DNA of 64,000 nt from the NCBI GenBank assembly GCA_964016885.1, contig OZ024750.1, positions 15,314,001 through 15,378,000 on the forward strand. Direction: 5' to 3'. The position numbers were made by a program, and so were the translations under genes. The notes below the pieces were generated by a model, which made no database searches, had not been told where the DNA came from, and saw nothing but the letters and a program-made list of their open reading frames with translations. Source of the DNA: Eledone cirrhosa. Lineage: Eukaryota. Shown here one piece after another: positions 1-64,000 of this stretch (the first letter of the stretch is position 1; the number at the start of each line of letters is the position of its first letter).

Positions 1-101
1 TTCTAGTCCTGTAGAATCTCATCTATATTAAAACTGTTATACTCTGCTATGTATTGAGTACCTTACTTACTGTGGTTACCTCCGATTCAACCCGGAATAA
101 C
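1..101 (+). mobile_element. 3' part of the hammerhead-bearing element also at 26706-26840 (cut by the window edge)
   Basis: ttctagtcctgtagaatctcatct...cccggaataacg matches 26737-26838 with about 2 substitutions; ends in (TA)n. Confidence 0.8.
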
Positions 102-910
102 GTATATATATATATATATATAAAGACATGAAAAAATCTCGGAAGATATCTATGATTCAGCGAATATGCAGTGGTTTCCACGAACAATTATTAGTTAGGT
201 TCTAAGGAAAATTCCGCGAATAACTGGAACTGTTAATGCCGGGGGTACACTGTATTATTTGTGTGTATATCTATAACCTATCTCTTAAACACTTAAAATG
301 GCATATTGATATTTTATACTTGTTAGTTGTTTTAATTAAATGGCACGAAATGTCCACTTGGTCTGTTAGTTATAATTATATTGATATTTGGAAATTACAT
401 TGTTCGTTTCAAGTACATATTCCTATTTCTTTTTTTTTTTTTTTTTTTCGCGTTGAATGAAGAGATTTTCCATTATCATATATTTGCAATAGATTTTAAT
501 TATAAGTTTGTGTTTAGGTACGATACATAAGTACATGTTTTGTTTTATTAACTGTTTAAAGACTTATAGATTTATTCATGCTTTGATCAAGTGGGATGCA
601 TTTGGTTCACATACAATATGAGAAGTGTTAATGGTTTTACTGAATAATAATTTTCTCATATCAGTGTCAGTGAGTTTGATTGTATATTACTCTATGGTAT
701 AGTCATCTACTGTATTTGTGTATCTATTGTTAACTAACGTTTGTTAGCAAAACATAAAGCAAAATTATTTTCATTCAAAATGAATATAATAAAAGAGAAA
801 TTAACAATCATCGCTTTCATCAATAGATACCTTATATAACAAATGGACTATTCGTCTAGCGTTCTTGATAAGTTATAATATAAGGTCAATTAAAATAGAT
901 AAATAAATTT

Positions 911-961
<51 letters not shown>

Positions 962-1005
962 GTTTAGATCGATATCCAGTATATATATTTATACATACAC
1001 ACACG

Positions 1006-1365
<360 letters not shown>

Positions 1366-2854
1366 TATATATATATACATATAAATATACATATACATTT
1401 TTTAACGAATATATTACTTTAACGTCTCGAAGCTTATATAAAGATCTTATTATTAATATTATCGTGTAAGAAGTGATGTTCTACTTCTGCATGCTGAGTT
1501 AAAGGATATATTATTTTGGTATAAATGTAACTGAAAAATATATAAAATAGTAAATAGAGGGAAAGTAAGAGATTCAGATATTGGACACCATAGCATTTTC
1601 AATATTGCGTCACCATAGCATTTTCAATATTGCGTCAAACATTTTCATCCAAAACAAAGTTAATACTATAATCGAAATATACAATCCTCACATTTATTTA
1701 AGGTTTCTGGCAGCAAAACCTTATTGGTTCTTGTACCAAAACCGATATAAAAACTAACAAACAAACATATTTCTATCTTTTCTTACCATTCTGTAATTCT
1801 TCCACGTTTCTGTTCTGCCTTTGAGAACCCAGATATTCTGAAAATTGTCGATGTAGAAAAGACGAATTTCAGATTAAATTAATAATAAAAGTAAGAACGA
1901 CAAGGTTGGGAGGAGGATGGGAAGAAGTATAAGAATGAGAAAGGGGAGTAGAAAAAGAAGAGGAAGGAGAGGAAGAAAAAGAGAATTCTGTTTGAGTTTG
2001 ATTGATCTGGATAATTCGCCAATAACAATGATTTATAAACAAAAAATTAAATGCAACAAAAATAACTAATATGTTGAAAGTTGGTAAAATTTATTGATTC
2101 TTAACCTATGTATTGATGTATTGGGAATGTTCATGTAAATGAATGTACGTGTAAAGAAACTATCGGAACGAGATTCATATCAAAAGTTACAATATATATA
2201 AAGATTATATCATCCAGCTCAAGATTAACAATGACGGAATGGATACTGCTGTATGAATATACGATAATTCGTGCAAGGAAAACTCGACATTAACACCCAA
2301 AAACAGTGATATCTCAAGAAAATAATGAGAATCTTAATTTACCCCCTTAATCTCGCAAATGAAACAAAAATAGGATGACGAAGAATTGGTTTCTATTCAA
2401 CATGCAATAATTTCGAGTGACACCAGAAATCCACGAGAATATATTCACATATAATTTGGAAAGAAAATAACCCACACTTAAATAAGGCAGAATATCAAGA
2501 CGCAAACAAACTTAAGACGATACATTCTAAAAGAAAACGAAAATATAAAAAATTAAATCGTAAGTTACAGGGGTTGTTTTTTACCTTAATTTATTGATAT
2601 GTCCTGATATTTTGAGATTACTGTCTCTTCTTCCGAGGAAAATAAAGGAACTATTCTTGCTATACCATGAACATTTGAATAATATAATACCTAAGTTAAT
2701 ACCAAATTTGGAATCCTGTTATTTTCATAGATTCACTGACAGTCTATTTAGTTCTGTTTCAACGTGATGCGAATACGGGTAACAAAATGACCCTCGGAGG
2801 TCATATGACATACTTTGACGAACGATTCTTTATCTACCCGGACATAGTATAGGG

Positions 2855-3212
2855 CAAGGGTGTGCAACATATTCCATTGGCGGGCCACTTTTCAATATTG
2901 GAACAACTATTAGAGCCAGTCACTGTCAAAAATATGTAATCTAATGAAAACCAGTGAATTGAGTCATAAATACATTGTGAATATATTTTTAAACAATAAA
3001 GACAAATAACATGGAACTGGGAAATTATAACACACATAACCCTATCAATGAAGCCCTTTAGTATAGGTCATCTAACAGAAAATTGTATTACGGTTACGCA
3101 AAAAATTCTAAATAAACATACAAGATAAAAATTAAAAATGGTCGTCGCGGGCCACTCTGACTAGTCTGGCGGGCCGGATTGCGGTCCGCAGGTCGCCTGT
3201 TAGACGTGCCTG
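2855..3212. mobile_element. Non-autonomous hAT (Charlie-like) MITE
   Basis: Ends CAAGGGTGTGCAAC and GTTAGACGTGCCTG, subterminal GCGGGCC motifs, and an 8-bp TSD GTATAGGG/GTATAGGT. Confidence 0.7.
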
Positions 3213-6200
3213 GTATAGGTGATGGAATAGTACTGTTGTAGATTTCTATTTTTACTTTATAGTTTTGTAAATATTGTTATTGTCGAGTTTTCAAGAGTTT
3301 CGTAGTAGTTTATATTGAATTACCATGTAGCCAGAAACTCCATGCTCATGAAAATTGTGCACCATTGTGTTTTTATGTGAATCCGTGTCAGCATATCACA
3401 TTAGCTTTACTTATGGTGCTTTTTATGTTTCTTCTGCTGAGGAGGAAGTGGCATGTCAGATGTATCATAGTTAGGTGATGAATATATTTCGTATGTATTG
3501 CGTTACAGGTGTTGTGTAAATTAGTATCAGATCGTGATTGTGTACAGTATGTCGTGTGTGGTTGGTGTAGTATTAATGAACTGCAGATGTGTAAATTATG
3601 AGTTGTGGGGATTGTTGCTGTTTTAGACTCGGAAATCAGTTATGTAAGAGTGTGTATTGTACACATTTATTAGCTGTTAGACTCGTGTATGTGTTATGCG
3701 AGATGCAATATTGTATTCTGTGTTTATTCTACAGGATGAGTGATGTGAACAGAGAGTGTAGTGTTTCAGTGGTATGTTTCAATTGAATTAAATGTGTCTT
3801 GCGTAGGATGTGGGCTATACTTAGAGGACCAATATTGTGGGTATCATCTAGTTCTAACATCTCCAAATACTTGCATCTACTATCTTCTAGTTCCCCCGTG
3901 GTTTCTTCCAATGGCAGTCCTAATCTACTAGAGGCTGTTTTTTCCCTATTTTCCTATTATTCACAGAACATTTGGAAATTCCAAATGCCATACCGATGTC
4001 ATTGCTAAATATATGGACTGTTTTAACCAAAGAATACATTCCACCTGTACAACTTCGTTTTCCACTCTAGCATACTCTTCTGAAGAAAGTTTGTGATGTT
4101 GTCAGCAATTACAAATATCTGCAGGCATTCAACAATCCAAGAATAAGACACCATATTATATGCTTTCCTAAAGTAAAATCCAGACTATAGACATCCTCAT
4201 CATTACCAGGGTTCAGTCGATAATCTTCCCCTTTTGCAGTCCTAACAGTTCGATCATAATTTCCCAGTTCCTGTTGTCGATTTTTCTCCCTGATTTCAAC
4301 TGTAAAAACGGCTTCAGTATTTACTCTAAACTCTCTCTGTTACTCATCTGTAGGTTCCGTTAAACCTTCACTAATCTGAGATATTTATACCTCAGTTAAC
4401 CTACACTGCATCCTAATTACCCTTACTTGATTCATTAGTTTACTTTCTGACACTGAAGATATGTTCTTTTCCATCTCAAAGTCAAAAGTACATCACCCTA
4501 CTCCCCGGCTTCCTTCTAGTTTTGCTCTTTCATGAAATGCAATGAGTGTAGCGTACCTTTTTTTCGTCCACTTGTGTCAAGCTGCGCCACAATTGCTGTG
4601 TGATTGGTTACCAGTATTCCGTACTACCACACTAACGTTTAAGTTCAACTATGTCGAACATACTATACAAGTTCGTGGTCGATGAAAATGTACCAGTGTT
4701 ACACTAATCTAGGTTAATCAACTACATCTTATCTCTACAATTAGTTTTACATGGTGCCACTGTCAGAGAACTCTATCTCAGATCACATATATGTCTATTC
4801 TCATCACCTTAAAATTAGAAACCGATTTGAGAAATCCCATTCAAGATTTTATCAGGAAAGATCTAAAAGATAATAAAAACGAAGTGTTTTAATTGTTGCA
4901 GTATTTTTTCTTTGAATCCTAGAATCAGTTCATAATTGTGGCAATAGGTCTATAGGTCTTATTTTCTTTGTATAATTCCATCATGAGGGAATATATCAGA
5001 ATAAAGAAATCAAAGCGAAAATAAAATGTGTCCAGTTAACCGTGAATAATAATTATTCTATTGACTCATATGTGTAGATATAACACACTTGATTTCATAA
5101 CCATGAAAATATCGCACTGTAGTTTAAGAGGTCAGTGATAATTTTGTTTGATAATATATAAAATATAATAATAAAAAATCAACTTCACGGAAAGCAACAA
5201 TTCTTTAAAATGTAGAAAAAAACCACACGTTAACATTATATCGTTTTCATGATCTATATCTTCTTCAATTTAGTCAGACGAATTTAATTTAATATTGCAA
5301 TGAATAAAGAACTATATAAAATAAATTGAAGTGTGGTATGATGTACAAGATACATCAATGCATATATTGATTACTTATATCGATTCTTAACATACATTCT
5401 ACTCGTATTATTCCTGCATTTATACGTAAATCTACCCGCTGAACCTGACAGTATATCTAACAATGGATTCCTACAATGCCGCTAACATTCACACTATTAT
5501 ATTTGATTGAAGTTCTATTGATAATTACTTTTCACATCGACTCATATATATACACACATACTCACACACCATATACACATGCCCACACATATCGTAGACC
5601 ATGTAACATTGATGTAGCAATATTGATTAGCTTTAGCTTTCTTTATTCCAGTTTACATCTTAATAAATCAAGTAAAAAAAAAATGTTTTTTGAAATACAT
5701 TTATATGCATGATTCTTCGGTTAAGAAAATCATAACTGTAGAAATTATGCCCTTCAAGGGTGTAGTGGAAACCGCAGTAATGTAAAAACTAGGGATGTCA
5801 TAGCATCACAGCATCTATAATAGACACCTAATTTACGAAAGAAGTACAAACATCACAATTCTAATTTAATTCTTTCGCCCAAACATTTGCCTTTTCTGAT
5901 TCTTTGCAGATATTTTTGAAACAAATAAATAGATATGTTACTAATTCTATAGTGTTCGTCTTTGGTGACGAAGAAGCCCTTTGTTAAGTTTGTAGCAATA
6001 TACTAGCAAAACATTTTTATTCCTAGTAAAATTATGGAGACATTGCAACAAATTATTTCACAAATGAAAATAATGATATTACTTTTTTAATAAGAAAATT
6101 TGAAACTTTCACATTTAAAATATTTAAAAGGAATAATGAACTGGTAGGTCTAGAGATCGCTACCCGCTTGTTTTCACGTTATTCGATCACCAATACAAAG

Positions 6201-6555
6201 TTATAACCAGTCAATTCATCGGAGCTTGTGAGAATGAAAAGAATATACAGGCATGGCTACTATATATAGTAGTAATGGCATTCAATCAGAACAATAACAA
6301 CAATACTAACAAAAGTTGGCAATAAATTATTTGAAATAATCACAACATCAATCTAGATGGGAAGTATAGTATATCTACGATTTTAGCGTGTAAAACTAGC
6401 TGACATGAGGCAGATGTATAAAATTGACATGTAAAAGCTGTCATGGGGTGTATTATATCTAGTAAAAAGATAAGCCGGTGTCTTTGAACAATGTAGGTCT
6501 GGTGGCCGTAAGAATCATTTACTATCTGACAGATGAAGAATTTATCACTGTAGTG

Positions 6556-6669
<114 letters not shown>

Positions 6670-7853
6670 AAGTATGTATGTTTATTGATATATATATTAT
6701 ATATATCATTTATTTAACTTTTCAAAAAAGGAAAAAATAGTCTCTTGTTTGTTTGATGCAGATTCTGTTAAAAAGGTTAAATCTTATTCCCAACAGTATA
6801 GTATCGAGACGTATTAACGATATTGCCGATGATGTTAAAGTGAAACTTCATTCTCTATTACATGCAAGCAACACTTACTAAATGAATCTACTTACGTTGC
6901 TGGACTGGCAATTCTAATTGTTTTTATTCGATCTGACTTTAAAATATATATATAAAACTTCCTTTAATGTGAGTTCGTAAATACATACCAAGGTAAATAA
7001 CATATTTATTTATACTATTAATTTTATCAACATGCATGATATAACCTGATATAAGCCTGTTGTTATATGCAATGATGGAAAAGAAGCAATGATTGGAAAA
7101 AGTGTCTAGCGTTGAAACATGAATGACGAATATAGTAAAACACTGCAACTGTAATCACTATGGTTCTTTGTCTGTCATTAGAACCAATTACGTTATGGTT
7201 TACGATCAAAGGTATTCGCTAAGAGGCCGCCTATAAATGAGACAATTGATACTAAATTAGTCTTCTAGACCAGACAGCAATGAGAATAAAAGAAAACAGT
7301 ACCACAGTTTAGTGAAACTCACGGCAACTTTACAATGCTACTGCTTACAGTGATGTAACATTCTAGCATGTAATAACACATTTGTAACTTTGTGGCTTGA
7401 TCCATTAATAATTTAATATCTCAATTTTGGATACACTCTAATAACAATTAGAGAATATTTCCTAACCACTAGTTCATGTGTTACCCTCAAAAGAGACACT
7501 GGACGAACCCGATTTAACAAAATAATATTTCCAAGGGGACATCACTACAGGATAGTTATACATGGCCACCGGCATATCTCAATGATTGCATAACTGCACC
7601 TATGATCGCGTAATCATCTGATGAAGTCACATAAATAACCATTTAACAAAGATATATATCATGCAATAAAAATACTATGTTGAAATAATCCCCGTGTTAG
7701 CTACTCTTATTTGATAAATGAATACTCCGTCACTGATAATCACCAACACCTACCTCGGATAAACTACTGACGTGAAGGGCTTTTGGATCGCTCGGACCGG
7801 CTTATCTTCAAAAAGGTATGACGTAGCCTCTTCTTATAAGGAACATTCTTCTG

Positions 7854-7929
<76 letters not shown>

Positions 7930-8171
7930 AATTATATACGTCGATGATACAACTGTTTAAGGCATTCAGATATTTAAAGCTCTGGTGTGATTTATTCAAT
8001 ATCCAGATTAACGAAAGCCAGTTCAGAGGTAAATCCAAATAGTTAACTTCCGGTCATCGTAGATTTTAAAATCACATAGTATATATAATAGATCACCAAG
8101 GTTTAACAATAATATTTTAATTGTTAAACCATATCGATCTATTATTTGCATTAAATATATATAATATATAT

Positions 8172-8221
<50 letters not shown>

Positions 8222-8226
<5 letters not shown>

Positions 8227-8400
8227 TCTACTTTTCGCACAAGGTCACCAATTATCCCAGTACTGGTACTTTATTTATCGACCCCGTAGGGATGAGAGAT
8301 AAAGTTAAACTCTGCGGGATTTGAAATTAGATCGTAAAGGGCCATAACTCCATGGTGCAAAGTATGGCGTCCGACCCTCTACCGATACTGCCAATCCACC

Positions 8401-8401
<1 letters not shown>
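8222..8401 (-). mobile_element. SINE family 1
   Basis: Reverse complement of the 30571 copy. Confidence 0.8.
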
Positions 8402-8437
<36 letters not shown>

Positions 8438-8499
8438 CTCAAGTATTGAGTCCTCTGCTGTATAATGGCCTTACTATTTTATAACTGACAATTCTGATA

Positions 8500-8597
<98 letters not shown>

Positions 8598-8729
8598 CTG
8601 TGAACAACAATTATAATTGAGTGGCTGCTATTTGCAGTATAGCAATATAAGGTTGCACTTACCAATGAAACGGTCGTAAATAGCTGGATAAAATCCTTCT
8701 CTTAATGCTTACCTGTGTTTTCTCTTTTA

Positions 8730-8766
<37 letters not shown>

Positions 8767-8809
8767 GTTTGTGTATCTGTATGTTTATAGATTTTATATT
8801 ATTTTTCAG

Positions 8810-9019
8810 GTTATCAAGACGTTAGTCATCGTGGTAACGATATTTGTTTTATGCTGGCTTCCGCTACACGTCTTCTTCTTAATTCTTGACTTCGAACCAT
8901 TACTGGCTAAAATATCACCCCAAACATTGACCAGCATATACCTAGGAGTTCACTGGCTTGCAATGTCAAACAGTTTTGCTAATCCGATTATATATGGATT
9001 CACAAATGAAAGTTTTCGG
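8810..9019 (+). CDS. Class A neuropeptide GPCR, internal exon encoding TM6-ECL3-TM7 (tachykinin/leucokinin/luqin-RYamide receptor group)
   Basis: Translates to VIKTLVIVVTIFVLCWLPLHVFF...HWLAMSNSFANPIIYGFTNESFR, with the CWxP and NPxxY motifs and the WLAMSNS motif of this receptor group. Acceptor ttttcag ends at 8809 and donor gtaag starts at 9020; 210 nt, phase 0/0. Upstream exons were not found in the window. Confidence 0.93.
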
Positions 9020-9137
9020 GTAAGATTTCAATTTTTGTTGTGTATTTTCAATTGTTGTGGGGGAAGAAGGAACTCTGTCTATCATTTGCAGCTTAAATTA
9101 ATGCATACATTCATACACATACACGGACACACACCCA

Positions 9138-9214
<77 letters not shown>

Positions 9215-9416
9215 ACACACCAAAATGCACAGGCAGAGTGTTTATTTTAAGAAAAACGATGAAGTTTCGTTTACAAGGAGTTAGCTTTTTTTTTATTAAG
9301 GATTGATCTGTTATGCGTGTGTGCATGTATACACATTTCCTGCTGAGTATCATTTAGCATCACAAATATATAATATCACATACATACATACATACATACA
9401 TACATACATACATACA

Positions 9417-9517
<101 letters not shown>

Positions 9518-9761
9518 CATCGTTTCAAATATTGGCACATCAATAACAGAAACTCACATACACATATATTTATACATAATACATACACCAGCTACAAATA
9601 AATAATGCACACACACAAACTTCCCATATATATATATATATATGTATGTATATATGCGTATATATAGATATATAATATATGATATTATATATTTGTGATG
9701 CTAAATGATACTCAGCGGGAAATGTGTATACATATATACATATATGTATATCTATCTATCA

Positions 9762-9848
<87 letters not shown>

Positions 9849-9854
9849 TATATT

Positions 9855-9894
<40 letters not shown>

Positions 9895-10529
9895 TACATA
9901 TATGTATATATATGACATTTTGGTAAATATATATATATATATGTATATATATATATTGGTGATGCTAAATGATAGTCAGCGGGAAGTGAGGAGAACATTC
10001 ATTGATTGTTTCTAGCTACATAATGGAAATTCTAGTCTTGTAAGAAACTCTATAGATTGTTTTGTTTTCTTCGACGTCGGAATATTTTATTCAGAATGAA
10101 AATTTGGTTTGTTGCTATTATTTCTATTCAAATTGCTGTAAATGATATTAATAAAATTACTTTTATTCTTAGGCACTAGTAGAAATTTAAAGAGTAATTA
10201 TATTTCTTAGACAGCATAGTTTTACCTTGTCAACTTACTATATACCACATGCCAGGGTCTTCATTACAGACATTCAGTGAAAAGCCGTCACAAAATGTAC
10301 CTGTTTAGAATATCATCATTTGTTGATGGTAAAATGATAGTAGTAGAAATGCAAACATTTTGTACAAGCACACCACTAACTTTCTAACTTTAAGCGTATG
10401 AGTTTCACAGTCAACCCTGAAGTTTTATATTTCTACGTTCAAATCCATTGTCGTCGGTTTTCATTCCAATGACTACATAATCGGTACTTCAGATGACATT
10501 AAATATCAAAAAATAAGGCGATAAATAAA

Positions 10530-11010
10530 GCAAAAGAAAGCAGCTTTTGCTGTGCCTGGTGGCAGGAAGACCTCTTGGTTCAATCAAGAGGTCAAAGATG
10601 CCATCCAAACAAAGGCTGAAGCCTACAAATCTTGGCTTGGAAATAAGTCTTTCTTTTTGCACTTGCGATACAAAAAGGCGTGGAACGTATCATTAGAGAT
10701 AGTAAATGTGTCCTAATTTAAGACATGAGAGGACTTGGGGGTGGAGCTGGTATCAGATCAGCAAATAAAGTGTTCTGGCAGATCATCCACCGACTTTGTA
10801 ATGAGAAGACCCCCTAAACACCTGCTATCAGAAACGCGTCTGGATTTCTTCTCTCTTCAAAGAGTTGGTTGCATCCTTGCGAAGTGGAGAGAGTATGTTG
10901 TTGATCTCTTAAACCCAGTTGCAGCAACATTTTCTGACGTACACAAGATGCATCAAAACTTTCGGAGGCTGAGGTCAATACATGTTTACATTTGTTGTAC
11001 CTTCAGCCGA
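10530..11010 (+). mobile_element. Degenerate RTE-type LINE fragment (EN-RT linker)
   Basis: RKTSWFNQEVKDAIQTKAEAYKSWL and ILAKWREYVVDLLN match typical RTE linker motifs; stops and frameshifts present. Confidence 0.6.
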
Positions 11011-12802
11011 AGTTAAAGATACGATTACAGACTTCCATGTGAAACCAGAAACAAATAGTTGTGTTCACAGATAGAATATAATATACATATATTTATTTCA
11101 ATATGTCTCTTCGTATTAGTTATATTTATGTATTAATATATATATTATCACAGTAAATATTATATTATTTTTTCCCTTTTATTCGGTTATCTCGTTAATC
11201 GCTTTAAAAAAAGCCTATTTGGAATGTTACTACATCATATTTAGCAACATAACTGATATAACCAATGTGTAAGGAATTAATTACTTTACTCAAAAGTTGA
11301 ATAAATTTGAATTTACCTTCACTGAGTACGCATGTAAATGCGATTATATATGTCTGGGTGGTTGTATGTCTATTAAATTCTAGAACGTACACAGGCACCG
11401 CTTCTTTATATTCAAGTTTGTACGTATGAATGGATCCGCATCTCCTCCTGGAGTCGTAGAAGCGTGTCTTCGGCATGTTAAACCTGGAAGAGTCCATCCT
11501 TCTCTAGGTCTCTCCCAGAGGAGAGAGAATGATAGAGAGAAAGTGTGAAAGATATATAGAGGAAGAATAGACTCCAATATTGGACTGGTACTTTTTTATT
11601 GACTCCCAACAGGATAATTAATTGATCTCAGCGGCTTTAAACTCAGGGTGCAGAAAGTCAGAACAAATAATGCAAATATTCTATTCAACCTTCTAACAAC
11701 TCTGCTAATTTACCACCGATGTAACAAAGTTTGTAGTTGATTAAATTAATATCAGTGCCTCAGATGCGTTTGTTAGATATTTTACGATGTGTTGAATTAT
11801 AGATATAATTTACGATGTGTGGATTTATTCTGAATACATCAAGATACATACCACAAAATCCAGTAGACTGTGTCGGTAATTTGCCAAGAACTGAATACTC
11901 GCACATGACCAAAGTCATATTGATCGAATTGTAGTAATGATAGTAATGCCTTCCTAATTGAAGTGAATTACATTCAATCTTAATTAAACTATATGGTACA
12001 CGGTTTAGAAATCTTTATCCGAAATATATCAAAATAAAACTCTAATGTATTTGCAATTCTTACTAGATTTTATGTTTGATACATTTAGCAATAATTCTGA
12101 ATGAAGTTGTTCAGATAGATGTAAAATTGTTTGTAAGAGACAGCTTTCCAATTGAAATTTTGTAAGGAAGCAGATAACTCCATTACCTTGCCTATGATGT
12201 CTTTTGAAGTTGATAAGAACATCATTGAGATACTGTTAGTGATAGATTTTCTACATCATGACTCCAATAAATCTCTTCGCTTAAGTAATGGTACGAATGT
12301 ATTGTGAATGAAATTAAATGTTCGCAGTGTTCAAGACGTACATTAAAGAAGAAAATCTTCAATTTTTATACATCCATATATGTATCTCTAAGTGTACGTG
12401 TGTATGTCGAACTTGTATTGATCAAAAGTAATATACTCACCAGTTCAAATGATAGATGAAAAGAACCACGTACAAGGCATGAGGCATACCTAATTCATTT
12501 AACTATCAGACAATATTGATCCATTTTCTGAATTATACCTAGGCCTAACAAAGTTGCACAGTAGGAGAGTATTATGCTGATGACTTTCTCACATATTTTG
12601 GCCATGGAAGTGAAATAGTATACCTCGAATCGTGATCGAAAACAGTTCTGATACTTAGTTTTAAAAGATTTAATTTAACGTCACTATTCATCACTATATA
12701 TCAAATCTTTCAGAGGTATAACAGTAATGTTCAAACTTCGACTGTAAGTACATCGATCGATGCTACTTATTATAAATAAATAAAGAAATCATTATATTCT
12801 GC

Positions 12803-12877
<75 letters not shown>

Positions 12878-13011
12878 TAAAGGTTAAACAAGGTTCAATG
12901 AATAAATCAAAGAATGAGTTAAGTTTTGATTTATCATTTATATATATATACAGTATATATATATATATATATACATATATATATGTATATATATGTATAT
13001 ATATATGAATA

Positions 13012-13117
<106 letters not shown>

Positions 13118-13184
13118 TATACATATATATATGTATATATATATATAATATAAGATCAAAAGATGGTTAAAAGAGTTCCAAGTG

Positions 13185-13251
13185 TTTTATTATGCGCATT
13201 TCAAAAACAAATATCATCATGAGATGATATCTGCGTTTTCATCAGATAAAA
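13185..13251 (-). ncRNA. Minimal type I hammerhead motif
   Basis: Minus strand: TTTTAT-CTGATGA-aaacgcagatatcatc-tcat-gatgatatttgttttt-GAAA-tgcgca-TA-ATAAAA. Long stem II and palindromic ATGCGCAT stem III. Confidence 0.75.
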
Positions 13252-13424
13252 TAGAGATACATGATATGAAGCTTAAAAAACACTTGTGAATAGTGAAGTT
13301 TTAAATCAACATATGTTGATATCTTTTGATCTTATATTATTTATACTCCAATCCTACAAACTGTAGAGTGCTACTTATCCGATATTTGCATTGCTTTATT
13401 GTACTACAATAAAACCCACCTCCT

Positions 13425-13541
<117 letters not shown>

Positions 13542-14110
13542 ATATTTGGGGAGGGTCATATTTGCGTAATATTGCCAGAATTAATAACAGAACACACTCA
13601 CTGTTTGGTTGGTTTTCGCTTCTCGCTGTCTTTTATATATATATATCTGCGATCTAACTTACTCGGTCCTCAATGTTGCCATTGACTGACCGGCGGTCAA
13701 AAATAATACAGATACAATATAGACACAAACACATATATATAGTTTACATAATTTACATAAATCTTTCGTTGCACATCTGCAACATCGTCAGTGGTGTTAT
13801 ATTCATTGTTCCTCCTGTTGTGTTGTATGTCTACGCCATTTTTTTTTGTTCAGTCTGTCTATATATTTATTTATTTATTTGCTTGTTTGTTTATCTTATT
13901 TTATTTTGTCTTCTTTGCGCATGCGTTTGCGTGTGTATATAGTGTTATGTGTGATGTGTGACTAGTGTGTATAGTGTTGTGTCTGCTGGGTGACTAGTGT
14001 GTGTTTATGTGCTTGTGTATGTATTTATTTATCTTATTTTACAAATATAACAATATCTGTTTCGACACACGATTTCATATAAAAAACCTCGCAAAACTAA
14101 TTCATCGCCG

Positions 14111-14141
<31 letters not shown>

Positions 14142-14332
14142 AATGATAAATCAAAACTTAACAGATATGTTTAAACGTTTGTGTTTCTCAATAAGTAAGC
14201 TCAATAGACTTTATCTAGAGCCATAAAAACCAAGCTAAATATATATACAATATACCGAGTTTCTCTTACGATATATGGCCCTTTTTCTCTGTCTATAAAC
14301 ATATATCTTTTAACTTGGTTTATATATATATG

Positions 14333-14366
<34 letters not shown>

Positions 14367-14550
14367 GAACCGTGTGTGTGTATATATGTGTGTGTGGACC
14401 GGTGATTATAGTCACGAAGCTCATCAATATTCTTCTGTTGAATATGAATTTGGTATATATACAATATACTGTGTTTCGTTCATGATCTATGGCCCTATCT
14501 CTCTCTATAAACATATAACTTTTAACTTGATTTATATATATATGTGTGTG

Positions 14551-14641
<91 letters not shown>

Positions 14642-15145
14642 TAATTATCATTTTGATTACTTCGTTAATGCCTTCAATAATGTCTATAGAATCCCATTTC
14701 CTTCTTGTCTTCAGTTTATGACCTTGCACTCATTCAACAATTCATTGAATTGATTTAAAATTTCGATTATTTTCTAAAATAGAAATTTAATAGTAGAATA
14801 TATTAAATAGTGTCGATCGATTTACATTGAGATCAAGTACTTATAGATATATATGTCAACGATTGCACTGATGGTTTTCATCATACAGCAAGCAATGTCA
14901 ACTTCTTCATAAATGATCAAATTTGACTCATTTACAGGGTCACGTGAATTCGGGAAACTAGGATGTGAAATGGAATACTGAAACATTAGAACTTCGTGTG
15001 AAATTGAAGAAAGAATAAAACTATAAAACAAAATACTTTTGTTATATATGTTTCTGTATATATATATATATATATAATACATATAATATGTATATATATA
15101 AATATAATACATATACATAAATATATGTTATATATATATAAATAT

Positions 15146-15255
15146 AATTGTTTCTACGTTAGGCACAAGGCCAGCAATTACCCAGTTCATTACTGGTACT
15201 TTATTTTATCGACCCCGTAAGGATGAAAGGCAAAGTCAACCTCGGCGGGATTTGA
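15146..15255 (-). mobile_element. SINE family 1, 5'-truncated
   Basis: 3' half only. Confidence 0.75.
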
Positions 15256-15390
15256 TTATATATATATAAATATAATATATTTATATATATATAAATATTA
15301 TATATATGTATATATAATATATATATATATTTTATATATATATATATATAGATTTTGAGTTTATGTTGGTTATATACCATACTAATTCAA

Positions 15391-15445
15391 ACTGCCTGAA
15401 GAGGTCACAGCCAAAGATGGCTGTCACTGAAATATATATAGCAGT
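15391..15445 (+). ncRNA. Minimal type I hammerhead motif (intronic, sense to the GPCR)
   Basis: ACTGC-CTGAAGA-ggtcacagcc-aaagat-ggctgtcact-GAAA-tatata-TA-GCAGT: 5-bp stem I, palindromic stem/loop III, followed by AATAAA and a (TA)n tract. Confidence 0.78.
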
Positions 15446-15488
15446 AATAAACGAAGCTAAATTTTAATCATTTGACTTTTATTTAACT

Positions 15489-15584
<96 letters not shown>

Positions 15585-15589
15585 CTATT

Positions 15590-16122
15590 AATGGACTGTA
15601 CTTGCAACATCCTAACTAGCCATGCACTTTCTGCTTCTGTCCCATATCACTATGTCTGGTTTGTTGTGTTCGCATTTTATTTTATTTTATCGTGTTTTGA
15701 CTAAAACATTCCACCTTTACTCTTTCATATTATGTATGTATATATCCTCCACAATACTGTAATGTTTTATGTTTATTGTCGGAGCTATCCTTTCTACGGA
15801 TTGTATAGTGTTTTGGCTACTACATCCTGCCTCATGGGTAGATTGTACTGCGGTGACATTTCTGATAGCTGCTTATGACATGGATGACCTCTTCGATGTT
15901 AATTCCGCAGAGTCTGCATCTGTTGTCACATCTAAGTGTTTGCCTATGGTTGTTACTCCAAGATAGACTACTTTTCTTATCTACATTACTTACAATTTGG
16001 ACTTTCCTGGCAACATAGCCATAATGTTTTGCTGATAAGTAAGCAGCTTTTCATTCAGGAATTCATTACAGTATTGCTGTGCAATTTCCCTAAATGAAAA
16101 TGTTTGCTTCTTCCCAACTCTC
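15590..16122 (-). mobile_element. Degenerate R4/Dong-like (RLE) retrotransposon fragment
   Basis: Minus strand gives CRLCGINIEEVIHVISS (zinc knuckle), MRQDVVAK and HNKPDIVIWD...DV (PD-D endonuclease); abuts (ATGT)n. Confidence 0.65.
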
Positions 16123-16871
16123 ATGTATGTATGTATGTATGTATGTATGTATGTATGTATGCATGCATGTATGTATGCATACATATATCTATATATGTAT
16201 ATATGTATGTATGCATGTACGTATGTATATGATTGTGCTACACATATGCATGGTTATTGGAGTGAGTATGTGTGCATCTGGTTATGGTTGTGTTTGTGAT
16301 TAAGTTGCAGAAAATTGAAACAAATTTTTTTTTTAATTTCCAAACCAATAGAAGGAATTGTTGGTATTTAATAATAGTTTATGCAGATTAAATATATTAA
16401 TAAGAATGCACGAAAATAAACAATATATAAAATGTATTTAATCTAGAGAAAACAGATCGAACCATTAATTTATGCATGCGCGTCACACACATATATATAT
16501 ATATATATATATGACCAGCTTAGATGGGGGTTTTGTAGTACGGCGGAATTTTGTATGTTAAACTAGGAGGATACTGACCGTTTGATGAAATTGTGAGTAC
16601 TTTAACGTTTTCCTATGTTAACCCTTCTGTACAATAACTACATTGTTCTCATAGCTTTAGGCTTCTGGCTGGGTTGTTGTATTACAATTACTCCTTTGCG
16701 TATTCTCCAAACACCAAACGAATTTGTTGAGCAAATTGTAAACCATGTTCGGTTGAAAGTGTAGAAGCATTAGAGGTGTATATGAAGGCATAAGCTAGTA
16801 TCGCTATGTTTATGTATGATAAACATATACGACTCGCTGTGTCTGTTTTATGTTAGGATCATGTCACGCTT

Positions 16872-16935
16872 CTCAATAGACGTGTGGGAACGCAAGATAC
16901 GAGTGTTTCGGGATGCTTTATCCATCATCAGTGAG
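16872..16935 (-). ncRNA. Hammerhead core with imperfect stems I and III
   Basis: Minus strand: CTCA-CTGATGA-t-GGAT-aaagc-ATCC-c-GAAAC...GTC-tat-TGAG. Core and stem II are intact; the stem I register is offset. Confidence 0.5.
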
Positions 16936-17550
16936 GCTTATTCACTCAATACTGATATTACAATAAACTTTGGCTTACATACTTTTGCGTATATAATATC
17001 TGCTTAAGAAGTTCATTTAACATACTACAGTGGGGGCTGAATTTAGCTGGAACTCATTAGCAGTATCAGTAATATATCGTGATTCATAATAAAGGTGTAT
17101 TTGAAGAAATATACGATATAAAAGTATATCTGATTGGATAGCATCGTCATGACGTCACAAAATCCCAGCCGTTATCAATATATCTTGTTTTATTTGATTT
17201 TAAATGTCGGTTAATATTACGTCGGTATTCTGAAATGTAATTAACCAAGTTGAGAATACTAATGAAAACTGTACGCTCCATTAGATTAATATATACACTA
17301 AAATCCTCTCGATATGTTTACATTCCTCCTCTTTTATAAATAACTAATGTGTGTGCATACCTCTATGTACACTCACCCCACAAACTAAGTTTACACATAC
17401 ACGCACAAGCAGACAAACAGACTCATACATACGCACATACACACCACCACCACCACCACTACGACCACCTCCATTACATGCACTCAAAACACCCAGTTTA
17501 GACTAAGCAGCCACAAAACGTATCAAACAGACATGCACACACACACACAA

Positions 17551-17716
<166 letters not shown>

Positions 17717-17722
17717 TATTTT

Positions 17723-17795
<73 letters not shown>

Positions 17796-17811
17796 GTATG
17801 TATATACATAC

Positions 17812-17898
<87 letters not shown>

Positions 17899-18360
17899 TA
17901 TATTTATACATATGTTTGTGTGTGTATGTATGTATGTATGTATGTATGTATACATCTATTAGAGTAAGTGTTAAAAATGCCGTAGTATTTAAAACATTCA
18001 AACATTAACTAAATGAACTCCCAATACTATATTTATATAGATGGAGCACACATTCTTCATTAATTGATGGTATTTTATTAATTACATTTCAGAATACCAA
18101 TACAATATTAACTGACATTTAAAAGCAGCAAATAGAATGAAATATATTGACAACGGCTGACACTGGAGTGAAACAGGCGTTCAGGAAAGTAGTGGAATTT
18201 TTGACGTCATGACGTTACTATCCAATCGGATAAAATTTGATCTTGTGTACGTTCAGACAAGTGAATGCAAGATCGATAATAAATCGATAGCTAAATAGAT
18301 AACTAGATATGTAGATAGATAGATAGATAGAGAGATAGAGAGATAGATAGATAGATAGGG

Positions 18361-18407
<47 letters not shown>

Positions 18408-18408
<1 letters not shown>

Positions 18409-19196
18409 TTCTTTATTAGCCACAGGGGCACAAAAGAAGGGGACAAATACAAAGGGGGAAGTTTACATACAATAAAAACGTGTAAAATATTATCACAAAT
18501 GCAATTTAAAAGTTAATCGATTTCCCCAATAGGGAAGACATTTCATATGGGTAACACATACCGCCGAAAAAATGTGCTACCCTCATCTCCAGGAGTACGA
18601 AGAATTTGAACCCCTTTCCTCTCTTCCTCTTTTTTCTCAACCTACAGGCTGATATAGAGAGAATGCCCATTCACTCGGGCCATTCTCGCCACTTTCACTC
18701 ACCTTTCATAAAACTTGCTGGGGTACAGCACCTCTCTCTCCATCCTGACTCTTCTTCCAAAGTGGTATTTGAAAAAAAGAATCAGTTGTTGGCCGGAGAG
18801 ATCGTAGTCACAGATAGATAGATATATTTCTTTATTTGCCACAAGGGCGCACAAGAAAAGAAGGCAAAACAAAGACACATGCCGGGGATTTTACATACAA
18901 TCGTGTAAAAATATTGAAACAAACAAATTAAACAATCGAAATCCTCAATAGGGGGGAGGCGCCACAAATGGGTTGTTTAACACCCTGTGGATAGAACAAC
19001 CCTCAACTTCAGGAGCGTGTTGTGTAGATAGATAGATTGATTGACAGTCAGACAGACAGACAGATAGACGGCGGTGGTTTTACATAAATCTTTAACATTA
19101 ATAAATAACAATAAACTATATATGAAATAAGATAGATAGATAGGTAGACAGACAGACAGACAGACAAACAAACACTCAGACAGATAGATAGATAGG

Positions 19197-19249
<53 letters not shown>

Positions 19250-19664
19250 TTCTTTATTTGTCACAAGGGCGCACAAGAAAAGGGGACAATACACAGATAG
19301 ATATATTTCTTTATTAGCCACAGGGGCACACAAGAAGGGGACACATACAATAAAAACGTGTAAAATGTTATCACAAATGGAATTTAAAAAAGTTGGTCGA
19401 TTTTCCCCAATAGAGGGAGACAGTTTATATGGGTAACACATACCCCCGAAAAAAAATGTGCAACCCTCATCTCCAGGAGTTCTAAGAGTTTGTACTGCTT
19501 TCCTCTCCTCCTCCTTTTCCTCAACCTACAGGCTGATATAGAGAGAAGGCCCATTCACTCGGGCCATTCTCGCCACTTTCACCCACCTTTCATAAAACTT
19601 GCTGGGGTACAGCACCTCTCTCTCCATCCTGATTCTTCTTCCAAAGTGGTATTTGAAAAAAGAC

Positions 19665-19697
<33 letters not shown>

Positions 19698-20223
19698 TGT
19701 TTCTTTTATTTGCCACTAGGGCATCAAAAGTGGGACAAGTACAAAGGGGGGAGTTTACACAAAAAGGCGTCCTCAATAAGGAGGAGGCAATAACAAAATA
19801 TAAAAATAAAATAAGATATAACAAAAAATAAAATTTTTAACAAAATCCTCAATAGAGAGGAGGCGCCTTGGGGGATCGCACACACCCCCGAAAAAAGTGT
19901 GCAACCCTTCTCCTCAGGAGCACAGAGAAGGGGTGCTCCCTTGGTCTTTCATCTTCCTCACCTATAGTCTGATGTAGAGTGAAGGCCCATTCACACGGGC
20001 CATTCTCGCCACTTTCACCCATCTTTCATAGAAACGGCTGGGATGCAGCACCTCTCTCTCCATCCTGATCCTTCTTCCGAAATGATATCGGAAGAAACGG
20101 ACCAGTTGTTGGCCAGAGAGAAAGGTGCCTGACCTCAGTCCTTTCAGACGCGTCCACCATACAACCTCTTTCGCCATGGCTATTACGCACAGAAACACCT
20201 CCTCTGCTTCATCTTTGAAGGGG

Positions 20224-20224
<1 letters not shown>
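18408..20224 (-). mobile_element. Stack of five 5'-truncated Tx1/L1-type LINE 3' ends within a (GATA)n tract
   Basis: Copies at about 18408-18811, 18827-19025, 19248-19293, 19307-19662 and 19699-20224, all ending GGC(T/A)AATAAAGAAA or a close variant before (TCTA)n on the minus strand. The longest encodes ...AMAKEVVWWTRLK...FFRYH...RFYERWVKVARM, a Tx1-like ORF2 C-terminus. Confidence 0.72.
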
Positions 20225-20285
<61 letters not shown>

Positions 20286-20709
20286 ATAAACGTGTAAGTA
20301 CCGTCTTGCACAAACGGGCCTGTTGCTGTAAACCAACAAATGTCTCTTCATACATTAAAACAAATCATTTTTATACATTTTCTAGTCTCCTTTGGGATCG
20401 ATTTTACTTCTTGAAAGCCATTTAAAACGTACTTCCCCTCCAGTAAAACCTTTTTGCCTTTTGCCTATATCATCAATCATCATCATCATCATCATAAAAT
20501 GACCATCATCACCCTCATTGGCGTCATTATATCCTTAGTCTTGTTATGTATTTCCACTAGATACATGCGAGATATTAACACTTTTACGAACGCGCTTCTA
20601 TTTCATTTCCTTTGTTGTGAATGTTTAGTGTTATTGTTTCTAGAGTAATTTGGAAACGCACAAAGAGTACAGGTTAGCTTCATAGATAATAAACACAACC
20701 ACAAGGATA

Positions 20710-20903
20710 TGGTCCGAACTTAGAAGAGACGAACTCTCACTGTCATCGCCTCCATCTCTCTCGCCCTCCCCATCTCTCTGTATGGTGAGCAAATGGGGTC
20801 CCACGTGCTGGCCTCCCCACAGCCCCGATGGACAGAATGGAGAAGGCGTTTCCCCGAAGGATGGTAAGGGAGATGCACTGGAAGAGCCATTCCATCTCGC
20901 GAG
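20710..20903 (-). mobile_element. 3' end fragment of the CRE-like family (intronic)
   Basis: Reverse-complement similarity to 58195-58385 (ggacagaatggagaaggcgtttc; ctgtcatcgcctccatctctctcgccct). Confidence 0.75.
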
Positions 20904-21079
20904 TGTTATATTAGGGATTTGTTTCTTTTTTAAGTGAGTTGAATTATTCTGTTGGTGTTAGTTGCATTCATTGTTTGCCACGCGGGTTATATTATAGTAA
21001 TTGAAGAGTACAGACAGGGTACTGTATGAGTTATGATCTTGAAGTGAAAGTGTCTTGCGTAGGATGTTGGCTGCACTTG

Positions 21080-21275
21080 TTGGCAGTATCGGCAGAGCGT
21101 CGGACAGCATGCTTTATGGCATGGGGTTATGCTCCTTTCAAATTCCATCGAGGTTAGCTTTGCCTTTCATCATTACGGAATAGATAAAATAAAGTACTAG
21201 TAACGAATTGTGGTCGATTTAATCGATTTTCCCCTCCACCAAAATTATTGGCCTTATGCTTAAATCTGAAACCAA
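21080..21275 (+). mobile_element. SINE family 1, diverged
   Basis: Same head and central motif, with an extra gtcgatttaatcg segment. Confidence 0.7.
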
Positions 21276-21826
21276 TATTTTAGACTATGTGTAAAATCAT
21301 AAACCCCCTGTTTTTCTTTTTTCACGTTTCTTATCATACGCATTGCATTGAATATAATTGAGTCATTTTTTTGTTTACTTCCATACCTAACAATTTATTT
21401 ATATCTATTTCGGATTCTTTTATTGAGTGCTTTCACTCCACAATCAGCGGAAGTTCCATGTGTTTTAATTACGTAAACCATTTCACTTTGATTTATGTTT
21501 ATCTATTGTATTAGAAGTACTTTATATAATACCAAAACAGTGCCGGGTAGTGTTATTTTTTATATATATTGTATATGTGTAATGATTAATTAAACTGGAA
21601 GAATATTGATAGTTCTTGGTTGTATCAAGTTAATAGGTTACTTTTATAGATTAGAAACATTTGCTCTCCTATAAATTACAAGTTTATTTGTTATTTGTGC
21701 ATTTCTCTAAAATTGGATTTCATAAATAATGCTAGATATTTGATTATTGGTGGTAAATTTTAGTGTTTAAACAAAAACGGGACTCAAGAGCCTTCATTGA
21801 TTATCATTAATTTTAAAACGAAATGA

Positions 21827-22030
21827 GGGCGGTGGATTGGCAGTATCGGTAAAGGGTCGGACGCCATGCTTTGCAGCATAGAGTTACGATCTGAGTTTAA
21901 ATCCCGCCGAGGTTAACTTTGCCTTTCATCCTTACGGGGTCGCTAAATTAAAGTACCAGACACGCACTGGGGTCGATTTAATGTATTTCCTCCTCCCCGA
22001 AAATTACTGGCCTTGTGCCTATACTATAAA
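21827..22030 (+). mobile_element. SINE family 1
   Basis: Full-length copy; ATTAATTTTAAAACGAAAT is repeated on both sides (TSD-like). Confidence 0.8.
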
Positions 22031-22787
22031 TCATTTTAATATAAGAAACCATTAATTTTAAAACGAAATTCCAGTATGTTGTTATCGAGATATTTGTATC
22101 GAGTTTTGTGTTCTGGGGCTCAAATAAACCGAATTTTAGTTCATGCTTTATTAAGTAGTGTCAGATGCTTTGGCTGTGTCGAGGATATTTCTGTTGATTA
22201 GCATGGTTTTCTTTTAATTCTTCTAGTTATTTTGGCAGTAAAAGCTTCATAGTTCATGCATACGACGGAATCTAATTAGACACAACACTTAGTGAACAAA
22301 AATATTATATTCCTTTCCACTGCTAATCATACACGCTGTCAGAGAATATGATCAGCTCGAGGCAAAAATACATTCTTTTTAAAAAATCAATTGTTTCAAA
22401 GTCTTGATACTAACTCTGAGATACTTTTGCAATGAGATGGCAGGCGGGAAAAGCAGAATCTATGCATGGAAGAACATTGCCTGGAAAACCATTAAAATAT
22501 CAACCACAAACAATGCTAAATGGTTTCATTTTCATGTTTATTTCTTGCGTCATCTTCATCGACAACTCACTTTTTAACATAGAAGAATAAATGATGAAAA
22601 CATTGTTAGCTATATTTTATAAATGAATATGCGAGTTTTTGCATGGATGTCCCTACGGATATTAATAACGTTTGTTTGTTAATATTATATTGTTTACTAT
22701 ATAACATCACTTGAAGTTCTATATCTCCTTTGAGATATATTTCTAGTTAAAGGCGACGTTTATAAATATATATATATATATTTGTGT

Positions 22788-22857
<70 letters not shown>

Positions 22858-23469
22858 CCCGCGTGTGTGTGTGTACGTAGATATATGTGTGGGTGTACGT
22901 GTGTATAATTAACATGTTTTCATAAATAATAGTTATTCCTCTAAGGAATACTATAAAATGGCCTCTGTTGAATGTACAGTCATATTATCCACTACTCCAC
23001 GGCATTCTTACACAGAGAGAAATTTGTAATTCATACTTTCTAAGCAACCTTTACAAATGCCCACAATAAATATTAATGGTTAACTTATAAAGAAAACAAA
23101 CTTTTGCATGAAAAATTAATATTAATTTGATTGAGTTATATTATTATTCTTACACATTCTATCTACCCCGGAGAGAGAAAAGCGAATTTTAACGTGATGG
23201 ATTCTCATTCCAGTGCTCCGCAGTTATTATTAAATCTTTCAGCGCCTTTTAACCTTAGACCAATTGCATATATTTGCTAAACTATATATAGGAGGCGTTC
23301 CAAATCAATGTAAGCCACTAGCAAACTGTAAAAACGTGCTAACATCTTTGGACGAATTATGAGCGCTACAGACTAAACGTCATTGTGCATAATGGAACTG
23401 ACAGCAGCATTGCCTATACGGAGTAATTATATGACGAAGCTCTAGCACTATCATGATTTCGACACGTTT

Positions 23470-23668
23470 AGAACAAAGATCTGATAACTAACTTTAACAA
23501 ACTATGACTAACCATTACTATCTCTGCCAACATCACGAGGGTTAATTTCCAAGATATTAGCTTCGTCTTAGGCATACGCACATTCAGAACCTGCCACAAA
23601 CCCAAAGAAAAACTTAGGTATATTCATAAGGATTTACCCCCGCTACCTATAGTCATAAAAAAATCTCA
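23470..23668 (+). pseudogene. Degenerate Penelope-like element reverse transcriptase remnant
   Basis: Manual translation KDLITNFNKL*LTITISANITRVNFQDISFVLGIRTFRTCHKPKEKLRYIHKDLPPLPIVIKK resembles the PLE RT7/thumb pattern ITI..N...VNFLD.......Y.KP....YIH..SNHPP.IIK. Interrupted by a SINE. Confidence 0.55.
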
Positions 23669-23674
23669 TTAATA

Positions 23675-23838
23675 ATTGTTTCTACTTTTGGCACAAGGCC
23701 AGCAATTACCCAGTGCATCACTGGTTCTTTATTTTATCGACCCCATAAGGATGGAAGGCAAAGTTAACCTCGACGGGATTTGAACTCAGAATGGCAAGGA
23801 CCGAAACTCTATGTGTCAAAGCATGGCGTCCGACGCAT
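23675..23838 (-). mobile_element. SINE family 1
   Basis: Reverse-complement copy inserted after the PLE RT remnant. Confidence 0.8.
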
Positions 23839-23842
23839 ACAG

Positions 23843-23885
<43 letters not shown>

Positions 23886-24590
23886 CAAATTTTAGTACAG
23901 CATCAACGAAGCTTTTGGTAGCAGCCAAGCTAACGAATGCAGTTTCGGTGTGCAGCTAAGCACTCAATGGAGAATATTACCCCAGAGTTATAACATTACG
24001 TTTAGACAGCTTTGCAAATCAAATACAGCGACCGATAGACGGGCCGCAGCAGAGACCATAGCAACGAAAAAAAATGAACTCTGGAAAACTCTTTGACTGA
24101 CCTGGACCATCGCGTAGACATTACATGCAACACATAATGTATACCATACAATATACATCACATACAGCATACAACATCTCCTTTAGGTTTCTGTAAATCC
24201 GAAATCAACAAAATCCACTTGCAGGGGTCTGTAAGTTAATGGCTTTTGACGACAGAACAAAGGAATTTACTTCGTCAACAAATATATATATATATATGAA
24301 TGTATGTATGTATAGTATATTTGGCAATATACTGTATGTTTAATTTAAAACATTTAGAAGACCATTCGGTATGAGTTTTAAAGTAGTGACTATATCATTT
24401 ACTTATTCTCGGCAAAAACAACAGAGAGTGGCCGACAGCCAGTGTGTTTCTCGCTTGTGAGAGTTTCTCAAGACCACACACTCAGTTGCCTTTGCCGAGA
24501 ATTATAGAGGCTGGATTCTTATAGAATTCCAGTAATAATCAGGAGCTGATTTTACAGAGCGATTGCCGGTCCAGCAAAAATTAAAATATA

Positions 24591-24622
<32 letters not shown>

Positions 24623-24623
<1 letters not shown>

Positions 24624-24718
24624 GGAACAAGTAAGACCCCGACGGCTGAGCTACTACCCTAAGTATTGAGTACTTTGGTGCGTTATGGTCCACCTGGTTC
24701 CTTACCACATTTCCTTCG

Positions 24719-24720
<2 letters not shown>
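24623..24720. mobile_element. Family A internally deleted copy
   Basis: Left arm to ...GGCTGAGCT is joined directly to ACTACCCTAAGTATTGAG...CCTTCGTT. Confidence 0.75.
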
Positions 24721-24777
<57 letters not shown>

Positions 24778-24816
24778 ATTAAATAAATGGAAAACTATAT
24801 TTATAAAACCATATTT

Positions 24817-24880
24817 ATTTCATTATATATATTTCGGGGATATCATATTAACAATATGCTATGCCTTCATCAGACAAAAT
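24817..24880 (-). ncRNA. Minimal type I hammerhead motif
   Basis: Minus strand: ATTTTGT-CTGATGA-aggcatagcatatt-gtt-aatatgatatcccc-GAAA-tatata-TA-ATGAAAT. Stem I includes G-U pairs; flanked by (TA)n tracts. Confidence 0.7.
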
Positions 24881-25083
24881 ACAATATAAACAGTTTTATA
24901 GATAAATATATTCGACATACCGTAATAAACATCAACTTCATTTGAAGAGGTTTACGCTAGCAGTGAAAATACAGAGAGAAAGTAAGAGAGAAAGAAAAGA
25001 AAATACTCCAAATATTTGTCGAGTGCTTTTATATCAGTTATAAATATTTACTAGTTGTAACCCAACAATTTTAAATATAACTT

Positions 25084-25191
<108 letters not shown>

Positions 25192-25452
25192 GTAATAAGA
25201 TGTATCATACCTAAACTGCTTCTAAATTATATCTAATGTTTCTTCTCTCTTCATAATGTACTTTATAGCTCTGATACTGGTTCAGTCTAATCCATTCGGA
25301 TTGGTTTGTCCCAGTTATTCATAGAGCAACATCGGTTAAGGTTGGCACCATTAACTCAAGGATAGATGTGGATATATGCATGTATATGCGTGTGTCCGCA
25401 TGTATCTGTGTGTTTCTCTATATATTGTATATATATATATATATATATATAT

Positions 25453-25641
25453 AACGAAGGAAATGTGGTAAGGAACCAGGTGGACCATAACGCACCAAAG
25501 TACTCAATACTTGAGGTAGTAGAGTGGGTAATAGGAACCAGTAAGACCCCGACAGCTGAGCTCAAGCCGTTTCGACGGCTAATTCTGGACTGAATTAGCC
25601 GTCGAAACGGCTTGAGCTCAGCTGTCGGGGTCTTACTGGTT

Positions 25642-25683
<42 letters not shown>

Positions 25684-25792
25684 AACCAGTAAGACCCCGA
25701 CAGCTGAGCTCAAGCCGTTTCGACGGCGGCTAATTCTGGACTGAATTAGCCGTCGAGACGGCTTGAGCTCAGCTGTCGGGGTCTTACTGGTT

Positions 25793-25795
<3 letters not shown>
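25453..25795. mobile_element. Palindromic (TA)n-embedded mini-element family A, two adjacent copies (25453-25644, 25681-25795)
   Basis: Arms AGGAACCAGTAAGACCCCGACAGCTGAGCTCAAGCCGTTTCGACGGC and its reverse complement; one arm is extended by about 80 bp to AACGAAGGAAATG. Every end abuts TA repeats. Confidence 0.8.
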
Positions 25796-25852
<57 letters not shown>

Positions 25853-25916
25853 TGTGTGTGTGGGTGGATTTTAGTCTTTTTCATATTTTTAATATATTTT
25901 CCTCTGTATTTTTCAG

Positions 25917-26159
25917 GCTGACCTAGTTAACCTATGCGTGAAAATATTCCCATGCTGCATCTGCTTAAAGAGATTAATGAGACGAAGGATTAGCATGTCG
26001 ACATATGATACGGGTGTGTTCCGTCGTCAAAGTGCAATCCACTACAAGGCGAGAACGCGTCCGGGATTTACTAATTCTACACCAAATGGAAATATGCGAA
26101 CAGCTTTTCAACCACATAAGTTCCACGCCATTGATATGAGAATGGAGCAAATAGATTAA
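25917..26159 (+). CDS. Same GPCR, terminal coding exon (helix 8, Cys cluster, Ser/Thr-rich C-tail)
   Basis: Pyrimidine tract plus tttcag acceptor ends at 25916. Phase-0 join reads NESFR|ADLVNLCVKIFPCCICLKRLMRRRISMSTYDT...MEQID*, giving helix 8, palmitoylation-type cysteines and RRxS kinase sites. Implied intron is 9020-25916. Confidence 0.82.
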   Translation, partial: ADLVNLCVKIFPCCICLKRLMRRRISMSTYDTGVFRRQSAIHYKARTRPGFTNSTPNGNMRTAFQPHKFHAIDMRMEQID

Positions 26160-26407
26160 AATGAACAGTATGCCATTTATCAAAGAAAATTACCGCCACA
26201 CGTATGTCTGTGTTTGTGTATGAGAATGTGTGTGTGAGAGAGAGAGAGAGAGTGATAGAGAGAGAGAGAAAGAGAGGGAGAGAGAGAAAGTGAGAAATAG
26301 AGAATATTTGGTGAAGGTGTGGTAGGTGTATGTCATTATGAGTGTGTGTATGTATTCGTGGGTGGGTAGGTGTATGAATGTATATGTGTATATATATATA
26401 TTATGTG

Positions 26408-26483
<76 letters not shown>

Positions 26484-26539
26484 CAAGAGACGTCAAGCAG
26501 AGGTACAAAAAGTCTTATTGTATATATATATATTATGTG

Positions 26540-26575
<36 letters not shown>

Positions 26576-26603
26576 CAAGAGACGTCAAGCAGAGGTACAA
26601 CAA

Positions 26604-26636
<33 letters not shown>

Positions 26637-26639
26637 TGA

Positions 26640-26688
26640 GATTCTACAGGACTAGAACTGTTTCATTCATTAGAAATCATCAGGAATC
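26640..26688 (-). ncRNA. Type I hammerhead motif, inverted copy of 26706-26754
   Basis: Exact reverse complement of the adjacent plus-strand motif, separated from it by 17 nt. Confidence 0.75.
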
Positions 26689-26705
26689 ACCCATTTCTGA
26701 TCACA

Positions 26706-26754
26706 GATTCCTGATGATTTCTAATGAATGAAACAGTTCTAGTCCTGTAGAATC
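26706..26754 (+). ncRNA. Type I hammerhead ribozyme motif
   Basis: GATTC-CTGATGA-t-TTC-taat-GAA-t-GAAA-CAG-ttctagtc-CTG-TA-GAATC: stem I GATTC/GAATC, full core, stems II and III, GUA cleavage site after 26749. U-U at the base of stem II. Confidence 0.75.
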
Positions 26755-26846
26755 TCATCTATATTAAAACTTTTATACTCTGCTATGTATTGAGTACCTT
26801 ACTTACTCTGGTTACCTCCGATTCAACCCGGAATAACGTACATATA

Positions 26847-26880
<34 letters not shown>

Positions 26881-26911
26881 GTTCAAGAGACGTCAAGCAG
26901 AGGTACAAAAA

Positions 26912-26961
<50 letters not shown>

Positions 26962-27030
26962 TCACATGTATAGCCGAAGGATTTTGTGTACATTAATCAG
27001 AAACACTTGCAAAGAAAATAACTCCAGCAA

Positions 27031-27036
27031 AATAAA
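27031..27036 (+). terminator. Candidate polyadenylation signal of the GPCR
   Basis: First canonical AATAAA I can find downstream of the stop at 26159 (an ATTAAA lies at 26763). Usage is unverified. Confidence 0.3.
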
Positions 27037-27369
27037 TTCATCTTTTGAGACATTCAATTAAAGGATGTCATTTACAGTTCTTAGTAGGTGTGTGTGATTG
27101 AATGCATTCTATATGTGTCATTGTCTCTAATACACTGAGGAGGGGGGGGGGCTCTTTCATTATCTTAATGGTGACAAGTAGATGTGAGATACAGGCCGCT
27201 AATCTATCATAGCTAATATTTTCGGAAAAACTGGAAACATTTCATGAAATCTTCGAAAAACTGGAAACATTTCATGAAATCTTCGCAAAATATAGTACCC
27301 TATTTTAACACATGGATTTAGATTTAGACTTCGAAACCCAACAGTTTGACCATATACACATGCGTAATA

Positions 27370-27559
27370 TTTGTTTCTACTCTTGGCACAAGGCCAGCAA
27401 TTATCCCAGTGTATTACTGGTACTTTATTTTATCGACCCCGTAAGGATGAAAGGCAAAGTTAACTTCGGCGGGATTTGAACTCAGATCATAAAGGGCCGT
27501 AACTCTTTGCTGCAAAGCATGACGTCTGACCCTCAACCGATACTGCCAATCCACCACCC
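27370..27559 (-). mobile_element. SINE family 1
   Basis: Full-length copy; TSD ATGCGTAATATT on both sides. Confidence 0.85.
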
Positions 27560-27585
27560 AAATGCGTAATATTAAGGATATCATA

Positions 27586-27618
<33 letters not shown>

Positions 27619-27930
27619 AAGAAAGAAAGAGAGAAAGAAAAAGAGAGAAAGAAAGAGAGAGAGAGAGAAAGAGAGAGAGAGTGAGAGGGGGGGGGGAGAG
27701 AGTAGTATCAACATCAAAGGCACACAGAAAGACAGTTACTCTCTAGACCGATTCACGCTTCACTCACCATCTGACGCGGGAGTTACGAGTGCTGGTCTGT
27801 GCTTGGTTTACGGTATTTTCTGAATGTTTTGTTTACGGGTTCAGGCAATCAATGGTCGTATTTGCACACACACACATACATACATACATACATACATACA
27901 TAGATACATACATACATACATACATACATA

Positions 27931-28882
27931 CATGGTGGCTGCCAACTCGTTTTCGAGTACGGCCACTACTTTATATCCATGTAGGAGAACCCCTACCGAT
28001 GCGCTGAACGAGTGTGACTTTTTAGTCCAGCCAGCGACTTGAAAACTCTGGTACAAACACTACACTTGTGACAATTACTGACACATAGTGCTGGGCCCAT
28101 GGTACATACATACATACATGGTGGCTGCCAACTCGTTTTCGAGTACGGCCACTACTTTATATCCATGTAGGAGAACCCCTACCGATGCGCTGAACGAGTG
28201 TGACTTTTTAGTCCAGCCAGCGACTTGAAAACTCTGGTACAAACACTACACTTGTGACAATTACTGACACATAGTGCTGGGCCCATGGTACATACATACA
28301 TACATGGTGGCTGCCAACTCGTTTTCGAGTACGGGCACTACTTTATATCCATGTAGGAGAACCCCTACCGATGCCCTGAACGAGTGTGACTTTTTAGTCC
28401 AGCCAGCGACTTGAAAACTCTGGTACAAACACTACACTTGTGACAATTACTGACACATAGTGCTGGGCCCATGGTACATACATACATACATGGTGGCTGC
28501 CAACTCGTTTTCGAGTACGGCCACTACTTTATATCCATGTAGGAGAACCCCTACCGATGCGCTGAACGAGTGTGACTTTTTAGTCCAGCCAGCGACTTGA
28601 AAACTCTGGTACAAACACTACACTTGTGACAATTACTGACACATAGTGCTGGGCCCATGGTACATACATACATACATGGTGGCTGTCAACTCGTTTTCGA
28701 GTACGGCCACTACTTTATATCCATGTAGGAGAACCCCTACCGATGCGCTGAACGAGTGTGACTTTTTAGTCCAGCCAGCGACTTGAAAACTCTGGTACAA
28801 ACACTACACTTGTGACAATTATTGACACATAGTGCTGGGCCCTTGGTACCATGTGACGACAAGTGCAGAGAGATCTCCAGAT
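27931..28882 (-). repeat. Five 186-bp tandem copies of an RTE-type LINE 3' end
   Basis: Units start at 27931, 28117, 28303, 28489 and 28675. The minus strand encodes CSVCTRVFKSLAGLKSHTRSAHR* (C-terminal zinc finger), then a short 3'UTR with a CTCG-aaaa-CGAG hairpin and an (ATGT)n tail. Confidence 0.8.
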
Positions 28883-29099
28883 ATAAAGCATACATACACA
28901 CATACATACATACATACATACATACATACATACATACATACATACATACATACATACATACATACACACATACATACATACATACACACACGTACGTGGA
29001 TGCATGGATATATTCTTCTTTGCATACTTGCCAACTAATGATCTTCAGCATGTTACCCGCCTATCATATACATATATATATAGATATATACATATACAC

Positions 29100-29213
<114 letters not shown>

Positions 29214-30570
29214 ATATATATATATATAATACATATATATGTGTTAATATAATTACGTATATGTGTATGTTTATCCATTGTGGCAATATTTCTGCTTCTG
29301 CAAAATGTTGAATTAAGGTACATCGTTCATTGAACTACTTATGTGCACTTAATACGACAAATAAAATGAAATATGAATTTATAAGATACTTACCAATTCT
29401 TGTGTTGCTCTCATATGTGTAGTAATTTTAATTACAAAATATTATATATGTTGCGATGGAAAGTATCAGGTTTTATCGAAGAAACCAAGGAAAAAATTTA
29501 AGAAAAGTATATATATTTAATAATTATTATTTATATAATTATATAAACTTGTTTCAAAATATATGACATTCAAATATGTGTGAATGTACGCGCACGCATC
29601 TAATTAAATCAATTAATTGATAATTATAACATTAAAAGAAGTGTATTATTATGTGCGTGCGTATTTGTGTGACAGTATATGTGTGTATGTGCATGGACCG
29701 GTTTCACATCTGTTGCCACATGACGACAAATATGTAAATTATCCCTTCACCATTACATTGTTTGTTTAAACCATTCATTAATATACATTTTAGTACATTT
29801 TTATGACGTAATATTGCTCTTTCTTCTTAACCTCATCCAATGTCCTTTCTCTCTTTTCTTTTCTTCTTGTTGCTGCAGCTGTTCAGTATTTGTTTAGTGT
29901 TTGTTTCTGTTTGTTATTTTTGGTGATTTATTACAATTTCTTCCTTATTATTGTGTTGCTCCTCATTTGTTTTGTTTATTTAGTAAAGAAACCAAATATA
30001 TATATTCTCATTTACTACATGTTAGTTTATATATGTACTTTTTGGTCGATTAGCTCAAATAGATTCCTATGATTTCTGGGAATATTAGTCAACGTTGTTT
30101 AGAAAGGATATGTTAACTTTATTGCGTGATAGTGTTTGGTGATCTTGTTTATTTTTGTTTGTTTGTTTTTTTCTTTTCTTTTTTTTTTCCCTTTTTTTTT
30201 ATCTTTCCGAGTTCTGCTACAGAAAAATAAGTGAATAAATAATATATACTAAATGCATATACGTTTCCAATTATTATTTATTTGTTTCGTTCTAACACCA
30301 TTTATTGTTCTTATTATATATTAATCTAATGCATTCGACAGAATTGAAACATAGTACATGGTAAATATAAATGACTTGCAATGAATTTATGTTATTTTCT
30401 CATTAATGTTAATTCGAGAAAATATTAAATCATTTTCTTAACTATAATTTTTCTCATGGATTTTTCAGATTCTTTCTTAACAATAATGTATCATCATTAT
30501 CTGTTTAATTTGGTGGTGGATTTTTCAGATTCTTTCTTAACAATAATGTATCATCATTATCTGTTTAAAA

Positions 30571-30760
30571 GGGTGGTGGATTGGCAGTATCGGTAGAGGG
30601 TCGGACGCCATGCTTTCCAGCATAGTTACGTCCCTTTATGATCTGAGTTCAAATCCCGCCGAGGTTGACTTTGCCTTTCATCCTTACGGGGTCGATAAAA
30701 TAAAGTACCAGTAATGCACTGGGTAATTTGCTGGCCTTGTGCCTAAAGTAGAAACAATTA
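30571..30760 (+). mobile_element. tRNA-derived SINE family 1, reference full-length copy
   Basis: A-box-like TGGCAGTATCGG, B-box GAGTTCAAATCC, central GCCTTTCATCCTTACGGGGTCGATAAAATAAAGTACCAG (resembles the Nin/Deu-type conserved SINE domain), 3' end GGCCTTGTGCC..AAGTAGAAAC. ATTATCTGTTTAA is repeated on both flanks. Confidence 0.85.
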
Positions 30761-30787
30761 TCTGTTTAATTTAATTATATGGTATAT

Positions 30788-30937
30788 AATTGTTTCTACT
30801 TTTGGCACAAGGCCAGCAATTACCCAGTGCATTACTGGTACTTTATTTTATGAACCCCGTAAGGATGAAAGGCAAAGTTAACCTCGGCGGGATTTGAACT
30901 CAAATCATAAAGGGAGTTAACTCTATGCTGCAAAGCA
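30788..30937 (-). mobile_element. SINE family 1, tail-to-tail with the 30571 copy
   Basis: Reverse-complement copy about 28 bp from the plus-strand copy. Confidence 0.8.
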
Positions 30938-31584
30938 CAATCACATTTCTAATGTATTATTCGTATAGTTGCAAGTCCAATTATAAGCTGGTTTCTCCTG
31001 CCGGGTATGTGTTAATATAATTACGGGTAAGATACTTTATGGGACGACGGCTTGTAGTCATCCATGCATAACAGTTCCCTCTCTCCACACGGCCAATGTT
31101 ATCCAGAGATGTCTCAAACTATGTTTGCAAGCTTAGTATACTGGAGTGACATGAAAATAAAGTGTTTTAAACGATATTTGGTCGACTGCTGTACAAAAAG
31201 AAATTAAAACTATCTGGGAAATTTATTCCATTTTGAATAGGCTACACTAGTCTATAAAATTCAAAATAGAATGACATGTAAAAGAACTGCCACTTTCAGA
31301 CATTTTAATTATTAAAGAAGAATGTAATGTTATTAAAAAAGAATGTAATGTTAAAACATCATTTTTATAAGAAAACCTATAACACACCAATATTTAGACT
31401 TTCTATTTGTTCACCCTTTACATACGAAAAGTACCATACCGTTCAATGTGGCAACACAGATTTGCAGTAGATTACGTGAAAAACGATTATAAGAATTGAA
31501 AGTCTTCCTTGAAAGCGACAGACAAAAATACTCCGTTAATCAATCTGATTTTTTTTTTTATTTTTTTTTTTTTATTTATGGTGA

Positions 31585-31905
31585 CGCCGCTAAACTCCGC
31601 CAGTTGCAGACTGCGCATTAACATGTGATATCTCTCTCCACAAAGTTCGATCACCAGCAGCAGAGTTCAAAGAGCAAAGATCAAGTCCAGTCCATAAGTT
31701 GACATTGTCAAGCAATCGTTTTGGCTGCCAGACTCTGCTTCTCTTACCAGCCAACCTTCTTTCCAGGCATAACCTGCTCACACCACGAGTTGATCTTTTT
31801 ATATGGCCGTATAGTTTGAGTACTCTTGACTTGACAATTGATGTAATTGGTCTGAGTTTGGTAATGTTGAGCAGCTCACTGATACAGATACGGTCGCTGA
31901 GCCGT
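31585..31905 (-). mobile_element. RTE-type LINE 3' fragment
   Basis: YGHIKR...SRLCLE..GKRSR..QPKRLLDNV..WTG...AAGDRTLWR, the typical RTE C-terminus, followed by an A-rich tail. Confidence 0.7.
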
Positions 31906-33139
31906 AGATTTCAGAAAATAAAAACAAATACTGGAAAATACAAATGAACATGAAAATGATCTTTTTGTTTTACTCACAATCTGAAAATCTACAGTATTGT
32001 GAACGCCACTAAAGGATGCCTCTCAATTTTGCAACAGCATGAATATCAAAGACTGGCAGAATATTAGATAATTCATAGAAGACGCTAAGTACCCAGTCTA
32101 AAGAAACTGTTGTTTAAAGCAACGGAAAAATGTGAGTTCAAACGTGTGCTGACAACCGAGAATAATAACTGAGTTAACGCTTTGAACTTCGCTTAACATC
32201 AACACCGTCTGGGAAAACAAGTTGTTATCATACATGTGTAAATGTGTGTTTGTATGCATAAATATGCGCATGTATGTGTATATATATATATATATGTCTG
32301 TGTGTGTGTAAATGTATATTCATATATTTGTGTTTAAGATAAAGTGTAACAGTTTAAAAACATTTATGTATGGAAGTGTTAAATATTCATCACAAAAGTC
32401 ATTGTTATCATTTTTCAAATATAATAATACTGTACTAAGATCTTGCTTTATTTTTGCTATATACATCTACAATACATGTTCAATATATTGTATATATACA
32501 TCTCTGCAGTGACTTTCCTTAATGGGTGTGCAATGATACACGAGATTAAACTAAGACTAAACAGCTTACGTGTAGCTTCAAACTCATTTCATTTTCCGGT
32601 ATTTAATTTTAATTAATGTCGCTTACTTGGGAAGTCTGTATTTAACTTTATACAATTTTCTATCTGTCTATCTTTATATATCCTTACTATTATTCTTCCA
32701 TAAGTGGAAAAAACATACATACATAAATACATACATACATAAATACATACATAAATACATACATACATAAATACATACATAAATACATACATACATAAAT
32801 ACATACATAAATACATACATTAATGGAATAGTAAAAATATGTAAAACATTTCAAAAATTCTGCATTTAATAACTGCATGTGCACATGTACAGATGTAAAG
32901 AATATGCCCATGCACACATATAACTCAATACATCCACATCCACACATTCAATAACATCCATATCTACACAACATCAACTAGGTAGATATGTATGCAGACA
33001 TGCAGACATATCTACCTATGTTAGAAACCGACTCTCTCTCTCTCTATTGGTAAAAATGTGTGAAATTATAAAACCAGAAGAACATACACACATATATACA
33101 TACATACAAACATACATATATGCATACATACATACATAC

Positions 33140-33410
33140 AAGATACACCTTTAGCTTCATACACATCATTATTGGAGCTACGGGTTATATACCAACCCGC
33201 TTGGACCAGAGTATGACTGAACTTGGATTTGCGGACAATAAGCGCAGCTCCCTAATTCATAGTCTACAAATGGCTGCGATAGCTGGCACCTTCAAAATTT
33301 GCAAAACATTCTTGCAATTCAAGGGATGACAATTTCTTTTCTTTTACAACCTTGCCACCAGGAAGGTGGCCAGTCAAAAAAATATACTCGAAATTAAGAG
33401 AAAGAGAAAA
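33140..33410 (+). mobile_element. R4/Dong-like RLE element 3' end inside (TACA)n
   Basis: IIIGATGYIP...LQMAAIAGTFKICKTFL* is the typical end of R4-group ORFs; TACA repeats on both sides. Confidence 0.6.
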
Positions 33411-34347
33411 CATACATACATACATACATACATATTAAGTTCCTAATTTTAATAATTCGGGCTTAATTAAATTATTAAATGAGTGAAGAAACGACCGAAG
33501 CTGTGTCCATTCTATTCGATAAGCTTCGTTCCATAATTATATATATATATATATATATGTATGAATGTATGTATGTATGTGTGGGTGTATGTGTATGTGT
33601 ATGTGTATGTGTATGTGTGTGTATCTGTATGAATGTGGATGTGTCTGTATCTGTGTATGTGTCTGTGTGTGTTTCTGTGTCTAAATGTCGATGTGTATGT
33701 GTATGTGTATGTGTCTGTATCTGTGTATCTGTATGAATGTGGATGTGTCTGTATCTGTGTATGTGTCTGTATCTGTGTATGTGTATGTGTGTGTTTCTGT
33801 GTCTAAATATCGATATATCTGTATCGATATGTGTCTGTATCTGTATCTGTGTGTCTGTTTCACCTGAAATGAATTTAGAAAGTTTTATGAATAAAAAAAA
33901 TATTGAGAACTTCGAGATTTAAACATGTCAACAGACACGTGGGAAGATATATACAAAATCTATTCTTGATATAAATATCTTGAAATTATTTTTTTTTAAA
34001 TATAATTAGATTAATTGCAAAGAGATTAAAAAAAAACATTAGGATAAAATAAGAAAGAAGAAAAAAAACGAAGAAATCAAAAATTTCAGAGAAAAATGCT
34101 ACAGAAGAAATTATTTCAATCCGAAACATGTCTTTCCAGTATTTTTATAATGTGTTAATGAAAGTAGGGTGGTGGGTTGTTAGAATTATTACAGAGTCGG
34201 ACAAAATGGTTTGTGGTATTTTGTTCACAGCCATATACACTCTGTGTTCAAAACTCGCCGAAGCCAACTTTGCCTTTCATCCTTCCGAATAAAGTACCAG
34301 ACAAGTACTAGAATCAATTTAATCGATTTTCCCCTCCTGCAAAAATT

Positions 34348-34588
34348 ACAGAAGAGACTGAGGTTGGCTGGACATGCTCACCGACATCCAGAGTTGACAT
34401 TGCACTCAGTACTCCTTTGGGAGCCCCTACATGGACACACTAGAAGGGGAAGACCAAGGTTAACGTATGTTGATGCCCTAAGGACAGACACTGGTCTGTT
34501 GGAGACGCAGGACATGGCAGCGATAATGAGGGACAGAGACCGCTGGAGAGAACTCGTCCATGGATCTCGGGAATTTTACCCGCCTTAG
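34348..34588 (+). mobile_element. RTE-type LINE 3' fragment
   Basis: RLRLAGHAHRHPE...LLWEP.HG..RRGRPRLTYVDAL..DTG...MRDRDRWR. Confidence 0.8.
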
Positions 34589-34598
34589 ATAGATATAT

Positions 34599-34764
34599 AA
34601 CGAATGAAATGTGATAAGGAACCAGGTGGACCATAACGCACCAAAGTACTCAATACTTAGGGTAGTAGAGTGGGTAATAGGAACAAGTAAGACCCCGACG
34701 GCTGAGCTCAAGCCGTTTCGACCGTCGAAACGGCTTGAGCTCAGCCGTCGGGGTCTTACTTGTT

Positions 34765-34831
<67 letters not shown>

Positions 34832-35211
34832 GGGGGGGGGTGCGCACATGTATATATGTATTCTAAATTTTAGAGGATTAGAGGATGCAATTCTTTAAAA
34901 CTTTTGAAAAATTCTTATTCATACACACATAAACACACGTTCACATATGTCCACACCCGAACACACCAATACACACACACACAGACATATATATATATAT
35001 ATATAACGAAGGAAATGTGGTGAGGAACCAGATCGACCATAACGCACCAAAGTACTCAATACTTAGGGTAGTAGAGTGGGTAATAGGAACGAGTAGGACC
35101 CCGACGGCTGAGCTCAAACCGTTTCGACGGCTAATTCTGGACTAATTTAGTCCAGAATTGGCCGTCGAAACGGTTTGACCTCAGCCAGCCGTCGGGGTCC
35201 TACTCGTTCCT
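34599..35211. mobile_element. Family A palindromic elements, two copies (34599-34767, 35005-35211)
   Basis: Same arms as the 25453 copy but different apex sequences. Confidence 0.8.
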
Positions 35212-35448
35212 ATATATATATATATGTGTGTGTGTAAGAAAAACAGATGTGAGAAAAACCACAGACCCTCCATCTCAATTCTACTTTTGAAAAGCAGAAG
35301 AACTGCGAAACCGGTAAAGGAACCAAATAAATATATATTTTTATAAAAAAAAGACTCCAGTTGCATTTTCGATTTCATCTTTTTTTCTTTATACTTTCAC
35401 TCGTGTAGGACACCTCGGTTATTTTTTCATTGTGTAAACAAACCTCAC

Positions 35449-35528
<80 letters not shown>

Positions 35529-35574
35529 GTGTGTGTGTGTGTGTAAATATAATATACATATATATATTATATAT

Positions 35575-35634
<60 letters not shown>

Positions 35635-36104
35635 ATATATATACATATATATATAGTATATATATATATGTGTTATCTCTCTCTCTATATATATATATAT
35701 GTGTGTGTAAATATATATATATGTTTCGAAGTATATATATACATATACCTATGTTCGGATACCTTTTAAGTCTGTAAGCACTTATGCAGTTATGTATATT
35801 TCTAACTCTGTATAGTTGCATGTTCTAATTTTCAATATATTTTAATAGCCCTTGGATCAATTATTCATTATAGATAGTGAAAATTCAACAAATATTTTAT
35901 TTTGCCCTTTTTGATAAAAATTAATCTATTTTCGCTTTTCTAGAGTCAAATGGGTTATGTGTTAAGAATACCACGAAAGTAGTATCAATAAATATACATA
36001 TATATATATATACATACATACATATATACATACATATATATATATATATGTGTGTGTGTATGTATATATATATGTATATATATATGTATATATATATATA
36101 TATA

Positions 36105-36169
<65 letters not shown>

Positions 36170-36212
36170 GAAAGTACAAACAAAACACAGGAGGCAATAA
36201 ATATACATATAC

Positions 36213-36299
<87 letters not shown>

Positions 36300-36303
36300 T
36301 ATA

Positions 36304-36334
<31 letters not shown>

Positions 36335-36599
36335 GTATATATATATTTATGTATGTATATATATATATGTATATATATAGCTCGAACAAAAGATAATAGT
36401 CTTATTTCCTTTAGTAGCCAGAAAGACGGTAAACGCAATAATTATATAGAATAATTGGATCTTACAAATGCAAAGGAACATCTCGTCAAATTTATTAATC
36501 ATAATTTAATAATTATATTTTTCGGTATGAACTTCTTTAAAAATTAGAATAATTCTTTTTTTAGATGAATTTTGTATTTCTTCCACTTAACAAAATCCA

Positions 36600-36710
36600 T
36601 TCAAATCCCGCCGAGGTTAACTTTGCTTTCATCCTTATGGGGTCGATAAAATAAAGTACCAGTAATACACTGGGTAATTGCTGGCCTTGTACCAAAAGTG
36701 GAAACAATTA
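36600..36710 (+). mobile_element. SINE family 1, 5'-truncated
   Basis: Runs from the B-box to the 3' end. Confidence 0.75.
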
Positions 36711-37289
36711 TTTTTACCATTTTTATGTCTCTCTCTCGTTTCCTTGCTCCATATATTTTGATACAATAAATATTTAATACTCTTCCAGTACTAACAGTTT
36801 AGGATATTTCTTCTTTTAATCTCACAAAAAAAAAAAATGAAATCTTGTTCACCAAGTTTTGTAAATAACCTCAAAGCAAATTTTCTATATCTCTCTTATC
36901 ATTGTCAACATCAAAGCCATATTGATTATTATCATCGCAGGCGGTAAAGAACGTGGTGAGAGACTTTAACTGCCAGCTTATGTCCATTTACGTTCTATGT
37001 TCAGTTCCGAAGGCGGTCGATTATACAATAATACAGCCAATAATAGACAACAACCATTATACAAAGTTTTGTTGTATTGTTTCTATATTGTGTCTATGTT
37101 ATGTTTATGTTTTTAAACAGCTTCATGCACCCTTCTATTGCAGCATCAGTTACACATCTATTTACCCCCAAAATACATTTGTTAAACGCTTGACAAGTTC
37201 CCAGACTTCACTCGCTTACGAAGTTGGATGGAACTTGTCGAATTCTTTCCATTGCTGGTAATATCTATCGGTCATAGAAGGAGCAACGG

Positions 37290-37398
37290 GAAATAAAGTG
37301 TCTTGTTCAAGGACATAACGTATCACACGATCCGAGAATCGAACTCGTAACCTCACGATCGTGAAACTAATTCTCTAACCACTAAGTCACATGCTTCC
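37290..37398 (-). mobile_element. SINE family 2, 5' part (another fragment at ~45745-45830, plus strand)
   Basis: Reverse complement of the tRNA head and CORE-like segment. Confidence 0.65.
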
Positions 37399-37522
37399 CT
37401 AAGTGTGTACAGCATTATATATAGTGTTTGTATGCTACGCATGTTTTTTTGTTACTTTGTTTGTGCTTATAGCATTTTGTTTCTAGTTTTAGTGTAATAT
37501 GTCAACTATTTGTTCTGTATCG

Positions 37523-38150
37523 TATGTGTTATGTGAGTTGTGTTATTGCGAAGTATGGTGTAGTTTGTATGTGTTATGTGAGTTGTGTTATTGCGAAGTA
37601 TGGTGTAGTTTGTATGTGTTATGTGAGTTGTGTTATTGCGAAGTATGGTGTAGTTTGTATGTGTTATGTGAGTTGTGTTATTGCGAAGTATGGTGTAGTT
37701 TGTATGTGTTATGTGAGTTGTGTTATTGCGAATTATGGTGTAGTTTGTATGTGTTATGTGAGTTGTGTTATTGCGAAGTATGGTGTAGTTTGCATGTGTT
37801 ATGTGAGTTGTGTTATTGCGAAGTATAGTGTAGTTTGCATGTGTTATGTGAGTTGTGTTATTGCGAAGTATGGTGTAGTTTGTATGTGTTATGTGAGTTG
37901 TGTTATTGCAAAGTATGGTGTAGTTTGTATGTGTTATGTGAGTTGTGTTATTGCAAAGTATGGTGTAGTTTGTATGTGTTATGTGAGTTGTGTTATTGCA
38001 AAGTATAGTGTAGTTTGCATGTGTTATGTGAGTTGTGTTATTGCAAAGTATGGTGTAGTTTGTATGTGTTATGTGAGTTGTGTTATTGCAAAGTATAGTG
38101 TAGTTTGCATGTGTTATGTGAGTTGTGGTATTGCGAAGTATAGTGTGTTT
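37523..38150. repeat. 45-bp minisatellite, about 14 copies
   Basis: Unit TATGTGTTATGTGAGTTGTGTTATTGCGAAGTATGGTGTAGTTTG with few variants. Confidence 0.95.
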
Positions 38151-38794
38151 TATGCATTGTATAAGTTGTGTTATTGCAGGGATGTGGTGTTAATGTTTCA
38201 AGAAGGCGTGTTGCGTTATTTTAGTAACTGGAAATTATTTCGAGAATGCGCTATGTGTGTTGTGTTATTTTAGTAAGTGACGATTTTATATAGTATGTGC
38301 GAATTGAGTGCTATGATACAACATTTTCAATTATCAGTTATATTCGTTTAATTTCATATAGCACACTATGCATATTTCCATTTCCATCGTTTAACTCTGC
38401 TAGTTTCTTCCTCAACATCCTTCCACACAATAAGTTTGTCAGAAGGGATTGAAATCTGTTTAAGAATACTGGGATTCTCGCTCCAGTCTTCGGTAATTAC
38501 ATCATAATTATATCTAGATAATTCACCTTACTGCCATTGTCAATCTGACCCTGTATATATCAGAGTATCCTAGCCAAATCATCTAATATAATACTTTATA
38601 TAGCTTTATAAACTGATCAATTTCCCCATCAAAGTGTCCTCATATGGCCCAATGGATTTAGAGTAATACTATTGATTTTATTGTTAATGGTTTTATTGTC
38701 TTGAAAAAGAATTGAGTACATCTCCGACAAATTGCAACAACAAGCTAACTAAGGTTATCAGATGTGTGAAAAGGACCTAACACTAGTTACACTG

Positions 38795-38861
<67 letters not shown>

Positions 38862-38943
38862 AAGAAGAATGAATCCTGCGTGGTTGCACATGGGTTACAT
38901 ATGATAAAAATAGTCCTTCATCAGGGATTTTCCAACCTTCATT

Positions 38944-38994
<51 letters not shown>

Positions 38995-39010
38995 TAAAAT
39001 AACAGATTAA

Positions 39011-39061
39011 AGTTTAAGCAAAGAATCGCTGCTTTCACCCTTAACGGGATCTTCTGAAACT
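39011..39061 (-). ncRNA. Hammerhead-like motif with variant core (CAGAAGA), unit 1 of tandem
   Basis: Minus strand: AGTTT-CAGAAGA-t-CCC-gttaa-GGG-t-GAAA-GCA-gcgattctt-TGC-TT-AAACT. All three stems form; U4 is replaced by A. Confidence 0.6.
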
Positions 39062-39368
39062 AACAAAGTCAATCTGTAAACGCAGAACTGGATATTTCAA
39101 AAAACGTTGCAACCGGAGGAAGACAGGAAGACGATACTTTGGTTAGTTTTAGGTATGTTTTCCTGCTTGGTACGGGTATGTTCTTTGTAGAAATATTCAG
39201 ATGTTGTTTCAGCATGATGAATATAAGTCAGTAGAGTGCTCAACCGAAGGAGCACATTAGTAATAATAATAAAATTGAAGACTAAAATCCAGAGAGGGCT
39301 CGATAAGGAAAATATATATCAAATATATAAGAACCGAAGAGCAAATATTTATTAAAATAACAGATTAA

Positions 39369-39419
39369 AGTTTAAGCAAAGAATCGCTGCTTTCACCCTT
39401 AACGGGATCTTCTGAAACT
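39369..39419 (-). ncRNA. Hammerhead-like motif, unit 2 of tandem
   Basis: Identical to 39011-39061, 358 bp further along. Confidence 0.6.
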
Positions 39420-39710
39420 AACAAAGTCAATCTGTAAACGCAGAACTGGATATTTCAAAAAACGTTGCAACCGGAGGAAGACAGGAAGACGATACTTTGG
39501 TTAGTTTTAGGTATGTTTTCCTGCTTGGTACGGGTATGTTCTTTGTAGAAATATTCAGATGTTGTTTCTGCATGATGAATATAAGTCAGTAGAGTGCTCA
39601 ACCGAAGGAGCACATTAGTAATAATAATAAAATTGAAGACTAAAATATATATATATATATATAATATATGTAAAGGGTATCAGTATGAGTTATTAACCCT
39701 GCCTTTTATT

Positions 39711-39810
<100 letters not shown>

Positions 39811-39867
39811 TGCGTGCGTGCGTGCGTGCGTGCGTGTGTGTGTTTGTGTGTGTGTGTGTGTGTGTGC

Positions 39868-39915
<48 letters not shown>

Positions 39916-40512
39916 GTGTGTGTATACTGTAGATATTAATAACTGAAAAATAAAAATTAGAATTTACTTTTCCTAAAAGCGCTTGTATCAAATACTTGAT
40001 CTTTGGATCCTACCACAGGCCACATTGTTTCCTCATTTCAAATCACTTTTGTGTAAACAAATTCAGAAATCGTACATTTTAAGCCCCCTTACGTCCATGA
40101 ACTTATATTTTTGTTCATGAAGTGTTATACTTTATCTCTAATTATTTTTCATTATATTAACTCTTCGCTATATGCAGGCTATAAATCAATAATCTGTTCT
40201 CTTATTTGTTAGACATTATTTATCTAGTAACTTTCATTGTTTCTTTATTGACATAAAAAACATACTACATTGAATCGAAGCTAAAGTCTACGATACATGC
40301 TAAATAATAATTGTAAAATATTTCTAAAGTATTTCTAAAGTATTTCTAAAATTGAAATAGAAGACTTTGCCGTAACTTTCACTAAATGAAACAATCTAAT
40401 GATAAGGGGCGTAGAGGCTTAGTGAACGGGAAAAGATAGGCATCAGGTGTGCGTTCGACTTTCATGTGTGCTGATGCATATCTTTTTTCGTTCAGTGAAT
40501 TTGTATACCCCG

Positions 40513-40660
40513 TTTGCAGCAAAGAGTTACGGCCCTTTACGGTTTGAGTTTATATCCCGCCGAGGTTAACTTTGCCTTTCATCCTTACGTTGTCGATAAA
40601 ATAAAGCACCAGTAATGCACTGGAGTAATTGCTGGCCTTGTGCCAAAATTAGAAACAATT
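40513..40660 (+). mobile_element. SINE family 1, 5'-truncated
   Basis: Matches the consensus; an extra 3'-end fragment lies at about 40758-40795. Confidence 0.75.
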
Positions 40661-41637
40661 ATTTTTCACACAGTCAGTAGCTCTACTTGAGTACTGACTT
40701 GGTCTGGCCAGTACAGACCTGTTCAACCCTTACTAGCAGGGAAGATGAATCTTAAATGGGGTAATTGCTGACCTTGCGCCAAAATTAGAAACAATTATTA
40801 GTTTATGTATTTCTTTCAATACTCTTCACCTTTTCAATCCTCCAAAGTAGAAAGGAAATATTAAAGTTCACCTTATTAACCACACATGGTGGATCAACAT
40901 AAAGATGTAAAAGAAAGAGTTCAGGTATTTCTATTATGCCAATTCCACGAAGAATCATATAAAATTATTCTCGATATTTGTATCAAGGAAATTGGAAGGT
41001 TTGAACTAAAATAACTTCACTACCGAAGGATTTAGAGCTAAAGTGAAAATTGAAACGTTCTCTCCGATATTTATGATCCATCCAGAACAAAAGCTCTAAT
41101 TTGCGTTGCGGAATAATAACAGGAGGTTTCTTTGCTTTGCAAATATTGTATTTAGTTGAATGCAGTCTTAATGCAGTTGCTAATAAAACCAAATAGCAGA
41201 CAACAAATTACTGAACATCAGTGATCTGAGATTTATGTATCATAGAAGCTCCTTTCGTTCATCTACTTATTTCAAATTAGGAGAACAATATATTTAATTT
41301 TGTTCGGACCTGGTGTATATGTCTATGTTTCACGGACACAGTTTTTATAACATTTATTTTTGCTTGTAACATTTTCTTATTTCTTCTTCTACTCGCAGAA
41401 TGTAATGCAGCAACTCTGTAACTAAATATTTAGTAGTGATGTTTGTTTATTATTTATTCTTTTTCTTTCACTCTAGACTATATTCTTCAATTGCATATAT
41501 TCAATTGTCCACTGTTGTTAAGGAAATAGTATTATACTGGATTATGTACAGTTGATATCTTTAAAGTAAATAATTAATTTACGTTTTTCTTAAAAATTAA
41601 ATAAATAAAATGTCTTGTAAATTTATATCAAATACAT

Positions 41638-41826
41638 ATTGTTTCTACTTTTGGCACAAAGCCAGCAATTATCCCAGTGTATTACTGGTACCTTATTGTA
41701 TCGACCCCGTAAGGATGAAAGGCAAAGTTAACCTCGGCGGGATTTGAACTCAGACCATAAAGGGCCGTAACTCTTTACTGCAAAGCATGGCGTCCGACCT
41801 TCTACCGATACTGCCAATCCACCGCT
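41638..41826 (-). mobile_element. SINE family 1
   Basis: Full-length copy; AATACATA on both flanks. Confidence 0.85.
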
Positions 41827-42611
41827 CTAATACATATAATACTAATCGTCTATAATTTAAATTTTCATTTGTTAGTATCTTATGTTTAGCACAGTAAATC
41901 GTTGTGTTAGTGGTTAATGCAGAGATATGGAGTAAACGCTAGGAATGTCTCTGTAAATCAAGCTTGAATACCTTTGGAAACCATGTGAACAGACATAAAC
42001 CAATTTTCTACGTGAGTGAACATAGTAAATCCTGAATAGTATGTGTTTTTTTATTATGAAGGAAGAATTGGTTAAAATTAAACTCCAGTATTTCGTCCGG
42101 CTATCTACTACATCCGCCATTGTCTGCATTTGTATTGGTTATAACGATTAATTTGAATGTTATTGATTTGATGTTTCATTGATTATCAAGGCATAGCAAT
42201 TTATAATTTTGGTTTGATAATAGTAAAGTTCTTCAAGAATGTTGTCGAAAAGATAAGATTGTTCGAAGAATAAATATATCTGTGTATACAAATTAACTCG
42301 AAATATCTGTATATATTATATGTAAACATGTCTCAAGTTAAATATACCATAAGTTATATATATACCCTTTATTCCATTTTATTTTGAGATTGTCAGATTG
42401 ACGTCTACATTCAAAGTATGCAAATCTCATTAAACACAACAGAATATCCTGAATGGAAGAATCCGAGACAGCATCGATAAGCAGTAAAAGGCAATTTAAT
42501 TTATTTCATTGTTGTTTAACTCAGTTCATCTTTGATTGAGAAGTCCTATGATCAAAAACGTTCAAGCTGTAAAGACACCGTTTGTTTTTATGTATCTAGG
42601 TCTAGCTTCCG

Positions 42612-42995
42612 GAGAATTGGCAGTATCGTTAGAGAGTCAGACGCCATGCTTTGCAGCATAGAGTTACGGCTCTTTATGATCTGAGTTCAAATCCCGCCGA
42701 GGTTAACTTTGCCTTACGGGGTCGATAAAATAAAGTAGCAGTAATGTACTGGGATAATTGCTAGCCTTGTGCCAAAAGTAGAAACAATTATTTAAAACGA
42801 TAAGGGTGGTGGATTGGCAGTATCTGTAGAGGGTCGAACGCCATGCTTTGACGCGTAGAGTTACGGCCCTTTCCAATCTGAGTTCAAATCTCGCCGAGGT
42901 TAGCTTTGCTTTTCATCTTTACGGGGTCGATAAAATAAAGTACCAGTAATGCAGTGAGGTAATTGCTGGCCTTGTGCCAAAAGTAGAAGCAATTA
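42612..42995 (+). mobile_element. SINE family 1 head-to-tail dimer (42612-42790, 42803-42995)
   Basis: The second copy is flanked by a duplicated AATTATTTAAAACGATAA, i.e. it inserted at the tail of the first. Confidence 0.85.
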
Positions 42996-43861
42996 TTTAA
43001 AACGATAATTATGATTCCACTGAGATTTCTACGGGGGATCAACTACTTCACTCCTAGTATGACTTTGCTATAGATATTTTGTTTTACTATTTAACTTCAT
43101 AATCCTCCACTGATGTACATCCCGAAAGTTACACATCGATCCACGCCTTCATATACATCTTCTTCTTCTTCTTCTTCTTCTTCTTCTTCTTCTTCTTCTT
43201 CTTCTTCTTCTTCTTCTTCTTCTTCTTCTTCTTCTTCTTCTTCTTTTTCTTCTTCCATCGAAGGTGAAGCATGCACGAAGTTCTTGTTCCAGACTTCCCG
43301 ACCTCTTCATCGCAGATCCATGTGTAACTTTCGAAATGTATATCAGTGGAGGATTATGCAGTGAAACAGTAAAGTGAGGCCAGTGTCCTTCCAAAGAGTT
43401 TCCCTCTACCAAATTCCATCTAAAATAGACTTACGCATGGTAACATGCGTTGGGATCAAGCCCCAAAACCACGCAGTAATTACCCCCCCCCCCCCCCGCC
43501 CCACGCACACACACACACACACACTTACTTGTTTTCGACTATATAGATGATGGCCATAAAATTATTTATAGATGAAAGGAAGAAATTCTAGAAATTACTG
43601 TGTTCTGCAGAAGAAGGAAATTCGCAAAATTGAACTAGTTCTGGAAATGAGAGGTGAGAGAAATGAAGACTAACAAGAAAAGAAGAGATAAATGTATGGA
43701 GTATGTCTGGATAGATGGGTATACCGATAGGTATTACAGAGAAGCTGAGGTTGTTGTAGTAGCGATAAAATCGATGACTGGAGGAAAAAAGTATATCTGT
43801 AAGTCGGTGATTGTAGGAAACGATTAAGTCAAATGGTATTCTGTTGCATTTGGTGCAGTGT

Positions 43862-44126
<265 letters not shown>

Positions 44127-44646
44127 ATCTCAGTCTCCGATATGATGACTTATGCAAATAGATTTTTTTTTTTAATCTTATTAATAAAATGAAATGCGGA
44201 CTAACATGCTTATTGTAAACAAAAGGAATGTTAATCAATTAAAATTGCCTATTTCAGTATTATTAGATCTCCTTAAAGAAGTATACTCTGGCACAATATG
44301 GCGACTGTTGATACCGTACCTAATAAAGGTCTTACACACTCTCCATGGCCCATGGCATAACTCTTAATAGTTAATCAATTGAAATTCTTGAGTTTTGCTC
44401 GCCCATTTTCACAAAAATTTATATTAATACTAATCATTTTTTCTCATTACAAATGCAATTTCAATTGATTTAACATTCTGTTAACCTTACTACACTCACT
44501 ATAACTTAATTTTCTTCATGCAGAAGGCACTACTATGAAATGTTTCGATTCGTTATTGATATAATTAGCTATTTGAAATATGAGTTTCATAAACGGAAAA
44601 TAGTTTATACACATTTTAATAACTTTTCAACCTCTTTCCCTTAAGG

Positions 44647-44806
44647 CATTGGTTCACAAAGTGGGTTCCACACGGAGTACCTGGGTTTCTGTGAAAAAAG
44701 TAAAGAAGTATATTTATGACCATATGACAGTATTAGACTTTAGGGTTCTTCCAAAAGTTTCTGAACCAAAAGGGGTTCCGCGTTTGACAAAGTTTGGGAA
44801 ACCCTG
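44647..44806. mobile_element. Non-autonomous hAT (Charlie-like) MITE
   Basis: Ends CATTGGTTCACAAAGT and AGTTTGGGAAACCCTG, with an 8-bp TSD CCTTAAGG/CCTTATGG. Confidence 0.7.
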
Positions 44807-45836
44807 CCTTATGGAGTTACATATTATACAAAAATGGCAGCCATGTTAATTGAGTTAAACTGCTTTCCATTCACAATTGATCCGAGGTTTGAGGTCTTAA
44901 CCGTACTTAACATACGTGGCTCTAGTTACGTGGTTTTATTTCTATAGAAAAGAAATATAAACAAAATATAACTAAATAGTTAAACAATTTGAATTCGTTC
45001 TTTAATTTTTGTTACTTATTTTCAAAATTCGAAATTCTTTTATTTCCAGAAGAAATCGTTTGAATTTTGAGCAGAATTTTTGTCTCATATACATTCTCCC
45101 GTTACAAAAAATATCATTAAACATTTATAAATAAAACTTTGGTTTGTAAATTTGGTTTACACATGTATAAACAAACTTTTGGTTTATAGTTTCCTTTATT
45201 TCGCATTGCATACATTGATATGCGACGCTAGACATATTTCTAAAGATGTTTTGTATAATACCATTGCTAGAATTTGAGAGAAAGCTATTTAAACGGCGAG
45301 TAAGAAATACCCCAATAAGTCAAGATGTAAAGTGATATAAAAAAAACAGTTTTAACAAATTAGTACAACACATATTTATAAATGGAAAGCTTTATGAAAA
45401 TGAATAACATAAGGTTTCAATGGTTCACATACTATTATCTCGTTTCAATGGTTCACATACTGTTATCTCGTTTCAATGGTTCTGTTATTCCGCTTGACGC
45501 AACTTCGGCGTGACTTCGAAACACAATTGTATGTGAACTTCACTGAAAGTTCGAAAGCAAGAGTGCATTCATACACATAATCAAATATGTCTGTTTGTAT
45601 TCTGTTACATATATGTGTATGTATGTGTGCGCGCGCATGTATACGGATATATATATATAATAAGGAGCGATCGACTTTCGTCAAATCGGACCGTGGAAAC
45701 AATGTTTCCGTTGGTCTTTCCAATTGCTAATACTATCTATCGGTCGCAATGGTGAGGTTGTGAGTTCGATTCCTGGACCGGGCAATGCGTTATGTCCTTG
45801 AGCAAGACACTTTATTTCACCTTGCTCCTTCTACCT

Positions 45837-45884
<48 letters not shown>

Positions 45885-45917
45885 TTATACGTGTGCATGT
45901 GTGTGTATGTATGTATA

Positions 45918-46110
45918 TAATTGTTTCTACTTTTCGCACAAGGCCAGCAATTATCCCAGTACATTACTGGTACTTTATTTTATCGACCCCGTAAGGCCGA
46001 AAGGCAAAGTTAACCATGGCGGAATTTAAGCTCAGATCGTAAAGGGTCGTAACTCTACGCTGCAAGATATGGCATCCGACCCTCTACCGATACTTCCAAT
46101 CCACCGCCCT
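45918..46110 (-). mobile_element. SINE family 1
   Basis: Full-length reverse-complement copy. Confidence 0.8.
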
Positions 46111-46114
46111 TATG

Positions 46115-46150
<36 letters not shown>

Positions 46151-46258
46151 CAGTTCCTCAGTGAAATAACAACCCAACAAGGAACTGGGCATATCAGAGT
46201 ATTGACAATATTATACACCTAAACAACATATGTACTTGTCTATACCATACTAATTCAA

Positions 46259-46313
46259 ACTGCCTGAAGAGGTCACAGCCAAAGATGGCGGTCACTGAAA
46301 TATATATAGCAGT
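46259..46313 (+). ncRNA. Minimal type I hammerhead motif, second copy of the 15391 family
   Basis: Near-identical ~125-bp element (46241-46365 vs 15372-15497) with the same core, ending in (TA)n. Confidence 0.75.
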
Positions 46314-46392
46314 AATAAACGAAGCTAAATTTTAATCATTTGACTTTTATTTAACTTTATTTTATATAAATATATATATATATGCATATATA

Positions 46393-46507
<115 letters not shown>

Positions 46508-46641
46508 TATATATATACATATATAGATGCATATATATATAGAGAGAGAGATTTAGATATAGATATAGATATATTTTTATAAGGATATATATGTGTATAT
46601 ATATATGTGTGTATATATATATGTGTATATATATATATATG

Positions 46642-46972
<331 letters not shown>

Positions 46973-47373
46973 CAGATATATATTTGTATGTATATATGTG
47001 TGTATGTAACAATGAGGTACATTCATACATACATACATACAGTCACAAAAAATGCGAGGCATTCGTGAGAGTAGACGTAAAAATGTATGTATTGCATGTA
47101 AATGTTGTTGATAGTACGGTATTTGTTAAAAACAAAACAAGTGTAAGAGTAAAGTAATAGAAACGTTTGAGTATTTCTGCATCGATTGCAGCAAATAGGA
47201 TAATAAGTTATTATAGTTTAACGTACGTATTCTGTTGATTGTTATCGCTGTTAAAGCTTTATTGATGTATAATCTGCCAATTAGAGAGGAGATATTAATT
47301 GAGCATGAATATTTCATTACAAGGATGAAACTGAAAGAAAAAATATATATACTATCAAAGGTCACATTTTCTA

Positions 47374-47443
<70 letters not shown>

Positions 47444-47499
47444 AATGTGTATATATATATATATATATATAAATTGTATATATATACATATACATACAT

Positions 47500-47568
<69 letters not shown>

Positions 47569-47761
47569 CATACATATATATAAATACATATATATCCATA
47601 TATATATATATATATACATACATACATATATATACCATACATATATATCCATATATATATATATATACATACATACATATATATAGAGAGAGATTCATAT
47701 ATGCATACATCCATATATATATATACTTATATACATCCATACATATATATGTGTGTGTTTG

Positions 47762-47858
<97 letters not shown>

Positions 47859-47881
47859 AATATATATATGTGTGTCTGTGA

Positions 47882-47924
<43 letters not shown>

Positions 47925-48131
47925 TACAAATATATATATGTGTTGTTGTTGTTATTGTTGTTTATGTTTATGTTGTGGAAGCTTTATTGATATCCCATTA
48001 TTGATATCCCATTATAAGTGGTCGATAAAGAATATATCAGCAAGTTGTTATTGCAGTTACACATAGACCAGTTAAAATAATGGATTTTTATCCCAAACTA
48101 TTGATACACCAAACTATATGTGTGTATGTAT

Positions 48132-48305
48132 GGAAGCATTTGGCTTAGTGGTTAGAAGTTGTGAATCCGATCCTCGGACTCGACCTTGTGTTGTATCCTT
48201 GAGCAGGACACTTTATTTCACGTTGCTCCAGTTCAGCTGTAGAAATGAGTTGCGACATCACTAGTTTTAAGCTGTATTCGCCATTGTATTTCCCTTGGAT
48301 AATAT
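48132..48305 (+). mobile_element. SINE family 2, partial
   Basis: TGGCTTAGTGGTTAGA...CCTTGAGCAGGACACTTTATTTCACGTTGCTCCAGTTCA...GAAATGAGTTGCGAC. Confidence 0.7.
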
Positions 48306-48395
48306 CGATACCTTCTCCACTTCCACCAAGCGTGAATCTAATATAACTGTGTAAAATTGCCTCCTGTGTTTTGTTTGTTCATTTTCAACTATATA

Positions 48396-48538
48396 TATTC
48401 TGAAGACGGCGTATATATGTGTTGGTATGTATATTTAATCTTGATAGTTTGTATAATTTTGTATAATTTTGTACATAGATCTGTTGAATATGCATGCCAA
48501 TTCTAACACATATATATCCTAGAAACGATCGTTAAATA
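48396..48538 (+). ncRNA. Hammerhead motif with a greatly extended stem II
   Basis: TATT-CTGAAGA at 48400; arm ggcgtatatatgtgttgg pairs with ctaacacatatatatcc about 80 nt later; then GAAA-cgatcg-TT-aAATA with palindromic ACGATCGT. Stem I register is imperfect. Confidence 0.5.
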
Positions 48539-48597
48539 ATGAACTTTTTTTGTTTAATATAAGGAACTGTTTCATTGTTTTATTCATTATTTGTTTA

Positions 48598-48788
<191 letters not shown>

Positions 48789-48880
48789 TTATACATATAT
48801 ATACATATATACACATATATATATATATTTATACATATATTTACATATACATATACATATATATACATATATACATATAC

Positions 48881-48919
<39 letters not shown>

Positions 48920-49442
48920 TATATACATATATATACATATACATATAGACGGTTACATATATATATATATATATACATATATATATAGATACATATATAT
49001 ATAGATACATATATATACATATATATACATATATATACATATATATATACATATACCTAGTAATATATGCTTAGCAAGTAAAATATTTATAACCAATGGG
49101 AATTGCTTATTTGACAAAATAGCAGAATATATTTCTTGAATGAATTAAAGAAAAAATCTTCGTATATTCCTCTGTGATTGATCTCTTGAGATTGAAAGTC
49201 GATTAGATTAATATTGCAATTGTGTATCGGAGACAAATATTATATGAACTAAATACTAAGTACGCAGCTTCTATATATACAATCTAAAAACAGCAAAAAG
49301 TACTTGATATTCTTCCTCAGAATATATCAAATAAAAATACATGAAAATCTAATCCGATTGTATTCTTTAAGTTTATATGAAATGTAATGGGACGTCTAGT
49401 ATGAAATTTGTAGAATTTTGTAGAAAAAAAAAAATTTCTACA

Positions 49443-49550
<108 letters not shown>

Positions 49551-49882
49551 ATAATAATAAATGTGAAAACTAAAATCCAAAGAGGGCTCGATAAGGATAA
49601 ATATATATCAAATATATAAGAACCCCAGAGCAAATATTTATTAAAATAACAGATTAAAGTTTAAGCAAAGAATCGCTGCTTTCACACTTAACGGGATCTT
49701 CTGAAAAAAAAAAAAAAAATGTATATATATACATACAGACAGACATGCGTACATGCATACATGTATGTAAATGTATGTATGGGTGGATGGGCGGATACAT
49801 GTATGCATGCATATAGAAATTTGTAGAAAAAAAAAAGAAATTTCTACAAATTTCATACTTAATGACCTAATATAAACATGTA

Positions 49883-50080
49883 AGCACAAGGCCAGGAATT
49901 TGTATGGTGAGGAAAGTTGATTATATCGTTCCAGTATTTGACTGGTACTTTAATTTATCGATCTCTGAAGGATGAGAGGCAAAGTTTACCTCGCTGGTTT
50001 GGAACTCAGAATGTCTAGAACTGGAACAAATTTCGCACAGCATTTTACTCATTGCTCTAGCTATTCTAACAATCAACCGA
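49883..50080 (-). mobile_element. SINE family 1, older subfamily (similar relics at ~11578-11720 and ~34168-34345)
   Basis: gactggtactttaatttatcgatctctgaaggatgagaggcaaagtttacctcg core. Confidence 0.6.
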
Positions 50081-50316
50081 AAGTAAAACTCTTCAATGTA
50101 AATTCATTAAGAATTTAGAATAATTTGAACTATGTATATGAACGTGACGGTAAAATATGATAACACAGCATTGGCTATTCTAATACATTTGTAAAAGTTA
50201 TTATATATGTCTTTCTATATGTCAACATGAATGGGCCTATTATTTTTATCTAAAGACATTTTTTTTCCAATTCCAACCCGCCCGTCCCTTCAATCTATCT
50301 TATTTCTCATTCTTTC

Positions 50317-50348
50317 TTCTGATGAAGGACTAGCGTCCGAAACGTTAA
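50317..50348 (+). ncRNA. Minimal hammerhead core
   Basis: CTGATGA-a-GGAC-tagc-GTCC-GAAA-CG-TT: textbook core, stem II and palindromic AACGTT. Stem I is only about 2 bp. Confidence 0.6.
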
Positions 50349-50432
50349 CACCTTCTTCCTGCTATTTCAAGCGTTAACCCAATATATTCCTTCCATATAC
50401 TGTACCGATTGTGTTGTTATTTCTGTTTACAT

Positions 50433-50464
<32 letters not shown>

Positions 50465-50466
50465 CA

Positions 50467-50621
<155 letters not shown>

Positions 50622-51615
50622 GTAAATGTATGCAATTGTATGTATGATTGTGTCTACGCCTTACGTTGCCAACTGAATTGGTGTAATAGTTGTTAGATCA
50701 TTGTACCTTTGAATAAATACTTTATTTAACTTATTCAGTTTAATCTAATTTAAAAACTAGATATCATTCACGTGAATAAACATTTCTAGCTAACGGATTA
50801 AGTTTCTGCTTCCTTCGCATTCTCATTTGAGGATTCAATAGGATTATATTAGTCTAGTGAACATTTCTTGATAATGTTCTTTTATGTTATTAAAACACTC
50901 CCATCGAAACTGTCTGTTACTTTTCTGTTATTTTTATTAAATCTGTGGTGTTAACTTACAATTTAGTGATACCCTCGATGTGTTATAAACATATATCTAT
51001 ATTGTGATAATATATTTGGCCACAGTCGTGAAATATAAGCACACAGTCAGGAGGCATAATACCACAGCTTACCAACTGTGTAATACATACATTATCCACA
51101 CATCACGCTTTCCTAGATAAATGAATAAGAGCAACATATGAGCGATATATGAGGGAGTTTACGGAAATGTTGTGAGAAGGAAATAGCAAACCTGATATCA
51201 TACTCAGTTGGCTATAAGACAAGCCTCCTATCGTTTATTGCTTTGCGCGGCCAACTGTTTTTTGTTTTTTTTTGTAGAAGTAACACTGTTTCTGATATAA
51301 GCACGCAAATACACACCCTCTGTTTAACAGAAGTACATTACACCATCTTATATGATGCCTAATCCAGCCGGAAGTTGATCAATTTGCTGATATCTACAGA
51401 TGCTATTGATGGATTCAAGCCTAGGATTCAGGTTTTAAAAACCTTCTTCACTACTATACAGCTGTTATAGATATTAACACAATTAATACATCAGATTAAA
51501 TGACACGATTTCTCTACCTTGAAAATACACATATGCAAGACATCTCAATGTATCTAATTTTAATAACATACCAACTAAAATGTGTGAACTGTTGCATTGA
51601 TCTGGCATTTTATAA

Positions 51616-51950
51616 GGCGCATGACTTAGTGGTTAGAGCGTGGGGCTTACAATCGTGAGGTTGAGTTCGATTCTCAGACTGGGCTTTGCGTTTGTTCTTG
51701 AGCAAAACATTCTATTTAACGTTGCTCCAGTTCACTCGGCTGTAGAAATGAGTTGCGACGTCACTAGTACCAAGCTGTATCGACCATTGCCTTTCCCTTG
51801 GACAACATCGGTGGCGTGGAGAGAGGAGACTGGTATGCATGGGCGACTGCTGGTCTTCCACTAACAACCTTGCCCAGATTTGTGCCTCGGAGAGAAAATT
51901 ACTAGGTACAAATCCCATGGTCATTCGTGACCGAAGGGGGTCTTTTTACT
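51616..51950 (+). mobile_element. tRNA-derived CORE-like SINE family 2, full length
   Basis: tRNA head GGCGCATGACTTAGTGGTTAGAGCG...GAGTTCGATTCTC, a CORE-like segment TTCTTGAGCAAAACA..., and a distinct 3' tail. Confidence 0.75.
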
Positions 51951-53379
51951 GATTGCCTACTCGTATGAGTTAATGTGTGGAGAGAATACAAGTTTTCAGA
52001 ACCTGTAACATTGTATGTTTATGTTGACGTATCCTTTTCTGTAACTAAACAAATTGTTGATAATTTTTGTATCTATTGCTTCCTTCTCTCTAACTTTCTC
52101 TCTCTCTTCATCTCCTCTTCTTCAACCCTACCTCTTTCACACTTTGAAACTATTTGATTCTTTCTTAACTTTTGGTTCATCAATCTACCCATGTTATTCT
52201 TAGGAATAACATGGGTAGATTGATGAAAATGTCAAAGGTTTCCACAGAGACATCCTTAACTCAGACTGACGCTACCGAAGTCTGAAAGAAATCAAATAAC
52301 TTTGATTTTCTTGTAAGCTAGAACTGGAAACAAAGATATAAATGGAAAGAATGTTCTATTATAGTCTAGTCTTGATTTACAATATAGTTCAATGTACTGT
52401 TGAAACAAATGAATATTGATGAGATATGTTTTATTTTATTTATATTTTATTTTAACTACGAAGATTTCCCATCCCAACGTGTGATTTTCATTTATGAATT
52501 TTTAACTTGTGCCTATTTTATGGTAACTTATATTTGTCGACGAGAATCCTAACAAATGATATGAGAAAAGTAAACAAAATATTCTCTAAATTCGACTCTC
52601 CAAGATTGCTTATAAACTTAAAATTGATAAAGAATAAGAGTTGCAGACAGCGATTGTGTTTCACAAAATGGTAGATAGATTTATTATAGACGGTTGTGTT
52701 AGTTTTGCTTTGATTTGCTGATAAACAACCGGTCAATATGACCGCAATAAACAAATATGTTATGTATGTTATTGCTGCTCGAATAATTAGACATTATCAT
52801 GATTAGTTATATAAGCTTGCATTGCATAAACCGAAAACTCAGTTTCACAAATCAATCTGGACACAGATTTTAATCTTCTCAGTGTGAATATTTAAAATAC
52901 GGAGATTTAATTTCATACTGCTAACCTAATTTAATACTATACTACACATAGAACATTCTAATGACGCCATTGGCGTTCCTGACATAACTAATATGAACAA
53001 ATTTTGTATTGATTAATTACACAATGTAATCTACTAAGCAAAGGCTTATCATATTGTTTCTTACAATATTTCTTTTATTTATATGCAGTTTATATCTTAA
53101 CAAACAAAAAGTGAACGAAAGAGCGCTTACGCAATCAATCGAAAGGAGGAATAACATATACACTACATTTGAAAATATGTGAAGAGATGGTCATGTCTGG
53201 AACATCTTTAATCCTGGCTCTCGTATCAATCAGATTTAAACAGCAGCAACAACTAAAGAAATCCTTATGTTTTATTCCACGTTATATATGAAAAGAGAAC
53301 AATTGAGTTACTATCAAACACAAATACAAAGCTGTAAGTGAGAAACTTTGTCATCAGAAGAGAGTATTTTAAAAGATAT

Positions 53380-54165
53380 CTAACTAGAAATTGAACCCCA
53401 CTCTGCAAATCGATGGGGGTGGAAGAACTTCTTATCGGAAAGATACTGGTTAACTGCGAACATCAGGAGAAGGAAAATGATTTTAACTAAGAAAATGATT
53501 TTAACTAGAGGAAATTCAAAATAAAAAATGTCCCTGTATTACACCAAAATTGCTATGTCCAAGATGTAATGTAAAAACTTCAGAATAAGAAAGCACCATT
53601 AATATAGAACCTTCAACTTCAATTGGTAACATCTTATTGATCTATACCAATAACTTCTCAGTGGAAATTTAAATATACTAAGATAGCTAGCACTGGCGAA
53701 AATAAAAACTCCTGATACCAAAACAAAAAGCTATTCAGATGCTGTAGAAGTAGAAATACATGCCAGCTTGAAGAAATTCCTCTAGGGTGACTATGCTAGT
53801 AACAATATAATCCCAGCTGATTATGCAGCTGAGAAAAAAGGTGTTTGAAGATGTGCTGAAGAAATTCTAATCATTAAAAGTGTGATGTTACATCTGTGAC
53901 ATCATAAGAGAAATTTCATTAATGTCTAATTGAATTACATGATAGCATTTCATTAGCTTCCAGATCATGGATACCAGAAAGACTGACAAAAATTTCAGAG
54001 TCTATAAACAATTTTATATACAACCTGACTTCGTCCTAGACCACTATCCAGGCATTACATACATACATGATCTGACTGTATTTTCTTTCATTGCATAAAG
54101 TATCGCAAAGATATATTTGAAGGAGACAGTTACTCTGAGATATTGTTTATTCTGGTCTTAATAAT
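53380..54165 (+). mobile_element. Highly degenerate R4/Dong-like RT fragment
   Basis: Remnants resembling NNIIP..A..KKG..C.E.ILI.K.V, DY..AF..L...WI and IF(Q)GDS.S..LFIL.L, with many stops. Confidence 0.5.
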
Positions 54166-54219
54166 TACATTCAAACTCAGACTTGAGTTGCTCTATACTT
54201 TGCATATATTACCTACCTA

Positions 54220-54254
<35 letters not shown>

Positions 54255-54455
54255 TTAGTTATACTATTTATGGTTATGTAAACACAAAACCTTAAGCAGT
54301 TGTAAGTATTTTACACACACCCTAAATAGTGGTAGGCAGTAATGTATTACTACCTTATTACCAGTAAGTTAAGTAGCTCAATGTAAAAACATCAGATGAT
54401 TTACAGAGCAGTTATATGAAATATAAGAATCAAAGAACTGTTCAAAACATTATTG

Positions 54456-54502
54456 TGCTTACAGCTGTTTCCTCCAAACCGAGGTTTGGATTCTTCGGAG
54501 CA
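54456..54502 (-). ncRNA. Minimal type I hammerhead motif (CCGAAGA variant)
   Basis: Minus strand: TGCT-CCGAAGA-a-TCCAAAC-ctcg-GTTTGGA-g-GAAA-cagctg-TA-AGCA. Palindromic ACAGCTGT and a GUA site. Confidence 0.62.
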
Positions 54503-54859
54503 ATTTATTAATGCATGGACAGTTATATGACCTCCTTTTCAGCCGAGAGACATACCAATACATATTCAAACATTGATACATATTCAAACATTGTGGGTCA
54601 ACATTCATTACAGAATTTAGAGTGGCAGTACACACTTCGAGATTACATTTATATTAATAGGTACAATCAAAAATCAAAGATATAGGTTAAAGTACAACAT
54701 GAAGATAAGTGGTTATATAGTGCAAATGTTATATGTGTGGCACGCATGTGCGTCTTGTTTATATAGTGTGGCAGAGAGATATGTGTGGTAGAGGCACTTA
54801 GGTAGGTAAATAAGAGTGTTAGGTTGGTAGATCTGGTGGCATATATATATATATATTAT

Positions 54860-55018
54860 AGTTGGGGAGGGTCATATTGTTGTAATAATATTGCCAGAAA
54901 TAATAACAGAACACACTCACTATTTGGTTGCTTTCGCTTCTGTATCTTCTTTATCTCCAAAGTTAATTTATTTGGCAATTAATGTTTATCATTGATTGAC
55001 CAAGGGTTAAAAATACAG

Positions 55019-55093
<75 letters not shown>

Positions 55094-55346
55094 ATCAAAG
55101 TTCTTTCGTTGCACATCTGCAACGTCATCAAATAAATAAATAAAATAAAAATGGCGTAAACATTACAATACAATAGGAGGGAACAGGATAATAGTACCAC
55201 TGATGATGTTGCAGATGTGCAACGAAAGAACCAAACAGTGAGTGTGTTCTGTTATTATTTCTGTCAATATTATTACAACAATATGACCCTCCCCAAGTAT
55301 AACAATATTTGTTTCGACACACGATTTCATATAAAAAACCTTGCAA

Positions 55347-55350
<4 letters not shown>
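54860..55350. mobile_element. (TA)n-associated inverted-repeat family B (other copies ~13545-14110 and ~56515-57015)
   Basis: TTGGGGAGGGTCATATTG...ACACACTCACT recurs inverted at about 55230-55297; GTTTCGACACACGATTTCA is shared among the three loci. Confidence 0.65.
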
Positions 55351-55433
<83 letters not shown>

Positions 55434-56052
55434 AAAATTAAGTTAAATTAAGGATGTCATGTCAGATAGACATGCACCATATCACCCGTAAAATATGCTC
55501 CAAGATTCCAATAAATAGATCCGAGCATTTTATATCAATTAGAAATTGATTGACATAAATATATCTAAAATAAACATGAAACAATCACAGGGGATAATTT
55601 GTAAAAGTGTGTAAGCACACATAGCTAGGTAGGTAACTAAATAAAGTTTAACTAGAACTTTAAAAATAGATACCTTATAAATTAATTAATCTTCCTTGTA
55701 AATATTCCATTAAAGAAATATATTTCACCAATTAATCGATTGGTAAACGACAGTAGCCAGATCCTGGATTTCAACAAGGAAGAGGACTAACCATCTGTGT
55801 TTACGCATCAAATTCAAATCAGCGACTGGCCAGTAACACGTGCTGTATTTATTAAAAATACACAAATCGTACCAGCTTCGTCCCAGTGGCGTGAATAGGG
55901 TTATCGACAACTAGAAATAGCAGTCAAGTCCTTTCAACTGAGTTAGCTCTACAATTTAGGGGCCGTATTTATATATATTCAAAATTAATTATCCCCTGTG
56001 ATTGTTCCATATGTTTATTTTAGATATATTTATATGTCAATCAATTTCTAGT

Positions 56053-56090
<38 letters not shown>

Positions 56091-56093
<3 letters not shown>

Positions 56094-56283
56094 AACCAGT
56101 AAGACCCCGACAGCTGAGCTCAAGCCGTCTCGACGGCTAATTCTGGTCCAGAATTAGCCGTCGAAACGGCTTGAGCTCAGCTGTCGGGGTCTTACTGGTT
56201 CCTATTACCCACTCTACTACCTCAAGTATTGAGTACTTTGGTGCGTTATGGTTCACCTGGTTCCTTACCACATTTCCTTCGTT
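56091..56283. mobile_element. Family A palindromic element (opposite orientation)
   Basis: Palindrome 56091-56203 plus a long arm ending ...CATTTCCTTCGTT; flanked by (TA)n. Confidence 0.8.
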
Positions 56284-56805
56284 ATATATATATATATATA
56301 TATATAAAACTAATTAAAATTTTGAAAGCCAAACAATGCGTTCTCCCTAACGCATTTGGCTTCCAAACTTTAAATTTGTGTTTCCTATTCAACAATACTT
56401 CAAGAAAGCTACAAAACTCTGTTATCATATATATATATATATATTATCATATATATATATATATATATATATATTATCATATATATATATATATATTATC
56501 ATATATATATATTTCGTTTCTGAATTTGTTTAGCAAGATTCTTTATCTGAAATCGTGTGTTGAAACCGATATTGTTATACTTTGGGAGGACAAAATGAAA
56601 ACACACACACATAGAACAAACAACCAACCAACAACATGTAAATAAATAAATAAATAAATAAATAAACAAATAGATAAATGAACACAAACACACACAGACA
56701 CCCGGATGTGGCGCATGCGCAAACTGAGCACACAACACACACACAGAAACAAAATGGCGTAGGACAGAAGAAAGGAAAGGCACAGAAACAAAGAAAGGAA
56801 TCCCC

Positions 56806-56850
56806 AGTCACTGAAGAGGTCACAGAGTGTGTGACGAAAGGACTATGACT
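56806..56850 (+). ncRNA. Minimal type I hammerhead motif
   Basis: AGTCA-CTGAAGA-g-GTCACA-gagtg-TGTGAC-GAAA-ggac-TA-TGACT: perfect 5-bp stem I and 6-bp stem II. Confidence 0.72.
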
Positions 56851-57014
56851 ATATATAAACAACTATCTGGTTGTGGAACCAACCAACCAACCAGAAATTT
56901 ATAAGTTTGTAGATTTGTAAATTTATAAATTTATAAATATATAATAAATTGAAGTGAAAGCAACTGGTGCGTGTGTTTCTTATTGGCAACATGACCCTCC
57001 CAAAGTATAACAAT

Positions 57015-57061
<47 letters not shown>

Positions 57062-57180
57062 AACACATATATATATATATACACACACATATATATGTAT
57101 ATATATATACTTAGAATGTATATATATATACTTAGAAGATGAACCAAGTCGAATAGGAGGGAGAGAGAGAGGGAGAGAGA

Positions 57181-57251
<71 letters not shown>

Positions 57252-58164
57252 TTAGATATAAAATGTTCCTTACTTTAGTATTTATTTGTATGATGACCTG
57301 AAAATGTGTGTGTTAGTATTGCTGTGTGGTGTACTGCTATCGTTTTAGTTTATTTGTGTGAGTATGTGTGGTTTGGATATGTTTGTAAGTCTTTAAGTGT
57401 ATATAGTCTATGGTGTGTGTGTGTGTGTGTGTGAATTTTTAGTGTCTGTGTGTTATTTGTTTATGTTTGTAAATGTGTTGTTATGTATAGTTTATGGTGT
57501 GTAATTGTGATTCTTTGTATTCTGTATATTTAATTATTTGTATGCGATGAAGTCTATATGTTAGTGCGTTTAATCATGTAATGTCTATGTTTTTGTCATT
57601 ACATATTTGTTCTTCTTGTTTTACAGTGTTGTTGTTGTTGTTGGTGTATATGGCGGCTGAGTGGGGTGTTTGTTTGTAATTTCTTTCTTTTTTTTTGCTG
57701 TGAAACCTATTGTTTATTAACTAATTGTATTGAGTTACATAGTATGTGTAAAGACTATAGCTTATGTGTTTCTTTTTGTTATGCTAACTTGTATACCGGT
57801 GTTGTTTGTTAATATATCTATGAAGTTATGTTTACCTCTGTGTCTGTTGATCTAGTTGTTGTTACTTGTGTCATCAGTGTAGCCGTGGTGTTCGTTTATT
57901 GATTTGTGAAGATATATATGTATGTATGTTGTTCTGTATGGGTGTAATCGTTGTCCGTATCGGGTGGCTTTCAATCTAATGCCATACAGATATGTTGGTG
58001 TCTTTGATAATCAAAACCTCGTGGTGTATGGTTTAATGAATATATATCAGAATGTTAGCAGTATATGTCTAGTATTGTGGGATAAGGTGGTGTGTGGTTT
58101 AATGAATATATATCAGAATGTTAGCAGAGGTTAATAATATAATAGATAACACGATAACCATAGG

Positions 58165-58390
58165 CGCTGAGCTGGCTAGCTGCAGATGTGAGCCTCGCGA
58201 GATGGAATAGCTCTTCCAGCGCATTTCCTTTACCGTCCTCCGAGGAAATGCCTTCTCCATTCTGTCCACCAGGGCCGTGGGGCGGCCAGCACGTTGGACC
58301 CCATTTGCTTATAATACAGATAGATGGTCAGGGCGAGAGAGATGGAGACGATGACAGTGGGAGTTTGGCTCTTCTGTGTTCGGACTTGGT
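58165..58390 (+). mobile_element. 3' end fragment of the same CRE-like family
   Basis: gagcctcgcgagatggaatagctcttccagcgc...ccttctccattctgtcc is homologous to the reverse complement of about 58745-58825. Confidence 0.75.
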
Positions 58391-58705
58391 GTGTAGCGTC
58401 AGTTGTCCGTAAGGAGGTAGTGATTCATAGGAATGCTTGTGCTATCATTCCTGTTATGAAAAGGACATAAGACATAACATTGGATCATAGATATGCCAGT
58501 CATATAACGTTTTCACTGGCAACTGAAATCTAAGAAAATTGGTTTTAAAATATGTAATAAAACACTTTAAATAGGTGTTATGATAGCTGCTGTCTGCTGC
58601 AGTTGTCAGATTTCTTTTAACTAAACTTATATTTTCAATAACAATTTTTTTAGCAATATCACACTGTCTTTATTGTGTTGTATCAGGTGAAAGAATGGTA
58701 TTTAG

Positions 58706-59820
58706 CTAATGTATTGGTACGCGATGGGGCCCACCCACAGCCCCGGCGGACAGAATGGAGAAGGCGTTTCTCCGGAGGACGGCAAGGGAGACGCGCTGGA
58801 AAAGCCACTCCAACTCGCGGGGCTCACACCTGCGGCTGGCCAGCTCAGCGCCTATGGTGGTGAGTAAGGAGGTAGCCCTGGGGCCGAGGACACCAGAAGT
58901 TTCCACTGCCAGGGGAACAACCGCAAACCTGTCGGAGAGCGACCGGTATTTGAGGAGTTTGGCCCCCTCATCCCGACGTGCAGCAGAACCTGGGTCAGTC
59001 GCAGACTGCACCAGGTTGCGGCAGCAGAAAGTGTCGGTGCAAGTGGCATCCCAGACGAGGGGTTTGCCACCGCGGAACGGGAAGATGGTCATGCCATCTG
59101 GCCTTTTGCCGTCCCCTCGATCCAGCCCCATCGGCTCGAGCTGGGAAGGGAAGCCTGCAGCGTCCAAGCCATGCTTAATGACCTCGTTGAGGGCAGTATG
59201 GCGTGGAATGCGGCCTGCACCGTGGCGACAGGAAAGCGGGTGGAGGCCGAAAGAGTCCACGGTGGAACCGCAGCGACACTGGCGTGGCTGGCAGATCCGG
59301 AGGCCGAGCTTCAGGGAAACGCCGAATCGCAGGCTATAGTTGTCTAGCTGCGTGCCAGTGGAGAAGGAGGGCAGAGCATGGAGCCAGGCACCACTGTGGG
59401 GTTTGGAGGCCGCACGAAAACAAGCAAGGCGGTGCTGGTCGAGCTGGCGCGTGAGCCTATCTGAGGCCGGGCTGCACTGGATGGCATCCCAAGTGCGTTG
59501 GGGGGACTTGACGTCAACAGGGGGAGAAGGAGGAGGGACGTCTACTGGGCTAAGTCCCAGCCGGTCTCACGTCTCACAGGCGGCCTCACGTTCTCTGAAC
59601 ACAGAGGGTTCTGTTGTGTTTTGAAGAACCCTGCTGACGAAGACGCGGCACAAGATTACCGACGAAAGATACGCCGGCAAAGCTAGTGAGATCAGGGACC
59701 GGAGGCCTAGGCCACCATACCTGACCGGTAAAGTGGCCTGTTGCCACCCTATGTCGTCAAACTTGACGTTGCATATCCCCTCGGCTCCTGCTCGGATACA
59801 AGTATCGAGGTCAGCGAGGA
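58706..59820 (-). mobile_element. CRE-like non-LTR retrotransposon, 5'-truncated (RT thumb, CCHC knuckle, restriction-like endonuclease)
   Basis: GC-rich island encoding ATLPVRYGGLG, SGAWLHALPS, CRCGSTVDSFGLHPLSC, RH, KRPDG, LVWDAT and PLAVETSG. One in-frame TGA near 59568. Confidence 0.85.
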
Positions 59821-60343
59821 GAGTATTTAATGATTACAGTTTTCTATTATGTTAAATTTTATCTATTTATTTATCATCATTATATACATTTTTATCATCA
59901 TTTATTTGTCAGTTTATATTAAACCATATTTTTTTATGTAGCAATAAGCGAAATATTAAATATATACAATTTCGTGTATGTTTATAAGCTTGTATGGTGT
60001 ACAATGTGTATTGTTTTCTGTATACCTGCTTGTCTTGTTCAGTTTGTATGTAACATGTAATTTTAAGATTGTAAGATTGTAAGTTTCAGTGCTGGTTTCT
60101 TATATCGAATCAATTTTTTTTTTCACATCTATGTCACTGCTATATTACCGATTACACAGAAGAAATGATTTTCTTTTTTGTTTATCTAATAGCTAGTTGT
60201 ATCATTAGTCTATGTTAACATAAGAGTTTCTGAATAAATAAATAAATATCGTTTTCTAAATTACCCAAAGTTCACCGAGTAATAACTTACACCAGAAATT
60301 CAGAAAGTTTCCCAGACTTTAATAACTTCTGACAATATCCTCC

Positions 60344-60345
<2 letters not shown>

Positions 60346-60374
<29 letters not shown>

Positions 60375-60680
60375 CTTCTTCTTCTTCTTCTTCTTCTTCT
60401 TCTTCTTCTTCTTCTTCTTCTTCTTCTTCTTCGTCCACTTATTTCTGTGAGAGTCGTGAGGACAGAGTTCTCAAATACTCCTTCCAGCTGGTCCTATCAG
60501 AAGCAACATTTTCCAACAAATCCGACTGGATCCCCAAGCAAGACCATCCGAGCTCATCGATGTTATCCAACCATCTAGCTCGGGGTCTACCTCCAGGTCT
60601 CCTGCTGGCTGGTTTTGCCCGTAAAATTTGTCCAGCAGTTTTTTTTCTGAGACAGTGTAACCACGTGCCCATAGTATCGG
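60346..60680 (-). mobile_element. RTE-type LINE 3' fragment with a (GAA)n tail
   Basis: RRPGGRPRARWLDNI...VASDRTSWK...*; the stop is followed closely by (GAA)n at 60346-60432. Confidence 0.75.
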
Positions 60681-62044
60681 ATGGCCGTTAACTCTAATGA
60701 GTTCCTTCCTTCTTTTAGTAGGATTTGTTTTTCATCCCGCATGATGTTCTAAAACTACCCTCCTCACCAAGTAAATTTGGTTTGTTTGCCGGTTTAGACA
60801 CTAAGGACTTGACCATGCAATAAGTTGTACTGTGTTATATGTTACCAGCAGCACTCGAGAGTGACCTGTAAAATATTGTAAAACATCTTTTTACATGAAT
60901 ATCGCATGTTTACAGAGCAGAGGACTCAAAACAAGTGTAAATCCACATTAATGTGCTTACAATTTTTAGTTAACTAAAACGTATTTCAAAAATTGATTAT
61001 TTTCCTCCCAAGAACCGGTCAATAGAGTTAACCTTTATTCAGTAACTGGTAACAACATCAAATCTTGATTTCTAGACATTTGTAAGTGCTTTCTTGTGAA
61101 AGTTTTACGAGTTCTTTTCGAAAGATGTGTATCTTTCTAAATTTTTTTTTTTTAATTTATCCGTTTATTTATCTCGACTGCTTTATAGTCTCAACCTTTC
61201 ATTATGATGAGCTTTTCTCTTATCACGCTGCATTTTATTTGAGAACCAAGTATTTAATCCAATTAACTAAGATCTAAAGAAAAAATAATAGTCATGATAT
61301 TGTAAACTTTCAACTAGCCTATCAGTCGAATCAGAAGAAACTTACACTTTTAAGAGTTTGAAGAGGTGGAATCGGAAACATAATCATACCTGAAAACTGA
61401 TGCAAACCAAAGATTGAGATATTCTGCTATTATACCAAGAGAATTGATTATTTTTGAACCGTTTCTCCTTGGAATTGATAGCAGATTTTGTTTGGTTTAA
61501 GGAAATTATTCATCATACATATAAGAATATATATTATACCATAAATGAAGTAAATTTCTCTGAAGATGTTCAAGAATTTGCTTTACTGGCTTTTATTCAG
61601 AATGTATGATATGATGTTGTTTAAAAGAAATAGCATAATTTTCTCTAACTAATGAATGCTATTGATTAGTAACACCCGCTAATGGGTTCAAGTAAAAAGA
61701 GAGGATATTTGAATGCTTAAACTGCCCTAAAGCAAGTTCTCTAATTGATATCTGTTTGCTTTCCAAAGATCGTTTACGTTAATATAACGTTCTTATAACT
61801 TACAGACAATTATTTTTGGATAAGGAAAAAGATGCAGATATGTTTAGTTGAAAGAAAATGGATTTATGTGATTATGGTGCCTTTCTTTAGACAAAAGTAA
61901 CGAAAACAAAATATCTTCACAAAACTAATCAAAGCCAGTTTTCGCATACACTAATACCAAGAACTTACTTCTAACCAATATTGCTTGCATCCAAGAGATA
62001 AGAATTTCAAATACACAAAGATAATGGAAACAAGAAGATATAAT

Positions 62045-62082
<38 letters not shown>

Positions 62083-62558
62083 AGAAGTGGGCTAGCAGCC
62101 GAAGTGCATGACAAAATTACATTAGTTTGAATGAAAATGTATGTATATATTTATACATGTTGGTGTAGTCTCGGTTACATACTCTGAATATATATATATA
62201 TATATATATATGGATGTATATAAGATTATATCTTCTTGTTTCCATTATCTATGTGTATTTGAAATTCTTATCTCTTGGATACAAGCAATATTGGTTAGAA
62301 GTAAGTTCTTGGTATTAGTGTATGCGAAATATATAGGGACTATTAAATCTCTCCCAAGGTAACTCTCTCTCTCTTGTGTTGTTATTATTATTTTTACCCT
62401 TTCACTCTTCCCTTCATTCTACACATCTCACACATCTTATACACACCACGCATCTCAACGTACACCCACTTACATATCTCTCTCTCTCCTACACCGGACC
62501 CTGTTACCCGGAGATTTACCCATTTGCATTGTCGAGGCTTCCAAACGACTTATAAATA

Positions 62559-62624
<66 letters not shown>

Positions 62625-62627
62625 TAT

Positions 62628-62750
62628 CGTCGAAACGGCTTGAGCTCAGCTGTCGGGGTCTTACTGGTTCCTATTACCCACTCTACTACCTCAAGTATTG
62701 AGTACTTTTGTGCGTTATGGTCCACATGGTTCCTTACCACATTTCCTTCG

Positions 62751-62829
<79 letters not shown>

Positions 62830-62942
62830 AGAGTCGAGGCTTGATGACTGAGCTATTGCCGTTTCAATAGTCAGCTGTCGGCCTCGACTCTTTATGATAT
62901 AGCCATACTCTCCTATCCCAAGTATCGAGTACTCTGTTGAGT
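62628..62942. mobile_element. Family A single-arm copy (62628-62752) and a diverged palindromic relative (62826-62942)
   Basis: The first starts at CGTCGAAACGG and runs to CCTTCGTT. The second has GAGTCGAGGC/GCCTCGACTC arms and the shared aagtatcgagtactctg segment. Confidence 0.7.
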
Positions 62943-64000
62943 AATAATCTAATTAATTTTAAACTGGTTCTATCCTGAATAAACTTAATGACGATTCTCT
63001 GACACATCGCTCCTACTTAGTATTAATATTACACTCTACTTATGAAGGAAACAGACCATAGTATAACACTACATACTATACTTAAACGGACCTACCTACA
63101 CATCGAGCGCTCAAGTGAACCAACAGTAACATGAGGTTAAAACACATTAAGCAATATTTTTTTTTTTTTTCAGTTGGGAACATCCAGACTTTTTTTAACC
63201 ATGACCATCCAGTAGAATTACAATTACTCACAATATACAAAATGGCCGCGAATTCAAAGCATTCTTTTCCGAATCTTTACCCAAGTGATTTATGTGAGTT
63301 ACGTTCGCAGGGTGTCCCGTGTCTTTATGTACTGTAATAGGACTAAATAAACACGACTGAGTCAATTACTTTTAAAGTGTAATGAATGAAAGGGGTCCAA
63401 CATTGTAACAGAAGCTACTGAAACAATCGATATTTTAGTGTTTTAAAACCAAAGTCTCGATAATTTTGTGATATTTAAGTTCAGATTAATTCTTTAGTGC
63501 TTATTGTCCAGAACATTTTCTATTTGCTATTAATAATCAGCTTCACATTTATTAATGTCTTAACGATATAGAGTTAAACATCTATAAACTTTAATATCCT
63601 TTGATTTTTCTTTGATACGACTACTTTCATAACATTATGTATTGAATGTAACTTTCATTCGCTCATAAGAATACTAATAAATGTTGTAGCTGTCACTAAA
63701 CGATGGCATTTCACCCTTACAAGGAACACTTATATTAAATTCTTTTAGAAGAAATTATTTTGTGAATTAATCCTAATATGAAAGCACGTACATGCTTTCA
63801 TCTTGGAATTCAAATTATAAATAGCTTAACGAATTGTGGAATTGTGCTGATAATGCAAGGACTATAAATGATTACCATAGAACAGAACTGTCTGGTTAAA
63901 TACAAGTATATCAGGTACAGTAAAAATGTTTGTCATGTTAAAAATATTACATTTTGCTGGAAGTTGTACTTCGTCTTGCAAACTATATGGTCAAATTATA

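What the first reader, a model, noticed from the sequence alone, without database searches (positions are those of the whole stretch)
25453..25795. Family A palindromes look like hammerheads folded back at stem II
Seen: about 9 related copies (1039, 24623, 25453, 25681, 34599, 35005, 56091, 62628, 62826). One strand reads [hairpin GACGGCTAATTC..GAATTAGCCGTC]-GAAA-CGGC-ttgagctca-GCTG-TC-GGGGTC, which is stem II, GAAA, stem III, a GUC site and the 3' strand of stem I. Where CUGANGA should be, there is instead the reverse complement of that same 3' half. The apex differs between copies (ctggactg, ctggtccag, ctggactaatttagtccag, gaccgtc). The short arm stops at ...GTTCCTAT, a microhomology to (TA)n, and the long arm ends at CCTTCGTT. 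Inference: cDNA synthesis snaps back on the stem II hairpin and copies itself, repeatedly turning a ribozyme retroelement into an asymmetric palindrome that mimics a MITE.
Basis: partly seen in the sequence, partly recalled or inferred. Interest (0 to 1): 0.8.

Follow-up and report, generated by a model that had tools for sequence, protein, structure and literature searches.

The report
Penelope stubs mark their RNA start
These small lopsided palindromes are over ten thousand stub copies of a known kind of ribozyme-motif-carrying jumping gene, and their centres pile up at what is likely the capped start of its RNA, which suggests each stub is two short copies made from both sides of one DNA cut and joined back to back.

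Summary
The repeats are real (9 of 9 located). They are the shortest insertions of a Hydra-type Penelope-like retroelement (PLE), not a MITE and not a hammerhead folded back at stem II. Longer copies in the same genome carry an intact 719-aa ORF (telomerase-like RT plus GIY-YIG motifs) and a full type I hammerhead motif with a U3-A8 core, not CUGANGA. At least 12,010 mini-palindromes exist. Almost all pair one tailed with one untailed arm; arms start at two fixed points about 80 nt apart. Arm ends pile up at an initiator-like site 29-31 nt behind a TATA-like box; only 3,963 of 17,171 arms reaching it run 7 nt further, and a single C/G between two such arms beats the templated A/T 256 to 50, as copying a cap would give. 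The untailed arm is often the longer, which snap-back alone cannot produce. Best reading: both target strands likely prime on one capped RNA, both cDNAs run off its 5' end and are end-joined. No RNA data were found. The scan already noted PLE stubs and twin priming on other DNA of this genome; the start-site and cap reading was not found there or in my paper searches.

The parts
25454..25531 (-). One-sided tail: the roughly 80 nt between the two copying start points (RNA +62 to +139 of the parent)
   Evidence: matches parent L054 downstream of the hammerhead; holds a bulged ACTC/GAGT hairpin (fold)
25532..25591 (-). Tailed arm, palindromic part; ends exactly at RNA +1 (inferred start site) at 25591
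25592..25646 (+). Untailed arm, RNA +7 to +61: 3' half of the hammerhead motif (stem II 3' strand, GAAA 25604-25607, stem III, GTC 25624-25626, stem I 3' strand), ending in TAT
25679..25797 (.). Second copy with two untailed arms and the same apex; probably a local duplication of its neighbour
25419..25453 (.). (TA)n target, left
25644..25681 (.). (TA)n between the two copies
25795..25849 (.). (TA)n target, right
24621..24722 (+). Family copy; arms do not overlap (untailed +61 to +30, tailed from +70)
34599..34769 (-). Family copy, apex at about +14/+16
35003..35213 (-). Family copy, both arms reach the inferred start region
56089..56285 (+). Family copy, arms end at +4 and +2
62628..62754 (+). 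Family copy, tailed arm only, from +15
1039..1176 (+). Diverged relative with the same layout
   Evidence: 84% over 37 nt, 90% over 58 nt
62826..62945 (+). More distant relative: short palindrome plus tail-like stretch
   Evidence: 79% over 39 nt, E about 1e-3; weak assignment

Best explanation
The palindromes are minimal insertions of a Hydra-type Penelope-like retroelement, likely made when both strands of a cut (TA)n site prime reverse transcription at two internal points of one capped RNA, both short cDNAs likely run off its 5' end, and repair would join them head to head. Shown: parent ORF, two fixed arm starts (+61 and about +141, each ending in TAT), one tailed plus one untailed arm per insertion, a sharp wall of arm ends at about -4 to +1, independent messy junctions. 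Inferred: that the wall is the transcription start, that the extra C/G is the copied cap, that both arms come from one RNA molecule (the second polymerase displacing the first cDNA), and that host end-joining closes the gap. The stubs lack promoter box, ribozyme core and ORF and are probably dead on arrival. The 10-15% of arms that pass the wall likely used a tandem read-through or circular RNA, or jumped templates.
For: Parent: intact 719-aa ORF in L054; model pLDDT 84.6, best structural matches telomerase TERT, E 1e-8; Hydra motifs present. Layout: the long copies mapped are built of opposed 5'-truncated segments ending at reference 3244 and 3322. Pairing: 75 of 78 distinct mini-palindromes classed tailed+untailed; on inspection one more is too, one is damaged, one (window 25681) is untailed twice. 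Wall: untailed arm ends in a 14-nt zone in 61 of 90 insertions, tailed arm in 48 of 84; only 13 of 90 and 8 of 84 go further upstream; genome-wide 17,171 arms reach +1, 9,506 keep two more templated bases, 3,963 keep seven. TATA-like box at -29 (-31 in other subfamilies) and TTAGT/TCAGT at +1 (consensus recalled). One base between two arms ending at +1: C/G 256 vs A/T 50; 20 of the 256 fetched span four subfamily haplotypes, and the extra base sits on the tailed arm in 12, on the untailed arm in 7, 1 undetermined (orientation of L228 corrected). Tandem units in L216 and L207 each begin at -2 to +4. Untailed arm longer in 29 of 84. In vitro a PLE protein cuts and extends both strands and starts at two internal sites that bound the tail (PMC11167929). 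Untemplated G as cap evidence is used for L1 and SVA (PMC4859970).
Against: No transcript evidence: the start site and cap are inferred from DNA only. In an unbiased set of 46 arms that stop near +1, the base before it is T 22, G 12, C 9, A 3, and about half of the G and most C can be explained by the partner arm, so the cap signal rests mainly on the single-base class. The extra base could be ordinary terminal transferase activity. The wall is 5-10 nt wide and A/T runs blur it. A strong RT pause at RNA structure would also give a wall. 55 of 84 copies (untailed arm not longer by more than 3 nt) are individually compatible with snap-back, and matching arms are predicted by both models. Later deletion at palindrome centres could create some of the asymmetry. 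The 90-copy sample is the first 90 of 18,316 hits along one contig and requires an intact untailed end.
Confidence: 0.7

Rival explanations
1. Snap-back (first reader; akin to the published self-priming idea): one cDNA folds back near stem II and copies itself; later deletions at the centre create the asymmetric cases.
For: Arms match within copies (60 of 66; within-copy identity beats the best other copy in 16 of 20 long copies, ties in 1, loses in 3). 55 of 84 copies are nested as it predicts. PMC3846280 section 11 interprets head-to-head PLE palindromes as self-priming on an antisense template.
Against: Untailed arm longer in 29 of 84, by kilobases in L096, L098, L099, L100, L102, L108; many such arms still end exactly at the wall while the tailed arm is short; it gives no reason for a fixed end at +61 in TAT; the extra base lies on the untailed arm in 7 of 19 oriented cases; the apex is not at the parent's stem II loop by pairing but at a promoter-like site.
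Confidence: 0.12
2. Twin priming is right, but the wall is an RT stall at RNA structure or a bound protein inside a longer RNA, not a transcription start.
For: The wall lies in the stem II loop of the hammerhead motif; an earlier scan note reports another family breaking at hammerhead stem I (e1-9506843, untested here). No RNA data exist here.
Against: TATA-like and initiator-like motifs at the right spacing, the 256 vs 50 C/G excess, and tandem units starting at the wall. The wall is on the 3' side of a weakly paired loop, and RT has by then passed the stronger helices (fold).
Confidence: 0.13
3. The stubs are a self-propagating non-autonomous family (SINE-like or MITE-like) copied from a few master palindromes.
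For: Very high copy number (12,010 exact mini-palindromes), fixed ends, recurring apexes.
Against: Apexes vary widely and include untemplated inserts; the same apex occurs on four haplotypes and in both orientations; a continuous length series links stubs to ORF-bearing copies; the ORF is RT-endonuclease, not a transposase.
Confidence: 0.05

Closest known systems
Hydra clade of C-terminal EN+ Penelope-like elements (Craig et al. 2021, PMC8557442; includes Hydra-1_Obim)
   Same: Single ORF, RW[K/R], DKT, CxCX5C linker, no CCHH, CxxC and CxH motifs, (TA)n targets, hammerhead near the 3' end, inverted 5'-truncated copy and one-sided tail.
   Different: Not the listed Hydra-1_Obim family (three of this family's DNA motifs are absent from the supplement, its hammerhead has a CTGAAGA core). 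Here the core is U3-A8, the tail is about 80 nt rather than 30-40, the unit is about 3.6 kb rather than under 3 kb, and most insertions are 110-200 nt stubs.
Poseidon PAc of Anolis in vitro (Frangieh et al. 2024, PMC11167929)
   Same: Both strands cut and extended, two internal RT start sites bounding the tail, AT-rich targets.
   Different: PAc starts lie inside the ORF and without target homology; here they lie in the 5' UTR and share TAT with the target. The parts read (1-2 of 4) do not explain inverted arms or describe run-off stubs.
U3-A8 hammerhead variant of Cercyon PLEs (Cervera and de la Pena 2014, PMC4209133)
   Same: Same compensated core pair; type I; opposed dual motifs 100-700 bp apart attributed to truncated PLEs.
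   Different: Here helix III is 4-5 bp with a 9-nt near-palindromic loop, stem II has a 35-40 nt loop that holds the predicted promoter, and one subfamily has a C3-A8 mismatch.
L1 twin priming (cited in PMC4859970; Ostertag and Kazazian 2001 not read)
   Same: Both target strands prime on one RNA, giving an inversion joined by repair.
   Different: L1 segments do not overlap and the second site is variable; here both sites are fixed, near the 5' end, and the cDNAs usually overlap, giving a palindrome.

Membership tests
Penelope-like elements (EN+) | Telomerase-related reverse transcriptase | tested here: met
   Fold search top five hits are TERTs, E 1e-8 to 2e-7; motifs FDI..Y, YRDD. Pfam and PDB sequence searches found nothing.
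Penelope-like elements (EN+) | C-terminal GIY-YIG endonuclease in the same ORF | tested here: met
   IYQC at 592 and YIG at 606 with downstream R, H, E, N; Atlas neighbours carry PF01541. No direct HMM hit on this protein.
Penelope-like elements (EN+) | pLTR tandems, inverted 5'-truncated copy, one-sided tail | tested here: met
Hydra clade PLE | RWK, DKT, CxCX5C linker, no CCHH, CxxC and CxH around E and N | tested here: met
   RLRWR (RWR rather than RWK), DKTG, CNCPDRSIC, one C between GIY and YIG, CNLC, CKH against section 11 of PMC8557442
Hydra clade PLE | Insertion into (TA)n | tested here: met
   124 of 138 tail ends continue TATATA, 5 continue into the parent
Hydra clade PLE | Grouping with Hydra RTs in a phylogeny | not tested
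   Reference sequences were seen only as text in the paper's supplement; no tree was built.
Hydra clade PLE | Canonical hammerhead core | tested here: inconclusive
   A complete type I motif is present but with the U3-A8 variant core, not CUGANGA.
Type I hammerhead ribozyme | Core 3-9, GAAA, UH site, three stems, G10.1-C11.1, paired 3-8 | tested here: met
   TTGAGAA or TTGATAA (variation at free position 7 in 3 of 77 arms), stems can form at -26.1 vs -27.6 kcal/mol for the best fold; two other families show the same design with different paired stems. About 30 of 77 arms (counted by eye, sample enriched by the search pattern) have C3-A8.
Type I hammerhead ribozyme | Self-cleavage | not testable with these tools
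   No RNA data; no Rfam match in the window, which holds no full motif of this family.
MITE / TIR DNA transposon | Fixed symmetric TIRs and a cognate transposase | tested here: not met
   Arm lengths vary from about 35 nt to over 3 kb, ends are asymmetric, the linked ORF is RT-endonuclease.
Non-LTR retrozyme | Non-coding tandem units each with a full hammerhead | tested here: not met
   Stubs lack the core; full units carry an ORF; definition from bioRxiv 10.64898/2026.07.22.740005.

The most novel reading that the evidence does not exclude
PLEs replicate through a retrovirus-like strong-stop step. The promoter sits inside the hammerhead's stem II loop, so the mRNA's 5' end has only half a ribozyme and its 3' end a whole one. 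Cleavage after +41 would leave a 41-nt terminal repeat, through which the two short run-off cDNAs transfer to the RNA's 3' end to make full-length copies; the stubs are the failed transfers, frozen in the genome by the ten thousand.
Probability: 0.25. Interest if true: 0.8.

Novelty: new member of a known kind. Interest (0 to 1): 0.5.

Why it matters
How PLEs, the closest relatives of telomerase, make their inverted and tailed insertions is stated as open in PMC8557442 and PMC3846280. This family offers more than ten thousand independent junctions, an intact ORF and exact coordinates (start about +1, copying starts +61 and +141, predicted cleavage +41), so twin priming, cap copying and strand transfer each become a simple RACE or in vitro test. 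Practically, such stubs would be easy to mis-annotate as MITEs. As an element, it is one more Hydra-type PLE family.

Tried and rejected
Rfam scan of the window: 0 matches. DNA search of the own genome: nothing, common words are skipped; patterns were used instead. Pfam: 0 families for 7 of 8 ORFs tested, the eighth an unrelated LINE-type RT; nothing credible for 18 aligned relatives; PDB sequence searches empty. Homologue search gave 2,054 relatives but no PLE names. Unconstrained fold of the hammerhead region is no better than shuffles (z -0.40) and prefers a competing hairpin over GAAA. Within-family alignment too uniform (95%) for a covariation test. Test of strand transfer: 0 of 5 near-full-length arms end at +1 (they end at +124, +164, +230, +331, +351), two others read through; this does not support transfer between molecules and does not separate a circle from transfer within one molecule. 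A splice acceptor at the wall was considered and dropped, since arms stop there instead of continuing into an upstream exon. Paper searches for the run-off or twin-priming reading of PLEs found none; the library lacks most subscription papers, including older Penelope promoter work.

Full report
Observation. The window is AT-rich animal DNA full of (TA)n, from a 3.0-Gb genome G000. The copy at 25454-25646 is a 115-nt palindrome with a 78-nt extension on one side; 25679-25797 is a tail-less twin with the same apex, probably a local duplication. Three copies are incomplete in different ways and two are diverged relatives. Rfam finds nothing in the window.

The parent. An exact 28-mer next to the apex occurs 9,506 times in G000, often as opposed pairs from 0 to several kb apart. 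I fetched 32 stretches around such sites and mapped them to one natural copy. The long insertions consist of 5'-truncated segments in opposite orientation, ending at one of two fixed points 78-80 nt apart, some with extra tandem units. Locus L054 holds an intact 719-aa ORF. Pfam and PDB sequence searches miss it, but its model (pLDDT 84.6) matches telomerase TERT best, and it has RLRWR, DKTG, FDI..Y, YRDD, CxCX5C, a GIY-YIG core without CCHH, CxxC and CxH. These are the published diagnostics of the Hydra clade of PLEs, which also insert into (TA)n (PMC8557442 section 11). Inverted 5'-truncated copies with a one-sided tail are a stated PLE hallmark (passages). The supplement lists an octopus Hydra family, but three of this family's DNA motifs are absent there. 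That the host is a cephalopod is my impression from the repeat landscape and earlier scan notes, not a test.

The hammerhead. Long arms instead carry ACCCC then TTGAGAA 43 nt upstream of the apex (1,662 exact hits of one subfamily pattern; 77 distinct arms). This is the U3-A8 compensated core reported for Cercyon PLEs (PMC4209133, parts 1-2 of 4 read). Position 7 varies (3 of 77 arms), and two other families in my loci show the same design with different paired stems. Against an active ribozyme: about 30 of 77 arms have C3-A8 (counted by eye; sample enriched by my pattern), the active fold is 1.5 kcal/mol above the best fold, and the region folds no better than shuffles. Cleavage is untested.

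How common the stubs are. Exact counts: 18,316 untailed ends in TA, 21,986 tail ends in TA, 12,010 palindromes with at most 30 nt at the centre. Of 78 distinct mini-palindromes in my loci and the window, 75 were classed as one tailed plus one untailed arm; of the other three one is a misclassification, one is damaged and one is window 25681. Both start points end in TAT in the parent, which can pair with the target.

Why the apex sits where it does. In the first 90 untailed-end hits along contig C1, the untailed arm ends within a 14-nt zone in 61 of 90 and the tailed arm in 48 of 84 (6 had no resolved partner); only 13 and 8 extend further upstream. Genome-wide, 17,171 arms reach the A I call +1, 9,506 keep two more parent bases and 3,963 keep seven. 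That A lies in TTAGT (TCAGT in one subfamily), 29-31 nt behind a TATA-like box; the initiator and TATA consensus are recalled knowledge. When two arms both end at +1 with one base between them, that base is C/G in 256 loci and the parent's A/T in 50. Untemplated G is the accepted sign of a copied cap in L1 and SVA (PMC4859970 passages). Twenty of the 256 were fetched: they span four haplotypes, and the base is on the tailed arm in 12, the untailed arm in 7, undetermined in 1. Tandem units in L216 and L207 each begin at -2 to +4, as template jumps from an RNA end would. Weaknesses: in an unbiased set of 46 stopped arms G precedes +1 in only 12, about half explicable by the partner arm; A/T runs blur the wall; no RNA data were available.

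Snap-back or two primers. Arms agree within copies: 60 of 66 at three diagnostic sites against 30% expected, all six mismatches single-site (66 of 90 copies could be scored). That fits both models. Snap-back from the tailed cDNA requires the untailed arm to be nested in the tailed one. It is longer in 29 of 84 (more than 50 nt longer in 10, against 3 the other way) and by kilobases in six long copies. In 17 of 84 the tailed arm stops beyond +27, many near or before +61, as if it met the first cDNA. A PLE protein in vitro cuts and extends both strands and starts at two internal sites that bound the tail (PMC11167929, parts 1-2 of 4). The published reading of PLE palindromes that I found is self-priming on an antisense template (PMC3846280 section 11). 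Later deletion at palindrome centres cannot be excluded for individual copies.

Mechanism. Shown: parent, two starts, strict pairing, wall, independent junctions. Inferred: a capped mRNA begins inside the hammerhead's stem II loop; the enzyme cuts both strands of (TA)n; each end pairs through TAT at +61 or +141 of the same RNA; both cDNAs run to the cap, gain a few untemplated bases and are end-joined. The result is a stub without promoter box, core or ORF. Long copies need a tandem or circular template (circles proposed in PMC4209133) or a transfer. If the 3' hammerhead cleaves after +41, the mRNA would have a 41-nt terminal repeat suited to a strong-stop transfer; my one test was uninformative to negative (0 of 5 near-full arms end at +1).

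Prior notice and novelty. Earlier scan notes on other DNA of this genome already call such palindromes Hydra-type PLE stubs, propose twin priming, and describe twin bulged hairpins behind the two starts. I confirm the first two independently here and see both hairpins in the parent. A start-site or cap explanation of the apex was not among the 16 notes shown or the word search, nor in paper searches. Also seen: bioRxiv 10.64898/2026.07.22.740005 part 1 of 5 (its supplements are closed), passages of PMC13282606 and PMC12910113, nothing bearing on the mechanism.

Verdict. A new member of a known kind; observation confirmed, first reading partly supported; interest 0.5, resting on the testable start-site and twin-priming reading.

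Noticed in passing
window 26635-26841: Another asymmetric palindrome in (TA)n from an unrelated family, with a CTGATGA...GAAA hammerhead-like motif and a tail sharing GTATTGAGTAC with this family's tail.
   Followed up: no
window 55090-55351: Element between TA runs with a short inverted arm and a CTGATGA-hairpin-GAAA motif; probably a stub of another PLE family.
   Followed up: no
window about 24774-24900, minus strand: Minimal hammerhead-like motif (CTGATGA, long stem II, GAAA) of another repeat directly beside copy 24623, sharing its (TA)n run.
   Followed up: no
window 25177-25420; L094:1722-2700, L175, L187, L203: Inverted fragment of a second family whose longer copies carry a U3-A8 hammerhead motif (TTGATAA core) in opposed pairs.
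   Followed up: partly
L216 and L207: Tandem units of about 257 nt that run from the inferred RNA start to just inside the ORF, repeated with the same junction; suggests a preferred jump site at about +254.
   Followed up: partly
parent RNA +67 to +90 and +145 to +166 (L054:4415-4515): Two similar bulged hairpins lie 3-5 nt behind each copying start point, as earlier scan notes report for other Hydra-type families.
   Followed up: partly
window 27917-28849, 37522-38177, 38987-39646: Near-perfect tandem arrays: 186 nt x 5.0 (99%), 45 nt x 14.6 (96%), 358 nt x 1.8 (99%).
   Followed up: no
window 23475-23630: Weak translated match (37% over 52 aa, E 9e-4) to the RT thumb region of the parent ORF; possible old PLE remnant.
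   Followed up: no

Follow-up and report, generated by a model that had tools for sequence, protein, structure and literature searches.

A hammerhead ribozyme motif lying beside its own antisense copy, downstream of a GPCR gene in a 64,000-nt stretch of the Eledone cirrhosa genome (the window), is very probably a young and short insertion of a high-copy Penelope-like retrotransposon with Hydra-clade motifs, placed in a TA microsatellite that likely belongs to the GPCR 3′ UTR; the mirror arm is likely a by-product of the insertion, and the hairpin formed by the two arms is predicted to keep the ribozyme off. Rather than a regulatory switch, the locus is likely an insertion of the ordinary kind. 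For the family as a whole, the copy number, the parent element, the TA targets, a rule that joins one long to one short end, and a pile-up of 5′-ends at the ribozyme edge were observed directly. The features of the host gene and the insertion are listed here in window coordinates.

8810..9019 (start approximate), plus strand: GPCR exon, from TM6-TM7 to NESFR (Pfam 7tm_1, E 1.2e-11), followed by the donor GT at 9020
25917..26159, plus strand: last GPCR coding exon, 80 aa and stop, from translation and an X23 spliced contig
26160..27400, plus strand: probable 3′ UTR, its end likely past the AATAAA at 27031, from X23 contigs on both sides of the insertion
26481..26906, no strand: a unique flank segment present in three local copies (26481, 26573, 26881) set among TA tracts, the second and third flanking the insertion
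26632..26688, minus strand: antisense arm, exact complement of 26706-26762, an inverted short-ended copy with the hammerhead motif and no tail, beginning in (TA)15
26689..26705, plus strand: 17-nt spacer, whose sequence reads as filler from the junction together with the final bases of the 5′ edge of the element
26705..26755, plus strand: type I hammerhead motif with U·U at 10.1/11.1, predicted cut 26749/26750
26756..26770, plus strand: remainder of the pseudo-LTR to the family's short end (short-ended copies end here or a few nt earlier), containing the ATTAAA at 26763
26771..26843, plus strand: tail of ~70 nt, then (TA)n, corresponding to the leader before the ORF in the parent element
27031..27036, plus strand: first AATAAA past the stop, through which an X23 contig passes unbroken

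The segment 26630-26688 is the exact reverse complement of 26706-26764, i.e. a perfect inverted repeat of 59 bp, or 57 bp without the flanking TA. This bore out what the initial annotation had described, namely a complete sense hammerhead 547 nt past the GPCR stop and ahead of the AATAAA at 27031, with an exact inverted copy 17 nt upstream that permits a ~57-bp hairpin; the coordinates held, and the perfect 57-bp arm was recovered by sequence comparison. The type I core residues (CUGAnGA, GAAA, UH and three helices) are all present in the motif, with a 6-bp helix I (26705-10/26750-55), CUGAUGA at 26711-17, GAAA at 26730-33 and a GUA triplet at the cut. The hammerhead call stood in that its core is complete, but helix II has just 3 bp on a U·U pair where 10.1/11.1 is canonically G-C, helix III has 4 bp, and an Rfam scan of the window returned 0 matches at the gathering score. 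The same U·U takes the place of G-C in 54 of 54 distinct variants of the family.

The host gene is a class A GPCR, spliced and expressed, with the PrRP, substance P and NPFF receptors as its closest solved relatives. No sequencing run was labelled RNA, and X23 was treated as RNA solely on its splice-joined contig, a 1,600-nt sequence that aligns to 25910-26201, has a further 1,259 nt upstream unaligned, and leaves the intron without depth; its two mismatches to the assembly are accounted for by splicing to the 9019 donor and by a variant at 26117. Run X1 gave 0 records aligned to the locus. The X23 cover reaches 26201 plus 49 nt into the repeats, and resumes at 26973-27254 (depth 12) and 27256-27400 (depth 34), in contigs that carry no strand information. 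Because X23 covers unique sequence on both sides of the element and through the first AATAAA, the GPCR 3′ UTR probably spans the element. The earlier placement of the motif in the GPCR 3′ UTR is likely correct given the spliced contig and the two-sided coverage in this probable RNA run, but no X23 contig bridges the insertion, which is documented by the assembly only. In the same gene, read-through of the splice donor over 9020-9250 continues FRVRFQFLLCIFNCC..., resembling an alternative helix 8 with a cysteine-bearing tail; a second C-terminal isoform of the receptor by intron retention is possible from its sequence, and X23 has the spliced form only.

It is unlikely, in our judgement, that the palindrome is absent from the receptor mRNA, through earlier polyadenylation or an insertion-free allele, or that it is a product of assembly in a microsatellite-rich stretch. 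Such a reading would fit the spacer positions 26692-26695, which no contig of X22, X23 or X24 covers (X22 and X24 being apparent DNA runs), the flank that is present in triplicate, and the ATTAAA variant at 26155 that overlaps the stop codon (a second lies at 26763); X23 moreover differs from the assembly at 26117 and at five places in 27139-27154, and may represent a haplotype without the insertion. However, the contig filters drop short repeat pieces, so the coverage hole proves nothing, the unique sequence past the element is covered by X23 through the AATAAA, and the palindrome obeys the long/short rule of its family exactly, which an assembler would not produce by itself.

That family is large. 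A 35-nt core had 12,882 exact matches genome-wide (control 0), with unequal strand counts of 7,425 forward versus 5,457 reverse, and a 27-nt anchor further 3′ had 11,895 matches that were balanced at 5,932 versus 5,963; the strand imbalance of the core is probably a search quirk, so that the true number of cores may exceed 12,882. Pairs whose arm motifs stand back to back, no more than 13 nt apart, were counted at 2,022 loci (control 0), a lower limit that omits wider junctions, the window's own among them. A genome-wide DNA search returned 636 candidate places, 40 of which were scored, and its 43 near-full matches had 96-100% identity. The layout was followed in the first 100 of the 12,882 cores, all within the first 53 Mb of contig C1 and representing 85 loci: an adjacent, back-to-back antisense core was present at 21 of the 85 and some antisense part at 27, and each of the 25 inverted pairs within 10 kb combined one long with one short end (25/25; p ~2e-8 if the ends are independent). 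The window conforms, its sense arm being long and its antisense arm short. Short junctions differ from locus to locus when compared with the 17-nt spacer of the window, the copies terminate in (TA)n, and the flanks at the loci inspected are TA tracts. In helix I, a compensatory A-U to C-G change was found in 4 of the 54 variants, and loop 2 has 9 variants, under a search pattern that itself favoured an intact helix II or III; the hammerhead motif looks maintained across the family, which reflects the element's need and not the receptor's.

The parent element was reached through cores lying 4-8 kb apart, which led to ORF-bearing copies. One of these, L106, opens with a front pseudo-LTR and the tail, which ends 47 nt before the ATG of a 713-aa frame; a long microsatellite-like region follows, and then a second pseudo-LTR that lacks the tail. 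A motif scan of the frame found DKT, YRDD, CxCX5C, YIG, CxxC and CxH, with the endonuclease C-terminal; related frames occur in L108, L109, L110, L112 and L113. L106 has the single RT/GIY-YIG ORF between pseudo-LTRs, and the window copy is without it. Pfam gave a weak GIY-YIG hit on the ORF (E 0.019, under the cut-off) and no RT match, and a PDB sequence search with the ORF returned nothing meaningful; a scan of L106 for GxK[F/Y], a motif not conserved in the Hydra clade, was empty, with a stretch FGFKT nearby. The Penelope-type origin proposed at the outset was supported by this parent, which matches the sense arm in the window at 138 of 139 nt, and the family would be an EN+ Penelope-like retrotransposon with Hydra-clade protein motifs, an assignment made by motifs. 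Two other readings of the family were considered and rejected. A Neptune-like ORF upstream of one copy, L043, was set aside as the parent, because among its 20 best relatives just one, L043 itself, has this hammerhead in the 1.5 kb that follows; a ~1-kb non-coding element, suggested by the fading of 11 of 11 compared copies into microsatellite, was dropped since ORF-bearing copies exist.

Described for the Hydra clade by Craig et al. (2021, PMC8557442 section 11; here and below, the comparisons refer to parts of the cited papers) are DKT, CxCX5C, CxxC and CxH motifs and (TA)n targeting, and an inverted 5′-truncated copy with a one-sided tail is usual in such insertions (PMC8557442). Our family shares the C-terminal GIY-YIG, the DKT, the CxCX5C linker, the CxxC and CxH, the hammerhead in the pseudo-LTR, the (TA)n targets, the inverted 5′-truncated copy and the tail on one side only. 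It differs from that account in having RWR (L106, residue 38) where the Hydra clade has RWK, a tail of ~70 nt versus 30-40, a parent of ~5.8 kb with a long microsatellite-like 3′ UTR versus <3 kb, a copy number of >10,000, and, in the window, a copy without ORF. Like the animal non-LTR retrozymes (bioRxiv 10.64898/2026.07.22.740005), which in the part consulted are described as short type I hammerhead repeats that encode no protein and are akin to Penelope-like pseudo-LTRs, the window copy is short and non-coding; unlike their head-to-tail tandems of units each bearing a hammerhead, it is a stump with its two copies head to head, and it shares 99% identity with the end of an element that has an ORF. 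Elsewhere in the genome, L025-L027 (G000:C9, 42924779-42925513) form a head-to-tail array in which every unit of ~200 nt comprises a complete short copy and 22 nt of flank, a retrozyme-like layout. Among the listed titles and abstract openings on octopus hammerhead ribozymes none about this family was found; the supplements of PMC8557442 and PMC4209133 may list it.

The window copy appears very young. Its sense arm (26705-26843) differs from the front pseudo-LTR of the intact element L106 by 1 mismatch in 139 nt, and its two arms are identical to each other, which argues for a recent insertion. The insertion site is marked by the triplicated flank, a 26-mer of which occurs 3 times in the genome, all at this locus. 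Target-site duplication as a routine trait of the family was rejected, since a flank duplication was seen in just 2 of the 27 palindromic loci tried, the window and one that is purely microsatellite, with 1 locus unparsable; the triplication is rare in the family and may reflect a long target duplication or local slippage.

Other repeats accompany the insertion in the window. The last GPCR intron holds, at 25531-25797, two near-perfect palindromes of a second TA-flanked repeat family, further copies of which lie at 24635, 34691, 35097, 56103 and 62660; these copies are probably the termini of another Penelope-like family. A third family is represented by two hammerhead-like motifs, at 15391-15450 and 46259-46320, that are nearly identical and have a long helix II and a helix III made of TA only. 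A tandem array with a 186-nt unit, of which four copies are 99-100% identical and a fifth is partial, occupies 27917-28960, possibly near the UTR end. On the minus strand at 58706-59566, a 286-aa frame resembles what we take to be the C-terminal part of a non-LTR retrotransposon protein.

Fold prediction was clearly in favour of the hairpin. For the 132-nt hairpin RNA the folding energy is −96.9 kcal/mol (z −20), which none of 200 shuffled sequences matched; when the antisense arm is included, forcing the ribozyme fold costs a predicted 72.7 kcal/mol, and the ribozyme helices have pair probabilities of 0.000 after rounding. The earlier idea that the hairpin sequesters the ribozyme is supported by these predictions, whereas the companion idea that the RNA can fold either way had the balance wrong: in the model the RNA is not bistable, the hairpin being favoured by ~73 kcal/mol, and the ribozyme is predicted to be kept off. 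As the antisense arm would be transcribed first, it would zip onto the emerging sense arm, so that the mRNA would not self-cleave; the 57-bp duplex carried by the GPCR mRNA could be acted on by ADAR or Dicer, as a passenger effect.

The motif on its own was also predicted to fold poorly as a ribozyme. In an isolated 51-mer, the ribozyme fold reached −5.3 versus −5.6 kcal/mol for a competing fold (probability 0.03), and given 140 nt of context the predicted probability of helix I was ~0. Its partly palindromic loop 3 favours dimers (helix III −12.8 kcal/mol in the dimer versus −1.4 in the monomer), as in the Penelope-like hammerheads of Cervera and de la Pena (2014, PMC4209133), which are likewise type I motifs in pseudo-LTRs with thousands of lone copies and for which opposite-strand pairs 100-700 bp apart are already reported. 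The motifs described there differ from ours, in which helix III is 4 bp, helix II is only 3 bp and U·U stands for the highly conserved G10.1-C11.1; on the kinetic cost of losing that pair, no answer was found in the parts of the literature consulted, including PMC544870.

These properties bear on a neutralised insertion kept by selection, in which a sense hammerhead standing alone would have been purged for cutting the receptor mRNA, while a masking antisense arm, still made by the insertion, lets the copy pass the filter. The predicted complete block of the ribozyme by the hairpin would suit it, as would the hammerhead in the 3′ UTR of mammalian Clec2d, which lowers a reporter by 80% (PMC2950038); X23 depth shows no drop between the coding exon (22.6) and the far UTR (12-34), a weak hint since contig depth is flat. 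The Clec2 motifs, too, occupy a 3′ UTR position after the stop and ahead of the poly(A) signal, but as described in that source they are conserved across mammals, discontinuous and active, whereas ours comes from a recent repeat insertion, is masked by its antisense arm and is predicted only; the ribozyme fold in mRNA context that a Clec2-type effect requires carries here the 72.7 kcal/mol penalty given above. The lone motif may, besides, be harmless, considering its U·U at 10.1/11.1 and its poor predicted folding as a 51-mer and in context, and related Penelope-like hammerheads do not cleave as lone monomers (PMC4209133) or cleave only with the element's protein (PMC11167929), as far as the parts consulted describe. 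X23 also contains a lone copy with the unique flank of L121, at depth 105, that runs just past the cut site, in strandless data. We consider selective retention quite improbable on this evidence, and the proposal that the antisense arm is an adapted antidote was not supported, since such arms arise from the insertion process at 2,022 or more loci and this copy is of very recent origin; in UTRs, masked copies could still be favoured by selection over lone sense ones.

Heavy A-to-I editing is established in coleoid neural RNA. An editing-sensitive switch had been suggested, in which the hairpin would be opened by A-to-I editing and the ribozyme released, with an effect on how stable the receptor mRNA is; the perfect 57-bp duplex is a plausible ADAR substrate and the motif is intact. 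Simulated editing, which used proxies and not inosine parameters, did not tip the fold: even when every one of the 21 A in the antisense arm was edited, the hairpin stayed ahead by 61 kcal/mol when A was replaced by G and by 13 kcal/mol when A was made non-pairing. Editing of the sense arm would strike the conserved core adenosines 26714, 26717 and 26731-33. X23 has no A>G difference in the unique flanks, a result that covers the flanks and not the arms, where thousands of copies pile up. With no sign of age or tuning in a young copy whose layout is repeated at more than two thousand sites, we regard the switch as highly improbable; if true, it would connect editing with ribozyme cleavage in a new way. 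Chance alone is expected to put 13-34 such palindromes in 3′ UTRs (one per 1.5 Mb, with the UTR total assumed to be 20-50 Mb), and for this reason the palindrome has no regulatory importance as a device.

For the insertion reading, the 5′-ends of the family indicate how the palindrome may have formed. Of the 100 copies in the C1 sample, which is blind to cuts inside the core, 47 reach beyond the upstream TATA region; the other 53 are truncated no more than 30 nt from the core, and in 49 of these the end falls 0-8 nt before it. Among 30 copies anchored 3′ of the ribozyme and read by eye, 14 were long and 16 truncated, and the truncated ones ended at the ribozyme edge (11), inside the ribozyme (4) or twelve nt upstream (1). 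Helix I begins 30 nt downstream of a TATA box, in what we take to be an initiator-like motif, and these two signals suggest that transcription may start there; the copies extending past the TATA box came from longer RNAs. The start of helix I also reads as a splice acceptor, an alternative to the transcription start, and the Penelope of D. virilis has a splice acceptor at that spot, with an internal, TATA-less promoter (PMC4209133, PMC2377424, as far as consulted); no shared upstream exon was seen by eye in the junctions of the back-to-back pairs.

A model of two-sided priming and run-off at the transcription start is inferred from these ends. The element endonuclease would nick both strands of a TA tract, and each nick would prime reverse transcription inside the element RNA, one at a far site (the tail end) and one at a near site (no tail); both cDNAs would then run off the RNA 5′ end, likely the first base of helix I, and their ends would be joined with a little filler into a palindrome. 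The lone copy L121 (G000:C1, near 19367055) has at its 5′ junction ~20 nt of target DNA duplicated in inverted orientation, with a 5-nt match to helix I, which suggests that cDNA ends may join by microhomology.

The nearest biochemical counterpart is the Poseidon-clade element PAc of Anolis (Frangieh et al. 2024, PMC11167929), whose protein cuts and extends both DNA strands and starts reverse transcription at two internal RNA sites that bracket the tail, on an uncut RNA template. Our model has the same two start sites around the tail, the same use of both strands and an uncut template, and a hammerhead at the pseudo-LTR/ORF junction; it differs in clade and in the tail, which lies inside the ORF in PAc and before it here. 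The part of the PAc account consulted draws no connection from these start sites to inverted pairs or a fixed 5′ stop, and Craig et al. (PMC8557442, part consulted) list the formation of tandem and inverted ends as unresolved. A limited check found no description of a 5′-end pile-up behind a TATA box in the parts of the Penelope-like element literature covered, and this pile-up is what the present analysis adds.

We tentatively propose, with somewhat less than even confidence, that both nicked strands prime on the element RNA, always one at each of the two sites, and that the cDNAs run off at a transcription start on the hammerhead edge, so that the element would have left thousands of self-masked ribozyme palindromes, perfect dsRNA in any transcript that receives one, as dead-end products of its own mRNA. 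The long/short rule and the fixed 5′ stop would tie the two-site, two-strand priming seen in vitro to genomic inversions, and the family may be of some use for learning how Penelope-like elements make their tandem and inverted ends.
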